Shown here in pieces: positions 1 to 64,000 of a stretch of DNA of 64,000 nucleotides (positions within the stretch are counted from its first letter, which is position 1; each line of letters begins with the position of its first letter). Under the pieces are notes generated by a model, which had not been told where the DNA came from, did not search any database, and worked only from the letters and a program-made list of their open reading frames with translations. Both the position numbers and the translations under genes were made by a program. Where the stretch lies: NCBI GenBank assembly GCA_041402125.1, contig JAWKSY010000011.1, positions 5,977-69,976 on the forward strand. Direction: 5' to 3'. Source of the stretch: Planctomycetota bacterium. Lineage in GTDB: Bacteria > Planctomycetota > GCA-002687715 > DRQF01.

Positions 1-30
1 CCTCGACGCGCCCCCGGGGGTGATTCGATT

Positions 31-795
31 CTATCCGATCTTCAGCCCGTCGAGGGCCGTGAGTGCCTCGTCGACGGGACGGCGACGTCCCACGTCGTCT
101 GCGCGCCAGATCCCGCGCACGCGCCCCTCGCCGTCCAGGATGACCTGGGTCGGGGCGTAGACCGCGTGCTCGACGGGGCTCAGCGGAGAGGGATCGATCA
201 GGCCGAGCGCCCGTCCCAGCGAGGCGTCGGCGTCGGAGACGACGTCGAGCCGCGGGAAGGCCAGGGCCGTGCGCCGCGCGTCCTCCGCGCCGTCGGTGGA
301 AACCACGACGACCCGGACCCCGCGGCTCTCGAAGTCGTCCGCCCGTTCCGCGAGCTCACCGAGCTCGGTGCGACAAAACGTTCACCACCAGCCGCGGTAG
401 AAGACGAGCAGTCGCGACTGCCCGTCGGCGACGGTGCTCGAGTCGAAGGACGCCCCGGAGGCGTCTCGCGCGGCGAAGGCGGGCGGCCGCTCCCCGATCC
501 TCATCGGCCCCTCGTAGGGTCGGAGCCGCAGGCCGAACGCGAAGACGAGCGTCAGGACCGCCCCGGCCAGGGCGAGCACCAAGGCCAGCCCCCGCACGAG
601 GTTCCGGCGACGCAGGAAGCCCATCAGCGCCAGCGTCGCGCCGGGCACCGCGAGGAGCGGCAGGTGCCGGGCCGACGCGAGGTGACCGGTGCCCGTCCAG
701 GTCAGGTAGCCCGCGAGAGGCAGCACGGCGAGGGTCAGTCCGACCGGAGTGAAGAGGCGCTGGTTCATGGAGGTCTCGACGAGGGGGCCCGTCAT
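31..795 (-). CDS. Membrane-anchored AhpC/TSA-type redoxin (peroxiredoxin-like). Candidate selenoprotein, with the in-frame TGA at 382-384 read as Sec.
   Basis: Track ORFs 382..795 and 31..306 are in the same phase and are separated only by TGA plus 25 sense codons. The joined product has about 3 TM helices followed by ...LLVFYRGWW-U-TFCRTELGELAERADDFESRGVRVVVVSTDG... This is the FYRG-W-C-x-x-C...S-x-D redoxin signature with U at the first Cys. A SECIS-like hairpin follows. Confidence 0.6.
349..372 (-). promoter_or_regulatory. SECIS-like hairpin downstream of the UGA at 382-384
   Basis: The minus-strand RNA reads CGC(ACC)GAGCUC-GGU-GAGCUC-GCG. It has a perfect 6-bp stem, a 3-bp lower stem across a 3-nt bulge, and a GGU apical loop. 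It starts 9 nt after the UGA. No covariance model was run. Confidence 0.4.
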
Positions 796-854
796 GTTAC
801 CAGAGCCGCCCTCGGCTCACTCGCTGCTATACTGGGACGTCGCCGAGAAGGACC

Positions 855-1712
855 ATGACCGAACACCTCGACCTCACGAAGATCCCGGAGGCGCATCTCG
901 CCGCCTTCTACGGCCTGCTGTTCTCGATGGCCGCCGCCGACGGATCCTTCGGCACCGAGGAGGTCCGGCTCATCCACCGCTCGCTCGACCTGGCCCCCCT
1001 CGGCCCGGCCTCCCGGGAGCGCGTGCGGACCTACATGACGCATCCGCCCTCCTTCCGCGGATTGCTCGCCGAGCTCGCCGAGGGAACGGAGGAGCTGCGC
1101 TGGGGCGTCTTCACCGCCCTCTACGACCTCGCGCTCGCCGATCACCGGCTCGAGGAAGGCGAGCGGCGCGCCCTCCGGCTGGCCGGAGAGATGCTCGCGC
1201 TCGAGGCCTCGCTCGCGCCCGTCGTCGAACGCTACGTCGACGCCGTCCGGCACGCGGCCCGCAGTCCCGACGGATCCGAGGCCATCATCACCGAGCTCCG
1301 CCGCGCCGCGGCCGACTGGACCGGAGCGGGCCTGCCCGTCGCCTCGGCCTACTTCGCGGGAAGCGTGCAGGAGATGATCGCGACCGAGCGCGACGCCTAC
1401 CTGGGCGCGCTGGGGCTCGGGCTCGGTTTCGTCCCGGGCGTCGGCGTCGCGGTCGCGATCGGCGACACGACCCGCGTCTCGGTGACGCGACTCATCGACA
1501 CGGGAGATATCCCGCTCGATCTCGAGCCCGCCGAGGGCCGCCGACATCGCGCGCTCGAGGGCCTCGCCCGGCTGCGCGTCGAGGCGAACCGGCTCGCCGA
1601 ACGCGCCGAGCGCGCCCGCCGGGACGGCGAACCGGTGGCCGAGGACATCGGAGAGCGACTCGAAGGCCTGCGCGCCCTCATGGCCACCCGTCGCTCCGCG
1701 CTCGAGGACTGA
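855..1712 (+). CDS. Hypothetical protein with a TerB-like N-terminal helical domain
   Basis: The ATG has GAGAAGGA just upstream. AAFYGLLFSMAAADGSFGTEEV and ALYDLALADHRLEEGERRAL resemble TerB/DjlA-N type repeats. There is a Gly-rich hydrophobic segment and a coiled-coil-like tail. GC3 is high. Confidence 0.45.
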   Translation: MTEHLDLTKIPEAHLAAFYGLLFSMAAADGSFGTEEVRLIHRSLDLAPLGPASRERVRTYMTHPPSFRGLLAELAEGTEELRWGVFTALYDLALADHRLEEGERRALRLAGEMLALEASLAPVVERYVDAVRHAARSPDGSEAIITELRRAAADWTGAGLPVASAYFAGSVQEMIATERDAYLGALGLGLGFVPGVGVAVAIGDTTRVSVTRLIDTGDIPLDLEPAEGRRHRALEGLARLRVEANRLAERAERARRDGEPVAEDIGERLEGLRALMATRRSALED

Positions 1713-1994
1713 GAGTCCGCGAAGACATCCCCGCTGGCTTCGACCGGCTGCAACGGCGACGGCCTTCGTCGTGCCTCCTCGCCGTATCTTTCCATTGATA
1801 TGCCTCGTCGGCCCTCCTCGCCCGACGCCGTTTCGCGCGGTCTCGGGCCGACGCGGGGATGACTTCCCGGACTCTGGGGTCCGCGAAGACATCCCCGATT
1901 TGAAGCGACGCCCGCGAAGCGCGAGACTCGGAGCGGACGATCGCGACCTCGGGGGGCCACCCCGACGCGGTCGCCGGTCCCCGCGAGACCCGAG

Positions 1995-2855
1995 ATGACG
2001 CGCCGCCCCGACCTCCTGCGCCGGATCAACCTCGCCGTCTGGATCCTCGTCGCCGTCCTCGTGGTCGGCGTGGTGATCACGCTCTTCTACTACGAGAAGA
2101 TCGCCCTCCACTTCTTCGGACCGCCCGCGGTCGAGATGGAGGAGCGCTACGCGGGGAGCGGCGACGGCGCGACGACCTTCGATCACGGGGCCTGGACGGC
2201 CCTGCTCGCGGCCCACGTCGACGAGGAGGGACGCTGGGACTACCCCGGCCTCCGGGCCGACCGCCGCGCCCTCGCCGCCTACCTCGACGCGGTCGCGGCC
2301 GCCCCCTTCGCGGCGCTCTCGCGCGACGGGAAGCTGGCGCTCCTCCTGAACCTCCACAACGCGGCGACCGCCCGGCTCGTCATCGAGCACTCCCCCGAGA
2401 GCTCGATCCGCGAGATCCCGGAGGCCGATCGCTGGCAGGCGGCGCGCTGGCGCGTCGCCGGCGAGACCCTGAGCCTCGATCAGATCGAGAACGACTGGCT
2501 GCGCGCGCGCTTCGTCGAGCCGCGCATCCACTTCGCGCTGGTGACGGCCAGCCTCGGCGGTCCGCCGTCCCGCCGCGAGGCCTACGTCGCGGAGCGGCTC
2601 GAGGAGCAGCTCCAGGCCCAGGCTCTCCGGTTCCACTCCCTGCCCCGCGGCCTCGTCATCGACCCGGAGAAGCGACGGGTCTCGCTGAGCCGCATCTACC
2701 AGTGGTTCGACGGCGACTTCCGCCAGGTCGAGGGCGACCCCCGCCGCTACGCCGCGCGCTTCGACGCGACGCTCGCCGGCATCATGGACGGGAACGAGAC
2801 CTGGAGCTTCGGCTGGCTCGACTACGACTGGGACCTCGACGCCCGCGCGGACTGA
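1995..2855 (+). CDS. DUF547 domain protein with an N-terminal TM anchor
   Basis: Motifs LLNLHNAATARLVIEH, RARFVEPRIHFALVTASLGGPP and SRIYQWF are typical of DUF547. The ORF is clean and starts at an ATG. Confidence 0.7.
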   Translation: MTRRPDLLRRINLAVWILVAVLVVGVVITLFYYEKIALHFFGPPAVEMEERYAGSGDGATTFDHGAWTALLAAHVDEEGRWDYPGLRADRRALAAYLDAVAAAPFAALSRDGKLALLLNLHNAATARLVIEHSPESSIREIPEADRWQAARWRVAGETLSLDQIENDWLRARFVEPRIHFALVTASLGGPPSRREAYVAERLEEQLQAQALRFHSLPRGLVIDPEKRRVSLSRIYQWFDGDFRQVEGDPRRYAARFDATLAGIMDGNETWSFGWLDYDWDLDARAD

Positions 2856-2856
2856 C

Positions 2857-4762
2857 TCAGGGCGCGAGGCGACGCATGAGCCACTCCAGCGGCCCGACCC
2901 GGAACAGTCGACACCAGTAGGCCGCGCCGCTGATCGCCACCCACACGCAGGTGCCCACCGCGAAGGCGATGAAGCGCAGATCCTCGCCCGACCCCTTCCC
3001 GATCGCGCGCAGGAGCCAGATCCCCAGCAGGATGTGCGCGAGATAGAGCGTCAGCGCCGTCCGACCGGCCGCGGCGAGGGGCGCGATCGCGGGGGCGAGG
3101 ATCCTCGCGCGGGCCAGCAGCAGGCAACCGCCGAGGACGACGCCGGAGAGTCCGAGCGCGGCGAGCACGTAGAACGGACTGGGGTTCGGCCAGGAGGTCG
3201 CGTGGGCCTGGTCGAGCAGCCGGAGATCGCGACGGTCGAGCGCCCGCGCCGCCGCGAGGTCGACGACGGCCTCGTCCCGCCCGAGCAGGTCCTCGCGCCC
3301 CGCCTCGTCGCGGGTCGGGACCCGGCGCCGCAGGACGAGACGCTCCAGCGCGCCCGGCCAGTCCGGACTCGATCCGAAGAGGGAGGCGTCCTCCGCCCCG
3401 CCGAAGGGAGGACCGGCGCGATCACCCATCCAGGCCGCGAGACCGGAGGCGAGGGAGCGGAAGCGCTCCTCGGAGCCGGGAGCGAGCTCCGAGGCCGGGT
3501 CCTCGGCGACCGCGAGCACGATCGCGACGCCCTCGCCGTCCTCGCGCGGCACGACGCCGAGGTCCATCTCGGCCCAGGCGTGGCGCTCGCGGGTGGCCGC
3601 GAGGTAGCGGCGCAGTCGGCGCGCGTCGACGATCGCCGCCTCGTGTCGCTCGCGATCGACGCGGACGTCGATGTCGAGCCCGATCCGGTCCGAGGCGCGC
3701 CGCGGCCGGCCCTCGGCGTCCACGACCGGGCCCGCGAAGGTCCGGACCCCGGGCGCCAGATCCGTGCATGCACGGGGAAGCTCGCGGCGAGGCGCTCCGA
3801 CTCCGAGCGTTCGAGACCGGTCCGGGCGAGTCGCGCCGCGCCCTCCCCCGCCGCCGCGAGGACCGCCCCGACCAGGACGAGGAGGAGCGCCGTGCGCCGC
3901 CGCCCGAGATCGAGGCGCGGCAGCGCGAGCCCGACGAGGAAGAAGGCCGCCCAGGGCAGGAGCGGGTGCCAGCCGTTGAAGACGAGGTTGCGCCACTGCC
4001 CCCGCGGCTCCCAGAAGCGCGGGTACTCGTAGACGAGCATCGCCCAGTCCGCGCGGAAGTCCTCGAGGTACTGCCAGACCGCGGCGCCCGCCACCGCGGC
4101 GCCCGCGAGCCCGAGGAGCAGCCAGACGGGTCGACCGGCGAGCAACGCGCCGAGGACGAGCAGGACGCCGTAGTAGTGCAGGATGTCGGGGTTCCAGAGG
4201 GGGAACCACGCGTAGCCGAGCCCGAGCAGGAAGATCCCCCGGAAGACGAGCCCGCGTCGCGCGCCGGTCGGCGCGAGCGCGGCCCACCCCGGCAGGGCGA
4301 GGAGACCGACCCCGGCCGCGACGAGGACGGGAAGGTGACCGGCGTCGCGGATCGAGTCCCCGAAGGCGCGCCACCGGTCGAGCACCGACTCTCCCTCGTG
4401 CCCCTTTCCGGCCACGGTCTCGGACCAGGCGTGGAACGCCGCCGCCGCCCCGAAGCCGGCGGAGAGCAGCGCGAGGAGGGCGCCCCGCCCGGCGGCGCGG
4501 AGCCGGGAGGCGGCCGGCCGCCCCGCGCGGGCCGCGAGGAAGAGCGCCGAGCCGACGCCGGCCAGGAGAACGAAGAGCGCGGCCGCCCGTCCGGTCAGGG
4601 CGTCGAAGGCCGTCCGCAGCCAGCCCGGGTCGACCTGCGACAGGGTCGGATCGAGCACCACGCGGTAGTTGACGGCGACCATTCCGGCGAAGGCGATCGC
4701 CCGGGCCAGGTCGATGCCGACGAGCCGCGTCGTCCCCGCGACGGCCGGTTCCTCCGGCCGGC

Positions 4763-4766
<4 letters not shown>
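2857..4766 (-). pseudogene. DUF418/DUF1624-type (YeiB/HGSNAT-like) polytopic membrane protein, interrupted by a -1 frame change near 3760-3781 (true pseudogene or 1-nt assembly deletion)
   Basis: The N-terminal part (RLVGIDLARAIAFAGMVAVNY..., many TM helices) is in the phase of track ORF 3051..5063. The C-terminal part (...TALTLYLAHILLG...RVGPLEWLMRRL) is in the phase of ORF 2857..4374. Each phase becomes R/S/P-rich junk beyond the junction. The total length is 3n+2. The GTG start overlaps the cobB stop (GTGA). Confidence 0.55.
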
Positions 4767-5533
<767 letters not shown>

Positions 5534-5733
5534 TCCCGCTCCTTCTCGCGATCCCGCCGGGACTCGCCTCGCCCGCCAACGTAAGCATTGCGTAAACTCG
5601 CGCGCGACGACTTTCGCGACCGCGGCGCGAAACGCAGGTTTCGGGTCCGGGCCGTCCGCCGGACGCCCCCGAGATCCGAGGACCGGGAATCCGCGGCGTG
5701 CGCCGGAGGGTTCCCAGCTTGGCCCGAAAGAAG

Positions 5734-8571
5734 ATGCGCGCCAATTCGCCGGACGAGATTCCCTTTTTCGGGCGGGATCCCTCCTGGATCGCCTTCAACG
5801 AGCGCGTGGTCTCGCTCGCCGAGGACCCCGCCACGCCCCTGTTCGAACGGCTCCGCTTCCTCTCCATCAGCGGATCGAACCTCGACGAGTTCTTCATGAA
5901 GCGCGTCGCGCGCATGAAGCGACGCCTCGAGATGGGCGTCGAGTTCCTCTCGCACGACGGGATGACGGTCCGGGAGCAGAGCGCGGACGCGCGGCGGCGG
6001 GTCATGGCCCTCCAGGAGCGTCAGGCGCAGTGCTGGGAGGACCAGCTCATCCCCGCCCTCGCGGACCAGGGCATCGAGATCACCGCCTACCGCGACCTCT
6101 CGCGCTCGCGCCGCGCCGCGCTCGACTCCTGGTTCCAGGCGAACGTCTACCCCATCCTGACGCCGCTCGCCGTCGACCAGGGGCAGCGTTTCCCCTTCAT
6201 CTCGAACCTCTCCAAGAACATCGGCGTCCTCGTCTCCCAGCCCCGGGACCGGGTGCGGCTCTTCGCCCGCCTGAAGATCCCGCCGAGCCTGCCCTCCTTC
6301 GTCCCCGTGACCGAGCGCAAGCCTCGGGTGGCGGCCGGGCTCGGACGGCGCCGGCTCCGCTTCGTCCCGCTGCTCGACGTGATCGAGGCGAACCTCGGCC
6401 TCGTCTTCCCCGGGATGCGCGTCGCCGAGCTCTCCCGCTTCCGCATCACGCGGCGGACGGGCGTCGAGCTCGAGGAGGAGGAGGGATCGGGCGACATCCT
6501 CGAGAGCGTCGAGGCCTTCGTCCAGCGTCGTCGCTTCGCCGAGCCGGTCCGGCTCGAGGTCCGCCCCGGCGCCTCCGAGAAGATCGTCGAGCTCCTCCGC
6601 GACGAGCTCGAACTCGAGCCCGGCGACGTCTACGAACGCCCCGGAATCCTCGACTACTCGGACCTGAAGTCGCTGCTGAAGATCGAGGCCCCGGAGCTCG
6701 AGTATCCGGCCTGGCGCCCGGTCGTGCCGCCCCGCCTCGCGACGCGGGAGCGCGATCTCTTCGCGGTGATCCGCGAGCGCGACCTCTTCGTCCATCACCC
6801 CTACGAGTCCTTCCACCACAGCGTGGAGAACTTCATCGCCACCGCGGCGCGCGATCCGAACGTGCTCGCGATCAAGCAGACGGTCTACCGGACGACCGAG
6901 GACTCGCCCTTCATCCAGAGCCTCATCCACGCGGCGCAGGAGGGCAAGCAGGTCGCCTGCCTCGTCGAGCTGCGGGCGCGCTTCGACGAGGACCGGAACC
7001 TCCAGCTCGTCCGCCGCCTGGAGCGACACGGCGTGCACGTCACCTACGGCGTGATCGGGCTGAAGACGCACTGCAAGCTGGCGCTCGTCGTGCGCCGCGA
7101 GGGCGATCAGCTCCAGAGCTACGTCCACATCGGCACCGGCAACTACCACTCGGTGACGGCGAACCTCTACACGGACTGCGGACTGTTCACCTGCGACCCG
7201 GACATCACCGAGGACGCGACGCACGTCTTCAACTTCCTGACCGGACGCTCGCTCCATCACCACTACGAGCGCCTGCTCGTCGCGCCGGTGACGATGCGCG
7301 ACCGCTTCCTCGCGCTGATCGACCACGAGATCGCGGCGGTCCGCCGGGGCCGTCCCGCCCGCATCCTCGCGAAGATGAACCAGCTCGAGGACCGGAGCAT
7401 CATCACGAAGCTCTACGAGGCCTCGCAGGCCGGCGTCCCGATCACGCTCCTCATCCGCGGCTTCTGCTGCCTCCGGCCCGGCGTCCCGGGACTCTCCGAG
7501 AACATCCGCGTGATCTCGGTCCTCGGCCGCTTCCTCGAGCACTCCCGCATCTTCCACTTCGCGGCCGGCGAGGCCGACCCGGTCGACGGCGAGTGGTACA
7601 TCGGTTCGGCCGACTGGATGCGCCGCAACCTCGACGGCCGCGTCGAGACGATGACGCCGGTGAACGACCAGGAGGCGCGCCGCCGGCTGGTGCGCATCAT
7701 CGAGGCCTCGATGCGCGACCGGCGCCAGGCATGGGACCTCCTCGCCGACGGACGCTACGAGAGACGCCGTCCCGCCCCGAACGACGACCCGCACGAGCCG
7801 GAGATGCTCGGGACCTTCGAGACCCTCTGCCGCGACGCGCTCGCGGGGATCGCGCCGCGGGAGGCGAGCGACTTCTTCCTGCGTTCGGAGGCGCGCGGCC
7901 GCGACGGCCACGGCGTCCCGGACAGCCTCGAGACCGAGACGCGACGCTTCCTGCGGATGTTCGCCTCGCGCCCCTGGCTCACGGCCAAGGAGCTCTGCGC
8001 CGCGGCCGGACTTCGCGAGAAGCGCCTCGCCGCGGTGCGCAAGGAGCTCGTCCGCCTCAACCTCGCGGTCCCGTGCTCGGTGGGTCGGACCGCGCTCCTC
8101 GAACCGACCGGCGAGACCTTCGCGCGCGTCGAGGGGCAGCCCGAACGCATCGCGGGGCGCCTGCCCTTCGCGCGGCGCTGGCTCGCGGCGCGCATCCTCG
8201 CCGACCTCCCCAAGAGCGAGAGCGCCGAGGCGCAGCGCGAGGTCGAGGCGGGACTCACGACGGCCGACCTCATGGTCGGCAAGAAGGAGGCGAAGCGGCG
8301 CGCCTGGATGATCTTCGACGACCCCGAGACCGCGGCCGCGGAGCTGGCGCAGTTCGTGGTGTTGCCGGCCCGGCAACGCACCGTGGTGGCGCTCGACGCG
8401 GCGACGCACCGGGCGCTGCGCAAGGCGGTCGCGGCCCTTCCGGCCGAAACCCGCGCCCACATCACGGTGCGGACCTTCAGCCAGATGGTCGACGCGACGC
8501 GCTCGACGAAGGCCGCGCCGAAGAAGCAGCGCCGCGACAGCGACCGGAAGCGACGGGCCGGGGACTCCTGA
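5734..8571 (+). CDS. ppk: Polyphosphate kinase 1 with a C-terminal extension of about 250 aa
   Basis: FFGRDPSWIAFNERVVSLAEDPATPLFERLRFLSISGSNLDEFFMKRV and the following PPK1 domains, including two PLD-like HxK regions. An alternative GTG start lies at 5698. The extension begins after about ...LLADGRYERR. Confidence 0.9.
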   Translation: MRANSPDEIPFFGRDPSWIAFNERVVSLAEDPATPLFERLRFLSISGSNLDEFFMKRVARMKRRLEMGVEFLSHDGMTVREQSADARRRVMALQERQAQCWEDQLIPALADQGIEITAYRDLSRSRRAALDSWFQANVYPILTPLAVDQGQRFPFISNLSKNIGVLVSQPRDRVRLFARLKIPPSLPSFVPVTERKPRVAAGLGRRRLRFVPLLDVIEANLGLVFPGMRVAELSRFRITRRTGVELEEEEGSGDILESVEAFVQRRRFAEPVRLEVRPGASEKIVELLRDELELEPGDVYERPGILDYSDLKSLLKIEAPELEYPAWRPVVPPRLATRERDLFAVIRERDLFVHHPYESFHHSVENFIATAARDPNVLAIKQTVYRTTEDSPFIQSLIHAAQEGKQVACLVELRARFDEDRNLQLVRRLERHGVHVTYGVIGLKTHCKLALVVRREGDQLQSYVHIGTGNYHSVTANLYTDCGLFTCDPDITEDATHVFNFLTGRSLHHHYERLLVAPVTMRDRFLALIDHEIAAVRRGRPARILAKMNQLEDRSIITKLYEASQAGVPITLLIRGFCCLRPGVPGLSENIRVISVLGRFLEHSRIFHFAAGEADPVDGEWYIGSADWMRRNLDGRVETMTPVNDQEARRRLVRIIEASMRDRRQAWDLLADGRYERRRPAPNDDPHEPEMLGTFETLCRDALAGIAPREASDFFLRSEARGRDGHGVPDSLETETRRFLRMFASRPWLTAKELCAAAGLREKRLAAVRKELVRLNLAVPCSVGRTALLEPTGETFARVEGQPERIAGRLPFARRWLAARILADLPKSESAEAQREVEAGLTTADLMVGKKEAKRRAWMIFDDPETAAAELAQFVVLPARQRTVVALDAATHRALRKAVAALPAETRAHITVRTFSQMVDATRSTKAAPKKQRRDSDRKRRAGDS

Positions 8572-8589
8572 TCCCGGCCCGGAGGCCGC

Positions 8590-10122
8590 TCACTCCACGA
8601 CGACCTCGAGCCGGATCCCCGCCGCGTCGATCGCCTCCATCTCCTGCTCGAGATCGAGCCGCGTCAGGGGATGGGCGTCGAGCCAGGCCTCGCGGAAGAC
8701 GAGGACGAAGCCCTTCTTCGTCACCTCGACGCGCAGCGCCGAGAGATCGGCCGGGCGGCGGCTGCGATTGAGGACGATCGCGATGCGGAGGACCGCCGCC
8801 AGCCGCGGCGCCGCGGCCTTCCAGCGGGGCGCGAGGTCGCGGAAGGTGTCCGCCTTCACGTTCCGCCGCTGGTTGAGGAGGAGCGCCGCGAGGAGTTCCT
8901 GCTCGTCCCGGCTGAAGCCGGGCATGCGGGCATTGCCCACGATGTAGGCGCCGTGGCGGTGATAGCGGTCGTGGCTCAGGGCGAGGCCCACCTCGTGCAG
9001 CCGCGCGGCCCAGCGGAGCATCCGGCCGCAGGCGGGATCCTCGAGGTCCCAGCGGGCGGCCACGTGCTCGAGCAGCGCGGCCGCGGTCGCCTCGACGCGC
9101 GCCGCCTGGACGCCGTCGATCCCGAAGCGGGACTCGAAGTCGCGCACCGTGCGCTCGCGGATGTCGTGCTCGGCGATGCGGCCGATGAGGTCGTAGATCA
9201 CGCCCTCGCGGAGCGCGGTCGGCGAGACCTTCATCCGCTTGACCTTCAGGCTCTCGAAGACCGCGACGATGATCGCGAGCCCGCCGGCGAAGATCGCCGC
9301 GCGCTGGTCCTTCAGGCCCTTCAGCGCGATGTCGTCCACCGACTTCGCCTCGAGGAGCCGCGCGACGACCGCGTCCAGGGCGGCGCGATCGAAGCCGTCG
9401 TCCCAGGCGCCGTTCGCCCGCACGACGTCCTCGACCGAGCGGATCGTGCCCGAGGAGCCGATGGCCTCCGACCAGTCGCTGGATCGGATCGCGCGCGCCA
9501 CCTCGTGCAGCTCGCGCTCGGCCGCGAGGACCGCGCGATCGAAGCGCGCCCGATCCAGACGTCCGTCGGCGAAGAAGCGGCGCGACCAGCTGATGCAGCC
9601 CATCGGCACGCTGTGCGGGTCGATCGTCTCGAAACCCCGGCCGAGGATGCACTCCGTGCTCCCGCCGCCGATGTCGACGACGAGTCGTCCGCCCTCCCCG
9701 GGCGAGACGCCGTGGGCGACTCCGAGGTAGACGAGCCGCGCCTCCTCGTCGCCGGACACGATCTCGATCGGCAGCCCGAGTCGTCGCTCCGCCTCGGCCA
9801 CGAAGGAGCGATCGTCGCGGATGAGCCGGAGCGTGTTCGTCCCCACCGCCCGGGCGAGGAGGTCCTTGCGCGTCCCGAGTCGCTGCGCGAAGAGGTCGAG
9901 CGCGGCGAGAGCCCGCTCGCGGACGTCCCGATCGAGCCTGCGCTTGGCGTCGAGCCCGGCCGCGAGCTGGACCTGCTCGCGGATGCGGTCGACGACCTGG
10001 GGCACGCCGGCCCGCAGATGCGCGATCACCATGTGGAAGCTGTTCGAGCCGAGGTCGATCGCCGCCACGCGGGCCGGGGGCGCGGCGACGGCGGACTTCG
10101 GTTCGGAGGGGTCGTGCATCAT
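8590..10122 (-). CDS. ppx: Exopolyphosphatase (Ppx/GppA family)
   Basis: AAIDLGSNSFHMVIA, VDIGGGSTE and a C-terminal HD-like region (LHEVGLALSHDRYHRHGAYIV). Confidence 0.85.
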   Translation of the reverse strand: MMHDPSEPKSAVAAPPARVAAIDLGSNSFHMVIAHLRAGVPQVVDRIREQVQLAAGLDAKRRLDRDVRERALAALDLFAQRLGTRKDLLARAVGTNTLRLIRDDRSFVAEAERRLGLPIEIVSGDEEARLVYLGVAHGVSPGEGGRLVVDIGGGSTECILGRGFETIDPHSVPMGCISWSRRFFADGRLDRARFDRAVLAAERELHEVARAIRSSDWSEAIGSSGTIRSVEDVVRANGAWDDGFDRAALDAVVARLLEAKSVDDIALKGLKDQRAAIFAGGLAIIVAVFESLKVKRMKVSPTALREGVIYDLIGRIAEHDIRERTVRDFESRFGIDGVQAARVEATAAALLEHVAARWDLEDPACGRMLRWAARLHEVGLALSHDRYHRHGAYIVGNARMPGFSRDEQELLAALLLNQRRNVKADTFRDLAPRWKAAAPRLAAVLRIAIVLNRSRRPADLSALRVEVTKKGFVLVFREAWLDAHPLTRLDLEQEMEAIDAAGIRLEVVVE

Positions 10123-10131
10123 GCCGCGAGT

Positions 10132-11208
10132 CTAACAGGGACGGGCGGCAGGGAGACCGGCGGTGACGCATCGGTCCTCGCGTCGCCAGCGCACCGTCGC
10201 TTCCGGTCGTCCGGGATCGGAGGCGAGCACCTCGCCCTCCTCCTCGCGCGCGCCGGCGGCGAGACAGAGTCGCGCGCGTCCCTCGCCGCCGTCGAGCGCG
10301 TGCAGGACGTGACCGAAAGTGTGACGGACGTTGAGGTCGGCCGGAACGGTCCAGTGCTCGCGCCCGTCCTCCATCGCGAGACGGAGGTCGAACCCGAAGG
10401 GGCCGTCGTGACCGGCGCTGCGCAGGGCCGCGGTGAGACGGGGAAGGAGCGCGCGCGCGCGCTCCCGGGCCGCCGCGTCGCTCGCATCGCCGTCCTCCTT
10501 GCCGAGCGCGCGCAGCGCGGCGGGCGCGCCGGACGCGGATTCCGCGCGATGGAGGTCGAGCCGGACGACCTCGCCCTCGCGCATCCGGCCGGCGGCGCCC
10601 CACTCGCGCGCGGCCGGACGCCAGACCTCGAAGACGAGCGCGCCCGCGAGGCCGAAGAGACGTTCGAGGTGGCGGACCGCGTCCGGATCGAGTTCGGCGC
10701 CGCTCCCCCGCCGTCGGAGTCGCCCGGCGGCGGACCAGCGCGCCTTCACGACCCAGGGCCGGTCGCCGGCCCGGGCCTCGAGCACGCGGCGCAGCTCGGG
10801 GAGATCCCGCACCACGACGCGATCGTCGTCCACGAGTTCCCGGGCGAGTCCGCCGCGGTCGTTCAGCTCGCGCGCTCGCGCCGCGGCCGCGGGGTCGCCG
10901 CCGAATCGCGCGGCGAGGGCGGCGGTGGGCGCCCAGGGCGCGATCCGCTCGCCGCGCGCGAGGCCGAGCTCGCGCCAGGTCGCCACGCGGACCCCGGTCT
11001 CGAGGAGCCGCGCGCCGAGGCGGACGCCCTCGAGACCCGGCGCCGCGATCCGGTCGCCGGGCGCCGCGAGGAGCGCCAGCAGGGCGGCGCGGGGCGCGAG
11101 CTCGGCCGGATCCGGCCAGGCGAGGCCCGGGGGAAGGGCGCGCCGTCCCGTCGCCTCGAGACACCAGTCCCGCTCGGCGCCGAGGTTCGCGATCCAGAGT
11201 CGCGTCAC
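10132..11208 (-). CDS. Hypothetical protein (weak ATP-grasp-like hint only)
   Basis: High-GC3 ORF. Its GTG start overlaps the upstream stop (GTGA). The segment DRPWVVKARWSAAGRLRRRGSG is faintly reminiscent of ATP-grasp P-loop regions. I recognise no family securely. Confidence 0.5.
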   Translation of the reverse strand: MTRLWIANLGAERDWCLEATGRRALPPGLAWPDPAELAPRAALLALLAAPGDRIAAPGLEGVRLGARLLETGVRVATWRELGLARGERIAPWAPTAALAARFGGDPAAAARARELNDRGGLARELVDDDRVVVRDLPELRRVLEARAGDRPWVVKARWSAAGRLRRRGSGAELDPDAVRHLERLFGLAGALVFEVWRPAAREWGAAGRMREGEVVRLDLHRAESASGAPAALRALGKEDGDASDAAARERARALLPRLTAALRSAGHDGPFGFDLRLAMEDGREHWTVPADLNVRHTFGHVLHALDGGEGRARLCLAAGAREEEGEVLASDPGRPEATVRWRREDRCVTAGLPAARPC

Positions 11209-12023
11209 CGCGGACGGCCGCCGGGCGCGGTGGGGAGCTCGGCCTCGAGCCGCGCGACGAAGTCCGCGTCGAGCCCGGCCGCGAAGCGGGCAGCCCGGTC
11301 GAACTCGCGCCCCCGGGCGCGACCGGCGCGATGCTCGCCGCCGATCGACTCGACAAAGACCGACCAGTCGTCGCGCGCGGGATCCTTCAGGCGGCGGAAC
11401 CAGGTCCAGGCGAAGGCGACGTGTCCGACCTCGTCCGCGTGGACGATCTCGAGCGCCTCCGCGGTCTCGACGTCACCCGCCTCGCGTGAGACGCGGAGCT
11501 GGTCGCGGGCGAAGTCGAGGTTGGCGTTCTCGAGGACGAGGCCCATGCGGCAGACGAAGTCGAGCGGCGTGCGCAGGCCGTCGAGATCGCGCCAGAAGTG
11601 CCCGCTCACCGGGTGGTCACCGAAGGCGGCGCCGAGCGCCTCGAGCCGCTCGATATAGAGGACGGCGTGGCGCTGCTCCTCCGCCGCGATGCGGAGGAGC
11701 CCGCGCCGGAACTGCGGATCGGCGTCGGGAAAGGCGAGCAGACCCCAGGCGAAGAGCTCGGCCGCCTGGAGCTCGTGGTTCGCCCAGGCGTGGAGGATGC
11801 GCGCGCGTTGGGCGGGATCCGCCCAGCCCGACAGCGGCGGCACCGGCGCCCGTCGCCCGGCGACGATGGCGAGCTCCGGATCGCGGACGGGCGCGTCGAG
11901 GCGGAGCGGGGCGCCGCGTTCCTCGTCCACGAGGTCGTCCGGCGGCGGGGAGAGCTTGCTCGCGACATCGCCCCGCTCGAGGAGCGAGAGCGCGAACTCC
12001 CGGAAGGTCCGGGGAGACGTCAC
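11205..12023 (-). CDS. DUF455 ferritin-like protein
   Basis: HAWANHELQAAELFAWGLLAFPD, AAEEQRHAVLY and VHADEVGHVAFAWTWF (di-iron-type E/H motifs). The GTG start overlaps the kinase stop (GTGA). The longer track ORF 11205..12992 is a spurious extension. Confidence 0.7.
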   Translation of the reverse strand: MTSPRTFREFALSLLERGDVASKLSPPPDDLVDEERGAPLRLDAPVRDPELAIVAGRRAPVPPLSGWADPAQRARILHAWANHELQAAELFAWGLLAFPDADPQFRRGLLRIAAEEQRHAVLYIERLEALGAAFGDHPVSGHFWRDLDGLRTPLDFVCRMGLVLENANLDFARDQLRVSREAGDVETAEALEIVHADEVGHVAFAWTWFRRLKDPARDDWSVFVESIGGEHRAGRARGREFDRAARFAAGLDADFVARLEAELPTAPGGRPR

Positions 12024-15000
12024 GGCCCGGTCTCGAGGACCCGGACGGCCCGCACGCCGTGATCGTCGCCGTAGTCCTTGGGGCTCAGCGTGTCGCGGAA
12101 GCTGACGCGGGCCTCGCGGGTGGTGTCGTGGAACCCGCCGCCCCGCAGGACGACGGCGGGGCTCAACGGCACCGCGAGATCGCCCCGGCCGTCGAGACGC
12201 GAGACGAAGAAGGGCGCGAAGGTGTCGTCGCTGAACTCCCGGACGTTCGACAGCACGTCGTGGATGCCCCAGGGGTTCGGCTCGCGACCGACGACCGGCG
12301 CGTGGAAGGGGTAGCCGTCGCGGAATCCGGGCCAGTCGTCGATCTCGGGCCAGCGAGCGCCCTTCTCGCGCGCGCTCTCGTCCGCGATGTTGAGATGGCC
12401 GCGCAGCGTCTCCCGATCGCGGCCGGTGTACCAGGGCGCGTCGGTCCCGGCGCGGGCCATCCATTCCCACTGCGCCTCGGTGGGGAGCGCGAGACCGAGC
12501 CGCCGCAGCGTCTCGCCCGCGTCCTCCCAGGTCATGCCTTCGACGGGGTGCAGACCGGTGACCTCGACGTCGGCCGGGGCGCGGCCGATCTCGTACTGGC
12601 TGGGATTCCGGCCCGTCGCCCGCACCCACTGCGCCTGGGTCATCTCGTACTTCGACACGAGATAGGGATCGAGGCGCACGGAGACGAGCGGGCTCTCGAG
12701 GCTCGCGATCGCCATCGGATCGAAGCGGGGCGCCTCGGGGTCCTCCGCCTGGGCCCCCATGATCGTGTCGCCGCCCGGGACGAGGACGAGGACCATGCCC
12801 CAGCGCTCGTCGAACGCCAGCGCGCCGTCCTCCCCGCGCCGCGGGATGTCGCCCTCGTGCGAGAGGAGGTGCAGGAACTCCTCGAGCCCCGACCGCGGAT
12901 CGGGCCCGAGCGGCACGAGCCCGACCTGCGGGACGAGGACGAGGCCGGCGAAGCGTTCGTCGGCCGCGACCCGCGCGGCGGCGGCGCGCCACTCCGACGC
13001 GAAGTCGTCGACGGTGCGCTCGCGGACGGTCTCGGCGTAGCGCAGCCGGGCCGCGACCTCGTCGCGCAGCCCACCCTCGGCGAGGAAGTCTTCCATGCGC
13101 GCGAGGTGGGTGCCCAGGATCGCGTACTGCCAGGTGTCGCGGAACTCCTCGAACTTCGCGGTCCGCGGCGTCTTCACGAGCTCTCGCAGCTCGGAGAGCT
13201 TCGCCTCGATGTCGATCGCGCCCTGGCGGAACAGCCCGCGGGCCCGCTCGTCGGGCCCCTCCTCGGCGAGGCGCTCGACCTCGACGAGCTGCTCCTCGAG
13301 ACCCTCGATCTGCCGGAACTCGGTCCCGTAGTCGAAGCGGAAGTCCTCCTCGCCGTAGGGTCGGGCGCGCTCGAGCACCGCCTTCATCGCGCGGCGGTGC
13401 AGCGGGAGGCGCTCGACGAGCTCGTCGGCCTTCGCGAGCCAGCGCTTCATCCCGTCGGCGATCGCCATCTCGGGCGGATGGAGCAGCTCCTCCTCCTCGA
13501 TGAGGGCCTCGAGGAGGCGCGAGTCCGAGAGACGCTGCACGTCCTCGAGCGCGAGGCGGTATCGTTCGGCCGCGGCGGCGGCCTCCCGCTCGTTGCGCCG
13601 CGCGGTCTCCTCGGCCTCCCGCGCGACGCGGGCGCTCTCGGCCGCCTCGCCCTCGCGCTTCGCCGCGAGCGCGGCCTGCTCGTCGGCGCGACGCCGCTCG
13701 CGGACCGAGACGACGAGCCCCACGGTGAGGACGACCAGCGCGCCGATCACGGCGGCGGCGACGACGCGACGGGCGCGGCGCGCCAGCCGTTCGGAGCGTC
13801 GACGCTCCGCGAGCTCGTCGCGCGCGCGGGTCGCGAGGGCGAGGCCCTCCTCCTCCTCGTCGCCCTCGAGGTGCGAGAGCGCGAGGGCGTGGTCGCCGGC
13901 CGCCACCGCGGCGCGCGCGAAGGCGCGGCGGGTGACGCGCTCCCCCTCGGCGGCGCGATCGTTCCGGTCCCAGAGCCGTCGGGCCTGGCGGAATCCGGCC
14001 AGGATCTCCGAGAGCTCGCCGTAGAGCGCCCCGCGCGCGGCGGGATCGCGGGCGCCCTCCTCGACGGCGCCGAGTTGCTCGAGGCGCCGCCGCGCGTCGC
14101 GGGCGATCGCGAGGCTCTCCTCGTGCTCGAGGCAGTCGCGCAGCGCGGCGGCGAACCCGGCGACGCTCGCGAAGCGATCCGCCGGCTCCCGCGCCATCCC
14201 GCGCTCACAGATCTCGACGAGCTCGCGGGGCGCGCCGTCTCCGTACCGGCGAGCGCCGCCGCTGCGGGCCGCGTCGAGGACCGACTTCACGTCGGGGCCG
14301 CGGTTCGGCGTGCGCCCCTCCAGGATCTCGTAGAGGATCGCCGCGAGGAGGTGGACGTCGGTCCAGGGGCCGATGTCGGCGCCGCGGCCCTCGGCCAGCT
14401 CGGACGGCATGTAGGCCGGCGTGCCGCAGAGGGAGCGGACGCTCGAGTGGTGACGCGTGCGGGGCAGCTCGACCTCGGACTCCGGACGGCAGGAGACCGC
14501 GAGGCCCCAGTCCATCACGAAGACCTCGCCGAACTCCCCGACCATCACGTTCTCGGGCTTGAGGTCGCAGTGCACGATGCCGCGGCTGTGCGCGAAGTTC
14601 ACCGCGTTGCAGACCGCGAGCAGCACCTCGAGATGCCGGCGGCGATCGAAGCGCTCGGCCGCGTCGCGGTCCCGCGACGAACGCGGATGGAGGAGCCGCT
14701 TCCAGCTCCGCCCGCCGACGAGCTTCATGGCGAGGAAGGCCTCGCCGGCGGCGTTCACGCCGAGATCGTGGACGGGAACGATGTTCGGGTGGTCGAGATA
14801 GCCGGTGACCAGGGCCTCGGACACGAACTGCGCCCGCGGCCCGGGCGCCCCGCGACGGTCGAGCAGGCGCTTGATCGCCACCTCGCGGCGGAGGACGGCC
14901 TGCCGCGCGCGGAAGACCACGCCCATGCCGCCGCGGCCGAGTTCCTCGAGGATCTCGTAGCCCCGCTCGCCGGCGGCGACGACGGTCCCGCCCGCGACGT

Positions 15001-15148
15001 CGCCGGTGGGCAGGGTCTCCTCGCGCCCGGTCTCGGCGCTGAGCGCCTCGGCGAAGAAGCTCGTCGCCTCGCCCGCCTCGGGCGGACGGGCGCGGATCGT
15101 CCGTCCGGGATCGTCGCGGGTGTCTTCGGGCGTCGTCGGATCGTTCAT
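12020..15148 (-). CDS. Ser/Thr protein kinase fused to a coiled-coil/TM region and a C-terminal FGE-sulfatase (SUMF1-like) domain
   Basis: Kinase motifs GRGGMGVVFRA, VAIK, HCDLKPENV, DWGLA and GTPAYMPSE. The C-terminal part has FGE-like motifs (YLVSKYEMTQAQW, PVEGMTWEDA, LPTEAQWEW, GIHDVLSNVREF, LRGGGF). Confidence 0.85.
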   Translation of the reverse strand: MNDPTTPEDTRDDPGRTIRARPPEAGEATSFFAEALSAETGREETLPTGDVAGGTVVAAGERGYEILEELGRGGMGVVFRARQAVLRREVAIKRLLDRRGAPGPRAQFVSEALVTGYLDHPNIVPVHDLGVNAAGEAFLAMKLVGGRSWKRLLHPRSSRDRDAAERFDRRRHLEVLLAVCNAVNFAHSRGIVHCDLKPENVMVGEFGEVFVMDWGLAVSCRPESEVELPRTRHHSSVRSLCGTPAYMPSELAEGRGADIGPWTDVHLLAAILYEILEGRTPNRGPDVKSVLDAARSGGARRYGDGAPRELVEICERGMAREPADRFASVAGFAAALRDCLEHEESLAIARDARRRLEQLGAVEEGARDPAARGALYGELSEILAGFRQARRLWDRNDRAAEGERVTRRAFARAAVAAGDHALALSHLEGDEEEEGLALATRARDELAERRRSERLARRARRVVAAAVIGALVVLTVGLVVSVRERRRADEQAALAAKREGEAAESARVAREAEETARRNEREAAAAAERYRLALEDVQRLSDSRLLEALIEEEELLHPPEMAIADGMKRWLAKADELVERLPLHRRAMKAVLERARPYGEEDFRFDYGTEFRQIEGLEEQLVEVERLAEEGPDERARGLFRQGAIDIEAKLSELRELVKTPRTAKFEEFRDTWQYAILGTHLARMEDFLAEGGLRDEVAARLRYAETVRERTVDDFASEWRAAAARVAADERFAGLVLVPQVGLVPLGPDPRSGLEEFLHLLSHEGDIPRRGEDGALAFDERWGMVLVLVPGGDTIMGAQAEDPEAPRFDPMAIASLESPLVSVRLDPYLVSKYEMTQAQWVRATGRNPSQYEIGRAPADVEVTGLHPVEGMTWEDAGETLRRLGLALPTEAQWEWMARAGTDAPWYTGRDRETLRGHLNIADESAREKGARWPEIDDWPGFRDGYPFHAPVVGREPNPWGIHDVLSNVREFSDDTFAPFFVSRLDGRGDLAVPLSPAVVLRGGGFHDTTREARVSFRDTLSPKDYGDDHGVRAVRVLETGP

Positions 15149-15344
15149 GCGGGGCTCTCGGGGGGCGCGGTCCCGAGCGTATCAGTCCGGCATCACGCGC
15201 GCACGGACCGCGCGGTCGCGCGCCGCGGGAAGCGGGCTGAAACCGGTCGTCCCGGGGCACTTGGGACCGCCCGAGCGCACGGACGAGGCCCGTCTGCTAT
15301 AAGGTGCCGACGGGAGTGGACCCCTCACACGGGGCGGGAGAGTC

Positions 15345-17207
15345 ATGTCACTGCTACTCCGTTCGGTGAGCCGGCGCTACGGCGCCCAGCTCGCCCTCGA
15401 CGCCGTCGACCTCGAGGTCCGACCCGGCGAATGCGTCGGCTTCATCGGCCACAACGGGGCCGGCAAGACGACCGCGATGCGCGTCGCGCTGGGCCTCGTC
15501 GAGCCGAGCTCGGGCGCCGCCTTCGTGGACGGCTTCGCGGTGCGACGCCATCCGCGCGAGGCCCACGCCCGCATGGGCGCCCTCATCGAGCGCCCCTCCT
15601 TCTTCGACGGGCTGGACGCCGGCCGCAACCTCCGCCGCCTCGCCGCCGCCCAGGGCCTCGCCGCGGGCGAACGGAAGCGCGAGATCGAGCGCGTCCTGGG
15701 GCTCGTCGGTCTCGCCGAGGTCGGCGGAAAGCGCGTCGGAGCCTTCTCGCAGGGCATGCGACAGCGCCTCGGGATCGCGCAGGCCCTGCTCGGCTCGCCG
15801 CGGTACCTCCTCCTCGACGAGCCGGCCAACGGCCTCGATCCGGAGGGCCTCGCGGAGATGCGGGCCCTCGTCGAGCGGCTCGCCCACGAGGAAGGTCACG
15901 GCATCCTCCTCTCGAGCCACCTCCTCGGCGAGGTCGCCGAGGTCTGCGACCGCATCGCGGTCATGAAGTCGGGGCGCCTCCTCCTCGAAGGCCCCTGCGG
16001 GGAGATCCTCGCCCGCGGCGGACGCGCGCAGCGCCTCGTGACGACCGAGTCCGACCGCGCGGCCGCGCTCCTCGCCGCCCGGGGGCTCGAGGTCGGTCGA
16101 CGCGGCGAGGAGCTGCGCTTCGACCCGGACGGACAGCCGCTCGAGGAGATCGCCCGCGAACTCGTCGCGGCCGGGGTGCCGCTCCGCGCCTTCGCCCCCG
16201 AGCGGGCCTCGCTGGAGGCCATCTACCTCGGCCTCGAGCGCGACGCCGCCGCGCCGGCACTCCGCGAGGACCCCGCCCCCGAACCGGCTCCGGTGAAGAC
16301 CCCGGGGTTCGGCGTCTGGCGCGCGTTCCGCTGGGAGCTCTCGCGGCTCTTCGGCGGCGTCGCGGGCTGGGCCCTCCTGCTCGCGCCGGCGCTCATCGCC
16401 GTGGTCGCGATCGGCCGGCGCGCGGCCGCGGAGGCCGCGCGCTCCGAGAAGCTCGCGGCGGAGGGGATCTTCCACGAGCGCGCCACCGCCTTCGGCGCGG
16501 TCGCGCACGGCCTCGCGCCCTCGCTCCCCCTGCTCGCGGTGCTCCTGGCCCTGCTCGCCAGCCAGTCGATCGCCGGCGAGCTCGGACGCGGCACCCTGCG
16601 GAATCTCGTCCTGCGGCCCTTCCGGCGCTGGGAGATCCTCGTCGGCAAGGCCGCGGCCCTCGGCGGCGCGGCCCTCCTCGCCTACGGCCTCCTCGCGGCG
16701 GGCGTCCTCGGCGCCTCCGCCTGGTGGTTCGACTTCGTCGGCCTGGCCGAGGTGCTCCCGAACGGCGAGCTCTTCGAGACCGTCGCCGCCGACGACCTCC
16801 GACCGGCGCTGAAGGACGTCTTCCTGCACTCGCTCGCGCCGCTGCTCGGCTTCGCGGGGCTGGGCTTTCTCTGCGGCGCGATCGTCCGCCAGGGCACGAC
16901 CGCCCTCGGCCTGACCTTGCTCGCCTGGTATCTCGAAGCCGTCGTGCGGGGCGACCTCGCCGAACGCGCGCGCGACCTCGATGCGGCGGACGGCGCCGCG
17001 CTGCACCCGCGCTGGATGCTCTCGAGCTACCTCCCCTCGGTCTTCGGCGACACGAGCTCGCCGGTGCGCCGCTACGAGGATCTCGCCGGGGGCGTCAGCG
17101 ACGCCGCCCGCGTCTTCCAGGACACCCTCTTCCGCGCCCCGCTCGCCTGGGCGGTCCTGGCGCTCCTGCTCTCCTTCCCGTTCTTCTCGCGGAGATCGAT
17201 CTCGTGA
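15345..17207 (+). CDS. Fused ABC transporter: ATP-binding domain plus ABC-2-type permease
   Basis: Walker A GHNGAGKTT, signature FSQGMRQR and Walker B LLLDEP. The C-terminal half has about 6 TM helices. Confidence 0.85.
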   Translation: MSLLLRSVSRRYGAQLALDAVDLEVRPGECVGFIGHNGAGKTTAMRVALGLVEPSSGAAFVDGFAVRRHPREAHARMGALIERPSFFDGLDAGRNLRRLAAAQGLAAGERKREIERVLGLVGLAEVGGKRVGAFSQGMRQRLGIAQALLGSPRYLLLDEPANGLDPEGLAEMRALVERLAHEEGHGILLSSHLLGEVAEVCDRIAVMKSGRLLLEGPCGEILARGGRAQRLVTTESDRAAALLAARGLEVGRRGEELRFDPDGQPLEEIARELVAAGVPLRAFAPERASLEAIYLGLERDAAAPALREDPAPEPAPVKTPGFGVWRAFRWELSRLFGGVAGWALLLAPALIAVVAIGRRAAAEAARSEKLAAEGIFHERATAFGAVAHGLAPSLPLLAVLLALLASQSIAGELGRGTLRNLVLRPFRRWEILVGKAAALGGAALLAYGLLAAGVLGASAWWFDFVGLAEVLPNGELFETVAADDLRPALKDVFLHSLAPLLGFAGLGFLCGAIVRQGTTALGLTLLAWYLEAVVRGDLAERARDLDAADGAALHPRWMLSSYLPSVFGDTSSPVRRYEDLAGGVSDAARVFQDTLFRAPLAWAVLALLLSFPFFSRRSIS

Positions 17208-18253
17208 CGACGATCCGCCTCGCCGCCCTCGCGGGCACGCTCCTCCTCGGGGCCTGCGCCGCCCTCTCCCGCCCCCTCCCCGAGGCGCAGCCGCCGCTCG
17301 CCGACATGGAGGAGCCCCTCGCGCTCATGGAAGAACCCCAGGACGAGGAGGCCCGCCTCGCCCTGCCGGTGGGCGGCTTCACCGGCGTCTACGTGAAGAC
17401 CGGCGCCGAGACGCTCGACGAGCTCGCGGAGGGCGCCGACGGCGTCCTCGTCGAGCGCGTGGTCGAGAACTCGCCGGGCGCGATCGCGGGTCTCGCGGAG
17501 GGCGACCTCCTGCTCGAGGCCCGGGGGCCGCGCGACGCGGGCCCCGTCGAGCTCGCCTTCCCGAGCCGCTGGCGCGAGGTCGAGCTCGCGAGTCGCGAGG
17601 GCGACGAGATCGCCGTCCTCTACGACCGCGCGGGGGCCGAGCGCGAGACGACCGTCCGCGTCGTGCGCCGTCTCGCCCCGCCGGATCGCGAGGCCGGCGA
17701 GCGCTTCCGCGAGGAGAAGAAGGTCGGGATCGTGGTGCGCACCGCGACGGAGGTGGAGGCGCGCGGCGCCGGCCTCGGTCCCGGCGGCGGCGCCGTCGTC
17801 GTCGGCCTGTCGAAGGCGAGCCCCTGGCGCGCCGCGGGACTGCGCTTCGGCGACGTCATCGTCGAGGCGGCGGGCCGCCGCGTCGAGCACCCGCAGGTGG
17901 TCCTGGACGTGATCCGCGCGCGCGACTCGGACGACCGCGTCGACCTCCGCGTCCGCCGCGGCGAGGAGGACCTCGCGGTGGACGCGCCGCTCTCCCGCCG
18001 GCAGAGCGAGGCGCAGGAGGTCTCGGTGCCGCCGCTGTTCGGCTGGGAGTCGAAGGGCGAGCGCAGCTCCTGGTCCTTCCTCCTCGGCTTCCTCGGCTAC
18101 GAGGAGACGGCCGCCGCCTGGCGGGGGAAGTTCCTCTGGTTCATCACCTTCGGCGGCGGCGACGTCGACGCCCTCGAGGAGGTCGAGAGTTCCGAGGTCG
18201 ACACGCTCGCCCCCGCTCCGGCGGACGAGGGCGCGGCGGAGGCGCGACCGTGA
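17204..18253 (+). CDS. Lipoprotein with two PDZ-like domains
   Basis: The GTG start overlaps the ABC stop (GTGA). Signal peptide with lipobox LLLGAC. Two PDZ-like segments (GVLVERVVENSPGAIAGLAEGDLLLE and GAVVVGLSKASPWRAAGLRFGDVIVEAAG). This is the only credible part of the 2606-aa track ORF. Confidence 0.7.
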   Translation: MTTIRLAALAGTLLLGACAALSRPLPEAQPPLADMEEPLALMEEPQDEEARLALPVGGFTGVYVKTGAETLDELAEGADGVLVERVVENSPGAIAGLAEGDLLLEARGPRDAGPVELAFPSRWREVELASREGDEIAVLYDRAGAERETTVRVVRRLAPPDREAGERFREEKKVGIVVRTATEVEARGAGLGPGGGAVVVGLSKASPWRAAGLRFGDVIVEAAGRRVEHPQVVLDVIRARDSDDRVDLRVRRGEEDLAVDAPLSRRQSEAQEVSVPPLFGWESKGERSSWSFLLGFLGYEETAAAWRGKFLWFITFGGGDVDALEEVESSEVDTLAPAPADEGAAEARP

Positions 18254-19854
18254 TCGGGCGCGCGACGCTGGCCGTCGTCCTCGTCGCCGCGTCCGCGGCG
18301 GCGCAGTCGAAGTCGCTCGGGCGCTCCGACGTGATCCAGGCCCCCGAGGGCTTCCGCTGCGGCGGATTCCTCGTGGCCGACCAGGACGCGGACGGGAAGC
18401 TCGACGTCCTGCTCGCGGTGCGCGCGGAGGAGGACGAGTGGAAGCGCGGCCTCCGCCTCCACCGACAGCGCGCGGAGGGCGCGGCCTTCTCGCCGACCCC
18501 CGACGCCGAGCTCGCCGACGTCTCGCCGGACGTCGTCGCGGTCGCCCTCGCCGACGTCCACGCGGATCCGGGTCGCGAGGTGTTGCTCCTCTCGGCGCGG
18601 CGCATCGCGATGTGGCGGCCGCTCGCGAAGGGCGCGGATCGGATCGCGATCCTCGCCGAGTCGGAGCTCCTCTGGCAGGTCGCGAAGCCGGGCAAGATCG
18701 TCGGCCTGCGCGGCCTCGTCCGCGATCTGAACGGCGACGGACGCGACGATCTCGTCCTGCCGGAGCCGGACGGCTACCGCGTCCTGCTCGGCCGCGCGGA
18801 GGGCGGCTTCGCCCCGCCGGCGCGGCTGCTCGTACCGCCGGACCCGCCGGACGGCGCGGAGGGCGGCGGCGTCATCCAGCGCCGGGGCAACCGCATCGAG
18901 CTCAACCTGCGCCTGGACGGCGGCAGCGCCGAGGGCATGTCGAACAGTCCGGGCAGCGGTCCGCCCGGGCTCAGCCTCCGCGAACCGCTCCTCGACGTCG
19001 AGGAGCGGATCCCCGCCCCCGCCCTCGCGGACTTCGACGGCGACGGACGCCTCGACCTCATCTCGCGGAGCGAGGCCCGCGTCTCGGTCTGGCCCCAGGC
19101 CGCGGGCTGGGTCGCCCGTCCCGCGCGCCGCATGGTCGCGCCCGTCGTCGCCGATCGCTCGCGGCGCGTGGACGTCTCCTACAGCACGCACTTCACGGAC
19201 CTCGACGGGGACCGCCGCTGCGACGCCGTCATCCTCGCCGGCGACCAGCGGGCCGACGAGCCGCGCACGCAGGTGCTCGTCTTCCGGCAGGGCGCGGGCG
19301 AGAAGACCGAGGGCGAACCGCTCTTCGGCGAGCGAGGCATCCCGCAGCAGCTCCTCGTCCTCGGCGGATTCGCGGGACAGACGCACCTCACCGACATCGA
19401 CGGCGACGGCGCGCCGGAACTCGTCGTCGGCGTGCTGCGGCCGGAGGGCGGCCTCGGCGGGCTCACGGGCGGCAAGGAGGAGGTCGAGGTCGAACTCCTC
19501 GCCTTCCGCAACCGCCGCGGGACCTTCTCGAAGGAGCCGGAGATCCGGCTCCCGATCGAGCTGAAGGTCAAGGGTCTGCGCGACGCCTCGCGCGAGACGC
19601 TGATGCGCTTCTTCGCCGACCTCACCGGAGACGGCGTGCGCGAGCTCATCGTGCGCGACAAGCCCACGCGCCTGCGCGCCCTCTTCACCCGACGGGATCC
19701 GAAGGGCGGCCTCTCGGTGATCACGAAGCCCCTCTGGGAGCTCCGCATCGACGAGGGCGCCGACCTCGAGATCCCCGAGCTCGGTCCCGGCGAGCCGCCC
19801 TGGCTCGCGGTGCGCGAGGACCGCCAGATCCTCCTCGTGAGGTTCGGATCATGA
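18250..19854 (+). CDS. Secreted FG-GAP/VCBS repeat protein
   Basis: The GTG start overlaps the upstream stop (GTGA). Signal peptide present. Repeated DxDxDG loops (DQDADGKLD, DLNGDGRDD, DFDGDGRLD, DLDGDRRCD, DIDGDGAPE, DLTGDGVRE). Confidence 0.75.
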   Translation: MIGRATLAVVLVAASAAAQSKSLGRSDVIQAPEGFRCGGFLVADQDADGKLDVLLAVRAEEDEWKRGLRLHRQRAEGAAFSPTPDAELADVSPDVVAVALADVHADPGREVLLLSARRIAMWRPLAKGADRIAILAESELLWQVAKPGKIVGLRGLVRDLNGDGRDDLVLPEPDGYRVLLGRAEGGFAPPARLLVPPDPPDGAEGGGVIQRRGNRIELNLRLDGGSAEGMSNSPGSGPPGLSLREPLLDVEERIPAPALADFDGDGRLDLISRSEARVSVWPQAAGWVARPARRMVAPVVADRSRRVDVSYSTHFTDLDGDRRCDAVILAGDQRADEPRTQVLVFRQGAGEKTEGEPLFGERGIPQQLLVLGGFAGQTHLTDIDGDGAPELVVGVLRPEGGLGGLTGGKEEVEVELLAFRNRRGTFSKEPEIRLPIELKVKGLRDASRETLMRFFADLTGDGVRELIVRDKPTRLRALFTRRDPKGGLSVITKPLWELRIDEGADLEIPELGPGEPPWLAVREDRQILLVRFGS

Positions 19855-21533
19855 AGGTCCTCATCCGCCCCGCGGCCCTCGTCGTCATCTCCCTCGTCGC
19901 CGCGCTGCGGCTCGGCGCCCAGGCGCCGGCGCCGACCGCTCCCGCCGCGGTCCTCGAGCCCGACTTCCCCGTCGCGACGGTCACGCTCGTCGACCTCGAC
20001 GACGACGGCCGTCGCGAGATGCTCGTCGTCGGGCGCGCGGGCGAGATCCGCGTCCACCGGCTCGGCGCGGACGGCAAGCTCGCGGCCCGCGAGGGCTGGG
20101 CCCTGCCCCACCCCGAGCGCAGCCTCCTGGCCCTCGCCCGGCTCGAGGGCCCGGACTCGCCGCTCCATCTCGTCGTCGCCGACCCCGATGGCGCCCGGGC
20201 CCACGCCTGGTCGTCCGAGAAGGGCCTCGCGGAGGAGGGGCGTCGACTCGCGCGGCGCGCCCGCTTCGACATCCGCGGCGGGCGCCCGGTCTTCGCCGAC
20301 TTCGTGCGCGACGTCAACGCCGACGGACGGGCCGACCTCGTCATTCCCGACGCGCGTCACGTCGAGCTCTGGCTCGCGACCGCCGAGGGCTTCCGTCGGA
20401 CGGCCCAGGTCGAGGTGCGGACGCGGATCTCGGCCGAGTACGAGGCCGAGGGGAACCGCGACTTCCTCTCCCAGGGGATCGTCGTGCCCGATCTCGAGAT
20501 GATGGACGTCAACGGCGACGGCCGCCCCGACCTCGTCGTCAGCCGCCGCGAGAGCACCGGCTTCCACATCCAGACTGCCGACGGCGCGATCCCCGTCGCG
20601 CCCGACGTCACGCTCGAGCTCGATCGCTTCCGCGACACCTCCGAGAAGGCCACCGTCCGGCCCGGCTACACCCTGGCCGGCACCGAGCGCGCGAAGAGCC
20701 TCATCCGCGACCTCGACGGCGACGGCATCCCGGACTACCTCGTCGCCCACCGCCGCAAGGTGTGGATCTTCCACGGCACGAAGGAGGGCCCCCAGTTCAC
20801 GAAGCCGACGGAGATCATGAAGACGGCGGACGAGATGACGGGGATCTGGCTCGCGCGACTCGACGACGACGAGGACGTCGACCTCCTGATCGTGCGCGTC
20901 CAGGTGCCGAGCATCGCCGGCATCATCGGCGGCCTGCTCGGCTCCTTCGAGATCGACTTCACCGCGACCGGTTACGCGAACCTCGACGGCAAGCGCTTCG
21001 AGAAGTCCCCGAGCTGGCGTCGCGACCTCACCTTCAAGCTCCCCTCGATCACCGAGATCCTCCGCAACCCCGAGGCGATCATCCAGCGCTTCGAGGAGGC
21101 CGGGCGGAAGTTCCGGCGCACGCTCCGCGGCGACTTCGACGGTGACGGCCGCGAGGACGTGGGACTCGTCGCCGAGGACGGCGCAAAGCTCGAGGTCTTC
21201 TTCGCCCGCGCCGACGATCCGCCGCCCGCGGCGGAGACGCTCGACGACGTCATGCGCGAGGTCTTCTTCGAGGACGACGACGACGTCTGGGACCTCGATC
21301 GCATGGTGGACTGGCTCGGCTCCCTCGGGGCTCGCCAGGCGGCGCGGCTGACGGCCGGTCGCTCCGCGGATCGGAGCCTCGCGCTGCCCACGCCGGCGGA
21401 GACGCCGCTGCGCCAGGCCCTCGAGGCGGACCTCGACGGCCGCCCCGGACGCGAGATCGTGCTCGTCTACTCCCGCGCCCTGCGCGAGGACGCCGACCTC
21501 GCGCGGATCGAGGTGCACCGCATCACGCGGTAG
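19851..21533 (+). CDS. Secreted FG-GAP/VCBS repeat protein (paralogous architecture)
   Basis: The ATG start overlaps the upstream stop (ATGA). Signal peptide present. Loops DLDDDGRRE, DVNADGRAD, DVNGDGRPD, DLDGDGIPD and DFDGDGRED. Confidence 0.75.
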   Translation: MKVLIRPAALVVISLVAALRLGAQAPAPTAPAAVLEPDFPVATVTLVDLDDDGRREMLVVGRAGEIRVHRLGADGKLAAREGWALPHPERSLLALARLEGPDSPLHLVVADPDGARAHAWSSEKGLAEEGRRLARRARFDIRGGRPVFADFVRDVNADGRADLVIPDARHVELWLATAEGFRRTAQVEVRTRISAEYEAEGNRDFLSQGIVVPDLEMMDVNGDGRPDLVVSRRESTGFHIQTADGAIPVAPDVTLELDRFRDTSEKATVRPGYTLAGTERAKSLIRDLDGDGIPDYLVAHRRKVWIFHGTKEGPQFTKPTEIMKTADEMTGIWLARLDDDEDVDLLIVRVQVPSIAGIIGGLLGSFEIDFTATGYANLDGKRFEKSPSWRRDLTFKLPSITEILRNPEAIIQRFEEAGRKFRRTLRGDFDGDGREDVGLVAEDGAKLEVFFARADDPPPAAETLDDVMREVFFEDDDDVWDLDRMVDWLGSLGARQAARLTAGRSADRSLALPTPAETPLRQALEADLDGRPGREIVLVYSRALREDADLARIEVHRITR

Positions 21534-21583
21534 ATCATCCCGGCCCCTTCGGATGTACGTTCGATGACCGCCGCCGGATGAAG

Positions 21584-21738
21584 GCTAGTACGGTGCCAGT
21601 CACCGGATGAGCATTTCCGGGCGAGTCCGTTCCGCAAGCGGACCCGGTGGAACGGAAATGCTCATCCGGTGACTGGCACCGTACTAGCATTTCGAACCGA
21701 AGGGATGCACATCCGGTGACTGGCACCGTACGTGCATC
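21584..21738. repeat. REPIN-like palindromic repeat cluster, locus A (type 1)
   Basis: Arms of 36 nt at 21584-21619 and 21653-21688 are perfect inverted copies (core GTACGGTGCCAGTCACCGGATG) around a 33-nt structured loop. A third, unpaired core at 21704-21738 is flanked by GATGCAC/GTGCATC. Confidence 0.85.
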
Positions 21739-21949
21739 TCCGGATTTCCCGTAACCGAGAGAATGCGGCCTCGGCGGTCTCCGCTAGCCGGCCCCGCGAC
21801 CGGACTTGCGTCACCGCGGGGAAACCCGGGCCCCGCCGAAATGAATGCCCGTGGGTCGGCACCCGCGACCGTCTACAATCCGCGTGTGTTCAACCGCCGC
21901 CGAACCGCCCGTTCGCGGCACCCCGCAACCCGCGCAGGACAATTCAACC

Positions 21950-23032
21950 ATGCTTCGCAGCCTCCTCGCCGGCGCCCTCGTGGCCGCCGCGACCACCGCG
22001 CTTCCCGCGCAGTCCGTGACCTTCACCGGTGACGCCCAGGCCGACTTCGCCGCGGGCACCGAACTCCTCGACTCGGCCGGCTCTGACGTCGGCGTTCCCG
22101 GCTACCTCGCCGGGTTCACGTCCGGCTGGGACATGCGCGCCATGCACGTCTCCTACGACCTCGCGACCGACACGCTCTTCGTGGGCCTCGACTCGCGCGG
22201 CGTCATGGGAGACGCGGACGGCGACGGCGACCCGAGCGCGACGAGCCTCCCGCTGCTGCTGAACGGCGGCACCGACGCTCCCGACCTCTCGCTCACCGAG
22301 ACGGCGTCGATCTCCTTCGACTTCGACGGCAACGGGACCTACGACGTCGTCGCGGGCATCTCGGCCCTCGATGCGATCCCGACGCTCCGCGTGGCCACCT
22401 ACAACGGTCCGGCCTCGGCGCCCGGCTTCTCCTTCGACATGGATCTCCCGATGCACGTCGGCGCGATCTTCGCCTCGCCGAGCGCGGCGCAGCCTGACCT
22501 CGAGTTCACCGTGGTGGGCTTCTCCGCCCTCGTCGCCGGCTACAACGGCGCGTCGACCGTGACCATGAACCTGATGGCCAACGCGGGCTCGCTCGTCGAC
22601 GGCGGCATCGGCGAGGACTTCGTTTTCGGCCAGTTCACGATCACGACCGACGACGGCGGTCCGCTCGAGGGCTGCACGCCCGGCTACTGGAAGAACCACC
22701 ACCCGGCCTGGGCCCCGACCGGCCTCGCCCCGACGATGCTCGTGAGCGACGTCTTCGCCTCGGACGTCCTCGATGACCTCGGGATCTCGATGTGGACCCT
22801 CGACCAGGCGCTCCAGGGCGGCGGCGGGCCGAAGCTCTTCGGCGCGGCCAAGATCCTGATGCGGGCGGCGACGGCGGGTGCGCTCAACGCGCTCCACCCC
22901 GACATCAACTACCCGCGCGCCTACGCCGACCTCGTGTCCGACGTCCTCGCGGCCCTCGCCACCGAGGATCGCGCGACGATCATCGCCCTCGCGGCCGAGA
23001 TCGACGACGACAACAACCTCGGCTGCGACTGA
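21950..23032 (+). CDS. Secreted hypothetical protein
   Basis: ATG at 21950 followed by a signal peptide (MLRSLLAGALVAAATTALPAQS). Asp/Gly-rich N-terminal half. The C-terminal part contains GCTPGYWKNHHPAW and ends ...NNLGCD. The upstream part of track ORF 21845.. is not supported. Confidence 0.7.
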   Translation: MLRSLLAGALVAAATTALPAQSVTFTGDAQADFAAGTELLDSAGSDVGVPGYLAGFTSGWDMRAMHVSYDLATDTLFVGLDSRGVMGDADGDGDPSATSLPLLLNGGTDAPDLSLTETASISFDFDGNGTYDVVAGISALDAIPTLRVATYNGPASAPGFSFDMDLPMHVGAIFASPSAAQPDLEFTVVGFSALVAGYNGASTVTMNLMANAGSLVDGGIGEDFVFGQFTITTDDGGPLEGCTPGYWKNHHPAWAPTGLAPTMLVSDVFASDVLDDLGISMWTLDQALQGGGGPKLFGAAKILMRAATAGALNALHPDINYPRAYADLVSDVLAALATEDRATIIALAAEIDDDNNLGCD

Positions 23033-23100
23033 TCGCGGACGGATCGTCTTCGGAAACCCCGGAGGGGGGGCGCGACCTCGTCCGCTCTTCGTTCGGAGGC

Positions 23101-23274
23101 GGCCCGTCACCGGATGAATGCTCAGTACGGTGCCCGTCACCGGATGAGCATTCCGGACGAGTCCGTTCCGCAAGCGGACGCGGTGGAACGGAAATGCTCA
23201 TCCGGTGACGGGCACCGTACTAGCATTTCGGACCGAGAGGATGCACATCCGGTGACGGGCACCGTACGTGCATC
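23101..23274. repeat. REPIN-like palindromic repeat cluster, locus B (type 1)
   Basis: Same architecture as locus A and about 93% identical over about 155 nt by eye. It has a partial core at 23101-23123, inverted arms at 23124-23156 and 23188-23224, and a trailing core at 23240-23274. The core variant is GCCCGTC/GACGGGC. Confidence 0.85.
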
Positions 23275-23420
23275 TTCCCCGCGCGAGGAAGCCCCGATCC
23301 GGACGTGATGAGAGGCGAAGCACGGCCCTCGGCGGCCCCGTCTCCACTCCCCGCCCCGAAATCCTCCCCGCCTGTTAGATTGTCGCCCGGTTCCTCCGCC
23401 TCATCTGCGACGAGATCCCC

Positions 23421-24566
23421 ATGACCCGACTCGCCTCGATCGTCCTCGCCCTCGCCGCCCTCGGCGTCGTGGGCTGCGAGGACGCGGAACGCCTGACGGC
23501 CGGCCAGCCCCCCCTGAAGATCGACGCCTCGAAACGCAAGCCCGCGCCCACGGCGGCGAGCGGGGCCGACCTCTACGCCCTGCACTGCGCGCGCTGCCAC
23601 GGCGTCGAGGGCGACGGCAAGGGCACCGAGAAGCTCGCGACGCCCGCGCGCGACTTCAAGGCGGGAGGCTTCGCCTTCGGCAACACCCGCGACGCGCTCT
23701 TCAAGACGATCGGCCGCGGTATCGCCGGGAAGGAGATGCCCGCCTTCCGGGACGTCATGACCGACGCCGAACGGTGGCGACTGATCGACCACCTGCTGAC
23801 GCTCATGCCCAAGCAGACCGAGAGCGACGCGCGGGCGCGCGTCCTCGAGCCGACCGACCGTCCGCTGATCGCGCGCGGCGCGCTCTACGACGGCGGCAAC
23901 GAGACCGCGCGATTCCCCCGCGGCCTCCTGATCGGCTACCCGATCGGCATGAGCTTCGAGTACCGCGTCGACGATCCCCGCCTGCTCAAGGTCCGCGAGG
24001 GCGGCTTCGTCGACCGCGCCGACTGGGACGGTCGCGGCGGCGCCCGCCTCGAACCGCTCGGCCGCGAGGTCTACGCGATCGCGGACGGCGATCCGCCGCG
24101 CCTCTTCATCACCGCCGCGGGCGCCGCGCTCCCCGGCCACTACGAGGGCGTCCGGACCGAGAAGGACCGCGCGGTCCTCTCCTACCGCCTCGAGGGAGGC
24201 ACCGGAGTGAAGGAGTGGAACGAGGTCGTGCCGACGCGCTTCGGCAGCGGCTTCCGTCGCTGCTTCGAGGTCACGGCGGAGGGCAAGGACCTCGCGCTCG
24301 AGCTCGAGGCCGCCGACCCCAAGGCGCGCTTCCTCGCCGAGGAGCTCCCCGCGGGCTGGATCGTGCGCACCCGCGAGGGACGGACCCTCGCCCTGAAGAT
24401 CGCGGCCACCGCGGCGATCCGCACCGTTCCCGGCGAGGACGGATCGCTCCGCCTCGTCTTCCCGCCGTCGCGCGGCGCGACGACGCGCGTGACCGTGTCC
24501 TGCTTCGCGCTCGAGTCGGCCACGAAGGCCGTGCTCGACGTCATCGACGAACAGATCGGAGGCTGA
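23421..24566 (+). CDS. Lipoprotein with an N-terminal c-type cytochrome domain
   Basis: Lipobox VVGC. Heme motif CARCH, then GKEMPAF (Met ligand region). The C-terminal region of about 250 aa has no family I recognise. Confidence 0.7.
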   Translation: MTRLASIVLALAALGVVGCEDAERLTAGQPPLKIDASKRKPAPTAASGADLYALHCARCHGVEGDGKGTEKLATPARDFKAGGFAFGNTRDALFKTIGRGIAGKEMPAFRDVMTDAERWRLIDHLLTLMPKQTESDARARVLEPTDRPLIARGALYDGGNETARFPRGLLIGYPIGMSFEYRVDDPRLLKVREGGFVDRADWDGRGGARLEPLGREVYAIADGDPPRLFITAAGAALPGHYEGVRTEKDRAVLSYRLEGGTGVKEWNEVVPTRFGSGFRRCFEVTAEGKDLALELEAADPKARFLAEELPAGWIVRTREGRTLALKIAATAAIRTVPGEDGSLRLVFPPSRGATTRVTVSCFALESATKAVLDVIDEQIGG

Positions 24567-24570
24567 GACG

Positions 24571-27291
24571 ATGTCCGGCGCCCACCGCACCCTCGCCCTC
24601 GCGGCGATCCTGCTCGGCCTCGCCCTCCCCCTCGCCGCCCAGTCGACGGTGGACGAGGAGGCGCGTTCCTACCGCCTCGAGGAGATCCCGAATCCCCCGG
24701 GCGCGCTCCTCGAGGTCGGCGGTCTCGACTTCCTCTCGGACGGCCGCCTCGTCGTGAGCACGCGGCGCGGCCAGGTCTGGATCGCGACCGGCGTCCTCGG
24801 CAACGACCTGTCCAAGGTGAACTGGTCCCTGTTCGCGGAGGGACTCCAGGACTGCCTCGGCCTGCGGGTGGTCGACGACCGGATCTACGTCGTCCAGCGC
24901 GCCGAGCTCACCGAGCTCGAGGACCGCGATCGGGACGGCCGTTGCGACGGCTTCCGCTGCGTCACCGACGGCTGGGGCGTCAGCGGCAACTACCACGAGT
25001 TCGCCTTCGGCCTCCCGACCGACGACGAGGGCAACTTCTACGTGAGCCTCAACGTCGCCTTCTGGGGCGCGACCTGGTGGCTCGGACGCTCGCCCGTCCC
25101 CTACCGCGGCTGGGTTCTCCGCGTCTCGCCGAAGGGCGAGGTCACGCCCGTCGCGTCGGGCTTCCGCAGCCCCTGCGGCGTCGCCCGGAACTCGGCCGGC
25201 GACATCTTCGTCACCGACAACCAGGGGGACTGGCTGCCCGCCTGCCCGATCCACCACGTGGTGGACGGCGCCTTCTACGGCCACCCCGCGAGCCTCGACT
25301 GGCGCGAGGACTTCCGCGCCGCCGGCCGCCACGCGAGCGACACCTTCCCGCCCGACATCCCGCGCAAGCGCGCCGCCTGCTGGATCCCTTACTCCTGGTC
25401 GCGCTCCACCGGCAACCTCCAGGCCGATCGCACCGGCGGGAAGTTCGGACCCTTCGAGGAGCAGCTCTTCGTGGCCGAGCTCACGAACGGCTACCTCCTG
25501 CGCGCCGACCTCGAGAAGGTGCGCGGCGAGTACCAGGGCGCCATCCTCAAGTTCCACTCGAAGGTCGGCTCGGCGGTGCGGACGCGCTTCGCGCCCGACG
25601 GCAGCCTCTTCGTCGGACGCACCGCCCGCGGCTGGGGCGGCCAGGCGCCGAACGACGGCGTCTGCCGCCTCCGCCCCACCGGACGGACGCCGGTCGAGAT
25701 GCAGAAGATCTCGCTGACGGACACCGGCTTCAAGATCACCTTCACGCAGCCGATCGATCCCGCGACGCTGCCGGCGCCCGAGGCGATCGAGGCCACCGAG
25801 TACGACTACAACTACTGGTGGCGGTACGGCTCGCCGGAGCAGCGCGCCCGGCGACTCGAGGTCTTCGGAACCGACCTCTCCGAGGGCGGCCGCCAGCTCA
25901 TCGTGGGGCTGCGCGGTCTGCAGGCGGGCAAGGTCGTCCGGCTCCGCATTCCGGGCGTGAAGACCCCGGACGGCTCGGTCCTCGTGCACGACGAGTTCGC
26001 CTACACGATCAACCAGCTCCGGACGGGCCCCGTCTTCGAGGGCAACGTGGCGAAGAAGGTCGCGCCGCCCCGCCAGATGGAGAACTCGAACGAGGGACGG
26101 ATCATGTGCGCCAACGGGCGCGCGCTCGACTCCTTCGTCGACCCGCGCGGCTGGCGCCTCGGCGACGTCGAGCCGGACGGGGCCAAGGGCAAGAAGGAGT
26201 TCGTCTTCAAGGAGGTGGACCCCGGCGACCGTGATCCTTCGAGCCTCGTCCTCGACCTGACGAACGCGGGAGCGACCGACGTCGCGCCGCTCGAGACGCG
26301 CTATCACTTCGGGGACTGCGCGGGCACGATCTGGTTCCGGCTCCCGGCCGGCGGGAAGGCCCGATTCTTCCTCCAGGGTCGCTACGGCATCACCCTCGCC
26401 GATCAGGCACCGGTGCCCGGAGGTGATCCCCGCGCGACGATGGGCGCGATCCTGCCCGGCGCCGACTGGACCGCGCCGCTGCCGGCGCTGAACGGCAACC
26501 GCGGCGCCGATAACTGGCACTGGGTGTCCTACTACTTCGACGCGCCCCGCTTCGACGCCGCCGGGAACAAGGTGGCCGACGCGCGCCTGAAGCGGCTCCT
26601 CATGAACGACGTCCTCCTCTACGAGAACGTGCGTCTGCCCGGACCGTCCGCCGACGCTCCCTACCGGGACGAGGTCGCGGAGGGCCCGCTCGTCCTCCTC
26701 GGCGATCTCGGCCCCGTCGCCTACCGCTCGATCGACATCCAGCGTGAGAACGTCGTGCCGGACGAGGAGGGCTGGACGCGGATCTTCGACGGCAAGACGC
26801 TCGACGGTTGGCGGGCCTCGGAGAAGGGCGACTGGAAGGTCGAGGACGGCGTGATCGTCGGCCGCGGCAACCGCAGCCACCTCTTCAGCCCGCGCGGCGA
26901 CTACCGCGACTTCGAGGTGCGCGGCTGGTTCAAGATCAACGACAAGGGCAACTCGGGCCTCTACGTCCGCGCCGCCTACGGCGAGGGCTGGCCCGAGGGC
27001 TACGAGGCGCAGATCAACAGCACCTTCTCCGATCCGGTGAAGACGGGCTCGCTGTACCACCACGCCTTCGTGAAGGCGACGCTGGTCCCGCCCGGCGTCT
27101 GGTTCAAGTACCAGGTCCGCATCCGGGAGGTGGACGGGGGCACGCGGATCCAGATCCGCGTCAACGACGTGCTGACGACCGACTTCGTCGACACCGAGCG
27201 CAAGCACGCGAGCGGCCACGTCGCGATCCAGCAGCACGACCCCGGAGGCGAGGTGCGGATCCGCGACCTCGAGGTGCGCGAACGCCGCTGA
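24571..27291 (+). CDS. Secreted beta-propeller (glucose/sorbosone dehydrogenase-like) protein with DUF1080 (LamG-like) C-terminal domains
   Basis: Signal peptide. Propeller-like N-terminal half (GLDFLSDGRLVVSTRRGQVWI, DNQGDW). The C-terminal part WTRIFDGKTLDGW...GNSGLYVR...HVAIQQHDPGGEVRIRDLEV is typical of DUF1080. Confidence 0.6.
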   Translation: MSGAHRTLALAAILLGLALPLAAQSTVDEEARSYRLEEIPNPPGALLEVGGLDFLSDGRLVVSTRRGQVWIATGVLGNDLSKVNWSLFAEGLQDCLGLRVVDDRIYVVQRAELTELEDRDRDGRCDGFRCVTDGWGVSGNYHEFAFGLPTDDEGNFYVSLNVAFWGATWWLGRSPVPYRGWVLRVSPKGEVTPVASGFRSPCGVARNSAGDIFVTDNQGDWLPACPIHHVVDGAFYGHPASLDWREDFRAAGRHASDTFPPDIPRKRAACWIPYSWSRSTGNLQADRTGGKFGPFEEQLFVAELTNGYLLRADLEKVRGEYQGAILKFHSKVGSAVRTRFAPDGSLFVGRTARGWGGQAPNDGVCRLRPTGRTPVEMQKISLTDTGFKITFTQPIDPATLPAPEAIEATEYDYNYWWRYGSPEQRARRLEVFGTDLSEGGRQLIVGLRGLQAGKVVRLRIPGVKTPDGSVLVHDEFAYTINQLRTGPVFEGNVAKKVAPPRQMENSNEGRIMCANGRALDSFVDPRGWRLGDVEPDGAKGKKEFVFKEVDPGDRDPSSLVLDLTNAGATDVAPLETRYHFGDCAGTIWFRLPAGGKARFFLQGRYGITLADQAPVPGGDPRATMGAILPGADWTAPLPALNGNRGADNWHWVSYYFDAPRFDAAGNKVADARLKRLLMNDVLLYENVRLPGPSADAPYRDEVAEGPLVLLGDLGPVAYRSIDIQRENVVPDEEGWTRIFDGKTLDGWRASEKGDWKVEDGVIVGRGNRSHLFSPRGDYRDFEVRGWFKINDKGNSGLYVRAAYGEGWPEGYEAQINSTFSDPVKTGSLYHHAFVKATLVPPGVWFKYQVRIREVDGGTRIQIRVNDVLTTDFVDTERKHASGHVAIQQHDPGGEVRIRDLEVRERR

Positions 27292-27319
27292 CCGCGCGGA
27301 GATCCCGCGGATCGAGAAC

Positions 27320-27347
27320 GGGCGACGACTCCTCGGAGTCGTCGCCC
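27320..27347. terminator. GC-rich hairpin between convergent genes (bidirectional terminator-like)
   Basis: GGGCGACGACTC-ctcg-GAGTCGTCGCCC, a 12-bp perfect stem. It lies 29 nt after the stop at 27291 and 23 nt beyond the stop at 27370. There is no clear U-tract. Confidence 0.5.
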
Positions 27348-27369
27348 GCTTCCGTTCATCGCCGGCCTT

Positions 27370-27783
27370 TCACTCGAAGACGTCGGCGAGCCCTTCCCCG
27401 TCGCGCCCGACGAACCAATCGCGCGTCGCCCGGCGGCTCCAGAAGATCAGCAGCGGCACCGCCGGCAGGGCGGTGACCAGGCCACCGCAGGTGAGACTGA
27501 GCGCGATCAGGACGATGCCGCCGATCCAACCGGCGCGACGGCGCGGCAGGACGAGACCGATCGCCCAGACCAGCGACAGTCCCAGGGAGGCGATCGAGAC
27601 GAAGACGGAGAGACCGTCGAGCTCGTCGACGTCCTCGTCGAGCCCCAGGAGGGAAGCGGCCAGCCAGACCCCGACGACGACGAACCCGACGACGTGGAGC
27701 AGGCAGAAGCCCGCGAACCACCAGACGACGGCGGGTCTCCTCCCCTGTCGCCTCGCGAGGATGAGGCCGCCCCGCTCCGTCAC
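27370..27783 (-). CDS. Small 4-TM membrane protein (downstream paralog)
   Basis: The GTG start overlaps the upstream paralog's stop (GTGA). The C-terminus ...LLIFWSRRATRDWFVGRDGEGLADVFE parallels the neighbour's ...LFIYWIRPECRDWFSGRSERQMIEVFE. Confidence 0.6.
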   Translation of the reverse strand: MTERGGLILARRQGRRPAVVWWFAGFCLLHVVGFVVVGVWLAASLLGLDEDVDELDGLSVFVSIASLGLSLVWAIGLVLPRRRAGWIGGIVLIALSLTCGGLVTALPAVPLLIFWSRRATRDWFVGRDGEGLADVFE

Positions 27784-28178
27784 TCGAAGACCTCGATCAT
27801 CTGTCGCTCGGAGCGACCGGAGAACCAATCCCGACACTCCGGCCGGATCCAGTAGATGAAGAGCGGGATCGAGAAGGGAAGGCAGAAGAAGCAGGAGCAG
27901 AGGGTCGAGATCGCGAACTGGATGATGCCGAAGGTCCAGGTTCCCCGAGAGCGACGCAGGAAGGGCCCGACCCCGAGGAAGACGGCGCTCGCGAATTGCA
28001 CCGAGGAACTGATGATGATCTCCACCGGTCGGGGGTCGTCGCTCGGCCGCGGTGCCATGAAGACGCCGACGAAATACAGAGCCAACACGCCGAGGGAGAG
28101 CGCGGCTCCGACGAAGCAGTACACGATCCACCAGGTGACCACGCCGGGACGGCCTTCGGTCGAGGTCCTGATGATCAT
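27780..28178 (-). CDS. Small 4-TM membrane protein (upstream paralog, visibly lower GC)
   Basis: ATG-initiated 132-aa ORF with four hydrophobic segments and a Cys-rich TM3 (STLCSCFFCLPF). It shares the C-terminal RDWF-x-GR...VFE motif with 27370..27783. Confidence 0.6.
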   Translation of the reverse strand: MIIRTSTEGRPGVVTWWIVYCFVGAALSLGVLALYFVGVFMAPRPSDDPRPVEIIISSSVQFASAVFLGVGPFLRRSRGTWTFGIIQFAISTLCSCFFCLPFSIPLFIYWIRPECRDWFSGRSERQMIEVFE

Positions 28179-28307
28179 CTCCGCCCTCCTCCCGCGCGGC
28201 CCATTCTCGGGCCGGCCCCCCGGGGGTCAAGCCGGCGGAATTCCGCCCCGCGGGAGGTTTCGCCCTCCCGGCGCGTCGTCCGGGCGAAACCGCGACCGGA
28301 GGACCCC

Positions 28308-29249
28308 ATGACCCGACCCGACCGATCGATGACCGCCCTGACCGCGGGGGGGATCGCGCTCCTGATCCTCGCCCTGGTGGGCGATCTCGCGGCCCAAGGG
28401 CCGCAGGAGAAGAAGCAGGCGAAGCCGCCGGCGAAGGAGGCCCCTTCCAAGGCGCCGAAGAAGCCCGTGCGTCCGACGCGCGCCTGGGGGCTCGACTGGT
28501 ACGCGACCGTCGATCCGGCCCTCATCGAGGCGCGCCGTCGCAGCGCCGCGAGCCCGAAGGACCCGAAGCTCGTCCTCTGGGTCCGGATCCTCGGCGAACT
28601 CGCGGGGAAGGCCTGAAGTGCCGGCCACTGCCTGAGAACCGTGACGTTCTCGAACGACGCCCTGGCGAAGCGACTGAAGCGCGAAACCGTCCTCGTCTGG
28701 GAGGACATCACCGGCGAGGAGGCGGCCGGCTCGTCCTTCGCGCATGGGCCGAAGGATCCCGCGAACCACTGCGTCACCGGCGCCGGCGACCACAACGTCC
28801 AGATCCTGCTCCTCGACGAGTGGGGTCGAATCCTCGACGCCGTCGCGGGCTTCCGTAGCGCGGAGGACCTGATCGAGGAGCTCGACCTCTCCCGGGCGCT
28901 GCGACGCGCGATCGAGGGGCAGAAGGCCGGGTCGGCGGAGGAGATCGTCCGCGTGCGCCACGAGAAGGAAGCGAAGGAGGACGCCGAGGACGATTCCGGC
29001 GGCGTCTTCCGCGAGCTGCGCCGCATGGGCAAGACGCGCGACCACCGCTTCTGCGCGCGGAATCCGCTGCTCGCGCACGGGAAGTTCCGCACCGAGGATC
29101 TCGTGGGCCGGGGCCGATCTTTCTTCGGATCCTCGACCGGCGGGGTGCCGAAGGAGAAGATCGGGAAGGATCAGGGCGGCGAGCTCGACGAGTCTCTCCC
29201 CGAGGAGATCCGCGAGATCCTGCGCGGCGAGAAGGAGAAGAAGAAGTGA
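28308..29249 (+). CDS. Signal-anchored thioredoxin-fold protein. Candidate selenoprotein, with the in-frame TGA at 28614-28616 read as Sec.
   Basis: ATG preceded by GGAGGA. Track ORFs 27996..28616 and 28641..29249 are in the same phase, with 8 sense codons between them. Read-through gives ...DWYATVDPALIEARRR...KLVLWVRILGELAGKA-U-SAGHC-LRTVTFSNDALAKRLKRETVLVWEDI...ILLLDEWGRIL. This looks like a Thioredoxin_7/DUF255-like layout, and the split falls exactly at the active-site position. Confidence 0.45.
28634..28651 (+). promoter_or_regulatory. SECIS-like hairpin downstream of the UGA at 28614-28616
   Basis: GAGAAC-CGUGAC-GUUCUC, a 6-bp perfect stem with a 6-nt loop. The stem starts 17 nt after the UGA. 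The alternative GTG start (28641) lies inside the loop. Confidence 0.35.
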
Positions 29250-29842
29250 GACCGCGGGTCGACGAGCGAGGACGCACCGGCGCGATGCCGCGCGAGGAGG
29301 CGCGACTGATCGAGCTCCTCCGCAGCGGGGATCTCGCCGCGCTCGACCACCTCGTCGCCCGCTACGCGGAGGGACTGGGGGCCTACCTGGGGCGGATCGT
29401 CCCCGACCCGAATCGCGTCGAGGACATCGTCCACGACACCTTCATCAAGGTCTTCGAGAACCCCCAGGGCCTCGCCGAGGTGGGCTCCCTGACGGCCTGG
29501 GTCTTCCGCGTCGCCCGCAACCAGGCGCTCGACCGCGTGCGCCGAACCGCCCGCCGCGAGCGGCTGCGCCGCCTCTGGGGCGGCAACCGGGCTCCGACGC
29601 CGGAACCGCACGAGGGTCTCCTCCGCCGCGAGGCGGAGGCGGCCTTCGACCGCGCCCTCGCCGAACTCCCCGAGGTCTTCCGCACCGCCTTCCTGCTGCG
29701 CGAGGTGGAGGATCTCAGCTACGAACAGATCGCGGCCATCCTCGGCTGCAACGAGAAGACCGTCTCCTCGCGCCTGAATCGCGCGCGCCGCCGACTCCGC
29801 GAACGCCTCGCGCCCTTCCTCGACGAGGAGGACGCACGATGA
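29246..29842 (+). CDS. ECF-type RNA polymerase sigma-70 factor
   Basis: Region 2 (VEDIVHDTFIKVF, WVFRVARNQALDRVR) and region 4 (FLLREVEDLSYEQIAAILGCNEKTVSSRLNRARRRLRE). The GTG at 29246 overlaps the upstream stop. An internal ATG at 29285 is an alternative start. Confidence 0.85.
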   Translation: MRPRVDERGRTGAMPREEARLIELLRSGDLAALDHLVARYAEGLGAYLGRIVPDPNRVEDIVHDTFIKVFENPQGLAEVGSLTAWVFRVARNQALDRVRRTARRERLRRLWGGNRAPTPEPHEGLLRREAEAAFDRALAELPEVFRTAFLLREVEDLSYEQIAAILGCNEKTVSSRLNRARRRLRERLAPFLDEEDAR

Positions 29843-30819
29843 GGACTCCCTTCTGCCGTCAGGTGCGCGAGCACGCCTCGGATCATCGGGACCGCAAGCT
29901 CGGACCGGACGCGGCCTCCCTGATCGACGAACACCTCCGCGTCTGCCCGGACTGCGCCCGCGTCTACGCTCGGGACCGCGCGCTCGCGGACCTCGCCCGC
30001 GCGCGTTTCGCCTCGGAGACCCGGACGGGAAGTGCCCCCTCGCGCCTCGCGGCGCGGATCAAGGGCACGCTGGTCGAGCGCGCCTTCGCTCAGGAGCGGC
30101 CGCGCCCCCTGGCGGAGCGCGCCGCGGCGACGGGACGCGCCTGGGCCCGCTCGCGGGCCGCGGCCGCCGCCGCGGCGGTGCTGCTCGTCGTGTGCGCCTA
30201 CGCGCTCGGGCGCCGGCACGGCGGCGCGTCGGCGGTGCGACCGCCGGAGGACGATCGCGCGCCGGCCGCCGGCCTCGTCGCTCGCGACGAGATCGGATCC
30301 CGGCCGACGCCGCGAGAGGTCGAGGTCGCACCGCCCGTCCGACCACACCCGGAGCCCGTCGCCCCGGAAGCGGCGCCGCCCGGAACCGGAACCGACGGGG
30401 CGATCGCGCGCGCGATCTCGGAGCCCCGGCCCGATGCGCCCGCTCCCGGAGCGGCGGGAGGAGAGGTGGTGCGTGACGCACGGGCCAGTGCGGCGCTCCT
30501 GCCGCCCGAGATCTTCCGACTCGTGGAGGAACTCGGTGCCCTCGACGCCCTCGAAACGGCCCTGCGCGAACTCGCGGAGCCCGCCGCGACGGAGGAACCG
30601 GCCGAGCCCGCCTTCGAGCTGGTGTCGGCGCGGACCGGGCGGGACTCGGCACCCTCGAGCCTCGCGGAAGCCCTCCGCTACGCGCTGCGCGGACCGACCG
30701 ACTTCCGCGTCGAGCTGCGGGAGACCCGCCGGACGCCGGATGGCCGACGCGTGATCATCTCGCGGAGCGCCGGCGCCGCGATCTCGGTGTCGATCGCCGC
30801 CTCCTTCGAGTCGCGCTGA
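29839..30819 (+). CDS. Anti-sigma factor with a ZAS-type zinc-finger motif
   Basis: The ATG overlaps the sigma gene stop (ATGA). Motif C6...H32-LRV-C-PD-C (C-x25-H-x3-C-x2-C). One TM segment (AAAAAAVLLVVCAYAL). Pro/Ala-rich C-terminal part. Confidence 0.7.
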   Translation: MRTPFCRQVREHASDHRDRKLGPDAASLIDEHLRVCPDCARVYARDRALADLARARFASETRTGSAPSRLAARIKGTLVERAFAQERPRPLAERAAATGRAWARSRAAAAAAAVLLVVCAYALGRRHGGASAVRPPEDDRAPAAGLVARDEIGSRPTPREVEVAPPVRPHPEPVAPEAAPPGTGTDGAIARAISEPRPDAPAPGAAGGEVVRDARASAALLPPEIFRLVEELGALDALETALRELAEPAATEEPAEPAFELVSARTGRDSAPSSLAEALRYALRGPTDFRVELRETRRTPDGRRVIISRSAGAAISVSIAASFESR

Positions 30820-30912
30820 CCCGCGCCGGGATTTCCCGAATCCCGCCGCGGCCTCGTGCGTCCCGGGGGGGTCGGCCGCGACTCGCGAGTCGGCATCACC
30901 CGGGAGACCACC

Positions 30913-31944
30913 ATGACCGGCATCGGCACGCTCCTCCTCTCGATCGTCCTCGCGACCTCCGGGCCCCGCGAGATCAAGCCCTCGTTCAGCGTCGTCGTCG
31001 CGGCCTGGAACGCGACCCACGTCGTCCTCGCGGACGAGGGCGAGACATTCGACGGCGAGATGACCGTCACGACGAGTCTGAGGGGCGACCTCGCGCCGGG
31101 CGCGACGCTCCGGATCCCCGAACTCGCCGCGCTCGCGCCCGTCGAGCGCCGCCGCACCGTGCCGGGCTGGCTCCCCGAACGGGAGCCGCCGCCGACCGTC
31201 GTCTCGGGACGCCGGGTCCTCCTCTTCCTCGTCCGGACGGAGGAGGGCTGGGCCACCGCGAATCCGCCCGGCGGGATGCGCGAGTCGGCGTGCTGGTTCG
31301 AGGGCGGTCGCGCCTTCGCCTTCGTCCAGCGCATCAATCCGGGACCGGTCGAGCTGATCCCCTGGGGTCCCGACGAGGTGGAGATGTGGCGGGACGTCTT
31401 CCAGGCGCTCGACTGGCGCGACCGCTTCGACGCCGCCCTCGCGATCGAGGCGCCCGCGCGCCGGGCCGAAGCGCTCGCCGGCATGCTGCACCCGCCGAGC
31501 GAGTGGTGGCGAGGGTCGGCCCTGGACGCTCTCGCCGCGATCGGAGACCCGGCGCTGCCCTTCCTCCGCCGCGAGATCGAGGACCTCGAACGCGCCGGCG
31601 CCGCGGTTCCCCCGGACCTCCAGTCGGCGCTCGTCACCGTCGGCGGAGAATCGGTCCGCCCGGATCTCCACGCGATCTTCCGCCGCGAGTCCGCCTTCTG
31701 GCGGACGCGCGCCCCCGAACTGGGCCGCGAGTGGTTTCACGGGGGCGCGGTCCCCTGGCCCGAACAGGTCCGGCTCCGGGATCGCCTGCGCAGCCTCACC
31801 GCCGCGATCGAGACGCTCGCCCGACTCGCCCCCGACGCGGCGATGCGCGAGTCGATCCGCGACTTCGCGTCCTTCTGGCGCGCCCTCCCGCACCTCGAGG
31901 GGCGCACCGACGGATTGCTCGAGGCCTGCGAATCGCATCGCTGA
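30913..31944 (+). CDS. Hypothetical protein with an N-terminal signal/anchor and a HEAT-like helical C-terminal half
   Basis: ATG with GGGAGA upstream. High GC3. The helical repeat-like segment reads ALDALAAIGDPALPFLRREI. I recognise no family. Confidence 0.5.
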   Translation: MTGIGTLLLSIVLATSGPREIKPSFSVVVAAWNATHVVLADEGETFDGEMTVTTSLRGDLAPGATLRIPELAALAPVERRRTVPGWLPEREPPPTVVSGRRVLLFLVRTEEGWATANPPGGMRESACWFEGGRAFAFVQRINPGPVELIPWGPDEVEMWRDVFQALDWRDRFDAALAIEAPARRAEALAGMLHPPSEWWRGSALDALAAIGDPALPFLRREIEDLERAGAAVPPDLQSALVTVGGESVRPDLHAIFRRESAFWRTRAPELGREWFHGGAVPWPEQVRLRDRLRSLTAAIETLARLAPDAAMRESIRDFASFWRALPHLEGRTDGLLEACESHR

Positions 31945-32138
31945 GCTCCTCGCATGCGCGAGAACCGCGATCCGCGGTGAATTCGCGGGCCCCGAAACCG
32001 GTCGAGGTTGACCCCCCGAGCCCAGGAGTCAGGATGTGGGACCGTCCGACGGGCGCGTGAGGACGCGCCGGGGCGGGGACCCCTTCGAGCCGAGCCCGCT
32101 CCCCGCGATCGGCTCTCCCTGACCTGGAGTGGAAGACC

Positions 32139-33023
32139 ATGGCCAAATGGCTGCCCGTGTTTCTCCTCGCCCTCTTCGCGGTGCTGCCGCTCGCGGCATG
32201 CTCGAGCGAGGAGCCCGAGGAGAAGGTGCTGAGTTTCAGCGCCATCCCGGACGAGAAGGACGCGACGAAGTTCGAAGAGAAGTTCGGCAAGGTCGCGGCC
32301 TACCTCGAGAAGCAACTCGGCGTGAAGGTGAAGTACGTCCACGCGACGACCTACGCGGACTCCGTCGAGCAGTTCAAGAACGGCAACATCCAGATGGCCT
32401 GGTTCGGCGGCCTGACGGGGGTCCAGGCCGTGAAGGCGGTGCCGGGCGCACGCGCGATCGCCTACGGCAAGGAGGACCCGAACTACTTCTCCTACTTCAT
32501 CGCGAACGCGGCCACCGGCCTCGAGCGGGGCGATGACTATCCCGCGGCCATCAAGGGCAAGAAGTTCACCTTCGGTTCCGCGCAGTCGACCTCGGGTCGG
32601 CTGATGCCCGAGTCCTTCATCCGCGCCAACAACGGCGACGTCGATCCGAAGGATTACTTCGGCGGACTCAACTTCTCCGGCTCGCACGACAAGACCTGCG
32701 AGCTCGTCGCCGCCGGCGAGTGGGAGGTGGGCGCCGTCAGCTACACCACCTACGACAAGCTCGTGAAGGACGGGAAGCTCGACCCGAAGGTCTGCAAGGT
32801 CATCTGGAAGTCCCCGACCTACGCCGACTACAACTTCACCGCGCACCCGATGCTCGAGGAGATGTTCGGCAAGGGCTTCGTCGACAAGCTGCAGAAGGCG
32901 CTGATCGACATGAAGGACCCGGAACTCCTCGCCGCGATCGGCCGCTCGGGCCTGATCAAGGCGAGCAACGCGGACTTCAAGAAGATCGAGGAGACGGCCG
33001 CCAAGCTCGGCTTCCTCGACTGA
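32139..33023 (+). CDS. phnD: Phosphonate/phosphite ABC transporter substrate-binding lipoprotein
   Basis: Lipobox LAAC. FSAIPDE, NGNIQMAWFGGLTG and GSAQSTSGRLMPE are typical of the PhnD family. Confidence 0.85.
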   Translation: MAKWLPVFLLALFAVLPLAACSSEEPEEKVLSFSAIPDEKDATKFEEKFGKVAAYLEKQLGVKVKYVHATTYADSVEQFKNGNIQMAWFGGLTGVQAVKAVPGARAIAYGKEDPNYFSYFIANAATGLERGDDYPAAIKGKKFTFGSAQSTSGRLMPESFIRANNGDVDPKDYFGGLNFSGSHDKTCELVAAGEWEVGAVSYTTYDKLVKDGKLDPKVCKVIWKSPTYADYNFTAHPMLEEMFGKGFVDKLQKALIDMKDPELLAAIGRSGLIKASNADFKKIEETAAKLGFLD

Positions 33024-33811
33024 TGTCCCCGGATCCGGGAGCCTCGTTCGAGCTCCGGAGGGCGACGGTCCGCTTCGGCGCGACCGTCGCCCTTTCCGCC
33101 TGCGACCTCCGCATCGACGCCGGTGAGCGCGTCGCGCTGGTCGGCCCGAGCGGCTCCGGCAAGAGCACCCTTCTCTACCTCCTGAACGCGACGCTGCGCC
33201 CGAGCGAGGGCACGGTCTTCGCGAGCGGACGCGATCTGTCCACGCTCTCCTCCGGCGAGATCCGGAAGATGCGGGCGGGCATCGGTGCGGTCCCGCAGGA
33301 CCTCCGGCTCATCCCGAATCTCCGCGTCGTGCAGAACGTCGTCACGGGACGCACGGGGCGCATGGGCTTCCTCCGCTCGCTGCGCGAGGTCTTCCATCCC
33401 TCGAAGGAGACCGTGCGCGAGGTCTACGGGATCCTCGAACGCGTCGGGATCGCGGAGAAGATCTTCGAACGGACGGACCGGCTCTCCGGCGGACAGCAGC
33501 AGCGCGTGGCGATCGCCCGCGCGCTCTTCCAGCGACCGGGGGCGATCTTGGCCGACGAACCCGTCTCGGCCGTCGACCCGACGCGCGCCCGCGACACCGT
33601 CGAGCTCCTCGGCGAGATCGCGCGGGAGCGCGGCCTGACCCTCGTCGTCAGCCTCCACAACCTCGAGCTCGCGCGCGCCCTCTTCCCGCGCATCGTCGCC
33701 CTCCGCGCCGGGTCGGTCGCCTTCGACCGGCCCGCGGACGAGATCTCCGACGAGGACTTCCGGCGGCTCTACGAGCTCGCCGACCACGAGATGCTCGGCG
33801 ATGGCTGCTGA
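33023..33811 (+). CDS. phnC: Phosphonate ABC transporter ATP-binding protein
   Basis: Walker A GPSGSGKST, signature LSGGQQQRVAIARAL and Walker B ILADEP. The ATG overlaps the phnD stop by 1 nt (TGATG). Confidence 0.85.
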   Translation: MSPDPGASFELRRATVRFGATVALSACDLRIDAGERVALVGPSGSGKSTLLYLLNATLRPSEGTVFASGRDLSTLSSGEIRKMRAGIGAVPQDLRLIPNLRVVQNVVTGRTGRMGFLRSLREVFHPSKETVREVYGILERVGIAEKIFERTDRLSGGQQQRVAIARALFQRPGAILADEPVSAVDPTRARDTVELLGEIARERGLTLVVSLHNLELARALFPRIVALRAGSVAFDRPADEISDEDFRRLYELADHEMLGDGC

Positions 33812-34688
33812 GACCGGAGTCCCCGCGCGTCCCTTCCCGATCCGCTCCCGCGGCGCGGTGCTGATCTCGATCGGCATCGCCGCCGCGCTCGCTTACTCCC
33901 ACCTCGGCCTCGCCCTCGGCGACCTCGTTCCCGATGCCGGCGGCCTGGAGATCGCCCGCGATTTCTTCTCGCGTGCCTTCTCGCCGGCGATGAGCCACGA
34001 GGCGGACTGGGTTCCCGACGGAACCGCCTCCCTGCCGATGCGCGCCCTCCGCGCGATCGGCCGCACCATCGCCTTCGCCTTCGCCGCGATGAGCCTCGCG
34101 CTCTTGATCGGCATCGTCTTCGGCTTCACCTCCTCGACGGCCTGGTGGGCGGGACGCCCCGCCGGCGCCGAGACGGCGCTCGGCCGCTTCCTCCGTCGCG
34201 GCGTCGGTCCCGCCTTCTGGCTCGCGAGCCGGACCTTCATCGTCGTCGTGCGTTCGATCCACGAGCTGCTCTGGGCGCTGCTCTTCCTCGTCTCCTTCGG
34301 ACTGAGCGATCTCGCCGCCGTCCTCTCGATCGCCCTGCCCTACGGCGGCTATCTGGCGAAGATCTTCTCGGAGGTCGTCGACGAGGCCCCGCGGGGGGCC
34401 GCCCAGGCCCTGACCGCGGCCGGCGCGAGCGGGCCCCAGACCTTCCTCTTCGGCCTCGTCGTCCGCTCGCTCCCGGACCTCCTGTCCTATTCGCTCTACC
34501 GCTTCGAGTGCGCGCTGCGCTCCTCGGCGGTGCTCGGCTTCTTCGGCTACTCGACGGTCGGCCTCTTCATCCGACAGTCCTTCCTGTCGAGCTACTACGG
34601 CGAGGTCTGGACCTACCTCTACGTCCTGATCGCGGTCATCCTCGTCTTCGACGTCTGGAGCGGCGCGATCCGCCGGAGGATGGTCTGA
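33801..34688 (+). CDS. phnE: Phosphonate ABC transporter permease
   Basis: Polytopic, with an EAA-like loop (YGGYLAKIFSEVVDEAPRGAAQAL). It follows phnC. Confidence 0.8.
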   Translation: MAAETGVPARPFPIRSRGAVLISIGIAAALAYSHLGLALGDLVPDAGGLEIARDFFSRAFSPAMSHEADWVPDGTASLPMRALRAIGRTIAFAFAAMSLALLIGIVFGFTSSTAWWAGRPAGAETALGRFLRRGVGPAFWLASRTFIVVVRSIHELLWALLFLVSFGLSDLAAVLSIALPYGGYLAKIFSEVVDEAPRGAAQALTAAGASGPQTFLFGLVVRSLPDLLSYSLYRFECALRSSAVLGFFGYSTVGLFIRQSFLSSYYGEVWTYLYVLIAVILVFDVWSGAIRRRMV

Positions 34689-35602
34689 TGGAGGCCGCCG
34701 CCCTCGACCGCCGGATCGCCGAGCTCCGCCGCGCGCGCCCGCGCGACCGTTTCGTGCGTGCGAGCCTCGGGCTCCTCGCTCTCGGCCTGGGCGCGAGCTG
34801 GCTCGTCCATCGCTTCTCGTTCGCCGACTTCACCTCGCCGCGTCGCGTCGAGAACTTCGAGCGCTTCCTCACGGAGATCCGCCCCCGCCCCCTGCGCGAC
34901 CGCGCCTGGGACTGGGAGATCTGGCGGAGCTGGGCCGGCGAGGTCATGACGGCGACGGGCTGGGAGTCGGCGGCGGGAACGCTCGGCATCTCGGTCCTCG
35001 CCATCGCGATCGCCGGCATCTTCGGCTACCTCCTGGCCATCCTCGCCGCGCGCACCGTCTGCTCGCCCGAACCCTGGCTGAGGGAGCCCTGTCCGCCGAG
35101 CCCGATCCGCCGGGCGGCCTGGCGCACGCTCTTCCTCGGGGCGCGCCTCGTCCTGATCCTCATGCGGGCGCTGCCCGAGTATCTGATCGCCTTCCTCTTC
35201 GTGTCCTTCATCGCGGGCTCGGCCTGGCCGGGCGTGGTGGCCCTCGCGATCCACAACGCGGGCATCCTCGGCCGCCTGGGTTCGGAGTCGATCGAGAACC
35301 TCCCGCCGCGGACGCTGCGCGGCCTGCGGGGGATCGGCGCGCGCCGACGCCAGATCGCGGCGCTCGGCGTCCTGCCGGTCGCCCTGCCCCGCCTCCTGCT
35401 CTACTTCTTCTACCGCTGGGAGAGCTGCGTGCGGGAGGCGACGGTGCTGGGCTCGCTCGGCTTCGCCTCCCTCGGCTTCGCCATCGCGGACTCGCGCATC
35501 CGCGGCCGCTACGATCAGCTCGTCTTCCTCATCGGCGTGGGCGCGGTGATCGTCCTCGTCGGCGACCTGATCTCGGCCTTCGCCCGCCGCCTCGTCCGCT
35601 GA
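34688..35602 (+). CDS. phnE: Phosphonate ABC transporter permease (second copy)
   Basis: The ATG overlaps the upstream stop (TGATG). Polytopic. The loop HNAGILGRLGSESIENLPPRTLRGL is PhnE-like. Confidence 0.75.
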   Translation: MEAAALDRRIAELRRARPRDRFVRASLGLLALGLGASWLVHRFSFADFTSPRRVENFERFLTEIRPRPLRDRAWDWEIWRSWAGEVMTATGWESAAGTLGISVLAIAIAGIFGYLLAILAARTVCSPEPWLREPCPPSPIRRAAWRTLFLGARLVLILMRALPEYLIAFLFVSFIAGSAWPGVVALAIHNAGILGRLGSESIENLPPRTLRGLRGIGARRRQIAALGVLPVALPRLLLYFFYRWESCVREATVLGSLGFASLGFAIADSRIRGRYDQLVFLIGVGAVIVLVGDLISAFARRLVR

Positions 35603-35623
35603 GGCGGCAATCCCGGAAACGCG

Positions 35624-35658
35624 GAAGGGGCCCGGTGCGTCGCGCACCGGGCCCCTTC
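35624..35658. terminator. Strong hairpin between convergent genes (bidirectional terminator-like)
   Basis: GAAGGGGCCCGGTGCG-tcg-CGCACCGGGCCCCTTC, a 16-bp perfect stem with a 3-nt loop. It lies 22 nt after the phnE stop and 21 nt beyond the stop at 35679. Confidence 0.65.
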
Positions 35659-35678
35659 GCTTCGACCTCGCGAGACGT

Positions 35679-37064
35679 TCAGCGCTTCTGCGCGACGTCG
35701 CCCTCCTCGGGCTCGCCCTTCGTGATCGCGATCGTCACCAGCTTGCCGACGACCTCGCGCACCGTGCCGGAGCCGCGGTAGACGTCCCCCCGCGCGAAGA
35801 CGACCTCGTCGCCCACCGCGAAGCCGCGGGCGCTCTGGAGGAAGGCCAGGTTCCGGTCCGTGTCGACCGCGATGAGCGGCGCCGTGATCGGCCGGGCGCC
35901 GGCGCCCTCGACCTCCATCACGCGGACCTTCGCCGCGAGAACGAAGTCGCGACCGCTCGGCGTCGAGCCCAGCTCGAACGGCCGGACGAAGACCGTCCCG
36001 CCCTCGCCGGGCAGGACGAGCTCGTTCGACGTCCAGGACTTGTAGTGGACGTCGGGAAGCTGGATGGTCACGTCGGTCTTGTGTCCGCGGACGTCCACCG
36101 TGGTCTCGAACTCGGGGATCGGCTGCGTCAGCCAGGAGCGATCGAGCTGCATGCCGAGGTGGATCCGACCGGTGTCGGGGTCACGCAGGGCCGCGAACTC
36201 GAGCGCGATCCCGTCCTTGACGACGTCGATGATCGGGTCCGCGATCGCCCCGTCGCGGACGTACTCGACCTTGTAGTCGCGGATGTAGGAGACGTTGTTG
36301 GCGATCTCGATCGAGGCCCGCTGCCCCTCGTTGAAGAGGACCTGCGGCGCGGCGATGACCTCGACGCCCTTCATCGCCGTGATCTCGCCGAGCCGAGCAT
36401 CCGCGGTGGCGGCGCTCTCGACGGCGAGGTCCGGGAATCCGGTGATCTCGTTCGCCTCGATCATCCGCACCTCGACGAGGACCTGGGCGCGCTCGGCCTC
36501 GCGGAAGCGCCGGATCTCGGCCTCGGCCCGGGCCAGGGCCTCGCGGTCGCGAGCGTCGATGATGAGGAAGCGTTCGGCCGTGATCGATCGGATCTCGTCA
36601 CTCCGCGTGACGCCCGGAGGCTGGGCCCATCGCACCGCGAGCCCCGCCGTCAAGCGATCGATGAGCTCCGCGCCCTCGACGCCGTCGATCGCGAGCACGC
36701 GGCGACGCAGCCAGTCGTCGGCGAACTCCGGCTCGGGGTAGTCGATCTTCCCGTCGGCGCCGACGGTCAAGGCGCGCGTCTCTCCGATGCGCTTCTCCGC
36801 GCGGATCGCCGAGGGCGAGCGGCGCCGGGCGGCGTTCGCGCGGACCGCGTCCTTCGTCTTCATGCGATCGAAGACGTCGCCGATCGTCGGCACCGCCTTC
36901 TCGTCCTGCGGGGCTTCCTTCCGGAAGACGCCCCCCAGGACGGGCAGATCGCGCAACAGGGGCACGTCGCGCCGCGCCCCCTCGGGCGAATCGTCCTGGG
37001 CGGAGAGGGGGCAGGTGGCCAGCGCCAGCAGCGCCAGCGCGAGGAAGGGGATCGATCTCATCAT
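35679..37064 (-). CDS. Secreted protein with a divergent secretin-like (GspD/PilQ-type) domain
   Basis: The ATG overlaps the anti-sigma stop (ATGA). Signal peptide MMRSIPFLALALLALATCPLSA. VLVEVRMIEANE, VIAAPQVLFNEGQRASIEI and GIALEFAALRDPDTGRIHLGMQL follow the secretin-domain pattern. A DLPVLGGVFR motif sits unusually near the N-terminus. Confidence 0.5.
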   Translation of the reverse strand: MMRSIPFLALALLALATCPLSAQDDSPEGARRDVPLLRDLPVLGGVFRKEAPQDEKAVPTIGDVFDRMKTKDAVRANAARRRSPSAIRAEKRIGETRALTVGADGKIDYPEPEFADDWLRRRVLAIDGVEGAELIDRLTAGLAVRWAQPPGVTRSDEIRSITAERFLIIDARDREALARAEAEIRRFREAERAQVLVEVRMIEANEITGFPDLAVESAATADARLGEITAMKGVEVIAAPQVLFNEGQRASIEIANNVSYIRDYKVEYVRDGAIADPIIDVVKDGIALEFAALRDPDTGRIHLGMQLDRSWLTQPIPEFETTVDVRGHKTDVTIQLPDVHYKSWTSNELVLPGEGGTVFVRPFELGSTPSGRDFVLAAKVRVMEVEGAGARPITAPLIAVDTDRNLAFLQSARGFAVGDEVVFARGDVYRGSGTVREVVGKLVTIAITKGEPEEGDVAQKR

Positions 37065-37549
37065 CGGGACTCCTCGTCGGACATGCGGAGAACGCTCGGC
37101 CGCGGCGCCTGCCAGCGGCCCTCGGTGACCTCGACACGGACGGCACGCTTGCCGACCGCGATGTGACGGACGCGTCGCTCGACGCGGCGGGACTCGACCT
37201 CCGCGATAGCGGAGGGAGCGACGGACTCGGGGGCGAGCTCGGGCGCGGGATCCCCGGAGGGATCGGAGGCTCGCTGCGCGACGACGACGATCAGCAGCGC
37301 CGCGGCGAGGAGGCCGAAGGCCGCCACCCCCGCCCGACGACGGGGCCGCGCGCCCGGAGCGACCCGCGGGCGCGGCGGTACGGCCGCCGGGAGCTCGTAG
37401 AGGAAGACCAGCTCCGGCGCCGCCGCCCGGCAGGCCGCGCAACCGCGGAGGTGTCGACGCAGGAACTCGGGATCCGGCCGGCGACCCGCGTCGTCCGCAT
37501 CGACCATCGCGGCGAAGTCGCGGCAGTCCTTCTCGGTCTCGACGCTCAT
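37061..37549 (-). CDS. Anti-sigma factor with a ZAS-type motif
   Basis: The ATG overlaps the sigma gene stop (ATGA). Motif C9...H33-LRG-C-AA-C. One TM segment (VAAFGLLAAALLIVVVA). Confidence 0.65.
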   Translation of the reverse strand: MSVETEKDCRDFAAMVDADDAGRRPDPEFLRRHLRGCAACRAAAPELVFLYELPAAVPPRPRVAPGARPRRRAGVAAFGLLAAALLIVVVAQRASDPSGDPAPELAPESVAPSAIAEVESRRVERRVRHIAVGKRAVRVEVTEGRWQAPRPSVLRMSDEESR

Positions 37550-38046
37550 CGGTCGCCTCCTCCTTCGATCCGCTCCCGCAGCCGCCGCCGGCCGCGGTGC
37601 ATCCAGGTCTTCACGCTCCCTTCCGGGCACTCGAGGATCTCGGCGATCTCGCGCACCGAGAGTCCCTCCCAGAAGTAGAGGACGAGGCAGGCCCGCTCGC
37701 GATCGGCGAGTCCCCACAGGAGGCCGGCCGTCTCGCCACCCTCGCTCGCCCCGATCACCGGCGCCGGAATCCCCTCGGGGGCCTCGAGCGCCGCCGGACC
37801 GCGGCGGCGACGCCGGGTCTCGTCGAGCGCCTTGCGGACGCCCACGCGTCGGATCAGGGGCCAGGGATCCCGTCCCTCGAGCTCGAGCCGGGCGCGGTTC
37901 CGCCACAACGCGAGCCAGGTGTCCTGGCACACGTCGTCGGCCCGCCCCGGATCCCCGAGCATCCGCCCGACGATGGCGGCGAGCTGCCCGCCGTGCCGGC
38001 GGACCATTCCCTCGAGTTCCGGTCCGATCTCGTCTTCTCCCGTCAC
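37546..38046 (-). CDS. ECF-type RNA polymerase sigma-70 factor
   Basis: Region 2 (ADDVCQDTWLALWRN) and region 4 (LYFWEGLSVREIAEILECPEGSVKTWMHRGRRRLRE). Confidence 0.85.
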   Translation of the reverse strand: MTGEDEIGPELEGMVRRHGGQLAAIVGRMLGDPGRADDVCQDTWLALWRNRARLELEGRDPWPLIRRVGVRKALDETRRRRRGPAALEAPEGIPAPVIGASEGGETAGLLWGLADRERACLVLYFWEGLSVREIAEILECPEGSVKTWMHRGRRRLRERIEGGGDR

Positions 38047-38133
38047 CGCCCCCTACACGCCCGGGCGGCCCCCACGGTTTCACGATTCCGGGGGTGGGGT
38101 CAAGAAGGTCGGCCGAAGCGTCACGGGAACGAA

Positions 38134-38322
38134 GATGCTCGTACGGTGCCCGTCACCGGACGCGCCTCGGCGCCGGGACCTCGACCGGAGGGAAGATGCT
38201 AGTACGGTGCCAGTCACCGGATGTGCATCCCCTCGATCACCACCTCGACGTCGAGGGTCGGTTCGCAGGGATGCACATCCGGTGACTGGCACCGTACTAG
38301 CATCTGGCACCGTACCGGCATC
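38134..38322. repeat. REPIN-like palindromic repeat cluster, locus C (type 2)
   Basis: Single core at 38134-38160. Inverted arms of 37 nt at 38195-38231 and 38268-38304 flank a 36-nt loop containing CCTCGACGTCGAGG. A partial core lies at 38305-38322. Confidence 0.85.
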
Positions 38323-38408
38323 GGCCGAGCGAGGCCGAAACGACGCCGCGCGCCCGCCGCCCCGGAGGGCAGCGGACGCGCGGCGAAGAGGCGCAGTCGA
38401 GCGTCGGA

Positions 38409-41400
38409 TCAGTTGAAGAGCCGACCCCGGAAGCGCTCGGTCGGGTTGCCGGTCGTCGGATCCGCCAGCGAGAGCGCCACCGCCTGGACGCCGAAGCGGA
38501 TGCCCTCGAGCGCGGGATCCGTCGGCATCGCCGCCGCCACGGGCGCCCCGGTCGAGGTCATCGCGAAGACGGTGATGTTCGGGACGGTGCCGATGGTGAT
38601 GAAGCCGACCGTCGGGCAGTACTCGAACGCGTCGAAGGAGCCGAAGCCCAGGACCGCGCTGCCCGCGATCGCGCCGTCGACCTGGAAGGTCATCGTCGTG
38701 CCGAGGCGGGGCTCGCCCGTGAAGGACAGCGAGAAGGTCGCCCGCTCGAGCGCGCCGATGTCGGGAAGGTCCCCGCTCATCAGATCGTGATCGACGCGGC
38801 GCGAGCGCTCCTTGAAGTCGAGCACCACGAGGTTCGCCTGGGCGAGATCACCCATGCCGAGGCAGGGCGAGGTCGCGGTCAGCTCGAAGTCGCCGTTCGC
38901 CGCGTCCGCGAAGAGCGGATCGGCGCTGATGTTGCCGTTCGTCCCGACCACGGACGGGTCGCCGACGATGTCGGAGGCGAAGATGTTGCCGACCGTAATC
39001 CCGAAGACGTCGGTTCCGTTCCCCGTCGCGATCGAACTCACCAGCGAACCCGTCCAGGCGCCGGCGGCGCGGAAGCCGACGAGCGTGTTTCCGACGGCGT
39101 TGCAGTGCACGAGTCCGGGACCGTTCGCCCCGACGTCGAAGCCGTCGCCGCCGTTCGCCCAGGCGATCGCGTTCCAGACGTCGCCGTCCGCCGCGGCGAG
39201 GAGGAATCCGTCGGACTGCCCGTGGTGCACGAGGACCTGACGGATCCGGATCGCGGTGTTCGCGTTGACGGAGGGATTCCCGAAGCGACCCGCGTACCCG
39301 ATCTCGACGTGCTCGAGGATCGAGCCCGGCACCGGCGAACTGACGGAGAGCGTCGTCCAGAAGCCGACCGAGCCCACCGAGGGACCGTTGCCATTCGAGT
39401 CGCCGCCGATCGAATCGTCGTCGAGACTCGTGAGAACGACCGGATCGAAGGCGGTGCCGAGCGCCTGGAAGACGCCGGCCGAGTTCGAGAGGCTGGCCGA
39501 CTGCTCGAACTTGAGCACGACGCCGGCCTCGAGAATGAGGTGTCCGCCGGCGCCGATGACGGTGCCGCCGTTGATGAGCGCCCCGTTCGGATAGTTGTAG
39601 GGGAAGATCTGCGCGAACTCTCCGACGCCGACGATGCCGATCCGGAACTGATCACCGGCCGTGTTCCCGGACGCGGTGTTCTCCCGGAAGCCCTGGAGCG
39701 CCGGGAAGGAGAGCCCCGAGATCAGGCTCGCGTTCCCCGCGAAATGCGAGCCGACGACGGTCGGACGGGCCGTCGCGCTGAGCTGCATCGCGGCGGCCTG
39801 GCTGCTCTCGATCGTGCAGGTGTTCAGGAAGGGCGACCCCCCCGCGCAGTTCACCGCCGGCGAGCCGAAGCGGCCCGCGTAGCGGACGATCACGCGATCC
39901 AGGGAGCTCTCGTCCGTCGGGTTGAAGAAGTCGACGCTCGTCCAGTCTCCGACGTTGCCCGTCGACGGCCCGTCGAGGTTCGTGTCGCCGCCGAAGGCGT
40001 CGTCGAGGATCGAGGTCAGGACGACCGGGTTCGCCGGCGTCCCCAGCCCGTCCAGGACGCCGTTCACGTTGAACTGACCGGAAATCGGCATCTTGACGAT
40101 CACACCGGCGGCGAGGGTCAGCGTGGCCCCGAGGTCGACCGTCACGTTGACCGTCGCGACGAGCGCGGGGCCGATGAGATTGACGGGCGCGATCGTCGTA
40201 TCCTGGTCGCAGGACTGACCGCCGATCGCGATGTAGTCGCCTCCGGCGTTGCTGGAGGCGCTGCAGTTCATGAATCCGGGCACGGCGGTGATCCGCACCC
40301 CGGCGACGGCCTGGCCGCCGTTGTCGTTGAAGCTGCAGCCCGTCACGGTCGGGAAGGAAGTCGCGTTGAGGCTCATCCCCGCCGCCAGGCAGTGATCCAC
40401 CGTGCAGTCCGTCACGACGGGATTCGCGGCGAAGAGACTCAGGGCCGGCGTGGAGAACCGCCCGGCGTAGGCGATCCGGAGGCCGGTGAGGGCGCTGCCG
40501 GTCCCGCCCGCGTTGATCCGGATGCCGGTCCAGTCGCCGAGCAGGGCCGGAGTCATCGCGCCATCGTTATCGGTGTCGCCGCCGACGGCGTCGTCGTTGA
40601 TGCTCGTCATGACGACCGGCGCTCCGGCACTCGCGTTCACGACGAGGGTTCCGTCCACGATGAGCTGCGCCGCCGACGGCCACTTGACGACGCACCCCGA
40701 GGCGAAGGTCAGCGTCTCGCCGGCCGGGAGCGTCTGACCGGCGGCCGGCACGAAGGCGCCGCCGATCATGTTCACCGGCGCGATCACGGCGCTTCCGGGG
40801 ATGGTTGCGCTGTTGACGCGGATGTAGTTTCCGCCATTGCCGCTGGCCGTGTTGTTCGTGAGCGACTGGATCTGCGGCCAGGTGACGTTGGTGACCGCGA
40901 TGCCGCTGTTGTTGAGGAAGTCGCAGCCGTCCATCGTCGCCTGCGATCCTGCCGATCCGTCGAAGGCCGAGGTCCCGAGACCGGCCAGGAAGGTGCAGGA
41001 CTGGAGCGTGATGTCGGCTCCGTTGTTCTGGAGGTTGACGGTCGGCGATCCGAACCGGCCGCCGTAACGGAGCTCCGTCCAGGTGAGGGCACTGGCGGCC
41101 GCGCCCGGGCCGTCGAAGTTGATCCCGGACCAGTGACCGGGCGTCGGCAGGGTCGCGGCCCCGTCGTTGTTGCTGTCGCCGCCGACGGTGTCGTCGGTGA
41201 AGGCGGTCAAGACGACCGGAGAGCCCGCCGTACCGTTGGCGGTCAGGACGCCCTGGCAGGCGATCGCGAAGGAAGTCGGAAGCTTCAGCGCGACCCCCGC
41301 ATCGAGGGTGAGCGAGCCGCCCGCCGAGATCGTGAAGGATGCGGTCATGACGTGCGCGCCGTTGATCTGGGACGCGGCCGACACCGTCACCGACTGCCCG

Positions 41401-42080
41401 TTCGGAATCGGCGCCCCCGTGACGAGGACGTGATTCAGACCGCAGTTCGCGGCCGTGTTGCCGCTGAAGCCGGCGAGATTCGAGAAGTGGGCGGCCGTCG
41501 CGGCATTCGTGCCGCAGTTCGCGAAGGTCGTGTTCGTCACGGCCGGCGCGGCGCCGCTGACGCCGAGCCCGGTCGCCTGTGAGTTCGAGATCGTGCAGCC
41601 GTCGATCGTGACCGGGGCCGAGGAGAGGATCAGCTGCGTGGCGCCGAAGCGACCGCCGTAGCGGATCGTCGTGTTCACGAGTGCGCTCGCGCCGGAGCCG
41701 GAGTTGAAGGAGAGACTGCCCCAGGTTCCGGCCGTGGGCGAGGTCCCGGCGCCGTCGCCGTTCGAATCACCGCCGACGGTGTCGTCGGTGAGGGCGGTGA
41801 TGAAGGTCGGCATCCCGGGCCCGCCGCAGAGGAAGGTCCCGTTCACGGTGAAGCCCGCGGAGGTCGTGAGCTTGATGATGGCGCCGGGCTGCGCGGTGAG
41901 CGTCATGCCGGCGGGAACGGTGACGGAGGTGGTGACGTGATAGACCTGACCCGCGAGGAGCGGGCCGCCGGTCGTGTCGTCGAGCGGACCGCCGATGGTG
42001 ATCGGCGCGCCCTGCCCGAAGGCGAGGGCCGGGAGGAGAAGCATCGCCGCGAGGGCGATGAGGGCGGGGATACGGCGCAT
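38409..42080 (-). CDS. Large secreted repeat protein with parallel beta-helix (PbH1/CASH-like) modules and Ca-binding-like DDxxGGDxNxDG motifs
   Basis: Signal peptide MRRIPALIALAAMLLLPALAFGQG. Five modules of the type LT..DD.VGGD(S/T)N.DG...G.W......S.L....IRY.GRFG. The C-terminal beta-helix ends with the DPLFADAANGDFELTATSPCLG motif. Confidence 0.8.
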   Translation of the reverse strand: MRRIPALIALAAMLLLPALAFGQGAPITIGGPLDDTTGGPLLAGQVYHVTTSVTVPAGMTLTAQPGAIIKLTTSAGFTVNGTFLCGGPGMPTFITALTDDTVGGDSNGDGAGTSPTAGTWGSLSFNSGSGASALVNTTIRYGGRFGATQLILSSAPVTIDGCTISNSQATGLGVSGAAPAVTNTTFANCGTNAATAAHFSNLAGFSGNTAANCGLNHVLVTGAPIPNGQSVTVSAASQINGAHVMTASFTISAGGSLTLDAGVALKLPTSFAIACQGVLTANGTAGSPVVLTAFTDDTVGGDSNNDGAATLPTPGHWSGINFDGPGAAASALTWTELRYGGRFGSPTVNLQNNGADITLQSCTFLAGLGTSAFDGSAGSQATMDGCDFLNNSGIAVTNVTWPQIQSLTNNTASGNGGNYIRVNSATIPGSAVIAPVNMIGGAFVPAAGQTLPAGETLTFASGCVVKWPSAAQLIVDGTLVVNASAGAPVVMTSINDDAVGGDTDNDGAMTPALLGDWTGIRINAGGTGSALTGLRIAYAGRFSTPALSLFAANPVVTDCTVDHCLAAGMSLNATSFPTVTGCSFNDNGGQAVAGVRITAVPGFMNCSASSNAGGDYIAIGGQSCDQDTTIAPVNLIGPALVATVNVTVDLGATLTLAAGVIVKMPISGQFNVNGVLDGLGTPANPVVLTSILDDAFGGDTNLDGPSTGNVGDWTSVDFFNPTDESSLDRVIVRYAGRFGSPAVNCAGGSPFLNTCTIESSQAAAMQLSATARPTVVGSHFAGNASLISGLSFPALQGFRENTASGNTAGDQFRIGIVGVGEFAQIFPYNYPNGALINGGTVIGAGGHLILEAGVVLKFEQSASLSNSAGVFQALGTAFDPVVLTSLDDDSIGGDSNGNGPSVGSVGFWTTLSVSSPVPGSILEHVEIGYAGRFGNPSVNANTAIRIRQVLVHHGQSDGFLLAAADGDVWNAIAWANGGDGFDVGANGPGLVHCNAVGNTLVGFRAAGAWTGSLVSSIATGNGTDVFGITVGNIFASDIVGDPSVVGTNGNISADPLFADAANGDFELTATSPCLGMGDLAQANLVVLDFKERSRRVDHDLMSGDLPDIGALERATFSLSFTGEPRLGTTMTFQVDGAIAGSAVLGFGSFDAFEYCPTVGFITIGTVPNITVFAMTSTGAPVAAAMPTDPALEGIRFGVQAVALSLADPTTGNPTERFRGRLFN

Positions 42081-42235
42081 GGATGGACTCCGGAGAGTGC
42101 GATCGCATTCCGATCCCCGCGCGAGTCGACCGAAGGGTCGCTCGAGAGGAGTGTCGGCACGCCACGAGGTGCCGTCGGATTGCCATCGATCGCAGGGTAC
42201 GCGTGCTCGGCCACTCGGCCGCTGAATGCCGCAAG

Positions 42236-42262
42236 ATTATGAAGTTCGGCAAGCCACGTTAA
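42236..42262 (-). promoter_or_regulatory. Possible sigma-70-like promoter for the 38409..42080 gene
   Basis: The minus strand reads TTAACG-N15-CATAAT in the most AT-rich patch of the 560-bp upstream region. The spacer is short (15 nt), so this is weak. Confidence 0.25.
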
Positions 42263-42448
42263 GGGGGTCGATCCGGCCGGCGCACCGCCGCGGGGGGTGT
42301 ATCGCGGCAAGGTGGGCGCCGGACCGACGTTCCGTCGATGGACGAATCGGACTTCTCCGGATCTTCTCGTGAATTCGCGTCGGAGAGGGCATTCGAGTCG
42401 CCCCGTCGAGGAACGAAGGTGCCGGTGCGGCGCCTCCGCCAAGGAGAA

Positions 42449-42632
42449 GATGCACGTACGGTGCCAGTCACCGGATGTGCATCCTTCCGAACCGTCCCGC
42501 GACGTCGAGACGGTGATCGAGGGGATGCACATCCGGTGACTGGCACCGTACGTGCATCTCGGCGAACCGACCCGCGACGTCGAAGCGGTGATCGAGCGGC
42601 GCATGTCCGGTGACGGGCACCGTACGAGCATC
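42449..42632. repeat. REPIN-like palindromic repeat cluster, locus D (type 2)
   Basis: Inverted arms of 36 nt at 42449-42484 and 42523-42558 flank a 38-nt loop. The loop sequence then recurs as a spacer (42559-42600), followed by a third core (42601-32). Confidence 0.85.
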
Positions 42633-42644
42633 TCGGCGAACCGG

Positions 42645-43268
42645 TCAGCGCCGGCGCGCGCCGCCCTTGCGCTGGACGTGGATCTCCTCGAGACCGCGGT
42701 AGGTCAGGAAGAGGGAGCCGACGGCGGCGTAGGCCTCGAAGATGTCCTCGAGCACGCCCTCCTCGCCGGGCCAGGGGTAGGCGAAGACGACGTCGAAGTC
42801 CTCGACGTCGAGTTCGAGATCGCCGTAGGCGTCGGGCGCCCAGGTGACGAGCCACTCGGGGCCGTCGACGTGATCGGCGGCGTGCTCGGAGCCGCGGGGG
42901 AGGAAACTGCCGCAGGCGACCTCGACGTTGAGATCGTGATCGGCGAGGAGGGCGGCCGAGGCGTCGGCGAGCTCGGGCTCGATCTCGATCGCGACGACGT
43001 CGAAGTCGAGCATCGCGGCGAGGCCCGCGACGACGCCGAACCCCGAACCCCATTCGCAGAACATCCGGCCCGGCGCGAGGTCGCGGCGGACGATCTCGCG
43101 GAGCCCGCGGTAGACCTGGATGAAGTCGCTGGGGACGAAGCCGGTCATCGGCCGCTCGAGGCGCGCGCGGATGAAGTTCTCGATCCGCTCGTCGGCGTCG
43201 GCGACGAAGCGCCGGACCGCGCGCGGGATCGGGTCCGTGCCCATCGGAACCGGGATTCGCTCCAGCAC
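42645..43268 (-). CDS. Class I SAM-dependent methyltransferase-like protein
   Basis: Motif I-like FCEWGSGFGVVAGLAA followed by an acidic beta-2 end (VVAIEIE). The size and pattern fit a Rossmann-fold methyltransferase. No substrate can be inferred. Confidence 0.55.
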   Translation of the reverse strand: MLERIPVPMGTDPIPRAVRRFVADADERIENFIRARLERPMTGFVPSDFIQVYRGLREIVRRDLAPGRMFCEWGSGFGVVAGLAAMLDFDVVAIEIEPELADASAALLADHDLNVEVACGSFLPRGSEHAADHVDGPEWLVTWAPDAYGDLELDVEDFDVVFAYPWPGEEGVLEDIFEAYAAVGSLFLTYRGLEEIHVQRKGGARRR

Positions 43269-43440
43269 TCGCCCTTCCTCCTCGCCCTCCGGCCGCGCAT
43301 CCCGCGCCGCCCGGCCCCGAGGGAGCGATCCCTCGCCCCGCCTCGTTCGCCCTCTCGCAGTCGCCGGTTATCATGCCGCCCCGGGCGACCGGGCGTAAGG
43401 GGCGGGGGCCCCGCCGCCGAGACCTGGAGTCGAGGACCCG

Positions 43441-43830
43441 ATGGGCGACGACGATCGCGAGAACTGGAGCACGGCCGGAGCGGCCCTGGGCGCCCTGGGC
43501 GTGGTGCTGGGCGCCTTCGGCGCCCACGCCCTCGACCGCTTCCACCCGCCCGAGGGCGGCGTGGAATGGTGGCGGACGGCCGCCCACTACCACCTGATCC
43601 ACGCCCTGGCCCTGCTCCACGCCGGCCGGCTCGCCGCCTCCGGCCGCCCGGCCGCCCGCGCGGCCGCCGCCCTCTTCCTCGGCGGAACCGTGGTCTTCTC
43701 GGGGACCCTCTACCTCATGGCCCTCGGCGCCCCCCGCTGGTTCGGGGCGATCACCCCTCTCGGCGGGCTCGCCCTCATCGCAGGCTGGTTCGCCCTGGCC
43801 CTCGCCCACTGGCGCGGCCGCCGGAGCTGA
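43441..43830 (+). CDS. DUF423 (YgdD-like) small membrane protein
   Basis: GAFGAHAL, WRTAAHYHLIHALALL and VFSGTLYLMALG. Confidence 0.75.
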   Translation: MGDDDRENWSTAGAALGALGVVLGAFGAHALDRFHPPEGGVEWWRTAAHYHLIHALALLHAGRLAASGRPAARAAAALFLGGTVVFSGTLYLMALGAPRWFGAITPLGGLALIAGWFALALAHWRGRRS

Positions 43831-43832
43831 TC

Positions 43833-45833
43833 GTGGCGCTCGTCTCGCTCTCCCACGTCGACAAGGGCTACGGCGGCGAACCGCTCTTCCGGGACGTCAC
43901 GCTCGAGGTCGAGCGCGGCCGGAAGATCGGCGTCATCGGGAAGAACGGCGGCGGCAAGTCCACCCTCCTCCGGCTCATCGCGGGCCGGCTCGAGCCCGAC
44001 GCCGGCGACGTCTTCCGCCAGCGCGACGCGGTGGTCGCCTTCCAGACCCAGGAGCTCGAGGCCGACGCCGACGCGACGGTCATCCAGGAGATGCGCCGCC
44101 TCTTCGGCGACGCGATCCATCTCGAGACGCGCCTGCGCGACCTCGAGGCCGAGCTGGGCCGCCCGCACCCCGCGGAGGAGCAGGAGCGACTCCTGAAGGA
44201 GTACGCGCGACTGCAGGAGCTGCACGAGTCGAAGGGGGGCTGGACGGTCGAACGTCGCATCGAGACCGTCCTCACCGGCCTCGGCCTCGCGCCCTCGAGC
44301 TGGGAGATGCCCATCTCCTCCTTCTCGGGCGGCGAGCGCAACGTCATCGCGCTCGCGCGCGCGCTGCTCTCCGAGCCCGACCTCCTGCTCCTCGACGAGC
44401 CCTCGAACCACCTCGACATCGACGGCCTCGAGTGGTTCGTCCGCTTCCTGCGCTCGACCCCGATGACCGTCGTCATGGTGAGCCACGATCGCCACCTGCT
44501 CGACGCCGCGATCGACGAGATCTGGGAGGTGCGGTCGGGCCGCGTGACGAGCTGGACCGGCAACTACTCGGACTACGAGCAGCGCCGCGGCGAGGCGCAG
44601 GCGCTGCAGGAGCGGCAGTTCAAGAACCAGCAGCGCCTGATCAAGCGCCTCGAGTTCCAGGCCCGCCGCCTCCGGGACATGGCGCAGGCCTACGACGACC
44701 CCGGCCAGGCCAAGCGCGCGAAGTCGATCCTCAAGCGCATCGAGGCGATGGACAAGGTCGAGAAGCCGGAGGGCGAGGAGGCGGTCTTCCGCGCGCGCCT
44801 GAAGGGCGGTCGCCGCCACGGCCAGCTCGCGCTGCGACTCGAGGACTACGCCTTCTCCTACGGCGACCGCGTGATCTTCGAGCCCTCGAGCCTCGAGATC
44901 GAGTTTGGACAGCGCGTGGCGCTCGTCGGTCCGAACGGCTGCGGCAAGTCCACGCTCTTCCGGAGCATCGTCTCGGAGGGTTCCTGGGAGAATCCCCGCA
45001 TCCGCCTGGGCAAGGCCGTGCGCCTCGGCGACTACAACCAGTTCCACGAGGACGCGCTCGATCCTCGTCAGAGCCTGATCGGCTGGCTGCTCGGCGTCAC
45101 CGGGCTCGACTACCAGCCCGGCACCGAGCTCCTCCACCGCTTCCTCTTCACCCGCGACGACCTCGACCGCGAGATCGGCTCGCTGTCGGGCGGCGAGAAG
45201 AGCCGGCTCCAGCTCGCGCGCCTCGTGCACCACCAGGTCAACTTCCTCCTGCTCGACGAGCCCACGAACCACCTCGACATCGCCTCGGCCGAGCAGCTCG
45301 AGACGATGCTCGACGAGTTCGAGGGCACGCTCTTCGTGATCTCGCACGACCGCTACTTCCTCGAGAAGATCGTCGACGTCGTCGTCGAGGTGCGCGACCG
45401 GCACCTCGTCGCCTTCCGCGGCGGCTTCTCCGCCTGGTGGGCGGCGCGCGAGGCGCGGCGGCAGGGCGAGAGCGGGCGCGGCGGGCTCCTCCGCCTGCAG
45501 AGCCAGGCCGCCGCTCGCGATCGCGCCGAGGCCGAGCCGGAGGCCGCGCGCGGCGCCGCGCGCGAGGACCGCGAGGCCCGGAAGGAGCGGCAGCGCGAGG
45601 CGCGACGCCTGCGCCGTCGCGTCGACGAGCTCGAGGCCGCCATCGAGGCCGGCGAGACCCGCGTCGCGGAGCTCGAGACGCGCATCGCCGAGCACTGGTC
45701 GGGCAACGGCGACCCCGCGCGCGGCCGCGCGCTCGGCGAGGAGCTCGAGGCCGAGGGCACCGCCGTGGCCGCCGCCTACGCCGAGTGGGAGGAGCTCGCG
45801 CCGCGGCTCGAGTCCCTCGGCGAGTCGGACTGA
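43833..45833 (+). CDS. ABC-F family ATPase (two ABC domains plus an Arg/Glu-rich coiled-coil tail)
   Basis: Walker A GKNGGGKST and GPNGCGKST, signatures FSGGERN and LSGGEKSR, and no TM segments. The GTG start lies 3 nt after the upstream stop. The upstream part of track ORF 42552.. is spurious. Confidence 0.85.
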   Translation: MALVSLSHVDKGYGGEPLFRDVTLEVERGRKIGVIGKNGGGKSTLLRLIAGRLEPDAGDVFRQRDAVVAFQTQELEADADATVIQEMRRLFGDAIHLETRLRDLEAELGRPHPAEEQERLLKEYARLQELHESKGGWTVERRIETVLTGLGLAPSSWEMPISSFSGGERNVIALARALLSEPDLLLLDEPSNHLDIDGLEWFVRFLRSTPMTVVMVSHDRHLLDAAIDEIWEVRSGRVTSWTGNYSDYEQRRGEAQALQERQFKNQQRLIKRLEFQARRLRDMAQAYDDPGQAKRAKSILKRIEAMDKVEKPEGEEAVFRARLKGGRRHGQLALRLEDYAFSYGDRVIFEPSSLEIEFGQRVALVGPNGCGKSTLFRSIVSEGSWENPRIRLGKAVRLGDYNQFHEDALDPRQSLIGWLLGVTGLDYQPGTELLHRFLFTRDDLDREIGSLSGGEKSRLQLARLVHHQVNFLLLDEPTNHLDIASAEQLETMLDEFEGTLFVISHDRYFLEKIVDVVVEVRDRHLVAFRGGFSAWWAAREARRQGESGRGGLLRLQSQAAARDRAEAEPEAARGAAREDREARKERQREARRLRRRVDELEAAIEAGETRVAELETRIAEHWSGNGDPARGRALGEELEAEGTAVAAAYAEWEELAPRLESLGESD

Positions 45834-45839
45834 CCGCGC

Positions 45840-46814
45840 GTGGCACGGGAGCCGGGACGCATCGAGGACGAGGTCTTCCGCGTCGATCCGCACTGGCGCG
45901 GTCTCCGCCTCGACCACTTCCTGCGCGAGATGATCCCCTCGATGTCGCGCAGCAAGATCCAGCGCTACCTGCGCGCGGGCCTCGTCACCGTCGACGGACG
46001 ACCCCGGGCCGCGAACGCGAAGGTGCAGACGGGCGAGGAGGTGCGCCTGCGGCCCGTCTTCCCCGGCGAGGATCTCGAGGCGGGACGCCGGATCGAGCTC
46101 GCCGTCCTCCACGAGGACGAGGACCTGATCGCCGTCGACAAGCCCGCCGGACTGCGCGTCCATCCCGCGGCGGGGCACCGCCACGACACCCTCCTCAACG
46201 CGCTCGAGTGGCGCTACGCGGGCACGGCGGACGGGCCGACGCCGACGCTCGCCCACCGCCTCGACCGCGACACCTCGGGCGTGGTCGTCGCCGCGCGCCA
46301 CCGCGAGGCCCGCGAGCACCTCCAGCGTCAGTTCGAGGAACGACGCGTCGCGAAGACCTACCTCGCGCTGGTCGAGGGCGTCCCCGTTCCGGACGCGGGC
46401 GCGATCGATCTCCCCCTCGCCGCCGCGCGCGATCCGCGCGCGGTCCGGAAGACGCTCGTCGTGTCGGCCGAGCACGCCGACGCGAAGCCCGCGCGGACCG
46501 ACTACGCGGTGGTCGAGCGCTTCGCCCCGCGCGCGGGATTGCCGCGGGGCGCGGCTCTCGTCGAGGCGTGTCCGCACACCGGGCGACAGCACCAGATCCG
46601 CGTCCATCTCGCCGCCCTCGGGCATCCGATCCTGGGCGACGATCGCTACGGTCAGGCGCCTCCCCTCGAGCTCGGCGCGGCGCGGCTCGAGCGCTGCGCG
46701 CTCCACGCGGCGCGGCTCGAGCTCGACCATCCGCGCGACGGGAGACGCCTGGAGTTCGTCGCCCCCCTGCCGGCGGATCTCCTCGCCGCGGTCGCGGCGA
46801 TGCGCGCCGGTTGA
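45840..46814 (+). CDS. RluA-family pseudouridine synthase (RluD-like, with an N-terminal S4 domain)
   Basis: Catalytic HRLDRDTSGVVVAA. KTYLALVEG and HQIRVHLA. S4-like RLDHFLREMIPSMSRSKIQRYLRAG. Confidence 0.85.
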   Translation: MAREPGRIEDEVFRVDPHWRGLRLDHFLREMIPSMSRSKIQRYLRAGLVTVDGRPRAANAKVQTGEEVRLRPVFPGEDLEAGRRIELAVLHEDEDLIAVDKPAGLRVHPAAGHRHDTLLNALEWRYAGTADGPTPTLAHRLDRDTSGVVVAARHREAREHLQRQFEERRVAKTYLALVEGVPVPDAGAIDLPLAAARDPRAVRKTLVVSAEHADAKPARTDYAVVERFAPRAGLPRGAALVEACPHTGRQHQIRVHLAALGHPILGDDRYGQAPPLELGAARLERCALHAARLELDHPRDGRRLEFVAPLPADLLAAVAAMRAG

Positions 46815-46824
46815 CCGGCGCGCG

Positions 46825-47942
46825 TCAGCGGGACGGCGCCCCTCGCGCGAGAAGGAAGACGTCGTAGCTCCCGAAGGTCTCGATCTCGCGGAAGCGCGCG
46901 CGGTGGAAGAAGCGCGCGAGGAAGCGGACGTCCTTGTGGACGAGGCTCCGGTCGGCGCGGGGATCGCGGCGGTCGCGGGGCCGGCGCAGGACGTCGTGCG
47001 GACCGAGGTGGCAGTCGGGGATCGACACGAGCACGCCGCCGCGCGGCGCGACGAGGGGGCGCAGGTCCTTGAGCAGCCGGTCGCGATCGAGCGTCGTGCA
47101 CTGGATGACGTTCAGGAGGAGGATCGCGTCGAAGCGCGGCAGGTCGAGCCCGGAGAGCTCGGCGAGGTCGCGGACGAGGAAGCGCTCCGCGTGCTCGGGA
47201 AGCGAGCGCGCGCGGCCTCGATCGCCGAGGGGGCGAGGTCGATGCCCCAGAGCTCGGCGCGGTCGTGGCCGAGGACCTCGCCCACCGCCTCGAGCTCGAG
47301 GCCGTCGTTGCAACCCAGCGCGAGCACGCGCGGCGCCTCCGGAAGCCGGAGCCGCGCGAGACCGTAGAGCAGATCGTCGAGGATCTCGGGCTCGAAGAGG
47401 CGGTCGAAGCGGCGGTAGAGCGATCCCGTGCCGTAGCGCGCCTCCGCGCGCTCGATCCCCTCGGTCTCCTCGCGCGAACCCGAGAACGCGGCGGCCGGCC
47501 GCTCGCGGGCGCCGGCGAGGACGAGCCGGGGCCGGTCGTCGCGGACCGGACGCGGCGTGAGGGGACGGAAGGGGAAGAGCCGGAGCAGCTCGAGATGCTG
47601 GCGCAGCGAGCGGTGGCGACCGCCCTCCTCGAGGACGGAGCCGGGGAAGAGGCCCGCGCGCTCCGCGATCTCGGGATCGCGATCGCACCAGACCGCGATC
47701 CCGTCGGGGGCGAGGAGGCGCGCGGCCCGATGCAGGAAGCGGCGGAGCTCCGCGGTCGTGACGTGTTCGCCGGGCGCGTCGAGGACGACGTGACCGAGCG
47801 AACCGGGGTGCGGGAGGCCCTCGAGTCCGCGCGCGAGCTCCCGGGCCGGGCCGGCGCCGAACACGCGCTCGCGCCCCGGCAGCACGAAGACCGCGCCCTC
47901 CCCCTCGAGGCCGAGCGCGGCGAGCGCCCCGGCCGGCGTCAT
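46825..47942 (-). pseudogene. SAM-dependent methyltransferase-like protein interrupted by a -1 frame change near 47197-47203 (pseudogene or 1-nt assembly deletion)
   Basis: The N-terminal part is in the phase of ORF 47112..49667 (...VLALGCNDGLELEAVGEVLGHDRAELWGIDLAPSAIEAARARF). The C-terminal part is in the phase of ORF 46825..47688 (PEHAERFLVRDLAELSGLDLPRFDAILLLNVIQ...GGVLVSIPD). The length is 3n+2. The ATG overlaps the amidase stop (ATGA). Confidence 0.55.
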
Positions 47943-49630
47943 CCGAGATCCGGCCGGCGCCGGTGGTGGTCGGTCCCGGCCTGGAAGGCGACCGCGACGG
48001 CGAGCAATGCGTCCTCGCCGAAGGTGCGTCCGACGAGGCTCAGCGTGCGCGGCTGACCGAGCCGGAACTCCACCGGCAGCACGAGGGTCGGGTGGCCGGT
48101 GAGGTTGGTGATCCCGAGCACGTCGCGGTGGTGATTGGGGGTGACGAGCACGTCGATCTCGGCGAGACGCTCCTCCATCGCGCGCATCAGGCGTCGACGC
48201 GTGCGCTGCGCCCGGATCATCTCGACCGCGGGGAGGAGACGGGCGGCGCGGAAGACGTTGGGCCAGCTCCCCTCGTCCTGTCCCGCGAGCTCGCCGAGGC
48301 GACCCTGCAGGGTGAAGTCGTCGAAGGCGGCCGCCGCCTCGGCGTTGAGGATCGTCATCAGGTCCCAGACCGGGAGCTCCGGCAGGTCGACCTCGACGAC
48401 CTCCTTCGCGGGGATCCCCGCCGCGGCCAGGAAGTCGGAGACGATCCGCCCCGCCCGCCGTCCGAGCAGGCCCGCCGGGACGCCGTACCGGAGCTTCTTC
48501 GGGTCCGGTCGCGCCGCGGTCCGCCAGGCGAAGGGCGCGTCGAGCGCGCTCGCGTCGCGCGGATCCGGGCCGGCGATCGCCTCGAGGACGAGCGCGCAGT
48601 CCTCCGCGCTCCGCGCGATGGGACCGACCTTGTCCATCGACCAGGAGAGCGCCATCACGCCGCCCCGGCCCACGCGGCCGAAGGTCGGACGCAGTCCGGT
48701 CACGCCGCAGCGCCCGCAGGGTGACACGATCGAGCCGAGGGTCTCGCTGCCGATCGCGAAGGGAAGGAGCGCCGCCGCGACGGCCGAGGCCGGTCCCGCG
48801 GAGGAACCGCTCGACCCCACGCGGGGGTCCCAGGGATTGCGGGTCACGCCCCCGAACCAGCGATCGCCCATCGCGAGCTCGCCGGTGGAGAGCTTGGCGC
48901 AGAGGACCGCCCCCGCCCGCTGGAGGCGCTCGACGACGCCGGCGTCGCGGTCGATCGTGCGGTCGCGGAAGGAGGCGACACCCCAGCTCGTGGGGGCGCC
49001 GGCCGCCGCGATGATGTCCTTCGCCCCCCAGGGAATGCCGTGGAGCGGTCCCCGATCGCGACCGGCCGCGAGCTCCGCGTCGCAGCGCCGGGCCGCGGCC
49101 CGCGCGCTCTCGGCGAGGAGGGTCACGGTGCAGAGGAGCGTGGGGTTCGCCCGCTCCAGTCGCTCGAGCGCGACCTCGACGAGGTGGCGGGAGCTGACGC
49201 GACCGGCGCGGAGGAGCGCACCCAGCTCGGAGACCGAGCGCGTGAAGAGGTCCTCGTCCGACACCTTCTCCGGCGGCGCCGGCGCGCGCCAGGGAGTCGT
49301 CGGGGGTTCGACCGGCCGCGGCGCGCCGAGCGGCCGGAAGATCGTCGCCGGCGCGTCCTCCTCGCCGAGGGCGACCTCGCGCACCCGGAGAAAACCGTCG
49401 CGCGCCCGGCGCAGCGTCGCGAGCATCATCCCGCGCTCCGCCGGGGTGAACTCCAGCCCCGCCAGCGCGGCTCCGCCGCGGATCGCCGCGTCGTCGACCG
49501 AGTCGTCGGATCCGCGACCGGTGCCGACGAGATCGTCGAGCTCCGTCAGCGCGCCCGGAAGGGCCGGCCAGGCGCCCAGGGAGAGCATCCGGGCGAGCGC
49601 GGCGCGGCGGTCGGGGTGGGAACCGGTCAC
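47939..49630 (-). CDS. Amidase-signature family amidase, possibly Tat-exported
   Basis: GIPWGAKDII and GGSSGSSAGPASAVAA-type signature (RVGSSGSSAGPASAVAAALLPFAIGSETLGSIVSP). The GTG start at 49630 gives SHPDRRAALARMLSLGAWPALPGA (twin-Arg-like). An alternative ATG lies at 49588. Confidence 0.75.
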   Translation of the reverse strand: MTGSHPDRRAALARMLSLGAWPALPGALTELDDLVGTGRGSDDSVDDAAIRGGAALAGLEFTPAERGMMLATLRRARDGFLRVREVALGEEDAPATIFRPLGAPRPVEPPTTPWRAPAPPEKVSDEDLFTRSVSELGALLRAGRVSSRHLVEVALERLERANPTLLCTVTLLAESARAAARRCDAELAAGRDRGPLHGIPWGAKDIIAAAGAPTSWGVASFRDRTIDRDAGVVERLQRAGAVLCAKLSTGELAMGDRWFGGVTRNPWDPRVGSSGSSAGPASAVAAALLPFAIGSETLGSIVSPCGRCGVTGLRPTFGRVGRGGVMALSWSMDKVGPIARSAEDCALVLEAIAGPDPRDASALDAPFAWRTAARPDPKKLRYGVPAGLLGRRAGRIVSDFLAAAGIPAKEVVEVDLPELPVWDLMTILNAEAAAAFDDFTLQGRLGELAGQDEGSWPNVFRAARLLPAVEMIRAQRTRRRLMRAMEERLAEIDVLVTPNHHRDVLGITNLTGHPTLVLPVEFRLGQPRTLSLVGRTFGEDALLAVAVAFQAGTDHHRRRPDLG

Positions 49631-49761
49631 CGGTCTGTATCCGTTTCGGGGTGAGGGCCGAGGACACGGGGACAATCTGGGAAAAGCTCCGGGACGGAAC
49701 CCCGATGCCTTAGTCTCACCCCGTCCTTGAGCCCGAAGCGTCTGCCGGAGGCGAGAGCGCC

Positions 49762-49986
49762 GTGTTTCCCAGCCGATCGAACAACGTCGCCTCGGGCCGA
49801 GCCCGCGGCCTCCGCCATCTCCTCGCCGATCTCGGCGCGGGAGAGACCGACCACCGCGAGTCCTTCGCGGACTGGATCCTCGCCGCCGAGGGCGGGCAGG
49901 ACCAGATCCGCCGCGCGCGGCTGAAACGCGAGATCGTCGAGCTGCTGGGCAGCGCCCCGCCGCCGCGCCGGGCCGAGCTCGGCTGA
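49762..49986 (+). CDS. Small hypothetical protein (74 aa)
   Basis: GC3 is about 90% in this phase, against about 70% for the overlapping antisense phase. GTG start with GGAGG 10 nt upstream. I recognise no family. Confidence 0.4.
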   Translation: MFPSRSNNVASGRARGLRHLLADLGAGETDHRESFADWILAAEGGQDQIRRARLKREIVELLGSAPPPRRAELG

Positions 49987-50021
49987 CCCCGCCCCCTCGA
50001 TCGAAGTCCCGCCCCCGCCCG

Positions 50022-51692
50022 TCACGCCCGTGACGCTCCGCGCGCGCCCAGCCGCAGCGTGGCCCCGGACTGGAACTCCTGATCCCCCTCGTCGGCCCGC
50101 GACGCCGCCGGCGCCCCACGGTCCGGGAGATGCTTGTCCCACCAGGTCCGCGCGACCTCCGCGTTCCACATCGCCGCGCCCCGCAGCCCCGTCAGCCGCT
50201 CCAGGAAGGCCTCGGCCGTGGCCGGACGCGCGGCGGGATCCTTGGCGAGCCCGTCCAGGATGAGGGCCTCGAGATCCTCCGGGACCGCCTTCCCGAGCCG
50301 CGCCGAGGGCGCCTCCGGTGACTCGGAGACGTGCTGCCGCATGACCTCCTTCACCGTGCGCCCCTGGAAGACGTGCGTTCCGGTGAGCAGGAAGTACCCG
50401 ACGGCGGCGAGGGCGTAGATGTCCGCGCGGGCGTCGACCTCGTCGCGGGCGACGATCGACTCCGGAGCGAGGTAGCGCGGCGTCCCGAGGATCCCCTCCT
50501 CGTCGGCGTCCTCGTCCTCGGCCGCCTTCACGAGACCGAAGTCGAGGACCTTGACGGTGTCGTCGCGGCCGCCGCGATTGCAGAGGAAGATGTTCGCGGG
50601 CTTCACGTCGCGATGCACGAGTCCGCGCGCGTGGGCCTCCCCGAGCGAGCCCGCGGCCTGGGCGAGGATGTGGATCACGCGACCCGGATACTGCGGTCCG
50701 AAGCGCCGCACGAGCGAGGAGAGATCGAGCCCCGAGAGGAGCTCCATGGCGTAGTAGAAGATCCCGTCCTCGGTCTTGCCGTAGTCGTAGATCGCCACGG
50801 TGTTGGGGTGGGTGAGCTCGCTGGTGAGCTGCACCTCCCGCTCGAAGCGCCGGATGTCGTCCTCGTCGATCCGCTCGGGGGCGAGGATCTTCACCGCGCA
50901 GGGGCGGCGGAGCAGGCGGTGCGAGGCGCGGAAGACCGCCCCCATCCCGCCGGCGCCGATCCTCTCGCGCAGCGTGTACTGACCGAGTTCCTGGGCGTCG
51001 CGGACCTCGCGGCGCAGACCGTGGATCACCCGGCACACGACGACGGAGAGGATCAGCGAGATCAGGGACCACGAGAGGAAGAAGGCGAAGCGAAGGATGC
51101 CGTCCGGTCGCGAGGAGGCGAAGCCGAAACCCTCGTGCGCGACGAGAGGGAGGCCCGTCGCGACGGCGGCGAAGAGGGCGAGGCCGACCGCGCTGCGCGG
51201 GAGCGCCGGCACGAGCACCGAGCGCAGCACGAGGAGATTGGAGGCGGCGAGGATCGCGTGGTGCTCCTGGCCGGGAATGAAGCGCTCCCACCAGGCGTAG
51301 GCCGAGCAGACCGCCGCGATCGCCATCGTGCCGCCGACGTCGAGCACCTGGAGCGTGCGGGCGCCGAACCGGACGCGACCCAGGACGACGACGAACGACA
51401 GGTTGAGCGCGATCTGGAGGAAGTTGATCAGGTTCGCCGGGCCGAGGAACCACTCGCCCAGCGGCCGCGGTTCCTTGGCGATGCGCGCGAGGTTGGCGAG
51501 GGTGAAGAAGACCGCGCCCAGCGCGAGAACGATCGCGTGCAGGAGCCGGATGCGCTTCTGGAAGGTGCGCGGGCGCACGCCGCCGGGGAGGCTGGTCGAG
51601 GCCCGGCTCTCCCGCTCGGCCGCGCCGACGCGCGTCTCCATCTCCGCGATGTCCATCGCTCCTCCTCGTCCCCGTCCCGGCGGCGCGCTCAC
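50022..51692 (-). CDS. Ser/Thr protein kinase with an N-terminal polytopic membrane domain
   Basis: About 6 TM helices, then GAGGMGAVFRA, AVKIL, HRDVKPANIFL, DFGLV and GTPRYLAPE. An internal ATG at 51656 with GGAGGAG upstream is a likely alternative start. Confidence 0.85.
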   Translation of the reverse strand: MSAPPGRGRGGAMDIAEMETRVGAAERESRASTSLPGGVRPRTFQKRIRLLHAIVLALGAVFFTLANLARIAKEPRPLGEWFLGPANLINFLQIALNLSFVVVLGRVRFGARTLQVLDVGGTMAIAAVCSAYAWWERFIPGQEHHAILAASNLLVLRSVLVPALPRSAVGLALFAAVATGLPLVAHEGFGFASSRPDGILRFAFFLSWSLISLILSVVVCRVIHGLRREVRDAQELGQYTLRERIGAGGMGAVFRASHRLLRRPCAVKILAPERIDEDDIRRFEREVQLTSELTHPNTVAIYDYGKTEDGIFYYAMELLSGLDLSSLVRRFGPQYPGRVIHILAQAAGSLGEAHARGLVHRDVKPANIFLCNRGGRDDTVKVLDFGLVKAAEDEDADEEGILGTPRYLAPESIVARDEVDARADIYALAAVGYFLLTGTHVFQGRTVKEVMRQHVSESPEAPSARLGKAVPEDLEALILDGLAKDPAARPATAEAFLERLTGLRGAAMWNAEVARTWWDKHLPDRGAPAASRADEGDQEFQSGATLRLGARGASRA

Positions 51693-51698
51693 CGGCGC

Positions 51699-53555
51699 TC
51701 AGAATCCGAAGTAGCGGCGCGCGTCCTCGAGTCTCTCGGCCGGCCCGAGGATCAGCACCCCGAGCCGGGCTCCCGCCGCACCGAGCGCGGCGAGGTGGTC
51801 CCGGTCGAGATGGAACTCGCCCCGCCCGTTCGCGTCGAGACGCAGAGTAACCCGCGACGGCGCCTCCCGCAGGATCGCGAGGGATCGCGTCCAGATCTCG
51901 TCGCGACGGAAGGGGACGGTCACCTCCCCGAGCCGGATCCCCTCCCCCGCCCCGGCGGGGCGTCCCGCCACGAGGGCGACGAGGCACTCGGCGTAGGCCG
52001 GGGCGCTCAGGTCGAGTTTCAGGCCTCCGTCCCGGAGCGGTTCGTCGAACGCGGAGAACTCCGGCGGCCGCCATTCCTCGAGGCGCAGGGGCTGATCCGC
52101 CCCGCGCCGCGCCGCGGGATCGAAGCGTTCCAGGAAGGGGTCGGCGAGGTTCCGGAGCCGGCCCGCGGGAACCTCGAGTCGGGTCTCGGGGCGGAAGCCC
52201 TCGGCGCGCAAGGCTTCGCGCAGCGGAGCCGAGCCGGCCTCGTTCGCGGTGAGGACGGAGCGTCCGTGCGCCGCCGCGGTCCGCGCGAGCGGGAGCGCGG
52301 CGGGGTCCCGGACGTCGATCACGAGGGCGCCCGGCGCCTCGCGCTCGTACCACATGCGCACCGGACCGCCGACGAAGACCGCGCCCTCCGGCGCCGCCTC
52401 GGCCGCCCGACGCGCCGCCTCGCGCACGAAGGAGAGCCGCGCGTGGAGATCGCGGAGTCCGGGCAGCCCGGCCGCGAGCTGGACCCCGACCAGGGCCGCG
52501 GCGAGGAGACCGGCGGCGACGGATCCGCGGCGCCGGGCGACGGCGACGAGCAGCGCGGGCGCGGCGAACGCGAGCAGGAGCATCAGCGGCAGGAGATAGC
52601 GGAACTCGTACCCGGCGCGGTTGACGGCGACCGCCGCGAGGTAGGCGAGGCCGAGGGCCAGCGCGAGCGCCCCCCGCCGCCGCGCCGCCCCTGCGCTCCC
52701 CGCGAGCAGGAGCCCCAGCCCGAGGACGCCGACCAGCGCGGTGAGGGGACCGAGTCCCCGCGCGAGGCTCGTCGCCCAGATCGGCACGAGCTCGCCGAGA
52801 CGATCGAGGCCGAGCACGTCGAGCCGGTTGTCGCCCACGCGGCGGCCGAGGATCTCCAGGGTCCGCGCGGCGCCGTGTTCCCGGAGGACCCGCGCCGCGA
52901 GGAGGACCGGCGGAACGAGCGCGGCGCCCGCGAAGGCCGCGAGCCGCCGGCGGCGCTCCGTCGCGCCCGGGCCCGCGACGAGGACGACGAGGATCGGCAG
53001 GAAGGGGAGCGCGGAGACGCGGACCCCGAGGGCGCAGCCCCAGAGGATCCCGGCCGCGAGCGCACCCGAGGCGCGGGGCCGCAGCGCGAGAAGCACGGCC
53101 AGCGCGACGAGGCCGTGCCCGGTGACGTCCGACATCGCGTCCTGATCGAGCCACAAGAGGGCCGGCAGGGTCGCCACGAGCGCCGCGGCTCCGAGGCCGA
53201 CGAGGACTCCTCCGCGGCGCGTCCAGACGCCGGCCGCCGCGAGGACGAGGACCCCGTGCATCGTCAGCGAGAGCGCTCGATGCGCGGACGCCGCGTTTCC
53301 GGTGAGGCGCGAGACGCCGGCCGCGAGCAGGTAGAAGAGCGGGTGGAACCACTCGAGGGGCGCGAGCCGCAGCTCACCTCCGGCCGCGGCCTCCGCCCGC
53401 CCGAGGTAGTGCACCGCGTCGCCGTGCGCGGTGCCGGCGTGCGGCCAGAGCAGCGCGAGGCCGGTGGGAAGGAAGGCGAGCGCGAGGGCGGCCGCCCGCG
53501 CGGCGACGCTCGATCCGCCGCCCCGGCCGGGCGCGGTCACGGCGCTCGTCTTCAC
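51699..53555 (-). CDS. Polytopic glycosyltransferase-like membrane protein (GT39/GT83, ArnT/PMT-like) with a soluble C-terminal domain
   Basis: About 10 hydrophobic helices, with the overall layout of dolichyl/undecaprenyl-phosphate-sugar transferases. The GTG start at 53555 is chosen from where the coding pattern begins. The upstream part of track ORF ..55238 is a shadow of the S10 gene region. Confidence 0.5.
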   Translation of the reverse strand: MKTSAVTAPGRGGGSSVAARAAALALAFLPTGLALLWPHAGTAHGDAVHYLGRAEAAAGGELRLAPLEWFHPLFYLLAAGVSRLTGNAASAHRALSLTMHGVLVLAAAGVWTRRGGVLVGLGAAALVATLPALLWLDQDAMSDVTGHGLVALAVLLALRPRASGALAAGILWGCALGVRVSALPFLPILVVLVAGPGATERRRRLAAFAGAALVPPVLLAARVLREHGAARTLEILGRRVGDNRLDVLGLDRLGELVPIWATSLARGLGPLTALVGVLGLGLLLAGSAGAARRRGALALALGLAYLAAVAVNRAGYEFRYLLPLMLLLAFAAPALLVAVARRRGSVAAGLLAAALVGVQLAAGLPGLRDLHARLSFVREAARRAAEAAPEGAVFVGGPVRMWYEREAPGALVIDVRDPAALPLARTAAAHGRSVLTANEAGSAPLREALRAEGFRPETRLEVPAGRLRNLADPFLERFDPAARRGADQPLRLEEWRPPEFSAFDEPLRDGGLKLDLSAPAYAECLVALVAGRPAGAGEGIRLGEVTVPFRRDEIWTRSLAILREAPSRVTLRLDANGRGEFHLDRDHLAALGAAGARLGVLILGPAERLEDARRYFGF

Positions 53556-53726
53556 CTGAGCCCCCCATCCGGACCGACCGGGGCGGAAAACGCCCCCGGG
53601 CGAGAGTTTCGCGTGAAGACGCGGTGAGGTCTCGACGGGGCGGGGAGGAAGACCGGTGCCGGACGGGTAGCGTGTCGCTCGGAGCTCGCCGAGCTCGTCC
53701 CAGGTCCCCGAACAAGGAATCCGCCC

Positions 53727-54056
53727 ATGATCACTTCGCGCTTCACGACCATCGCCCTGGCCCTCGTCCTCTCCCTCGGTCTCGGCGTCGCCTGCTCGAG
53801 CGATGGCGACATGAACGACGGCATGAGCGACGAGAGCTCGATGTCCTCCATGGCATCCTACGACCGCGCCGGCTTCAAGACCTTCGTCGTCGACGGCCGT
53901 CTCTGGGTCTTCCGCGAGGGCAGCGAGGCGCTCATGGAGTACGAGAAGGTCGGCGAGCCGGCCAAGCTCGTCACCCGCATCGGCGAGGGCCCCGAGGGCA
54001 TGACGATCCGCTCGGACTCCGGCGAGACGATCGACGCCTACCTGGCCGCCCGCTGA
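53727..54056 (+). CDS. Small lipoprotein, hypothetical
   Basis: Lipobox LGVAC. Ser/Asp/Met-rich linker, then FKTFVVDGRLWVFREGSEAL. Confidence 0.6.
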   Translation: MITSRFTTIALALVLSLGLGVACSSDGDMNDGMSDESSMSSMASYDRAGFKTFVVDGRLWVFREGSEALMEYEKVGEPAKLVTRIGEGPEGMTIRSDSGETIDAYLAAR

Positions 54057-54136
54057 GGTCCGCGGCGGCGACGCCCGCGCGCTGAGGTCGGCGGCGGCGA
54101 CGCCCGACCGCCGCCGGGCGCCGGGCGCGCCGCCGG

Positions 54137-55648
54137 TCAACGCGGCAGGCGCGGGACGGTGCGCAGGAAGGACTGCCAGTCCCGCTGCAGCGCCTCGAGC
54201 GAGGGCCGGTGCACGTACATCATGTGCCCGGCGTCGTAGAAGGTCGACCGGACGTTGCCGCGGAGCGTGGGGTCCAGCCCCATGTGCGACAGCGTGTAGT
54301 CCATCGCGAAGTAGGGCGTCGCGAGATCGAAGCGCCCGCTCGCGACCCAGACCCGCAGCGCGGGATTCCGCGTCATCGCCGCCCGCAGGGTCTCCGCCAC
54401 GTTGAGGTAGCGGTTCTTCGCGCGATCGTAGCTCCAGGGCTGCACCGCTCCCGTCAGGATGCGGTACTCCCGGTCGCACACGAATCCGAGCTCCTCGCGG
54501 ACGTAGGCGTTGAGCGCCGCGGTGTAGGGACCGGTGATCGCGGACAGGCTCGGATCGTAGTCGGGCGCGGCGTCGTTCCCGTCGCGGTCGATGCCGAGAT
54601 AGCGCGAGTCCAGCCGTCCCACCGTCTTCCCCGCGTCGCGCATCAGCTCCTTCGTGAAGCGCGACATCGTGACCCGCAGGCCGGCGCGCTCGACGAAGTC
54701 GGCCGGGAGTCCGGTGAGGCGGGCGTACTCGGCCACCACCGCGCGCCGGCGTTCCTCGCCGAGCCGGTCGCCGAGGGCGAGCGCGGACCAGTACTCCCCG
54801 AGGGCGAAGGACTCCGCGCGCGCGAGCGTCGCGCCGAGGTCGCGCTGCAGTTCCTCGTCGAGCCGCCCGTGGTGGAAGGCGGTGGCGACGTAGGTGGGCA
54901 GGAAGAGCGGATACGGGAGGTCGTTGCCGACGTCGAAGCGCGCGGTCGAGAAGTCGAGGATCGGCGAGATCAGGCAGATCCCGTTGACGTACAGGTCGAG
55001 GTTCTCCTGGAGATACCCCGACAGCCCGGCCGCCCGCGTCGTGCCGTAGCTCTCGCCGGCGAGGAACTTCGCCGAGGTCCAGCGCTGGTTCCGCGTCACC
55101 CAGAGGCGGATGAAGTCGCCGACGGAGGAGACGTCCTCGTCGACGCCCCAGAACTCCTTCCCCGAGACGCCTTCGGCCGGCCGGCTGTAGCCGGTCCCGA
55201 CCGGATCGATGAAGACGAGGTCGCTCTCGATCAGCCACGTGAAGGGATTGTCGACGAGGCGTCCGGGAGGCGGGAGCGCGGCGCCGTCGTCGGTCATGAG
55301 GACGCGCTTGGGCCCCACCGCGCCGAGGTGGAGCCAGACGCTCGAGGAGCCGGGGCCTCCGTTGAAGACGAAGGTCACCGGGCGGGGCTCGCCCTCCGGC
55401 GCCGGCACCGTGTAGGCGACGTGGAAGACCTCGGCGCGCGCCTTGCCGGCGTCGTCCCGCAGGACCATCGTCCCGCAGGCCACGTCGTAGCCGAGACGCT
55501 TGCCGCCGCCGAGGGCGATCGACTGCGAGCTCCGCACGATGTGATCGGCGAGCTCGTTCGGCTTCGCCGGGGCCTCGGGCGACTGCCCGCGTCCGACGGA
55601 CGCGAGGAGGGCGATCAGGGCGATCGCGGGCAAGAGCACGGTCTTCAT
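54137..55648 (-). CDS. Secreted serine carboxypeptidase (peptidase S10-like)
   Basis: Signal peptide. FNGGPGSSSVWLHLG and the nucleophile motif LAGESYGTT. Confidence 0.75.
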   Translation of the reverse strand: MKTVLLPAIALIALLASVGRGQSPEAPAKPNELADHIVRSSQSIALGGGKRLGYDVACGTMVLRDDAGKARAEVFHVAYTVPAPEGEPRPVTFVFNGGPGSSSVWLHLGAVGPKRVLMTDDGAALPPPGRLVDNPFTWLIESDLVFIDPVGTGYSRPAEGVSGKEFWGVDEDVSSVGDFIRLWVTRNQRWTSAKFLAGESYGTTRAAGLSGYLQENLDLYVNGICLISPILDFSTARFDVGNDLPYPLFLPTYVATAFHHGRLDEELQRDLGATLARAESFALGEYWSALALGDRLGEERRRAVVAEYARLTGLPADFVERAGLRVTMSRFTKELMRDAGKTVGRLDSRYLGIDRDGNDAAPDYDPSLSAITGPYTAALNAYVREELGFVCDREYRILTGAVQPWSYDRAKNRYLNVAETLRAAMTRNPALRVWVASGRFDLATPYFAMDYTLSHMGLDPTLRGNVRSTFYDAGHMMYVHRPSLEALQRDWQSFLRTVPRLPR

Positions 55649-55703
55649 CGGTCTCGTCTCCGGCTTCGCGACCGGCAGGGGGCCGCCTTCCCTTCCCGCC
55701 GCG

Positions 55704-58037
55704 TCAGCGCGGCAGGAACAGCTCCGAGTCCCAGTCGCGGCGCAGCGCGCCGGCGAGGACCTCCTCACGGTACCAGCGGCGCCAGGCCTCGAGGGCGGCG
55801 GCATTGTCCGCCGGTTCCGCGCCGGCCTCGAAGCCGAAGTCGCGCCCGCCGCTCGCGCGCCGCAGGAGGTCGAGCGACTCCTCGGCGCTGAAGTAGGCGA
55901 CGTCGGGGCGACCGAGCGCCTCGACGAGCGCGAGGAGTCCCTCGCGGCGACCGACGCGGATCATCGCGCGGGCGCCGCGGAGGGCGACCTCGGCGTCCGT
56001 CGGGTGGGCCGCGAGCTTGGCGAGGTACTCGCCGGCCATCGGCGAGTCCGCCAGCACGCGGCGCAGCGCCTCCGCCGCGGCCGCGCCCACGGCGGGTTCG
56101 GAGTCCGCCGTGGCGTCGACGAGCGCGGGCACGAGCTTCGCGTCGACGTACTCCAGCGCCGCGATCTCGCGCGCGGCGGCGGCGCGCCGCTCCGCGTCGG
56201 GGTCTCCCGCGAGCTTCACGAGCGCGGCGTTCCGGCGCTCCTCGAGCGAGGGACCGGAGGCGCCGGCGGCGCCTCCGTGCGTGTGTCCCGCGGTCACGGC
56301 CTGCTCCTCGAAGTTCGGCCAGGGGAAGACCCAGAGGGCGAGGACGATCGCGCCGATCGCCAGCGCGTGGACGAGACCCGCGATGGCCCAGCGGAGGGGC
56401 GCCGCGAGCGCGCCGAGCCGGGCGAGGCCGAGCAGGGCGACGAGCGAGATCGCGACGGTCTGGGAGGCGGGGAGATCCTGCGAGCTCGCCGCGATGTAGC
56501 CGATCATCGTGCCCGCGAGGGCGGCCGAGACCGCGAGGCGGGTCGCGTCGCCCAGCCGGCGCCCGAGGGCGAGGCCGGCGAGCGGCGGCACGACGAGGAA
56601 GGCGAAGACGAGCACGAGCCCCATCACGCGCAGGGCCAGCGCGACCGCGATCGCGATCGAGCCCAGCAGCATGAGCTGGTAGCGTCGCTCCGGCAGCCGC
56701 AGGACCCGGGCGAACTCCGGATCGTAGGAGCAGAGCAGGAACTGTCGCCGGTAGATGAGGTGCACCACGCCGACGGCGACGACGCCGAACCAGAGGAGGA
56801 AGAGGTCGGCGCTGTTCGACAGCAGCACCTGGCCGGCGAGGACGTTCTGGAGCTCCTTGAGTCCGTTCGCGCTGCGCCAGACGAAGAGCACCGCGCCGGC
56901 GGCGGCGGCCACGAAGACGAGGCCGACGAGCGCGTCGGGACTCGAACGGTGTCGGTGCGGGCGGACCTGCAGTCCGAAGGCGCCGAGCAGGCTGAAGAGC
57001 ATGCTGCCCGCGGTCGGTCCCCAGCCCGCCGCGGCGGTGCGGACGGACAGCGGGGCCCAGCTCGCGCCGGCGATGAAGAAGGCGAAGCCGACGCCGGCCG
57101 CGGCGAGCTGCGCCAGCGCGACGCCGGTGAAGACGATGCGACGCATCACGGTGAAGAGGCCGAGGTAGGCCATGAGGGCGGCCGCGCCGAGCGTGGCCGC
57201 GTAGGCGTCGCCCGAGTGCCGGAGGACCTCGATCGCGAGGTCCCAGTTCTCGCGCAGGCTCAAGACTCCCTCCCCGCTCACGAAACGACGCCCGGTCTCC
57301 GAGACGAAGACCTCCACCGGGATGCCGTAGAGGCGCTCGAGGTGCTCGCCGGTGAGGATGCGCTCGGCCTCGTCCACGATGAGCCGGCGCTCCGAGAGCA
57401 GGGCGATCGTGTGGGCGTAGCGCGCCACGACGGGCAGGATGTGGCTGACCATGACGACGGTGCGGCCGTCGCGGTGCAGGCCGCGCACGAGCTCCATGAC
57501 CTCGTACTCGCCGCGCAGGTCGAGATCGTTGGTCGGCTCGTCGAGGATCAGGATCTCGGGCTCGGAGACGAGCGCGCGCGCGACGAGCACGCGCTGCTTC
57601 TGTCCGCCCGAGAGCTCGCGGAAGAGACGGTCGCGCATCGCCAGCATGCCGCAGGCCTCGAGGGCGCCGAGCACGCGCCGGCGGTTGCCCGCGACGTCGA
57701 TCTCCTCCGCCACCTCCTCGAGTCCGAGGAGGCCCATCGCCACGACCTCCTCCGAGGTGAAGGGGAAGATCGGGTCGAGCTGGCTCCGCTGCGGCGAGTA
57801 GCCGAGAGTCGCCGCGACGCGGACGCGGCCGCCCATCGGCTTCAGGGTGCCGAGGATCGTCCGCAGGATCGTCGTCTTGCCCGATCCGTTCGGCCCGACG
57901 ATCGCGATGAAATCGCCGCGTCGGATCGCGAGGTCCACCTTCTCGACGAGGGGCTTGCCGCCGTAGCCGACGCTCGCCCCCTCGAGGTGGACGAGCACGT
58001 CGTCGGCGGGCGGGGACTCTTCGGTCGCCCCGCTCAC
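55704..58037 (-). CDS. Fused metal (Zn/Mn-type) ABC transporter: ATPase plus ABC-3 permease plus a HEAT-like repeat tail
   Basis: Walker A GPNGSGKTT, signature LSGGQKQRVLVARAL, Walker B LILDEP. This is followed by 8-9 TM helices of ZnuB/TroC type and a helical tail of about 200 aa (repeats such as AAAAREIAALEYVDAKLVPALVDA). Confidence 0.8.
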   Translation of the reverse strand: MSGATEESPPADDVLVHLEGASVGYGGKPLVEKVDLAIRRGDFIAIVGPNGSGKTTILRTILGTLKPMGGRVRVAATLGYSPQRSQLDPIFPFTSEEVVAMGLLGLEEVAEEIDVAGNRRRVLGALEACGMLAMRDRLFRELSGGQKQRVLVARALVSEPEILILDEPTNDLDLRGEYEVMELVRGLHRDGRTVVMVSHILPVVARYAHTIALLSERRLIVDEAERILTGEHLERLYGIPVEVFVSETGRRFVSGEGVLSLRENWDLAIEVLRHSGDAYAATLGAAALMAYLGLFTVMRRIVFTGVALAQLAAAGVGFAFFIAGASWAPLSVRTAAAGWGPTAGSMLFSLLGAFGLQVRPHRHRSSPDALVGLVFVAAAAGAVLFVWRSANGLKELQNVLAGQVLLSNSADLFLLWFGVVAVGVVHLIYRRQFLLCSYDPEFARVLRLPERRYQLMLLGSIAIAVALALRVMGLVLVFAFLVVPPLAGLALGRRLGDATRLAVSAALAGTMIGYIAASSQDLPASQTVAISLVALLGLARLGALAAPLRWAIAGLVHALAIGAIVLALWVFPWPNFEEQAVTAGHTHGGAAGASGPSLEERRNAALVKLAGDPDAERRAAAAREIAALEYVDAKLVPALVDATADSEPAVGAAAAEALRRVLADSPMAGEYLAKLAAHPTDAEVALRGARAMIRVGRREGLLALVEALGRPDVAYFSAEESLDLLRRASGGRDFGFEAGAEPADNAAALEAWRRWYREEVLAGALRRDWDSELFLPR

Positions 58038-59140
58038 TTCTCCGTCGCCGCCTTCTCGATCAGGCCGACCTCGCGCGCCGCCCCCTCGATCTCGTCGAAG
58101 ATCGCGTCGAGCATCGAGACGAGATCCTTCGCCGCGGCGCTCTCGCCGGGCTGCGTCGGGAGGATCCGCGCCGCGGCGCCGATGCGGCTCGCCGCGCCCT
58201 CCACGTTGCGGGAGGGGTAGTAGGGCGGCGAGAGCACGATGCGCGCGTTCTTCTCCTTCGCCAGCTCCGCGAGCCGCACGAGGTGGACCGGCGAGGGCTC
58301 GACGCCCGGCTTGCTCTCGACCGTGCCCACGACCTCGAAGCCGAAGGCGGATTCGAAGTAGCTCCAGGTGCGGTGGTAGGTGACGAGCTTCAGGTCGCCG
58401 AGCGCGAGGGCGCGGCCGAGGAAGCCTCCGGCCCGGGCCGCGAGGGGCTTCCCCTTGTACTTCTTCGACTTCAGGAAGGGGATCAGGCCGCGCTGACGGT
58501 GGAGCTCCTCCAGGCGTCGCGCCGGGATGAGGGCGAGGAGTTCCTTGCCGAAGGTCGCCTCGTCGAGCTCCTTCTCGAAGGCGATCCGGTTCGCCGCGAG
58601 CGTCGCCGTCTCGCGGTGCAAAAGGACGGCGAGCGAGCGCTCGACGTTGCGCGCGGCGATCTTCAGGTTGACGGGATCGAGCCAGACGTGGGGGTTGCCC
58701 GCGCGGTGGACGTGACCTCCCGCCGCGAGCGTGGCCGCGTCGGGCACCTCGACGGCGACGATGCCGTTCGTCGCGTAGCAGTGGCCGCGCTGCCCCGGCA
58801 TGAGCTCGGCGTTCCCCGCGTTCTGGAGCAGGCTCGTGCTCCAGCCCTCTAGTTGCATCCCGTTCTCGACGAAGAGGCGAGCCTTGGAGACGCGGACGAT
58901 GTTCTCCGGCGTCGGCTCGATGAAGTGCGGGTCCTGCCCCGGCTTCGCGAGCACGCTCACGGTGACGAAGTCGCCGCCGACCCGCTCGACGATCTCGCCG
59001 AGGTACGGGAGCGTGGCGACGACGGGGATCTTCGCGGGCGCGGCCGGCTCCTGCGGGAGGAGGATCGGCGCGGCGAAGCCGACGACGAGGGCGGTGATGA
59101 CGACGAGCTCGAGCACGCCGATGGACGTCGATCTACGCAT
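58034..59140 (-). CDS. Metal ABC transporter substrate-binding protein (ZnuA/TroA family)
   Basis: VVATLPYLGEIVERVGGDFVTVSVLAKPGQDPHFIEPTP, NPHVWLDP and TYHRTWSYF. The ATG at 59140 lies 4 nt after the upstream stop. Confidence 0.8.
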   Translation of the reverse strand: MRRSTSIGVLELVVITALVVGFAAPILLPQEPAAPAKIPVVATLPYLGEIVERVGGDFVTVSVLAKPGQDPHFIEPTPENIVRVSKARLFVENGMQLEGWSTSLLQNAGNAELMPGQRGHCYATNGIVAVEVPDAATLAAGGHVHRAGNPHVWLDPVNLKIAARNVERSLAVLLHRETATLAANRIAFEKELDEATFGKELLALIPARRLEELHRQRGLIPFLKSKKYKGKPLAARAGGFLGRALALGDLKLVTYHRTWSYFESAFGFEVVGTVESKPGVEPSPVHLVRLAELAKEKNARIVLSPPYYPSRNVEGAASRIGAAARILPTQPGESAAAKDLVSMLDAIFDEIEGAAREVGLIEKAATEK

Positions 59141-59144
59141 GGAC

Positions 59145-60971
59145 TCAGTTCCCCTCCCCATCGCGCTTCACCGGCGCGGGCGTCTCCGTCGGCGCCGCGG
59201 GCGCCGGGTGGTGGTGCCCCTCGCCGGGGCCGTGATCGTGGCCGCAGTCGCTGCAGCTTCCCTCGTGGTCGGCGTCGCCGACGACCTTCAGCCCCGCCGC
59301 GCCCGATTCGATCGCGGCGTCGAGATCGCCGAGGAGGGCCTCCAGCTCGGCGTCCTCGCCACCCGTCGGGCGACCGGCGGCCGCGAGCATCTCGTCGAAG
59401 ATGCGCGCCATCATGCCGCGCGGCCAGAGCTCCTCGTGCGGCGCGCGGAGGTCGCGGTGGTCGCGCCCGGGCACGATGAGGACGTCGGCGGCGCCACCGC
59501 GGGCCGCGAGGTCGGCGCCGAGCAGGCGCACCGCTCCGTCCAGGAAGTAGGTGTCGCGGTCTCCGACCCACACGTGGAGCTTCCCGCGGAGGCGCGGCTC
59601 GAGGTCGCGCCAGTTCTCGCGGAGGCGGAAGCCGATGTCGTAAATCCGCCAGGACTGCGCGACCTCGGGGTCGATCGCGCCCGTCTCGCGGTCGAAGAGG
59701 GGCATCGGTCGCCCGTCCTCGCCGCGGGGCGAGAAGACCGCCTCGAAGCTCGCCATCTGGCCGCCGTGATCGGCGACGCGGAGCTCGCCCCGGACGTACT
59801 CCTCGAAGGTCATCGCCGTCCGCCCCTCGAGGCGGACGAGCGGCCGCGCGTCTCCCTGCGGATCGCGATAGACGTTCGCGTCGTCGTAGAGATCGATGCC
59901 GCTGAAGTCGCGGAAGTCGACGGGGTCGGGCGCCGTCGACCACACGCCGCCGAAGGTGTCGGGGTAGGCGACCTGGAGCCAGAGGGTCGACCAGCCGCCG
60001 CTGGAATGGCCGGTGAGGAAGCGATTGGTCGGCGCGCGGAGGCCGCCGAGGGAATTCTCGACCGCGGGGATGAGCTCCTCGACGAGCGCCCGGCCGCGGG
60101 GGCCGTTGTTGACCGAGTCGGCGAAGGCGTGGTGCCCGAGGCCGCAACCGGCTTCGAGGAAGACGTAAAGGAGTCGCGGGTACTCGCCGGAGGCGAGCTT
60201 GTCGCTCCAGTCGCGCCAGGCGCGGAAGGGCGTCCAGTGGTCGCCGCCGAAGCCGTGTACGAGGTAGCAGACGGGGAGCATCTCGAGCCCGTCCCAGTCC
60301 GCGGGGGCGACGACGGAGGCCTCGAGGCGGATCTCGCGGCCGAAGAAGCGCGAAAGCAGATCGGAGCGCACGCGGACGAGCTGCGCGGGGGCCTCGAGGA
60401 AGCGCCGGTCCGAGATCGCGGTGCGCCAGGTGGCGTCGGGGTCGGCGGGTCCGAGGTCGTTGAGTCGCACGTCGTCGATCCACACCGGCTCGTCGCCCTC
60501 GTGCGCGAGGGTGATCCGGAACTCGGTGGCGTCGCGGGCGACCTCGGCGACGATCTCCTGGCGCGTCCACTCCGCCCCGGTGGCGGGCCAGTCGCGGAGA
60601 GAGTCGGCGAAGCCGCGTCCGTGGCCGGCGCGATCGATCTCGAGACCGAGCCAGGATCGGGTCCGCTCGGCGAGGACGGGGACGCGCACGGCGGCGGAGA
60701 GACGGATCGTGCGACCGCGCCAGGGCGCGGCGTCGAGGCGGCGCACCACGACGCGCGGCGCGAGCGCGAGACCGGCCTCGGCCCGCTCGAGCCGGAGGCA
60801 GGCGCGGCCCTCCGCGGGGGCGATCTCCTCCCGCGCGACGGTCAGGCCGCGCGCGCCCTGCCAGGCCTCGGAGAGCTCGGCCTCGAAGCCGTCCCTCAGG
60901 ATCGGCTGCTGCCCGGCGAGCGGGAGGGCGGACAGGCAGAGGACCAGGGCGGCGAGCAGGCGACGGGACAT
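59145..60971 (-). CDS. Secreted esterase-family protein (esterase D/enterochelin-esterase-like) with an N-terminal CBM-like domain and a His/Cys-rich tail
   Basis: Signal peptide. LPVCYLVHGFGGDHW. Nucleophile elbow FLTGHSSGGWSTLWL. The tail reads HEGSCSDCGHDHGPGEGHHHP. Confidence 0.7.
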   Translation of the reverse strand: MSRRLLAALVLCLSALPLAGQQPILRDGFEAELSEAWQGARGLTVAREEIAPAEGRACLRLERAEAGLALAPRVVVRRLDAAPWRGRTIRLSAAVRVPVLAERTRSWLGLEIDRAGHGRGFADSLRDWPATGAEWTRQEIVAEVARDATEFRITLAHEGDEPVWIDDVRLNDLGPADPDATWRTAISDRRFLEAPAQLVRVRSDLLSRFFGREIRLEASVVAPADWDGLEMLPVCYLVHGFGGDHWTPFRAWRDWSDKLASGEYPRLLYVFLEAGCGLGHHAFADSVNNGPRGRALVEELIPAVENSLGGLRAPTNRFLTGHSSGGWSTLWLQVAYPDTFGGVWSTAPDPVDFRDFSGIDLYDDANVYRDPQGDARPLVRLEGRTAMTFEEYVRGELRVADHGGQMASFEAVFSPRGEDGRPMPLFDRETGAIDPEVAQSWRIYDIGFRLRENWRDLEPRLRGKLHVWVGDRDTYFLDGAVRLLGADLAARGGAADVLIVPGRDHRDLRAPHEELWPRGMMARIFDEMLAAAGRPTGGEDAELEALLGDLDAAIESGAAGLKVVGDADHEGSCSDCGHDHGPGEGHHHPAPAAPTETPAPVKRDGEGN

Positions 60972-61100
60972 GGCGAGGACCTCCGGACCGGCGTTCTCGT
61001 GGCCGCGAACTCTCGCGGGTCGCCGATTCTAAGCCCTGATCGCGCGGGCCTCCAATCGGCCCGCTCGCCCCGTCTCCGGGTGGTTTCCGGACCCGCGAGA

Positions 61101-61126
61101 GGGCGTCACCGCACGCGGCGACGCCC
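61101..61126 (-). terminator. Hairpin downstream of the 61145..61603 gene
   Basis: GGGCGTCACCGC/GCGGCGACGCCC form a stem of about 11 bp with one mismatch and a small loop. There is no U-tract. Confidence 0.3.
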
Positions 61127-61144
61127 CCCTCGCGGTCGGTCGGA

Positions 61145-61603
61145 TCAGCTCCGGGGCTCGTCGCCCGCGGGCTTGTCCTTGGCCGGCTTCCGGGGCTTGT
61201 CCTTCGCCGGCTTCTTCGGCGCCGGCTTGTCGCCCTTCTTCGGCTTGGCGGCCTTCTCCCGCTCCGACTTGATGAAGGCCTCCGCCATCGCCTCCGAGTC
61301 GAAGGTCTTCGGCCCGACCTTGAGGACGGTCTTCGCCGGCCGGGCCTCCTCGAAGGGCTTCTTGGCCTTGGCCGCCTCCTTCTTGCGGGACTCCCAGGCG
61401 GCGAGCGCCGCCTTGTCCTCCTCGGCCACGCGCTTCTTGAGGGCGGCGACCTCGGCCTTCGGGACGACCTGCCAGACCTCGTTCTTCTGCACCGCGCAGT
61501 AGACCGTCTTCTCGGCCTTCGGCGCGGGATGAGGGTCCTGGCCGAAGGCTCCGGCCACGAGGACGAGAGATGCGAGGAGGGCGAGGGACGCGCGCGTGCG
61601 CAT
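61145..61603 (-). CDS. Small secreted Lys/Ala/Pro-rich protein
   Basis: Signal peptide MRTRASLALLASLVLVAGAFG. The C-terminal part has KPAxK-type repeats (KPKKGDKPAPKKPAKDKPRKPAKDKP). Confidence 0.6.
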   Translation of the reverse strand: MRTRASLALLASLVLVAGAFGQDPHPAPKAEKTVYCAVQKNEVWQVVPKAEVAALKKRVAEEDKAALAAWESRKKEAAKAKKPFEEARPAKTVLKVGPKTFDSEAMAEAFIKSEREKAAKPKKGDKPAPKKPAKDKPRKPAKDKPAGDEPRS

Positions 61604-61695
61604 GGGGCATGGCTCCGTGGGGGGATCGGGCGGGGGGCGGCCGCGCCGGCGCGAACTGCGCCGGCCGCGGCTCCCCTTCCGACGGAGGAGCCGTG

Positions 61696-61711
61696 GCAAG
61701 TTCCGGGCCAA
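61696..61711 (-). promoter_or_regulatory. Sigma-54-type (-24/-12) promoter candidate
   Basis: The minus strand reads TTGGCCCGGAACTTGC. This has GG-N10-GC spacing and matches 12 of 14 defined positions of YTGGCACGrNNNTTGCW. It lies about 95 nt upstream of the ATG at 61603 and directly downstream of a sigma-54 activator gene. Confidence 0.45.
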
Positions 61712-61744
61712 TCCGCGGCCGCGGCGCGAGGGGGGCCGCGGCCG

Positions 61745-63142
61745 TCAGACGCGGAAGTCCTCCTTGCGGATCCCGAGGCGGCGCAACGCGGCGTAGAGCG
61801 AGCGGGGATCGACGCCCGCCGCGGCGGCGGCCCGGCCGACGCGTCCCCGCTCGCGACGCAAGAGGGCGGTGAGGTAGCGTCGCTCGAAGGCGTCGACGAC
61901 GACCCGGCGCGCCTCGGCCAGCGGGATCTCGAGGAGGTCATCGCCTCCTTCCTCCGCCCCTGAGGCGGCCATCTCGGCGGCGACGGAGGAGGACGGACGC
62001 GCCGCGAGGTCCTCCCGCCGGATCCGGGCCCCGTCCCCCAGGATCAGCGCGCGCTCGAGGACGTTCTGGAGCTCGCGGACGTTGCCCGGCCAGTCGTGGC
62101 GCGCCAGCTCGTCCAGGGCCTCGTCGTCGATCGCGACCGCGGCGCGGCCGAGGCGCGGGCCGATGACGTCGAGGAGGCGACGGGCGAGCGCGGGGACGTC
62201 CTCGCGGCGCTCGCGGAGCGGCGGGACCTCGAGCGTGACGACGGAGAGCCGGAAGTAGAGGTCCGCCCGGAGCCCGCCGTGATCCGGCTCCCCGACGGGG
62301 CGGTTCGTCGCCGCGATGATCCGGACGTCCAACGTGAGGTCGCGCTCGCCGCCGACGCGTCGGATCTCGCGCTGCTGGATGGCCCGGAGGAGCTTCACCT
62401 GGAGATGCGCGGGCAGCTCGGCCACCTCGTCGAGGAAGAGCGTGCCGCGGTGGGCGTGCTCGAAGAGCCCCCGTCGCGACCGCGTCGCGCCGGTGAAGGC
62501 GCCCTGCTCGTGCCCGAAGAGTTCGCTCTCGAGGAGGGCCTCGGGGATGGCGCCGCAGTTGACCGCCACGAAGGGGCCGGCGGCCCGCGGCCCGGCCGCG
62601 TGGATCGCGCGGGCGAGGTGGTCCTTGCCGACGCCCGTCTCGCCCGAGATCAGGACGGTGCTCTCGCTCCGCGCCACGCGGCGGGCGAGGTCGTGGAGCC
62701 GCGCCCCGGCGAGGGAGCGGGAGCGGAAATCCGCCAGCGAGAGTTCGACCGCGGGTCCGGACGGCGGGCGCCGGCGCTCCCGGGCGAGGCGGGACACGAC
62801 GGCGGCCAGGGCCTCGCGGAGGAGCGCATCCGCGAGGCCGGCCGCGAGCACTTCGTGGGCGCCGGCCGCGAGGAGCCGCGCGTGTTCGGCGAGGTCGGTC
62901 GCGGCGGTCAGGACGACGAGGACGGGGGCGTCCGGCAGTTCGCGGAGGAGGGCGAGGCGCGCCGCCGGATCCGCCCCGAGCGCCGCGTCGTCGAGGACGA
63001 CGAGATCGGCCACCACCTTCGGATCGAGGCTCTTCCGGCCGGGGGGTGCGAGGTCGACCTCGGCGTCGCCGGGGGCCAGGAGTGGCGGGAGCCGGCGGCG
63101 GAGGTCCGGGTCCTCGCAGGCGACGAGGAGGTGGAGAAGCAT
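61745..63142 (-). CDS. Sigma-54-dependent transcriptional activator (NtrC-family enhancer-binding protein)
   Basis: AAA+ Walker A GETGVGKDHLARAIH, the GAFTGA motif, Walker B LFLDEV, and a C-terminal Fis-type HTH. The N-terminal receiver-like domain (DLVVLDD, VVLTAA) has no obvious conserved Lys. Confidence 0.85.
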   Translation of the reverse strand: MLLHLLVACEDPDLRRRLPPLLAPGDAEVDLAPPGRKSLDPKVVADLVVLDDAALGADPAARLALLRELPDAPVLVVLTAATDLAEHARLLAAGAHEVLAAGLADALLREALAAVVSRLARERRRPPSGPAVELSLADFRSRSLAGARLHDLARRVARSESTVLISGETGVGKDHLARAIHAAGPRAAGPFVAVNCGAIPEALLESELFGHEQGAFTGATRSRRGLFEHAHRGTLFLDEVAELPAHLQVKLLRAIQQREIRRVGGERDLTLDVRIIAATNRPVGEPDHGGLRADLYFRLSVVTLEVPPLRERREDVPALARRLLDVIGPRLGRAAVAIDDEALDELARHDWPGNVRELQNVLERALILGDGARIRREDLAARPSSSVAAEMAASGAEEGGDDLLEIPLAEARRVVVDAFERRYLTALLRRERGRVGRAAAAAGVDPRSLYAALRRLGIRKEDFRV

Positions 63143-63343
63143 GGCGGACGCTCCGATCGGGCACGTTCTTCCGAAATCATCGGCAATCTCGTTCCGAAAT
63201 GCCACCCCACCCCCGGGGGGATAGCCGAACGCGATGACGCCGCGTGACGCCCGAATCACACGACTCCCCCCTCCCCGCCGCCTTTCTGCGAAGCTTCCCC
63301 CCGAGTCGCGCGTGGAAGACCCAGCCCCTCGGGAGTGTCCGAC

Positions 63344-64000
63344 ATGAAATCTCTCGTCGTCCGTCTCGGTGCCCTCGCCGCCCTCCTCGTCCCGGCCGCC
63401 GCGATGGGCCAGGGAGAGGCCGCCAACGTCTCCGGCGGAGCATTGATCCCGGAGCAGGCCGCCTACGACGTGCGGCACTACGATCTCGCGCTCCGCGTCG
63501 ACCCGAAGTCACGCAGCATCGAGGGCACCCTCGGGGCGCGGCTGCGCCTCGTCCGGGAGGGCGCGAAGCGACTCGCGCTCGACCTCGATTCGGCCCTCTC
63601 CCTCCGCGAACTCCGCGTCGACGGCGTCGTCACCGCGGCCGAGCGCCGGGGCGACCGGTTCTTCTTCGAGCTCGCCGCGCCCGCGAAGGTCGGCGCGGAG
63701 GTGAAGGTCGCGGTGGCCTACGGCGGGCGCCCCCGCGTCGCGCCGAATCCTCCCTGGAAGGGTGGGTTCACCTGGGCGAAGACGCCCTCCGGCAAGCCCT
63801 GGATCGCGACGAGCTGCCAGGGCGAGGGCGCGGACCTCTGGTGGCCCTGCAAGGACCACCCCTCGGACGAGCCGGATGAGGGCATGGACTTGCGGATCGA
63901 GGTCCCGGAGGGCCTCGTCGTCGCCGCGAACGGGACGCTCGCGGGCACCGAAGCCGCCGGGGAGGGCTGGACCCGCTATCGCTGGCGCGTCGCCAATCCC
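63344..64000 (+). CDS. Peptidase M1 (aminopeptidase N-like), 5' partial at the window end
   Basis: I translated this myself. It is not in the track because it runs off the window end. Signal peptide, then YDVRHYDLALRVDPKSRSIEGT and SCQGEGADLWWPCKDHPSDEP, typical of the M1 N-terminal domain. Confidence 0.75.
   Translation, partial: MKSLVVRLGALAALLVPAAAMGQGEAANVSGGALIPEQAAYDVRHYDLALRVDPKSRSIEGTLGARLRLVREGAKRLALDLDSALSLRELRVDGVVTAAERRGDRFFFELAAPAKVGAEVKVAVAYGGRPRVAPNPPWKGGFTWAKTPSGKPWIATSCQGEGADLWWPCKDHPSDEPDEGMDLRIEVPEGLVVAANGTLAGTEAAGEGWTRYRWRVANP

What the first reader, a model, noticed from the sequence alone, without database searches (positions are those of the whole stretch)
28308..29249. 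Second in-frame UGA splitting a thioredoxin-fold domain at its active-site position (U-x4-C)
ORFs ending at 28616 and starting at 28641 are in the same phase. Read-through gives ...KLVLWVRILGELAGKA-U-SAGHC-LRTVTFSNDALAKRLKRETVLVWEDI...ILLLDEWGRIL. By eye this follows the Thioredoxin_7/DUF255-like layout, in which a CxxC normally sits right after the first beta strand. Without read-through, the fold would be split between a 102-aa signal-anchored stub and a GTG-initiated ORF with no RBS. The hairpin GAGAAC-CGUGAC-GUUCUC starts 17 nt after the UGA. The U-to-C spacing (4 residues) is atypical, so this case is less secure than the first. Two such cases in 64 kb support each other.
Basis: partly seen in the sequence, partly recalled or inferred. 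Interest (0 to 1): 0.65.

Follow-up and report, generated by a model that had tools for sequence, protein, structure and literature searches.

The report
New exported thioredoxin-fold selenoprotein family
The in-frame TGA at 28614-28616 is almost certainly a selenocysteine codon inside one continuous gene for a secreted thioredoxin-fold protein; the gene belongs to a large family, seen so far mainly in Planctomycetota, that matches no Pfam or NCBIfam model above threshold and that gene callers routinely cut in two.

Summary
ORF 28308-28613 and ORF 28617-29249 are in phase, separated only by TGA 28614-28616, and a hairpin starts 17 nt downstream.

The same TGA sits in the same column in all 11 distinct related DNA sequences fetched (Planctomycetota MAGs, metagenomes, and one 38% GC lineage). 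Seventeen full-length homologues carry Cys in that column. All 98 other cluster representatives in the family alignment begin just after the column, which is what truncated gene calls would look like.

The hairpin keeps its register in every TGA form, with loop CGUG[AU]C and two base pairs showing compensatory changes. Its upper stem and loop are lost in three Cys-form genes.

An AlphaFold model of a Cys homologue (pLDDT 90.6) is a thioredoxin fold closest to DUF255 and DsbD-gamma. The Cys/Sec residue lies at the N-cap of helix 1.

The real motif is U-S-A-[GAS]-H, with a distal Cys in about 77% of Sec-type members.

TGA is the ordinary stop in this window (31 of 32 ORFs). No Sec machinery lies in the 64 kb, so that test remains open.

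Neither Pfam (above threshold) nor NCBIfam covers the family, and it does not appear in a 2026 selenoprotein catalogue. Verdict: a genuine selenoprotein gene, decoded by the standard mechanism, from a new family.

The parts
28298..28303 (+). Shine-Dalgarno GGAGGA, 4 nt before the ATG
   Evidence: Read directly from the sequence.
28308..28397 (+). Start codon and predicted N-terminal signal peptide or anchor (MTRPDRSMTALTAGGIALLILALVGDLAAQ)
   Evidence: Charged n-region, hydrophobic core and A-A-Q, judged by eye. Comparable N-termini occur in L001, L004, L005 and in the Cys form P0128. No signal-peptide predictor was available.
28398..28613 (+). N-terminal part of the mature protein, including strand beta-1 (LVLWVRIL) and the loop G-E-L-x-G-K-A before Sec
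   Evidence: Conserved in all relatives. Corresponds to E56-61 of the P0128 model.
28614..28616 (+). UGA read as selenocysteine (residue 103 of the 313-aa protein)
   Evidence: TGA in the same column in 11 distinct DNAs. Cys there in 17 full-length homologues. An RNA-derived contig has the same TGA.
28617..28631 (+). S-A-G-H-C: active-site turn (conserved motif S-A-[GAS]-H-x), start of helix 1
   Evidence: S, A and H are invariant; the fifth residue varies. This stretch would be non-coding under a two-gene model.
28633..28652 (+). Bacterial SECIS-like hairpin: stem 28633/4-28639 with 28646-28651/2, loop CGUGAC 28640-28645
   Evidence: RNAalifold and pair counts: 95.7% of cells paired against 26-49% in slid controls; pair 28635/28650 is AU x8 and CG x2; pair 28638/28647 is AU x7 and GC x3. 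It contains the gene's only AGA codon; AGA is 0.9% of Arg codons in the window. The upper stem and loop are lost in Cys forms.
28617..29246 (+). Rest of the coding sequence: thioredoxin-fold strands beta-2 to beta-4 and helix 3, then a helical C-terminal domain with D-H-x-F and F-F-G motifs
   Evidence: Single uninterrupted tblastn HSPs across the TGA in all loci. AlphaFold model of the homologue. Conservation table.
28770..28772 (+). Cys155, the distal conserved cysteine and candidate resolving residue
   Evidence: Cys in 76 of 99 Sec-type rows and 17 of 17 Cys-type rows of the family alignment.
28794..28802 (+). N163-V-Q165, an invariant N-x-Q immediately before strand beta-3, where thioredoxins have the cis-Pro
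   Evidence: N in 99/99 and Q in 98/99 Sec-type rows; both in 17/17 Cys-type rows. Position taken from the model's secondary structure.
29247..29249 (+). True stop codon (also TGA)
   Evidence: TGA ends 31 of 32 confident ORFs in the window.
29246..30819 (+). ECF sigma factor (ATG 29285, or GTG 29246 overlapping the stop) and zf-HC2 anti-sigma factor (29839-30819), apparently in the same operon
   Evidence: Pfam families on the syntenic L001 genes. A sigma homologue lies directly downstream in L001/L002, L003 and L004. A metatranscriptome contig at 28730-29466 spans the junction.

Best explanation
Bases 28308-29249 are one gene for a 313-residue exported protein. UGA 28614-28616 is decoded as selenocysteine by the standard bacterial route. 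The hairpin 28633-28652, whose loop begins 23 nt after the UGA, would act as the SECIS element that recruits SelB-GTP-Sec-tRNA(Sec) to the ribosome, in competition with release factor 2.

The product has a signal peptide, a thioredoxin-fold domain of the DUF255/DsbD-gamma (Thioredoxin_7) type, and a helical C-terminal domain. Sec103 sits where the first Cys of CxxC normally sits, at the N-cap of helix 1. The second Cys of that motif is replaced by Gly/Ala/Ser.

The enzyme therefore most likely works as a single-selenol oxidoreductase in the cell envelope. Sec would attack an oxidised substrate (a peroxide, sulfenate or disulfide). The resulting selenenic acid or selenenyl-sulfide would be resolved by the distal Cys155, present in about 77% of members, or by an external thiol. 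The invariant H107, S143, H146, N163 and Q165 would line the site.

The gene is probably co-transcribed with an ECF sigma / anti-sigma pair, which suggests a role in an envelope redox-stress response.

Shown here: the conserved TGA, the Cys homologues, the covarying hairpin, the fold, and transcription. Inferred: Sec insertion itself, export, the chemistry, and the link to the sigma factor.
For: 1. Conserved TGA. It sits in the same codon column in the window and in L001/2, L003, L004, L005/10, L006, L007, L008, L009, L011 and L012/14-16. These are 11 distinct sequences sharing 31-57% protein identity, with GC from 38% to 73%. tblastn HSPs run straight across it.
2. Cys homologues. Seventeen full-length proteins have Cys in that column, in the context ...GPM-C-SASH....
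3. Truncated gene calls. A whole-library HMMER search found 174 cluster representatives. In the 118-row family alignment, all 98 Sec-type rows other than the window start at or after residue +6 (M-R-T-V...), which is the signature of ORF calls cut at a TGA.
4. Conserved 'spacer'. The residues between the TGA and the supposed downstream start (S-A-[GA]-H) are conserved as protein.
5. Hairpin. It keeps the same register in all TGA forms, with 5-7 bp and loop CGUG[AU]C. Compensatory changes are AU to CG (2 sequences) and AU to GC (3 sequences), plus AU to GU (3 sequences). 95.7% of cells pair, against 26-49% in slid controls.
6. Residue covariation. Residues +8 and +11 covary as pair 28638/28647 requires: T..F 66, A..L 9, A..F 2, T..L 0. 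The 11 apparent T..L matches are Cys-form signal peptides, not true cases.
7. Rare codon. A conserved AGA lies in the stem; AGA is 0.9% of Arg codons locally.
8. Loss in Cys forms. The three Cys-form DNAs have lost the upper stem and the loop sequence.
9. Fold. The AlphaFold2 model of Cys form P0128, built with the family alignment, has pLDDT 90.6 and pTM 0.88. It shows beta1 56-61, Cys71, then helix 72-81. Foldseek top hits are 3IRA (a DUF255 domain) and DsbD-gamma, with probabilities 0.97-1.0. Pfam DUF255 hits are sub-threshold for three Cys forms. A weak profile hit to thioredoxin 2LST aligns the column with the first Cys of CPYC.
10. UGA is a normal stop here: 31 of 32 ORFs end in it, including this gene.
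11. A second candidate selenoprotein gene lies in the same window: AhpC/TSA with U-x-x-C at 382-384 on the minus strand, with its own hairpin.
12. Independent RNA-derived contigs reproduce the TGA and span both halves.
13. Planctomycetes with complete Sec machinery are on record (PMC4807772).
Against: - No selA, selB, selD or tRNA-Sec was found in the 64 kb or in any fetched locus. The rest of the genome could not be searched.
- The hairpin is short (6-7 bp) and no more stable than shuffled sequence.
- The hairpin overlaps conserved codons. One relative with Tyr (TAC) in the column still has it (L017). Part of its conservation could therefore be protein-level.
- The fold was predicted for a Cys homologue sharing about 25-27% identity, not for the window protein itself, because the joined sequence could not be submitted.
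- The joined protein has no above-threshold hit in Pfam, NCBIfam or PDB sequences.
- There is no protein-level evidence for Se.
Confidence: 0.87

Rival explanations
1. The TGA is a true stop. The locus encodes two separate products, a 102-aa signal-anchored peptide and a 202-210-aa protein re-initiated at GTG 28641 (or at ATG at +6 in relatives), possibly by translational coupling.
For: Every gene caller makes this call. Many relatives have an ATG 5 codons after the TGA. No Sec machinery was seen in the window.
Against: The 5-8 codons between the TGA and the supposed start are conserved as protein (S-A-x-H). There has been no frame shift or indel between the halves across 11 lineages. Seventeen homologues are single ORFs with Cys at the column. 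In the model, strand beta-1 (upstream half) and strands beta-2 to beta-4 (downstream half) form one thioredoxin domain that neither half could form alone. No SD precedes GTG 28641.
Confidence: 0.04
2. The UGA is read through, but not as Sec. For example, near-cognate tRNA-Trp or tRNA-Cys could decode it, stimulated by the hairpin, in an organism without the Sec trait.
For: The Sec machinery is unverified. The hairpin is small. One relative has Tyr at the site.
Against: Cys, the isostere of Sec, is the residue in the 17 full-length forms without a TGA. The residue lies at the catalytic N-cap of helix 1 in a thioredoxin fold, where Trp would be non-functional. The hairpin position and the G-U in a small loop fit bacterial SECIS features (PMC1088965). 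A second UGA in the same window falls on the U-x-x-C position of an AhpC/TSA domain, which is a known selenoprotein family. The 'W' in database proteins P0104/P0176 is simply TGA translated with another genetic code.
Confidence: 0.06
3. It is a pseudogene or an assembly/sequencing error in this contig.
For: A single in-frame stop is what a recent nonsense mutation looks like.
Against: The identical TGA occurs in 10 other independent assemblies from different samples and lineages, and in RNA-derived contigs of another study. Both halves are under purifying selection. GC3 in the downstream half is 0.91, typical of coding sequence in this window.
Confidence: 0.01
4. The organism uses a genetic code in which UGA is a sense codon everywhere (code 4 or 25).
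For: Some pipelines translated low-GC relatives that way, giving W.
Against: 31 of 32 confident ORFs in the window, including this gene, end in TGA. The window is 72.7% GC.
Confidence: 0.01

Closest known systems
Thioredoxin_7 / DsbD-gamma / DUF255 (Thioredox_DsbH, PF03190) thioredoxin-like domains
   Same: Fold and topology are the same. The best Foldseek hits are 3IRA, 1VRS, 1UC7, 2FWF and 2KUC, with probabilities 0.91-1.0. The redox residue sits at the N-cap of helix 1 after strand beta-1. Like DsbD-gamma, the protein is extracytoplasmic.
   Different: There is no CxxC: the fourth position is G/A/S. The redox residue is Sec. N-x-Q stands where the cis-Pro is expected. There is an extra helical domain of about 130 residues. 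Pfam scores are below threshold (13-21 bits against 27) and Foldseek E-values are only about 1e-2.
[quoted passage not shown]
   Same: Sec replaces a redox Cys at the start of helix 1. Cys-containing homologues exist. A stem-loop lies immediately 3' of the UGA inside the coding region.
   Different: None of the models for those families matches at E <= 1 in NCBIfam, or above threshold in Pfam. There is no partner Cys within the motif. Sec forms greatly outnumber Cys forms, whereas most catalogued families are mainly Cys (for example GOS_A with 2 Sec and 155 Cys).
Bacterial SECIS elements (E. coli fdhF type; bSECISearch consensus)
   Same: A hairpin inside the ORF directly after the UGA, with a small apical loop containing G (here G-U) (PMC1088965). 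By my own recollection, the loop starting 23 nt after the UGA falls within the usual 16-37 nt range.
   Different: The stem is very short (6-7 bp) and has no bulged U. The loop is a 6-nt CGUG[AU]C that is nearly invariant across the family. No Rfam model applies. Binding to SelB is untested.
Glutathione peroxidase (single-Sec thioredoxin-fold peroxidase)
   Same: A lone Sec at the N-cap of helix 1 of a thioredoxin fold. Invariant Asn and Gln lie in a neighbouring loop, reminiscent of the GPx Sec/Gln/Trp/Asn tetrad. This resemblance is from my own knowledge and is a lead, not a test.
   Different: There is no detectable sequence similarity. A GPx structure appears only at Foldseek rank 10 with probability 0.25. 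Spatial proximity of the residues could not be measured, because no coordinates were available.
'Hypothetical' selenoprotein candidate of planctomycete P1 (IMG 2643311185/6) with a Cys homologue in Rhodopirellula sallentina (PMC4807772, Table S9)
   Same: Planctomycete origin, annotated as two adjacent genes, a Cys homologue in a Rhodopirellula, and a SECIS predicted.

Membership tests
Bacterial selenoprotein gene (Sec-UGA decoded via an intragenic SECIS) | In-frame UGA conserved at the same position in orthologues, with coding conservation on both sides | tested here: met
   11 distinct DNAs carry it, and single HSPs run across it.
Bacterial selenoprotein gene (Sec-UGA decoded via an intragenic SECIS) | Cys-containing homologues with Cys aligned to the UGA | tested here: met
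   17 full-length Cys forms. This exceeds the '>= 2 Cys homologues' criterion of PMC1088965.
Bacterial selenoprotein gene (Sec-UGA decoded via an intragenic SECIS) | Stem-loop immediately downstream of the UGA with a small apical loop containing G | tested here: met
   Hairpin 28633-28652 with loop CGUGAC. It shows covariation at two pairs and is absent in register from the Cys forms. Its stability alone is not significant.
Bacterial selenoprotein gene (Sec-UGA decoded via an intragenic SECIS) | selA, selB, selC (tRNA-Sec) and selD present in the same genome | not testable with these tools
   None lies in the window or in any locus.
Bacterial selenoprotein gene (Sec-UGA decoded via an intragenic SECIS) | Selenium demonstrated in the polypeptide | not testable with these tools
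   This needs 75Se labelling or mass spectrometry.
Thioredoxin-like fold, Thioredoxin_7 / DUF255 group | Pfam model hit above the gathering score | tested here: not met
   No hit for the joined window protein. PF03190 scores 13.3-20.7 bits against a cutoff of 27 for the Cys forms.
Thioredoxin-like fold, Thioredoxin_7 / DUF255 group | beta-alpha-beta ... beta-beta-alpha topology with the redox residue at the N-terminus of helix 1 | tested here: met
   AlphaFold model of homologue P0128, pLDDT 90.6. Foldseek hits to 3IRA and DsbD-gamma. This was tested on a homologue, not on the window protein.
Thioredoxin-like fold, Thioredoxin_7 / DUF255 group | CxxC (or UxxC / CxxU) dithiol motif | tested here: not met
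Thioredoxin-like fold, Thioredoxin_7 / DUF255 group | cis-Pro before strand beta-3 | tested here: inconclusive
   An invariant N-x-Q occupies that place according to the secondary-structure register. No coordinates were available to check the geometry.
Any catalogued selenoprotein family with an NCBIfam or Pfam model | Match to the family model | tested here: not met
   NCBIfam release 20 gives no family hit at E <= 1 for the window protein, three Cys forms or two of three further relatives tested; the only hit is a chance RecG match (10.5 bits against a cutoff of 718) for P0002. Neither PF03190 nor PF13899 appears in the text of the 2026 review that holds its family table.

The most novel reading that the evidence does not exclude
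This gene could be one member of a large, previously uncatalogued and predominantly Sec-containing protein family. The family has at least 174 clusters at 50% identity; it is seen mostly in Planctomycetota, and also in a 38% GC lineage. Its members would be exported single-selenol thioredoxin-fold enzymes with a Sec/His/Ser/His/Asn/Gln site and no CxxC partner. They would act as peroxidase- or sulfenate-reductase-like enzymes in an envelope redox-stress circuit governed by an ECF sigma factor, or associated with HtrA. On this reading, the peptide R-[TA]-V-[TS]-[FL]-[SA] next to the active site is dictated by the SECIS hairpin rather than by the protein.
Probability: 0.3. Interest if true: 0.6.

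Novelty: new member of a known kind. Interest (0 to 1): 0.45.

Why it matters
If the reading is right, public databases hold on the order of a hundred or more cluster representatives of this protein only as a headless 'hypothetical protein' plus an unannotated stub. The active-site half and the signal peptide are missing from those entries.

Recognising the family would do several things.
- It would correct those annotations.
- It would add a widespread, mostly-Sec family to the bacterial selenoproteome.
- It would extend selenium use in Planctomycetota, a phylum hardly mentioned in current selenoprotein catalogues.
- It would provide a clean natural example of an RNA element constraining the amino-acid sequence beside an active site: Thr/Phe against Ala/Leu, and the Arg AGA/CGA codon choice against Ser/Ala.

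The decoding mechanism itself is textbook, so the advance is a new family and a possible new active-site type, not a new principle.

Tried and rejected
- **Family searches on the joined protein.** Pfam and NCBIfam gave nothing on the 313-aa protein. The PDB sequence profile gave nothing with 3 sequences and only one weak thioredoxin hit with 118.
- **Submitting the joined sequence.** I used the post-UGA part for the search and a Cys homologue for the fold instead.
- **Single-sequence AlphaFold.** The run on P0121 was useless, with pLDDT 36.6.
- **Rfam.** The scan of the window found nothing. This says little: my recollection, not checked here, is that Rfam holds no general bacterial SECIS model.
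- **Sec machinery.** ARAGORN found no tRNA in the window and only tRNA-Val and tRNA-Tyr in L004. Pfam scans of 30 window ORFs showed no SelA, SelB or SelD. The window's own contig is not retrievable.
- **U-x4-C as the motif.** Rejected, because the +5 Cys is not conserved.
- **Two-gene, pseudogene, alternative-code and non-Sec read-through models.** All considered and judged unlikely (see the rival explanations).
- **ECF sigma adjacency as a universal feature.** Rejected. It holds for the window, L001/2, L003 and L004, and loosely for L013. It does not hold for L005, L009 or L014-17.
- **Synonymous-site conservation.** It peaks over the hairpin (0.82), but the baseline is high in these GC3-rich genes, so I do not lean on it.
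- **Literature.** Searches for a Planctomycetota selenoprotein of this kind found only an unnamed 'hypothetical' candidate.
Full report
**1. The observation**

Bases 28308-29249 translate in one frame to 313 sense codons. There is a single internal stop, TGA 28614-28616, and a terminal TGA at 29247-29249. The ORF list shows the upstream ORF ending at 28616 and a GTG ORF starting at 28641 in the same phase.

ATG 28308 is preceded by GGAGGA. Nothing comparable precedes GTG 28641. The hairpin GAGAAC-CGUGAC-GUUCUC lies at 28634-28651, 17 nt after the UGA. Folded alone it is unremarkable: -15.3 kcal/mol for the 57-mer, z = -1.07. The description is therefore accurate, but the single sequence does not prove anything.

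**2. Relatives keep the TGA**

A word-indexed protein search with the joined sequence found only the window's own downstream ORF and two 'hypothetical proteins' that cover just the post-TGA part. Their contigs show the same split.
- In L001 (a 174-kb JGI contig, syntenic with the window over more than 20 kb) and in L003, an in-frame TGA sits in the same codon.
- The 38 nt after the TGA are identical in L001 and differ at 3 positions in L003, while the flanks diverge.
- Scans of the genome and metagenome collections added L004 and L005 (two Planctomycetota MAGs) and L006-L011. Every one has TGA in the column.
- A 38% GC lineage (L012, L014-L016) has it too. The 'W' in its database proteins is this TGA translated with another genetic code.

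That makes 11 distinct sequences at 31-57% protein identity. tblastn aligns each one straight through the TGA in a single HSP.

The five residues after the TGA (S-A-[GA]-H-x) are conserved as protein, although a two-gene model would make them non-coding.

**3. Cys homologues and family size**

An exhaustive HMMER search with the post-TGA part found 174 cluster representatives at E <= 1e-3. Almost all start at query residue 6-10, that is, at the first Met or Val after the TGA column.

A few are full length. P0121, P0128 and P0136 read ...GPM-C-SA[SA]H..., and a profile search with them returned 14 more such Cys forms.

In the 118-row alignment, 17 rows have Cys at the column. All 98 other Sec-type rows have no residue in the column or in the five columns after it.

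This is the classical selenoprotein signature. It exceeds the criteria used in the field: at least two sequences with a conserved TGA, at least two Cys homologues, and a SECIS-like structure (PMC1088965).

**4. The hairpin**

On ten aligned TGA forms, RNAalifold predicts the same 7-pair helix. Pair counts on the alignment give the following.
- 95.7% of cells are paired, against 26-49% when the 3' arm is slid by 1-3 columns.
- The second pair is A-U in 8 sequences and C-G in 2.
- The fifth pair is A-U in 7 and G-C in 3.
- The fourth pair is A-U in 7 and G-U in 3.

The loop is CGUG[AU]C throughout.

These changes are visible at the protein level.
- The Arg codon choice AGA versus CGA goes with Ser versus Ala at +12.
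- Thr/Phe versus Ala/Leu occurs at +8/+11.
- Among truncated representatives, +8/+11 is T..F 66 times, A..L 9 times, A..F 2 times (a G-U pair) and never T..L. The 11 apparent T..L matches are signal peptides of Cys forms.

The stem also holds the gene's only AGA codon, which makes up 0.9% of Arg codons in the window's genes.

In three Cys-form DNAs (L013, L019, L020) the two pairs next to the loop are broken and the loop sequence differs.

One caveat applies. L017, where the column is TAC (Tyr) and the N-terminal half looks degenerate, still has the hairpin. Either the loss there is recent, or some of the conservation is protein-driven.

The loop starts 23 nt after the UGA and contains G-U. 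This is consistent with the general features of bacterial SECIS elements (the 16-37 nt range is from my own recollection of the bSECISearch model).

**5. The fold**

The joined sequence could not be submitted for prediction. A single-sequence run on P0121 failed.

With the 118-row alignment, Cys form P0128 gave a confident model: pLDDT 90.6, pTM 0.88. Its elements are as follows.
- signal helix
- beta1, residues 56-61
- Cys71, immediately followed by helix 72-81
- beta2, residues 96-101
- beta3, residues 132-137
- beta4, residues 142-148
- helix 153-172
- a helical C-terminal domain

Foldseek against the PDB returns thioredoxin-like domains only. The leaders are 3IRA (a DUF255 domain), DsbD-gamma (1VRS, 1UC7, 2FWF) and 2KUC. 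Probabilities are 0.91-1.0, but E-values are about 1e-2 and target-normalised TM-scores are 0.5-0.66.

Pfam gives sub-threshold DUF255 hits for three Cys forms. The family profile weakly matches thioredoxin 2LST (E = 0.31), with the Sec/Cys column on the first Cys of CPYC and a G/A/S on the second.

The +5 Cys of 'U-x4-C' occurs only in the window and L001.

Conservation across the family is as follows.
- Invariant or nearly so: H107, G141-x-S143-x-x-H146, N163-x-Q165 (immediately before beta3, where the cis-Pro is expected), G181 and E191.
- Distal Cys155: present in 76 of 99 Sec-type rows and in 17 of 17 Cys-type rows.

**6. Alternatives**

TGA is the normal stop in this window: 31 of 32 confident ORFs end in it, including this gene, at 72.7% GC. 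This excludes a reassigned code.

An assembly error or a pseudogene is excluded by the independent assemblies. It is also excluded by metatranscriptome contigs from a wastewater study. One contig covers 28222-28711 without a difference. Another, at 28730-29466, joins the gene to the sigma-factor gene.

Non-Sec read-through cannot be formally excluded without the machinery. It does not explain Cys in the TGA-less homologues, nor a catalytic position that could not tolerate Trp.

A second UGA in the window (382-384, minus strand) falls on the U-x-x-C position of an AhpC/TSA domain (E = 5e-18) and is followed by its own hairpin. That family is a catalogued selenoprotein family (PF00578, UxxC).

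**7. What could not be shown**

No tRNA-Sec, SelA, SelB or SelD lies in the window or in any locus. Sixty-four kilobases of a multi-megabase genome say little either way. The rest of the genome was out of reach. Planctomycetes with complete Sec machinery are documented (PMC4807772).

**8. Context and function (inference)**

An ECF sigma factor and a zf-HC2 anti-sigma factor follow the gene directly in the window. The same holds in L001/2 and L004. In L003 a sigma homologue follows before the contig ends.

The Cys form in an 8-Mb genome follows a Sigma70_r2 gene and a 516-aa protein. The low-GC members are followed by an HtrA-like protease. Other members lack such neighbours.

Together with the N-terminal signal sequence, this points to an envelope redox or stress role. 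I propose a single-selenol oxidoreductase, resolved by Cys155 or by an external thiol. The Asn/Gln pair resembles GPx, but that resemblance is a lead, not a result.

**9. Novelty**

- NCBIfam (June 2026) gives no family hit for the window protein, three Cys forms or two of three further relatives tested; the only hit is a chance RecG match for P0002.
- Pfam gives only sub-threshold DUF255 hits.
- Database names are 'hypothetical protein' or none.
- The text of the 2026 review that holds the table of prokaryotic selenoprotein families contains neither PF03190 nor PF13899 nor the word Planctomycetes.
- The deep-Sep and BSepDB papers do not mention the phylum either.
- A 2016 study lists an unnamed 'hypothetical' candidate in a planctomycete, with a Cys homologue in Rhodopirellula. 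It may be the same family, but I could not check.

The decoding mechanism is standard. What is new is the family and its motif.

Noticed in passing
The joined 254-aa protein hits AhpC-TSA (E = 5e-18) and Redoxin. A hairpin CGAGCUC-GGU-GAGCUCG starts 14 nt after the UGA. It is probably a Prx-like U-x-x-C selenoprotein with N-terminal membrane segments.
   Followed up: partly
window 29246-30819 (+); L001 10811-12198; L004 about 1900-3509; L003 1035-1223: An ECF sigma factor and a zf-HC2 anti-sigma factor lie immediately downstream. The possible GTG start of the sigma gene overlaps the selenoprotein's stop (GTGA). A metatranscriptome contig spans the junction. The Cys-form gene in L013 is instead preceded by a Sigma70_r2 gene and a 516-aa protein.
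   Followed up: partly
window 28252-28269 (+); L001 about 9658-9676: A GC-rich inverted repeat, GGGAGG-N6-CCUCCC, lies in the intergenic region upstream of the gene. It is conserved in L001 (GGGAGG-N7-CCTCCC) and is followed by a conserved GCGTC-TCCGGGCG. It could be a promoter/operator or a 5' leader element.
   Followed up: no
window 27370-28230, minus strand; L001 8748-9562: Two tandem small (about 130-140 aa) membrane-protein paralogues lie divergently upstream. Both end in ...DWF-GR......VFE. They have no Pfam hit and are conserved in the syntenic L001.
   Followed up: no
L017 6001-6711 (column at 6043-6045); also L018: This relative has TAC (Tyr) in the Sec column. The hairpin is still intact, but the upstream region lacks a recognisable signal peptide and strand beta-1. 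It may be a decaying copy or a form with a different N-terminus.
   Followed up: partly
L012 268-270; L014/L015/L016 5974-5976: These family members come from a 38% GC organism. Some pipelines translated the TGA as Trp (332-aa proteins P0104 and P0176), while others truncated the gene to 237 aa. The gene is followed by an HtrA-like Trypsin+PDZ protease. The hairpin keeps 5 bp and the same loop despite the very different base composition.
   Followed up: partly
L019 about 571-600: The Cys-form gene of P0121 folds into a strong local hairpin (-16 kcal/mol over 30 nt) in a different register from the SECIS-like hairpin of the TGA forms. This is unexplained.
   Followed up: no
window 28617-28619 and 28635-28637: Two rare codons sit next to the UGA. 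AGT (Ser +1) is 3% of Ser codons, and AGA (Arg +7) is 0.9% of Arg codons. AGT is shared by five of the eleven distinct TGA forms and AGA by seven. This is consistent with selection at the RNA level.
   Followed up: yes
window 27800-30800: Near-identical sequence is present in wastewater metatranscriptomes and metagenomes, and more weakly in biofloc metagenomes, of 2024. The organism is therefore probably a planctomycete from a wastewater or activated-sludge type environment.
   Followed up: partly
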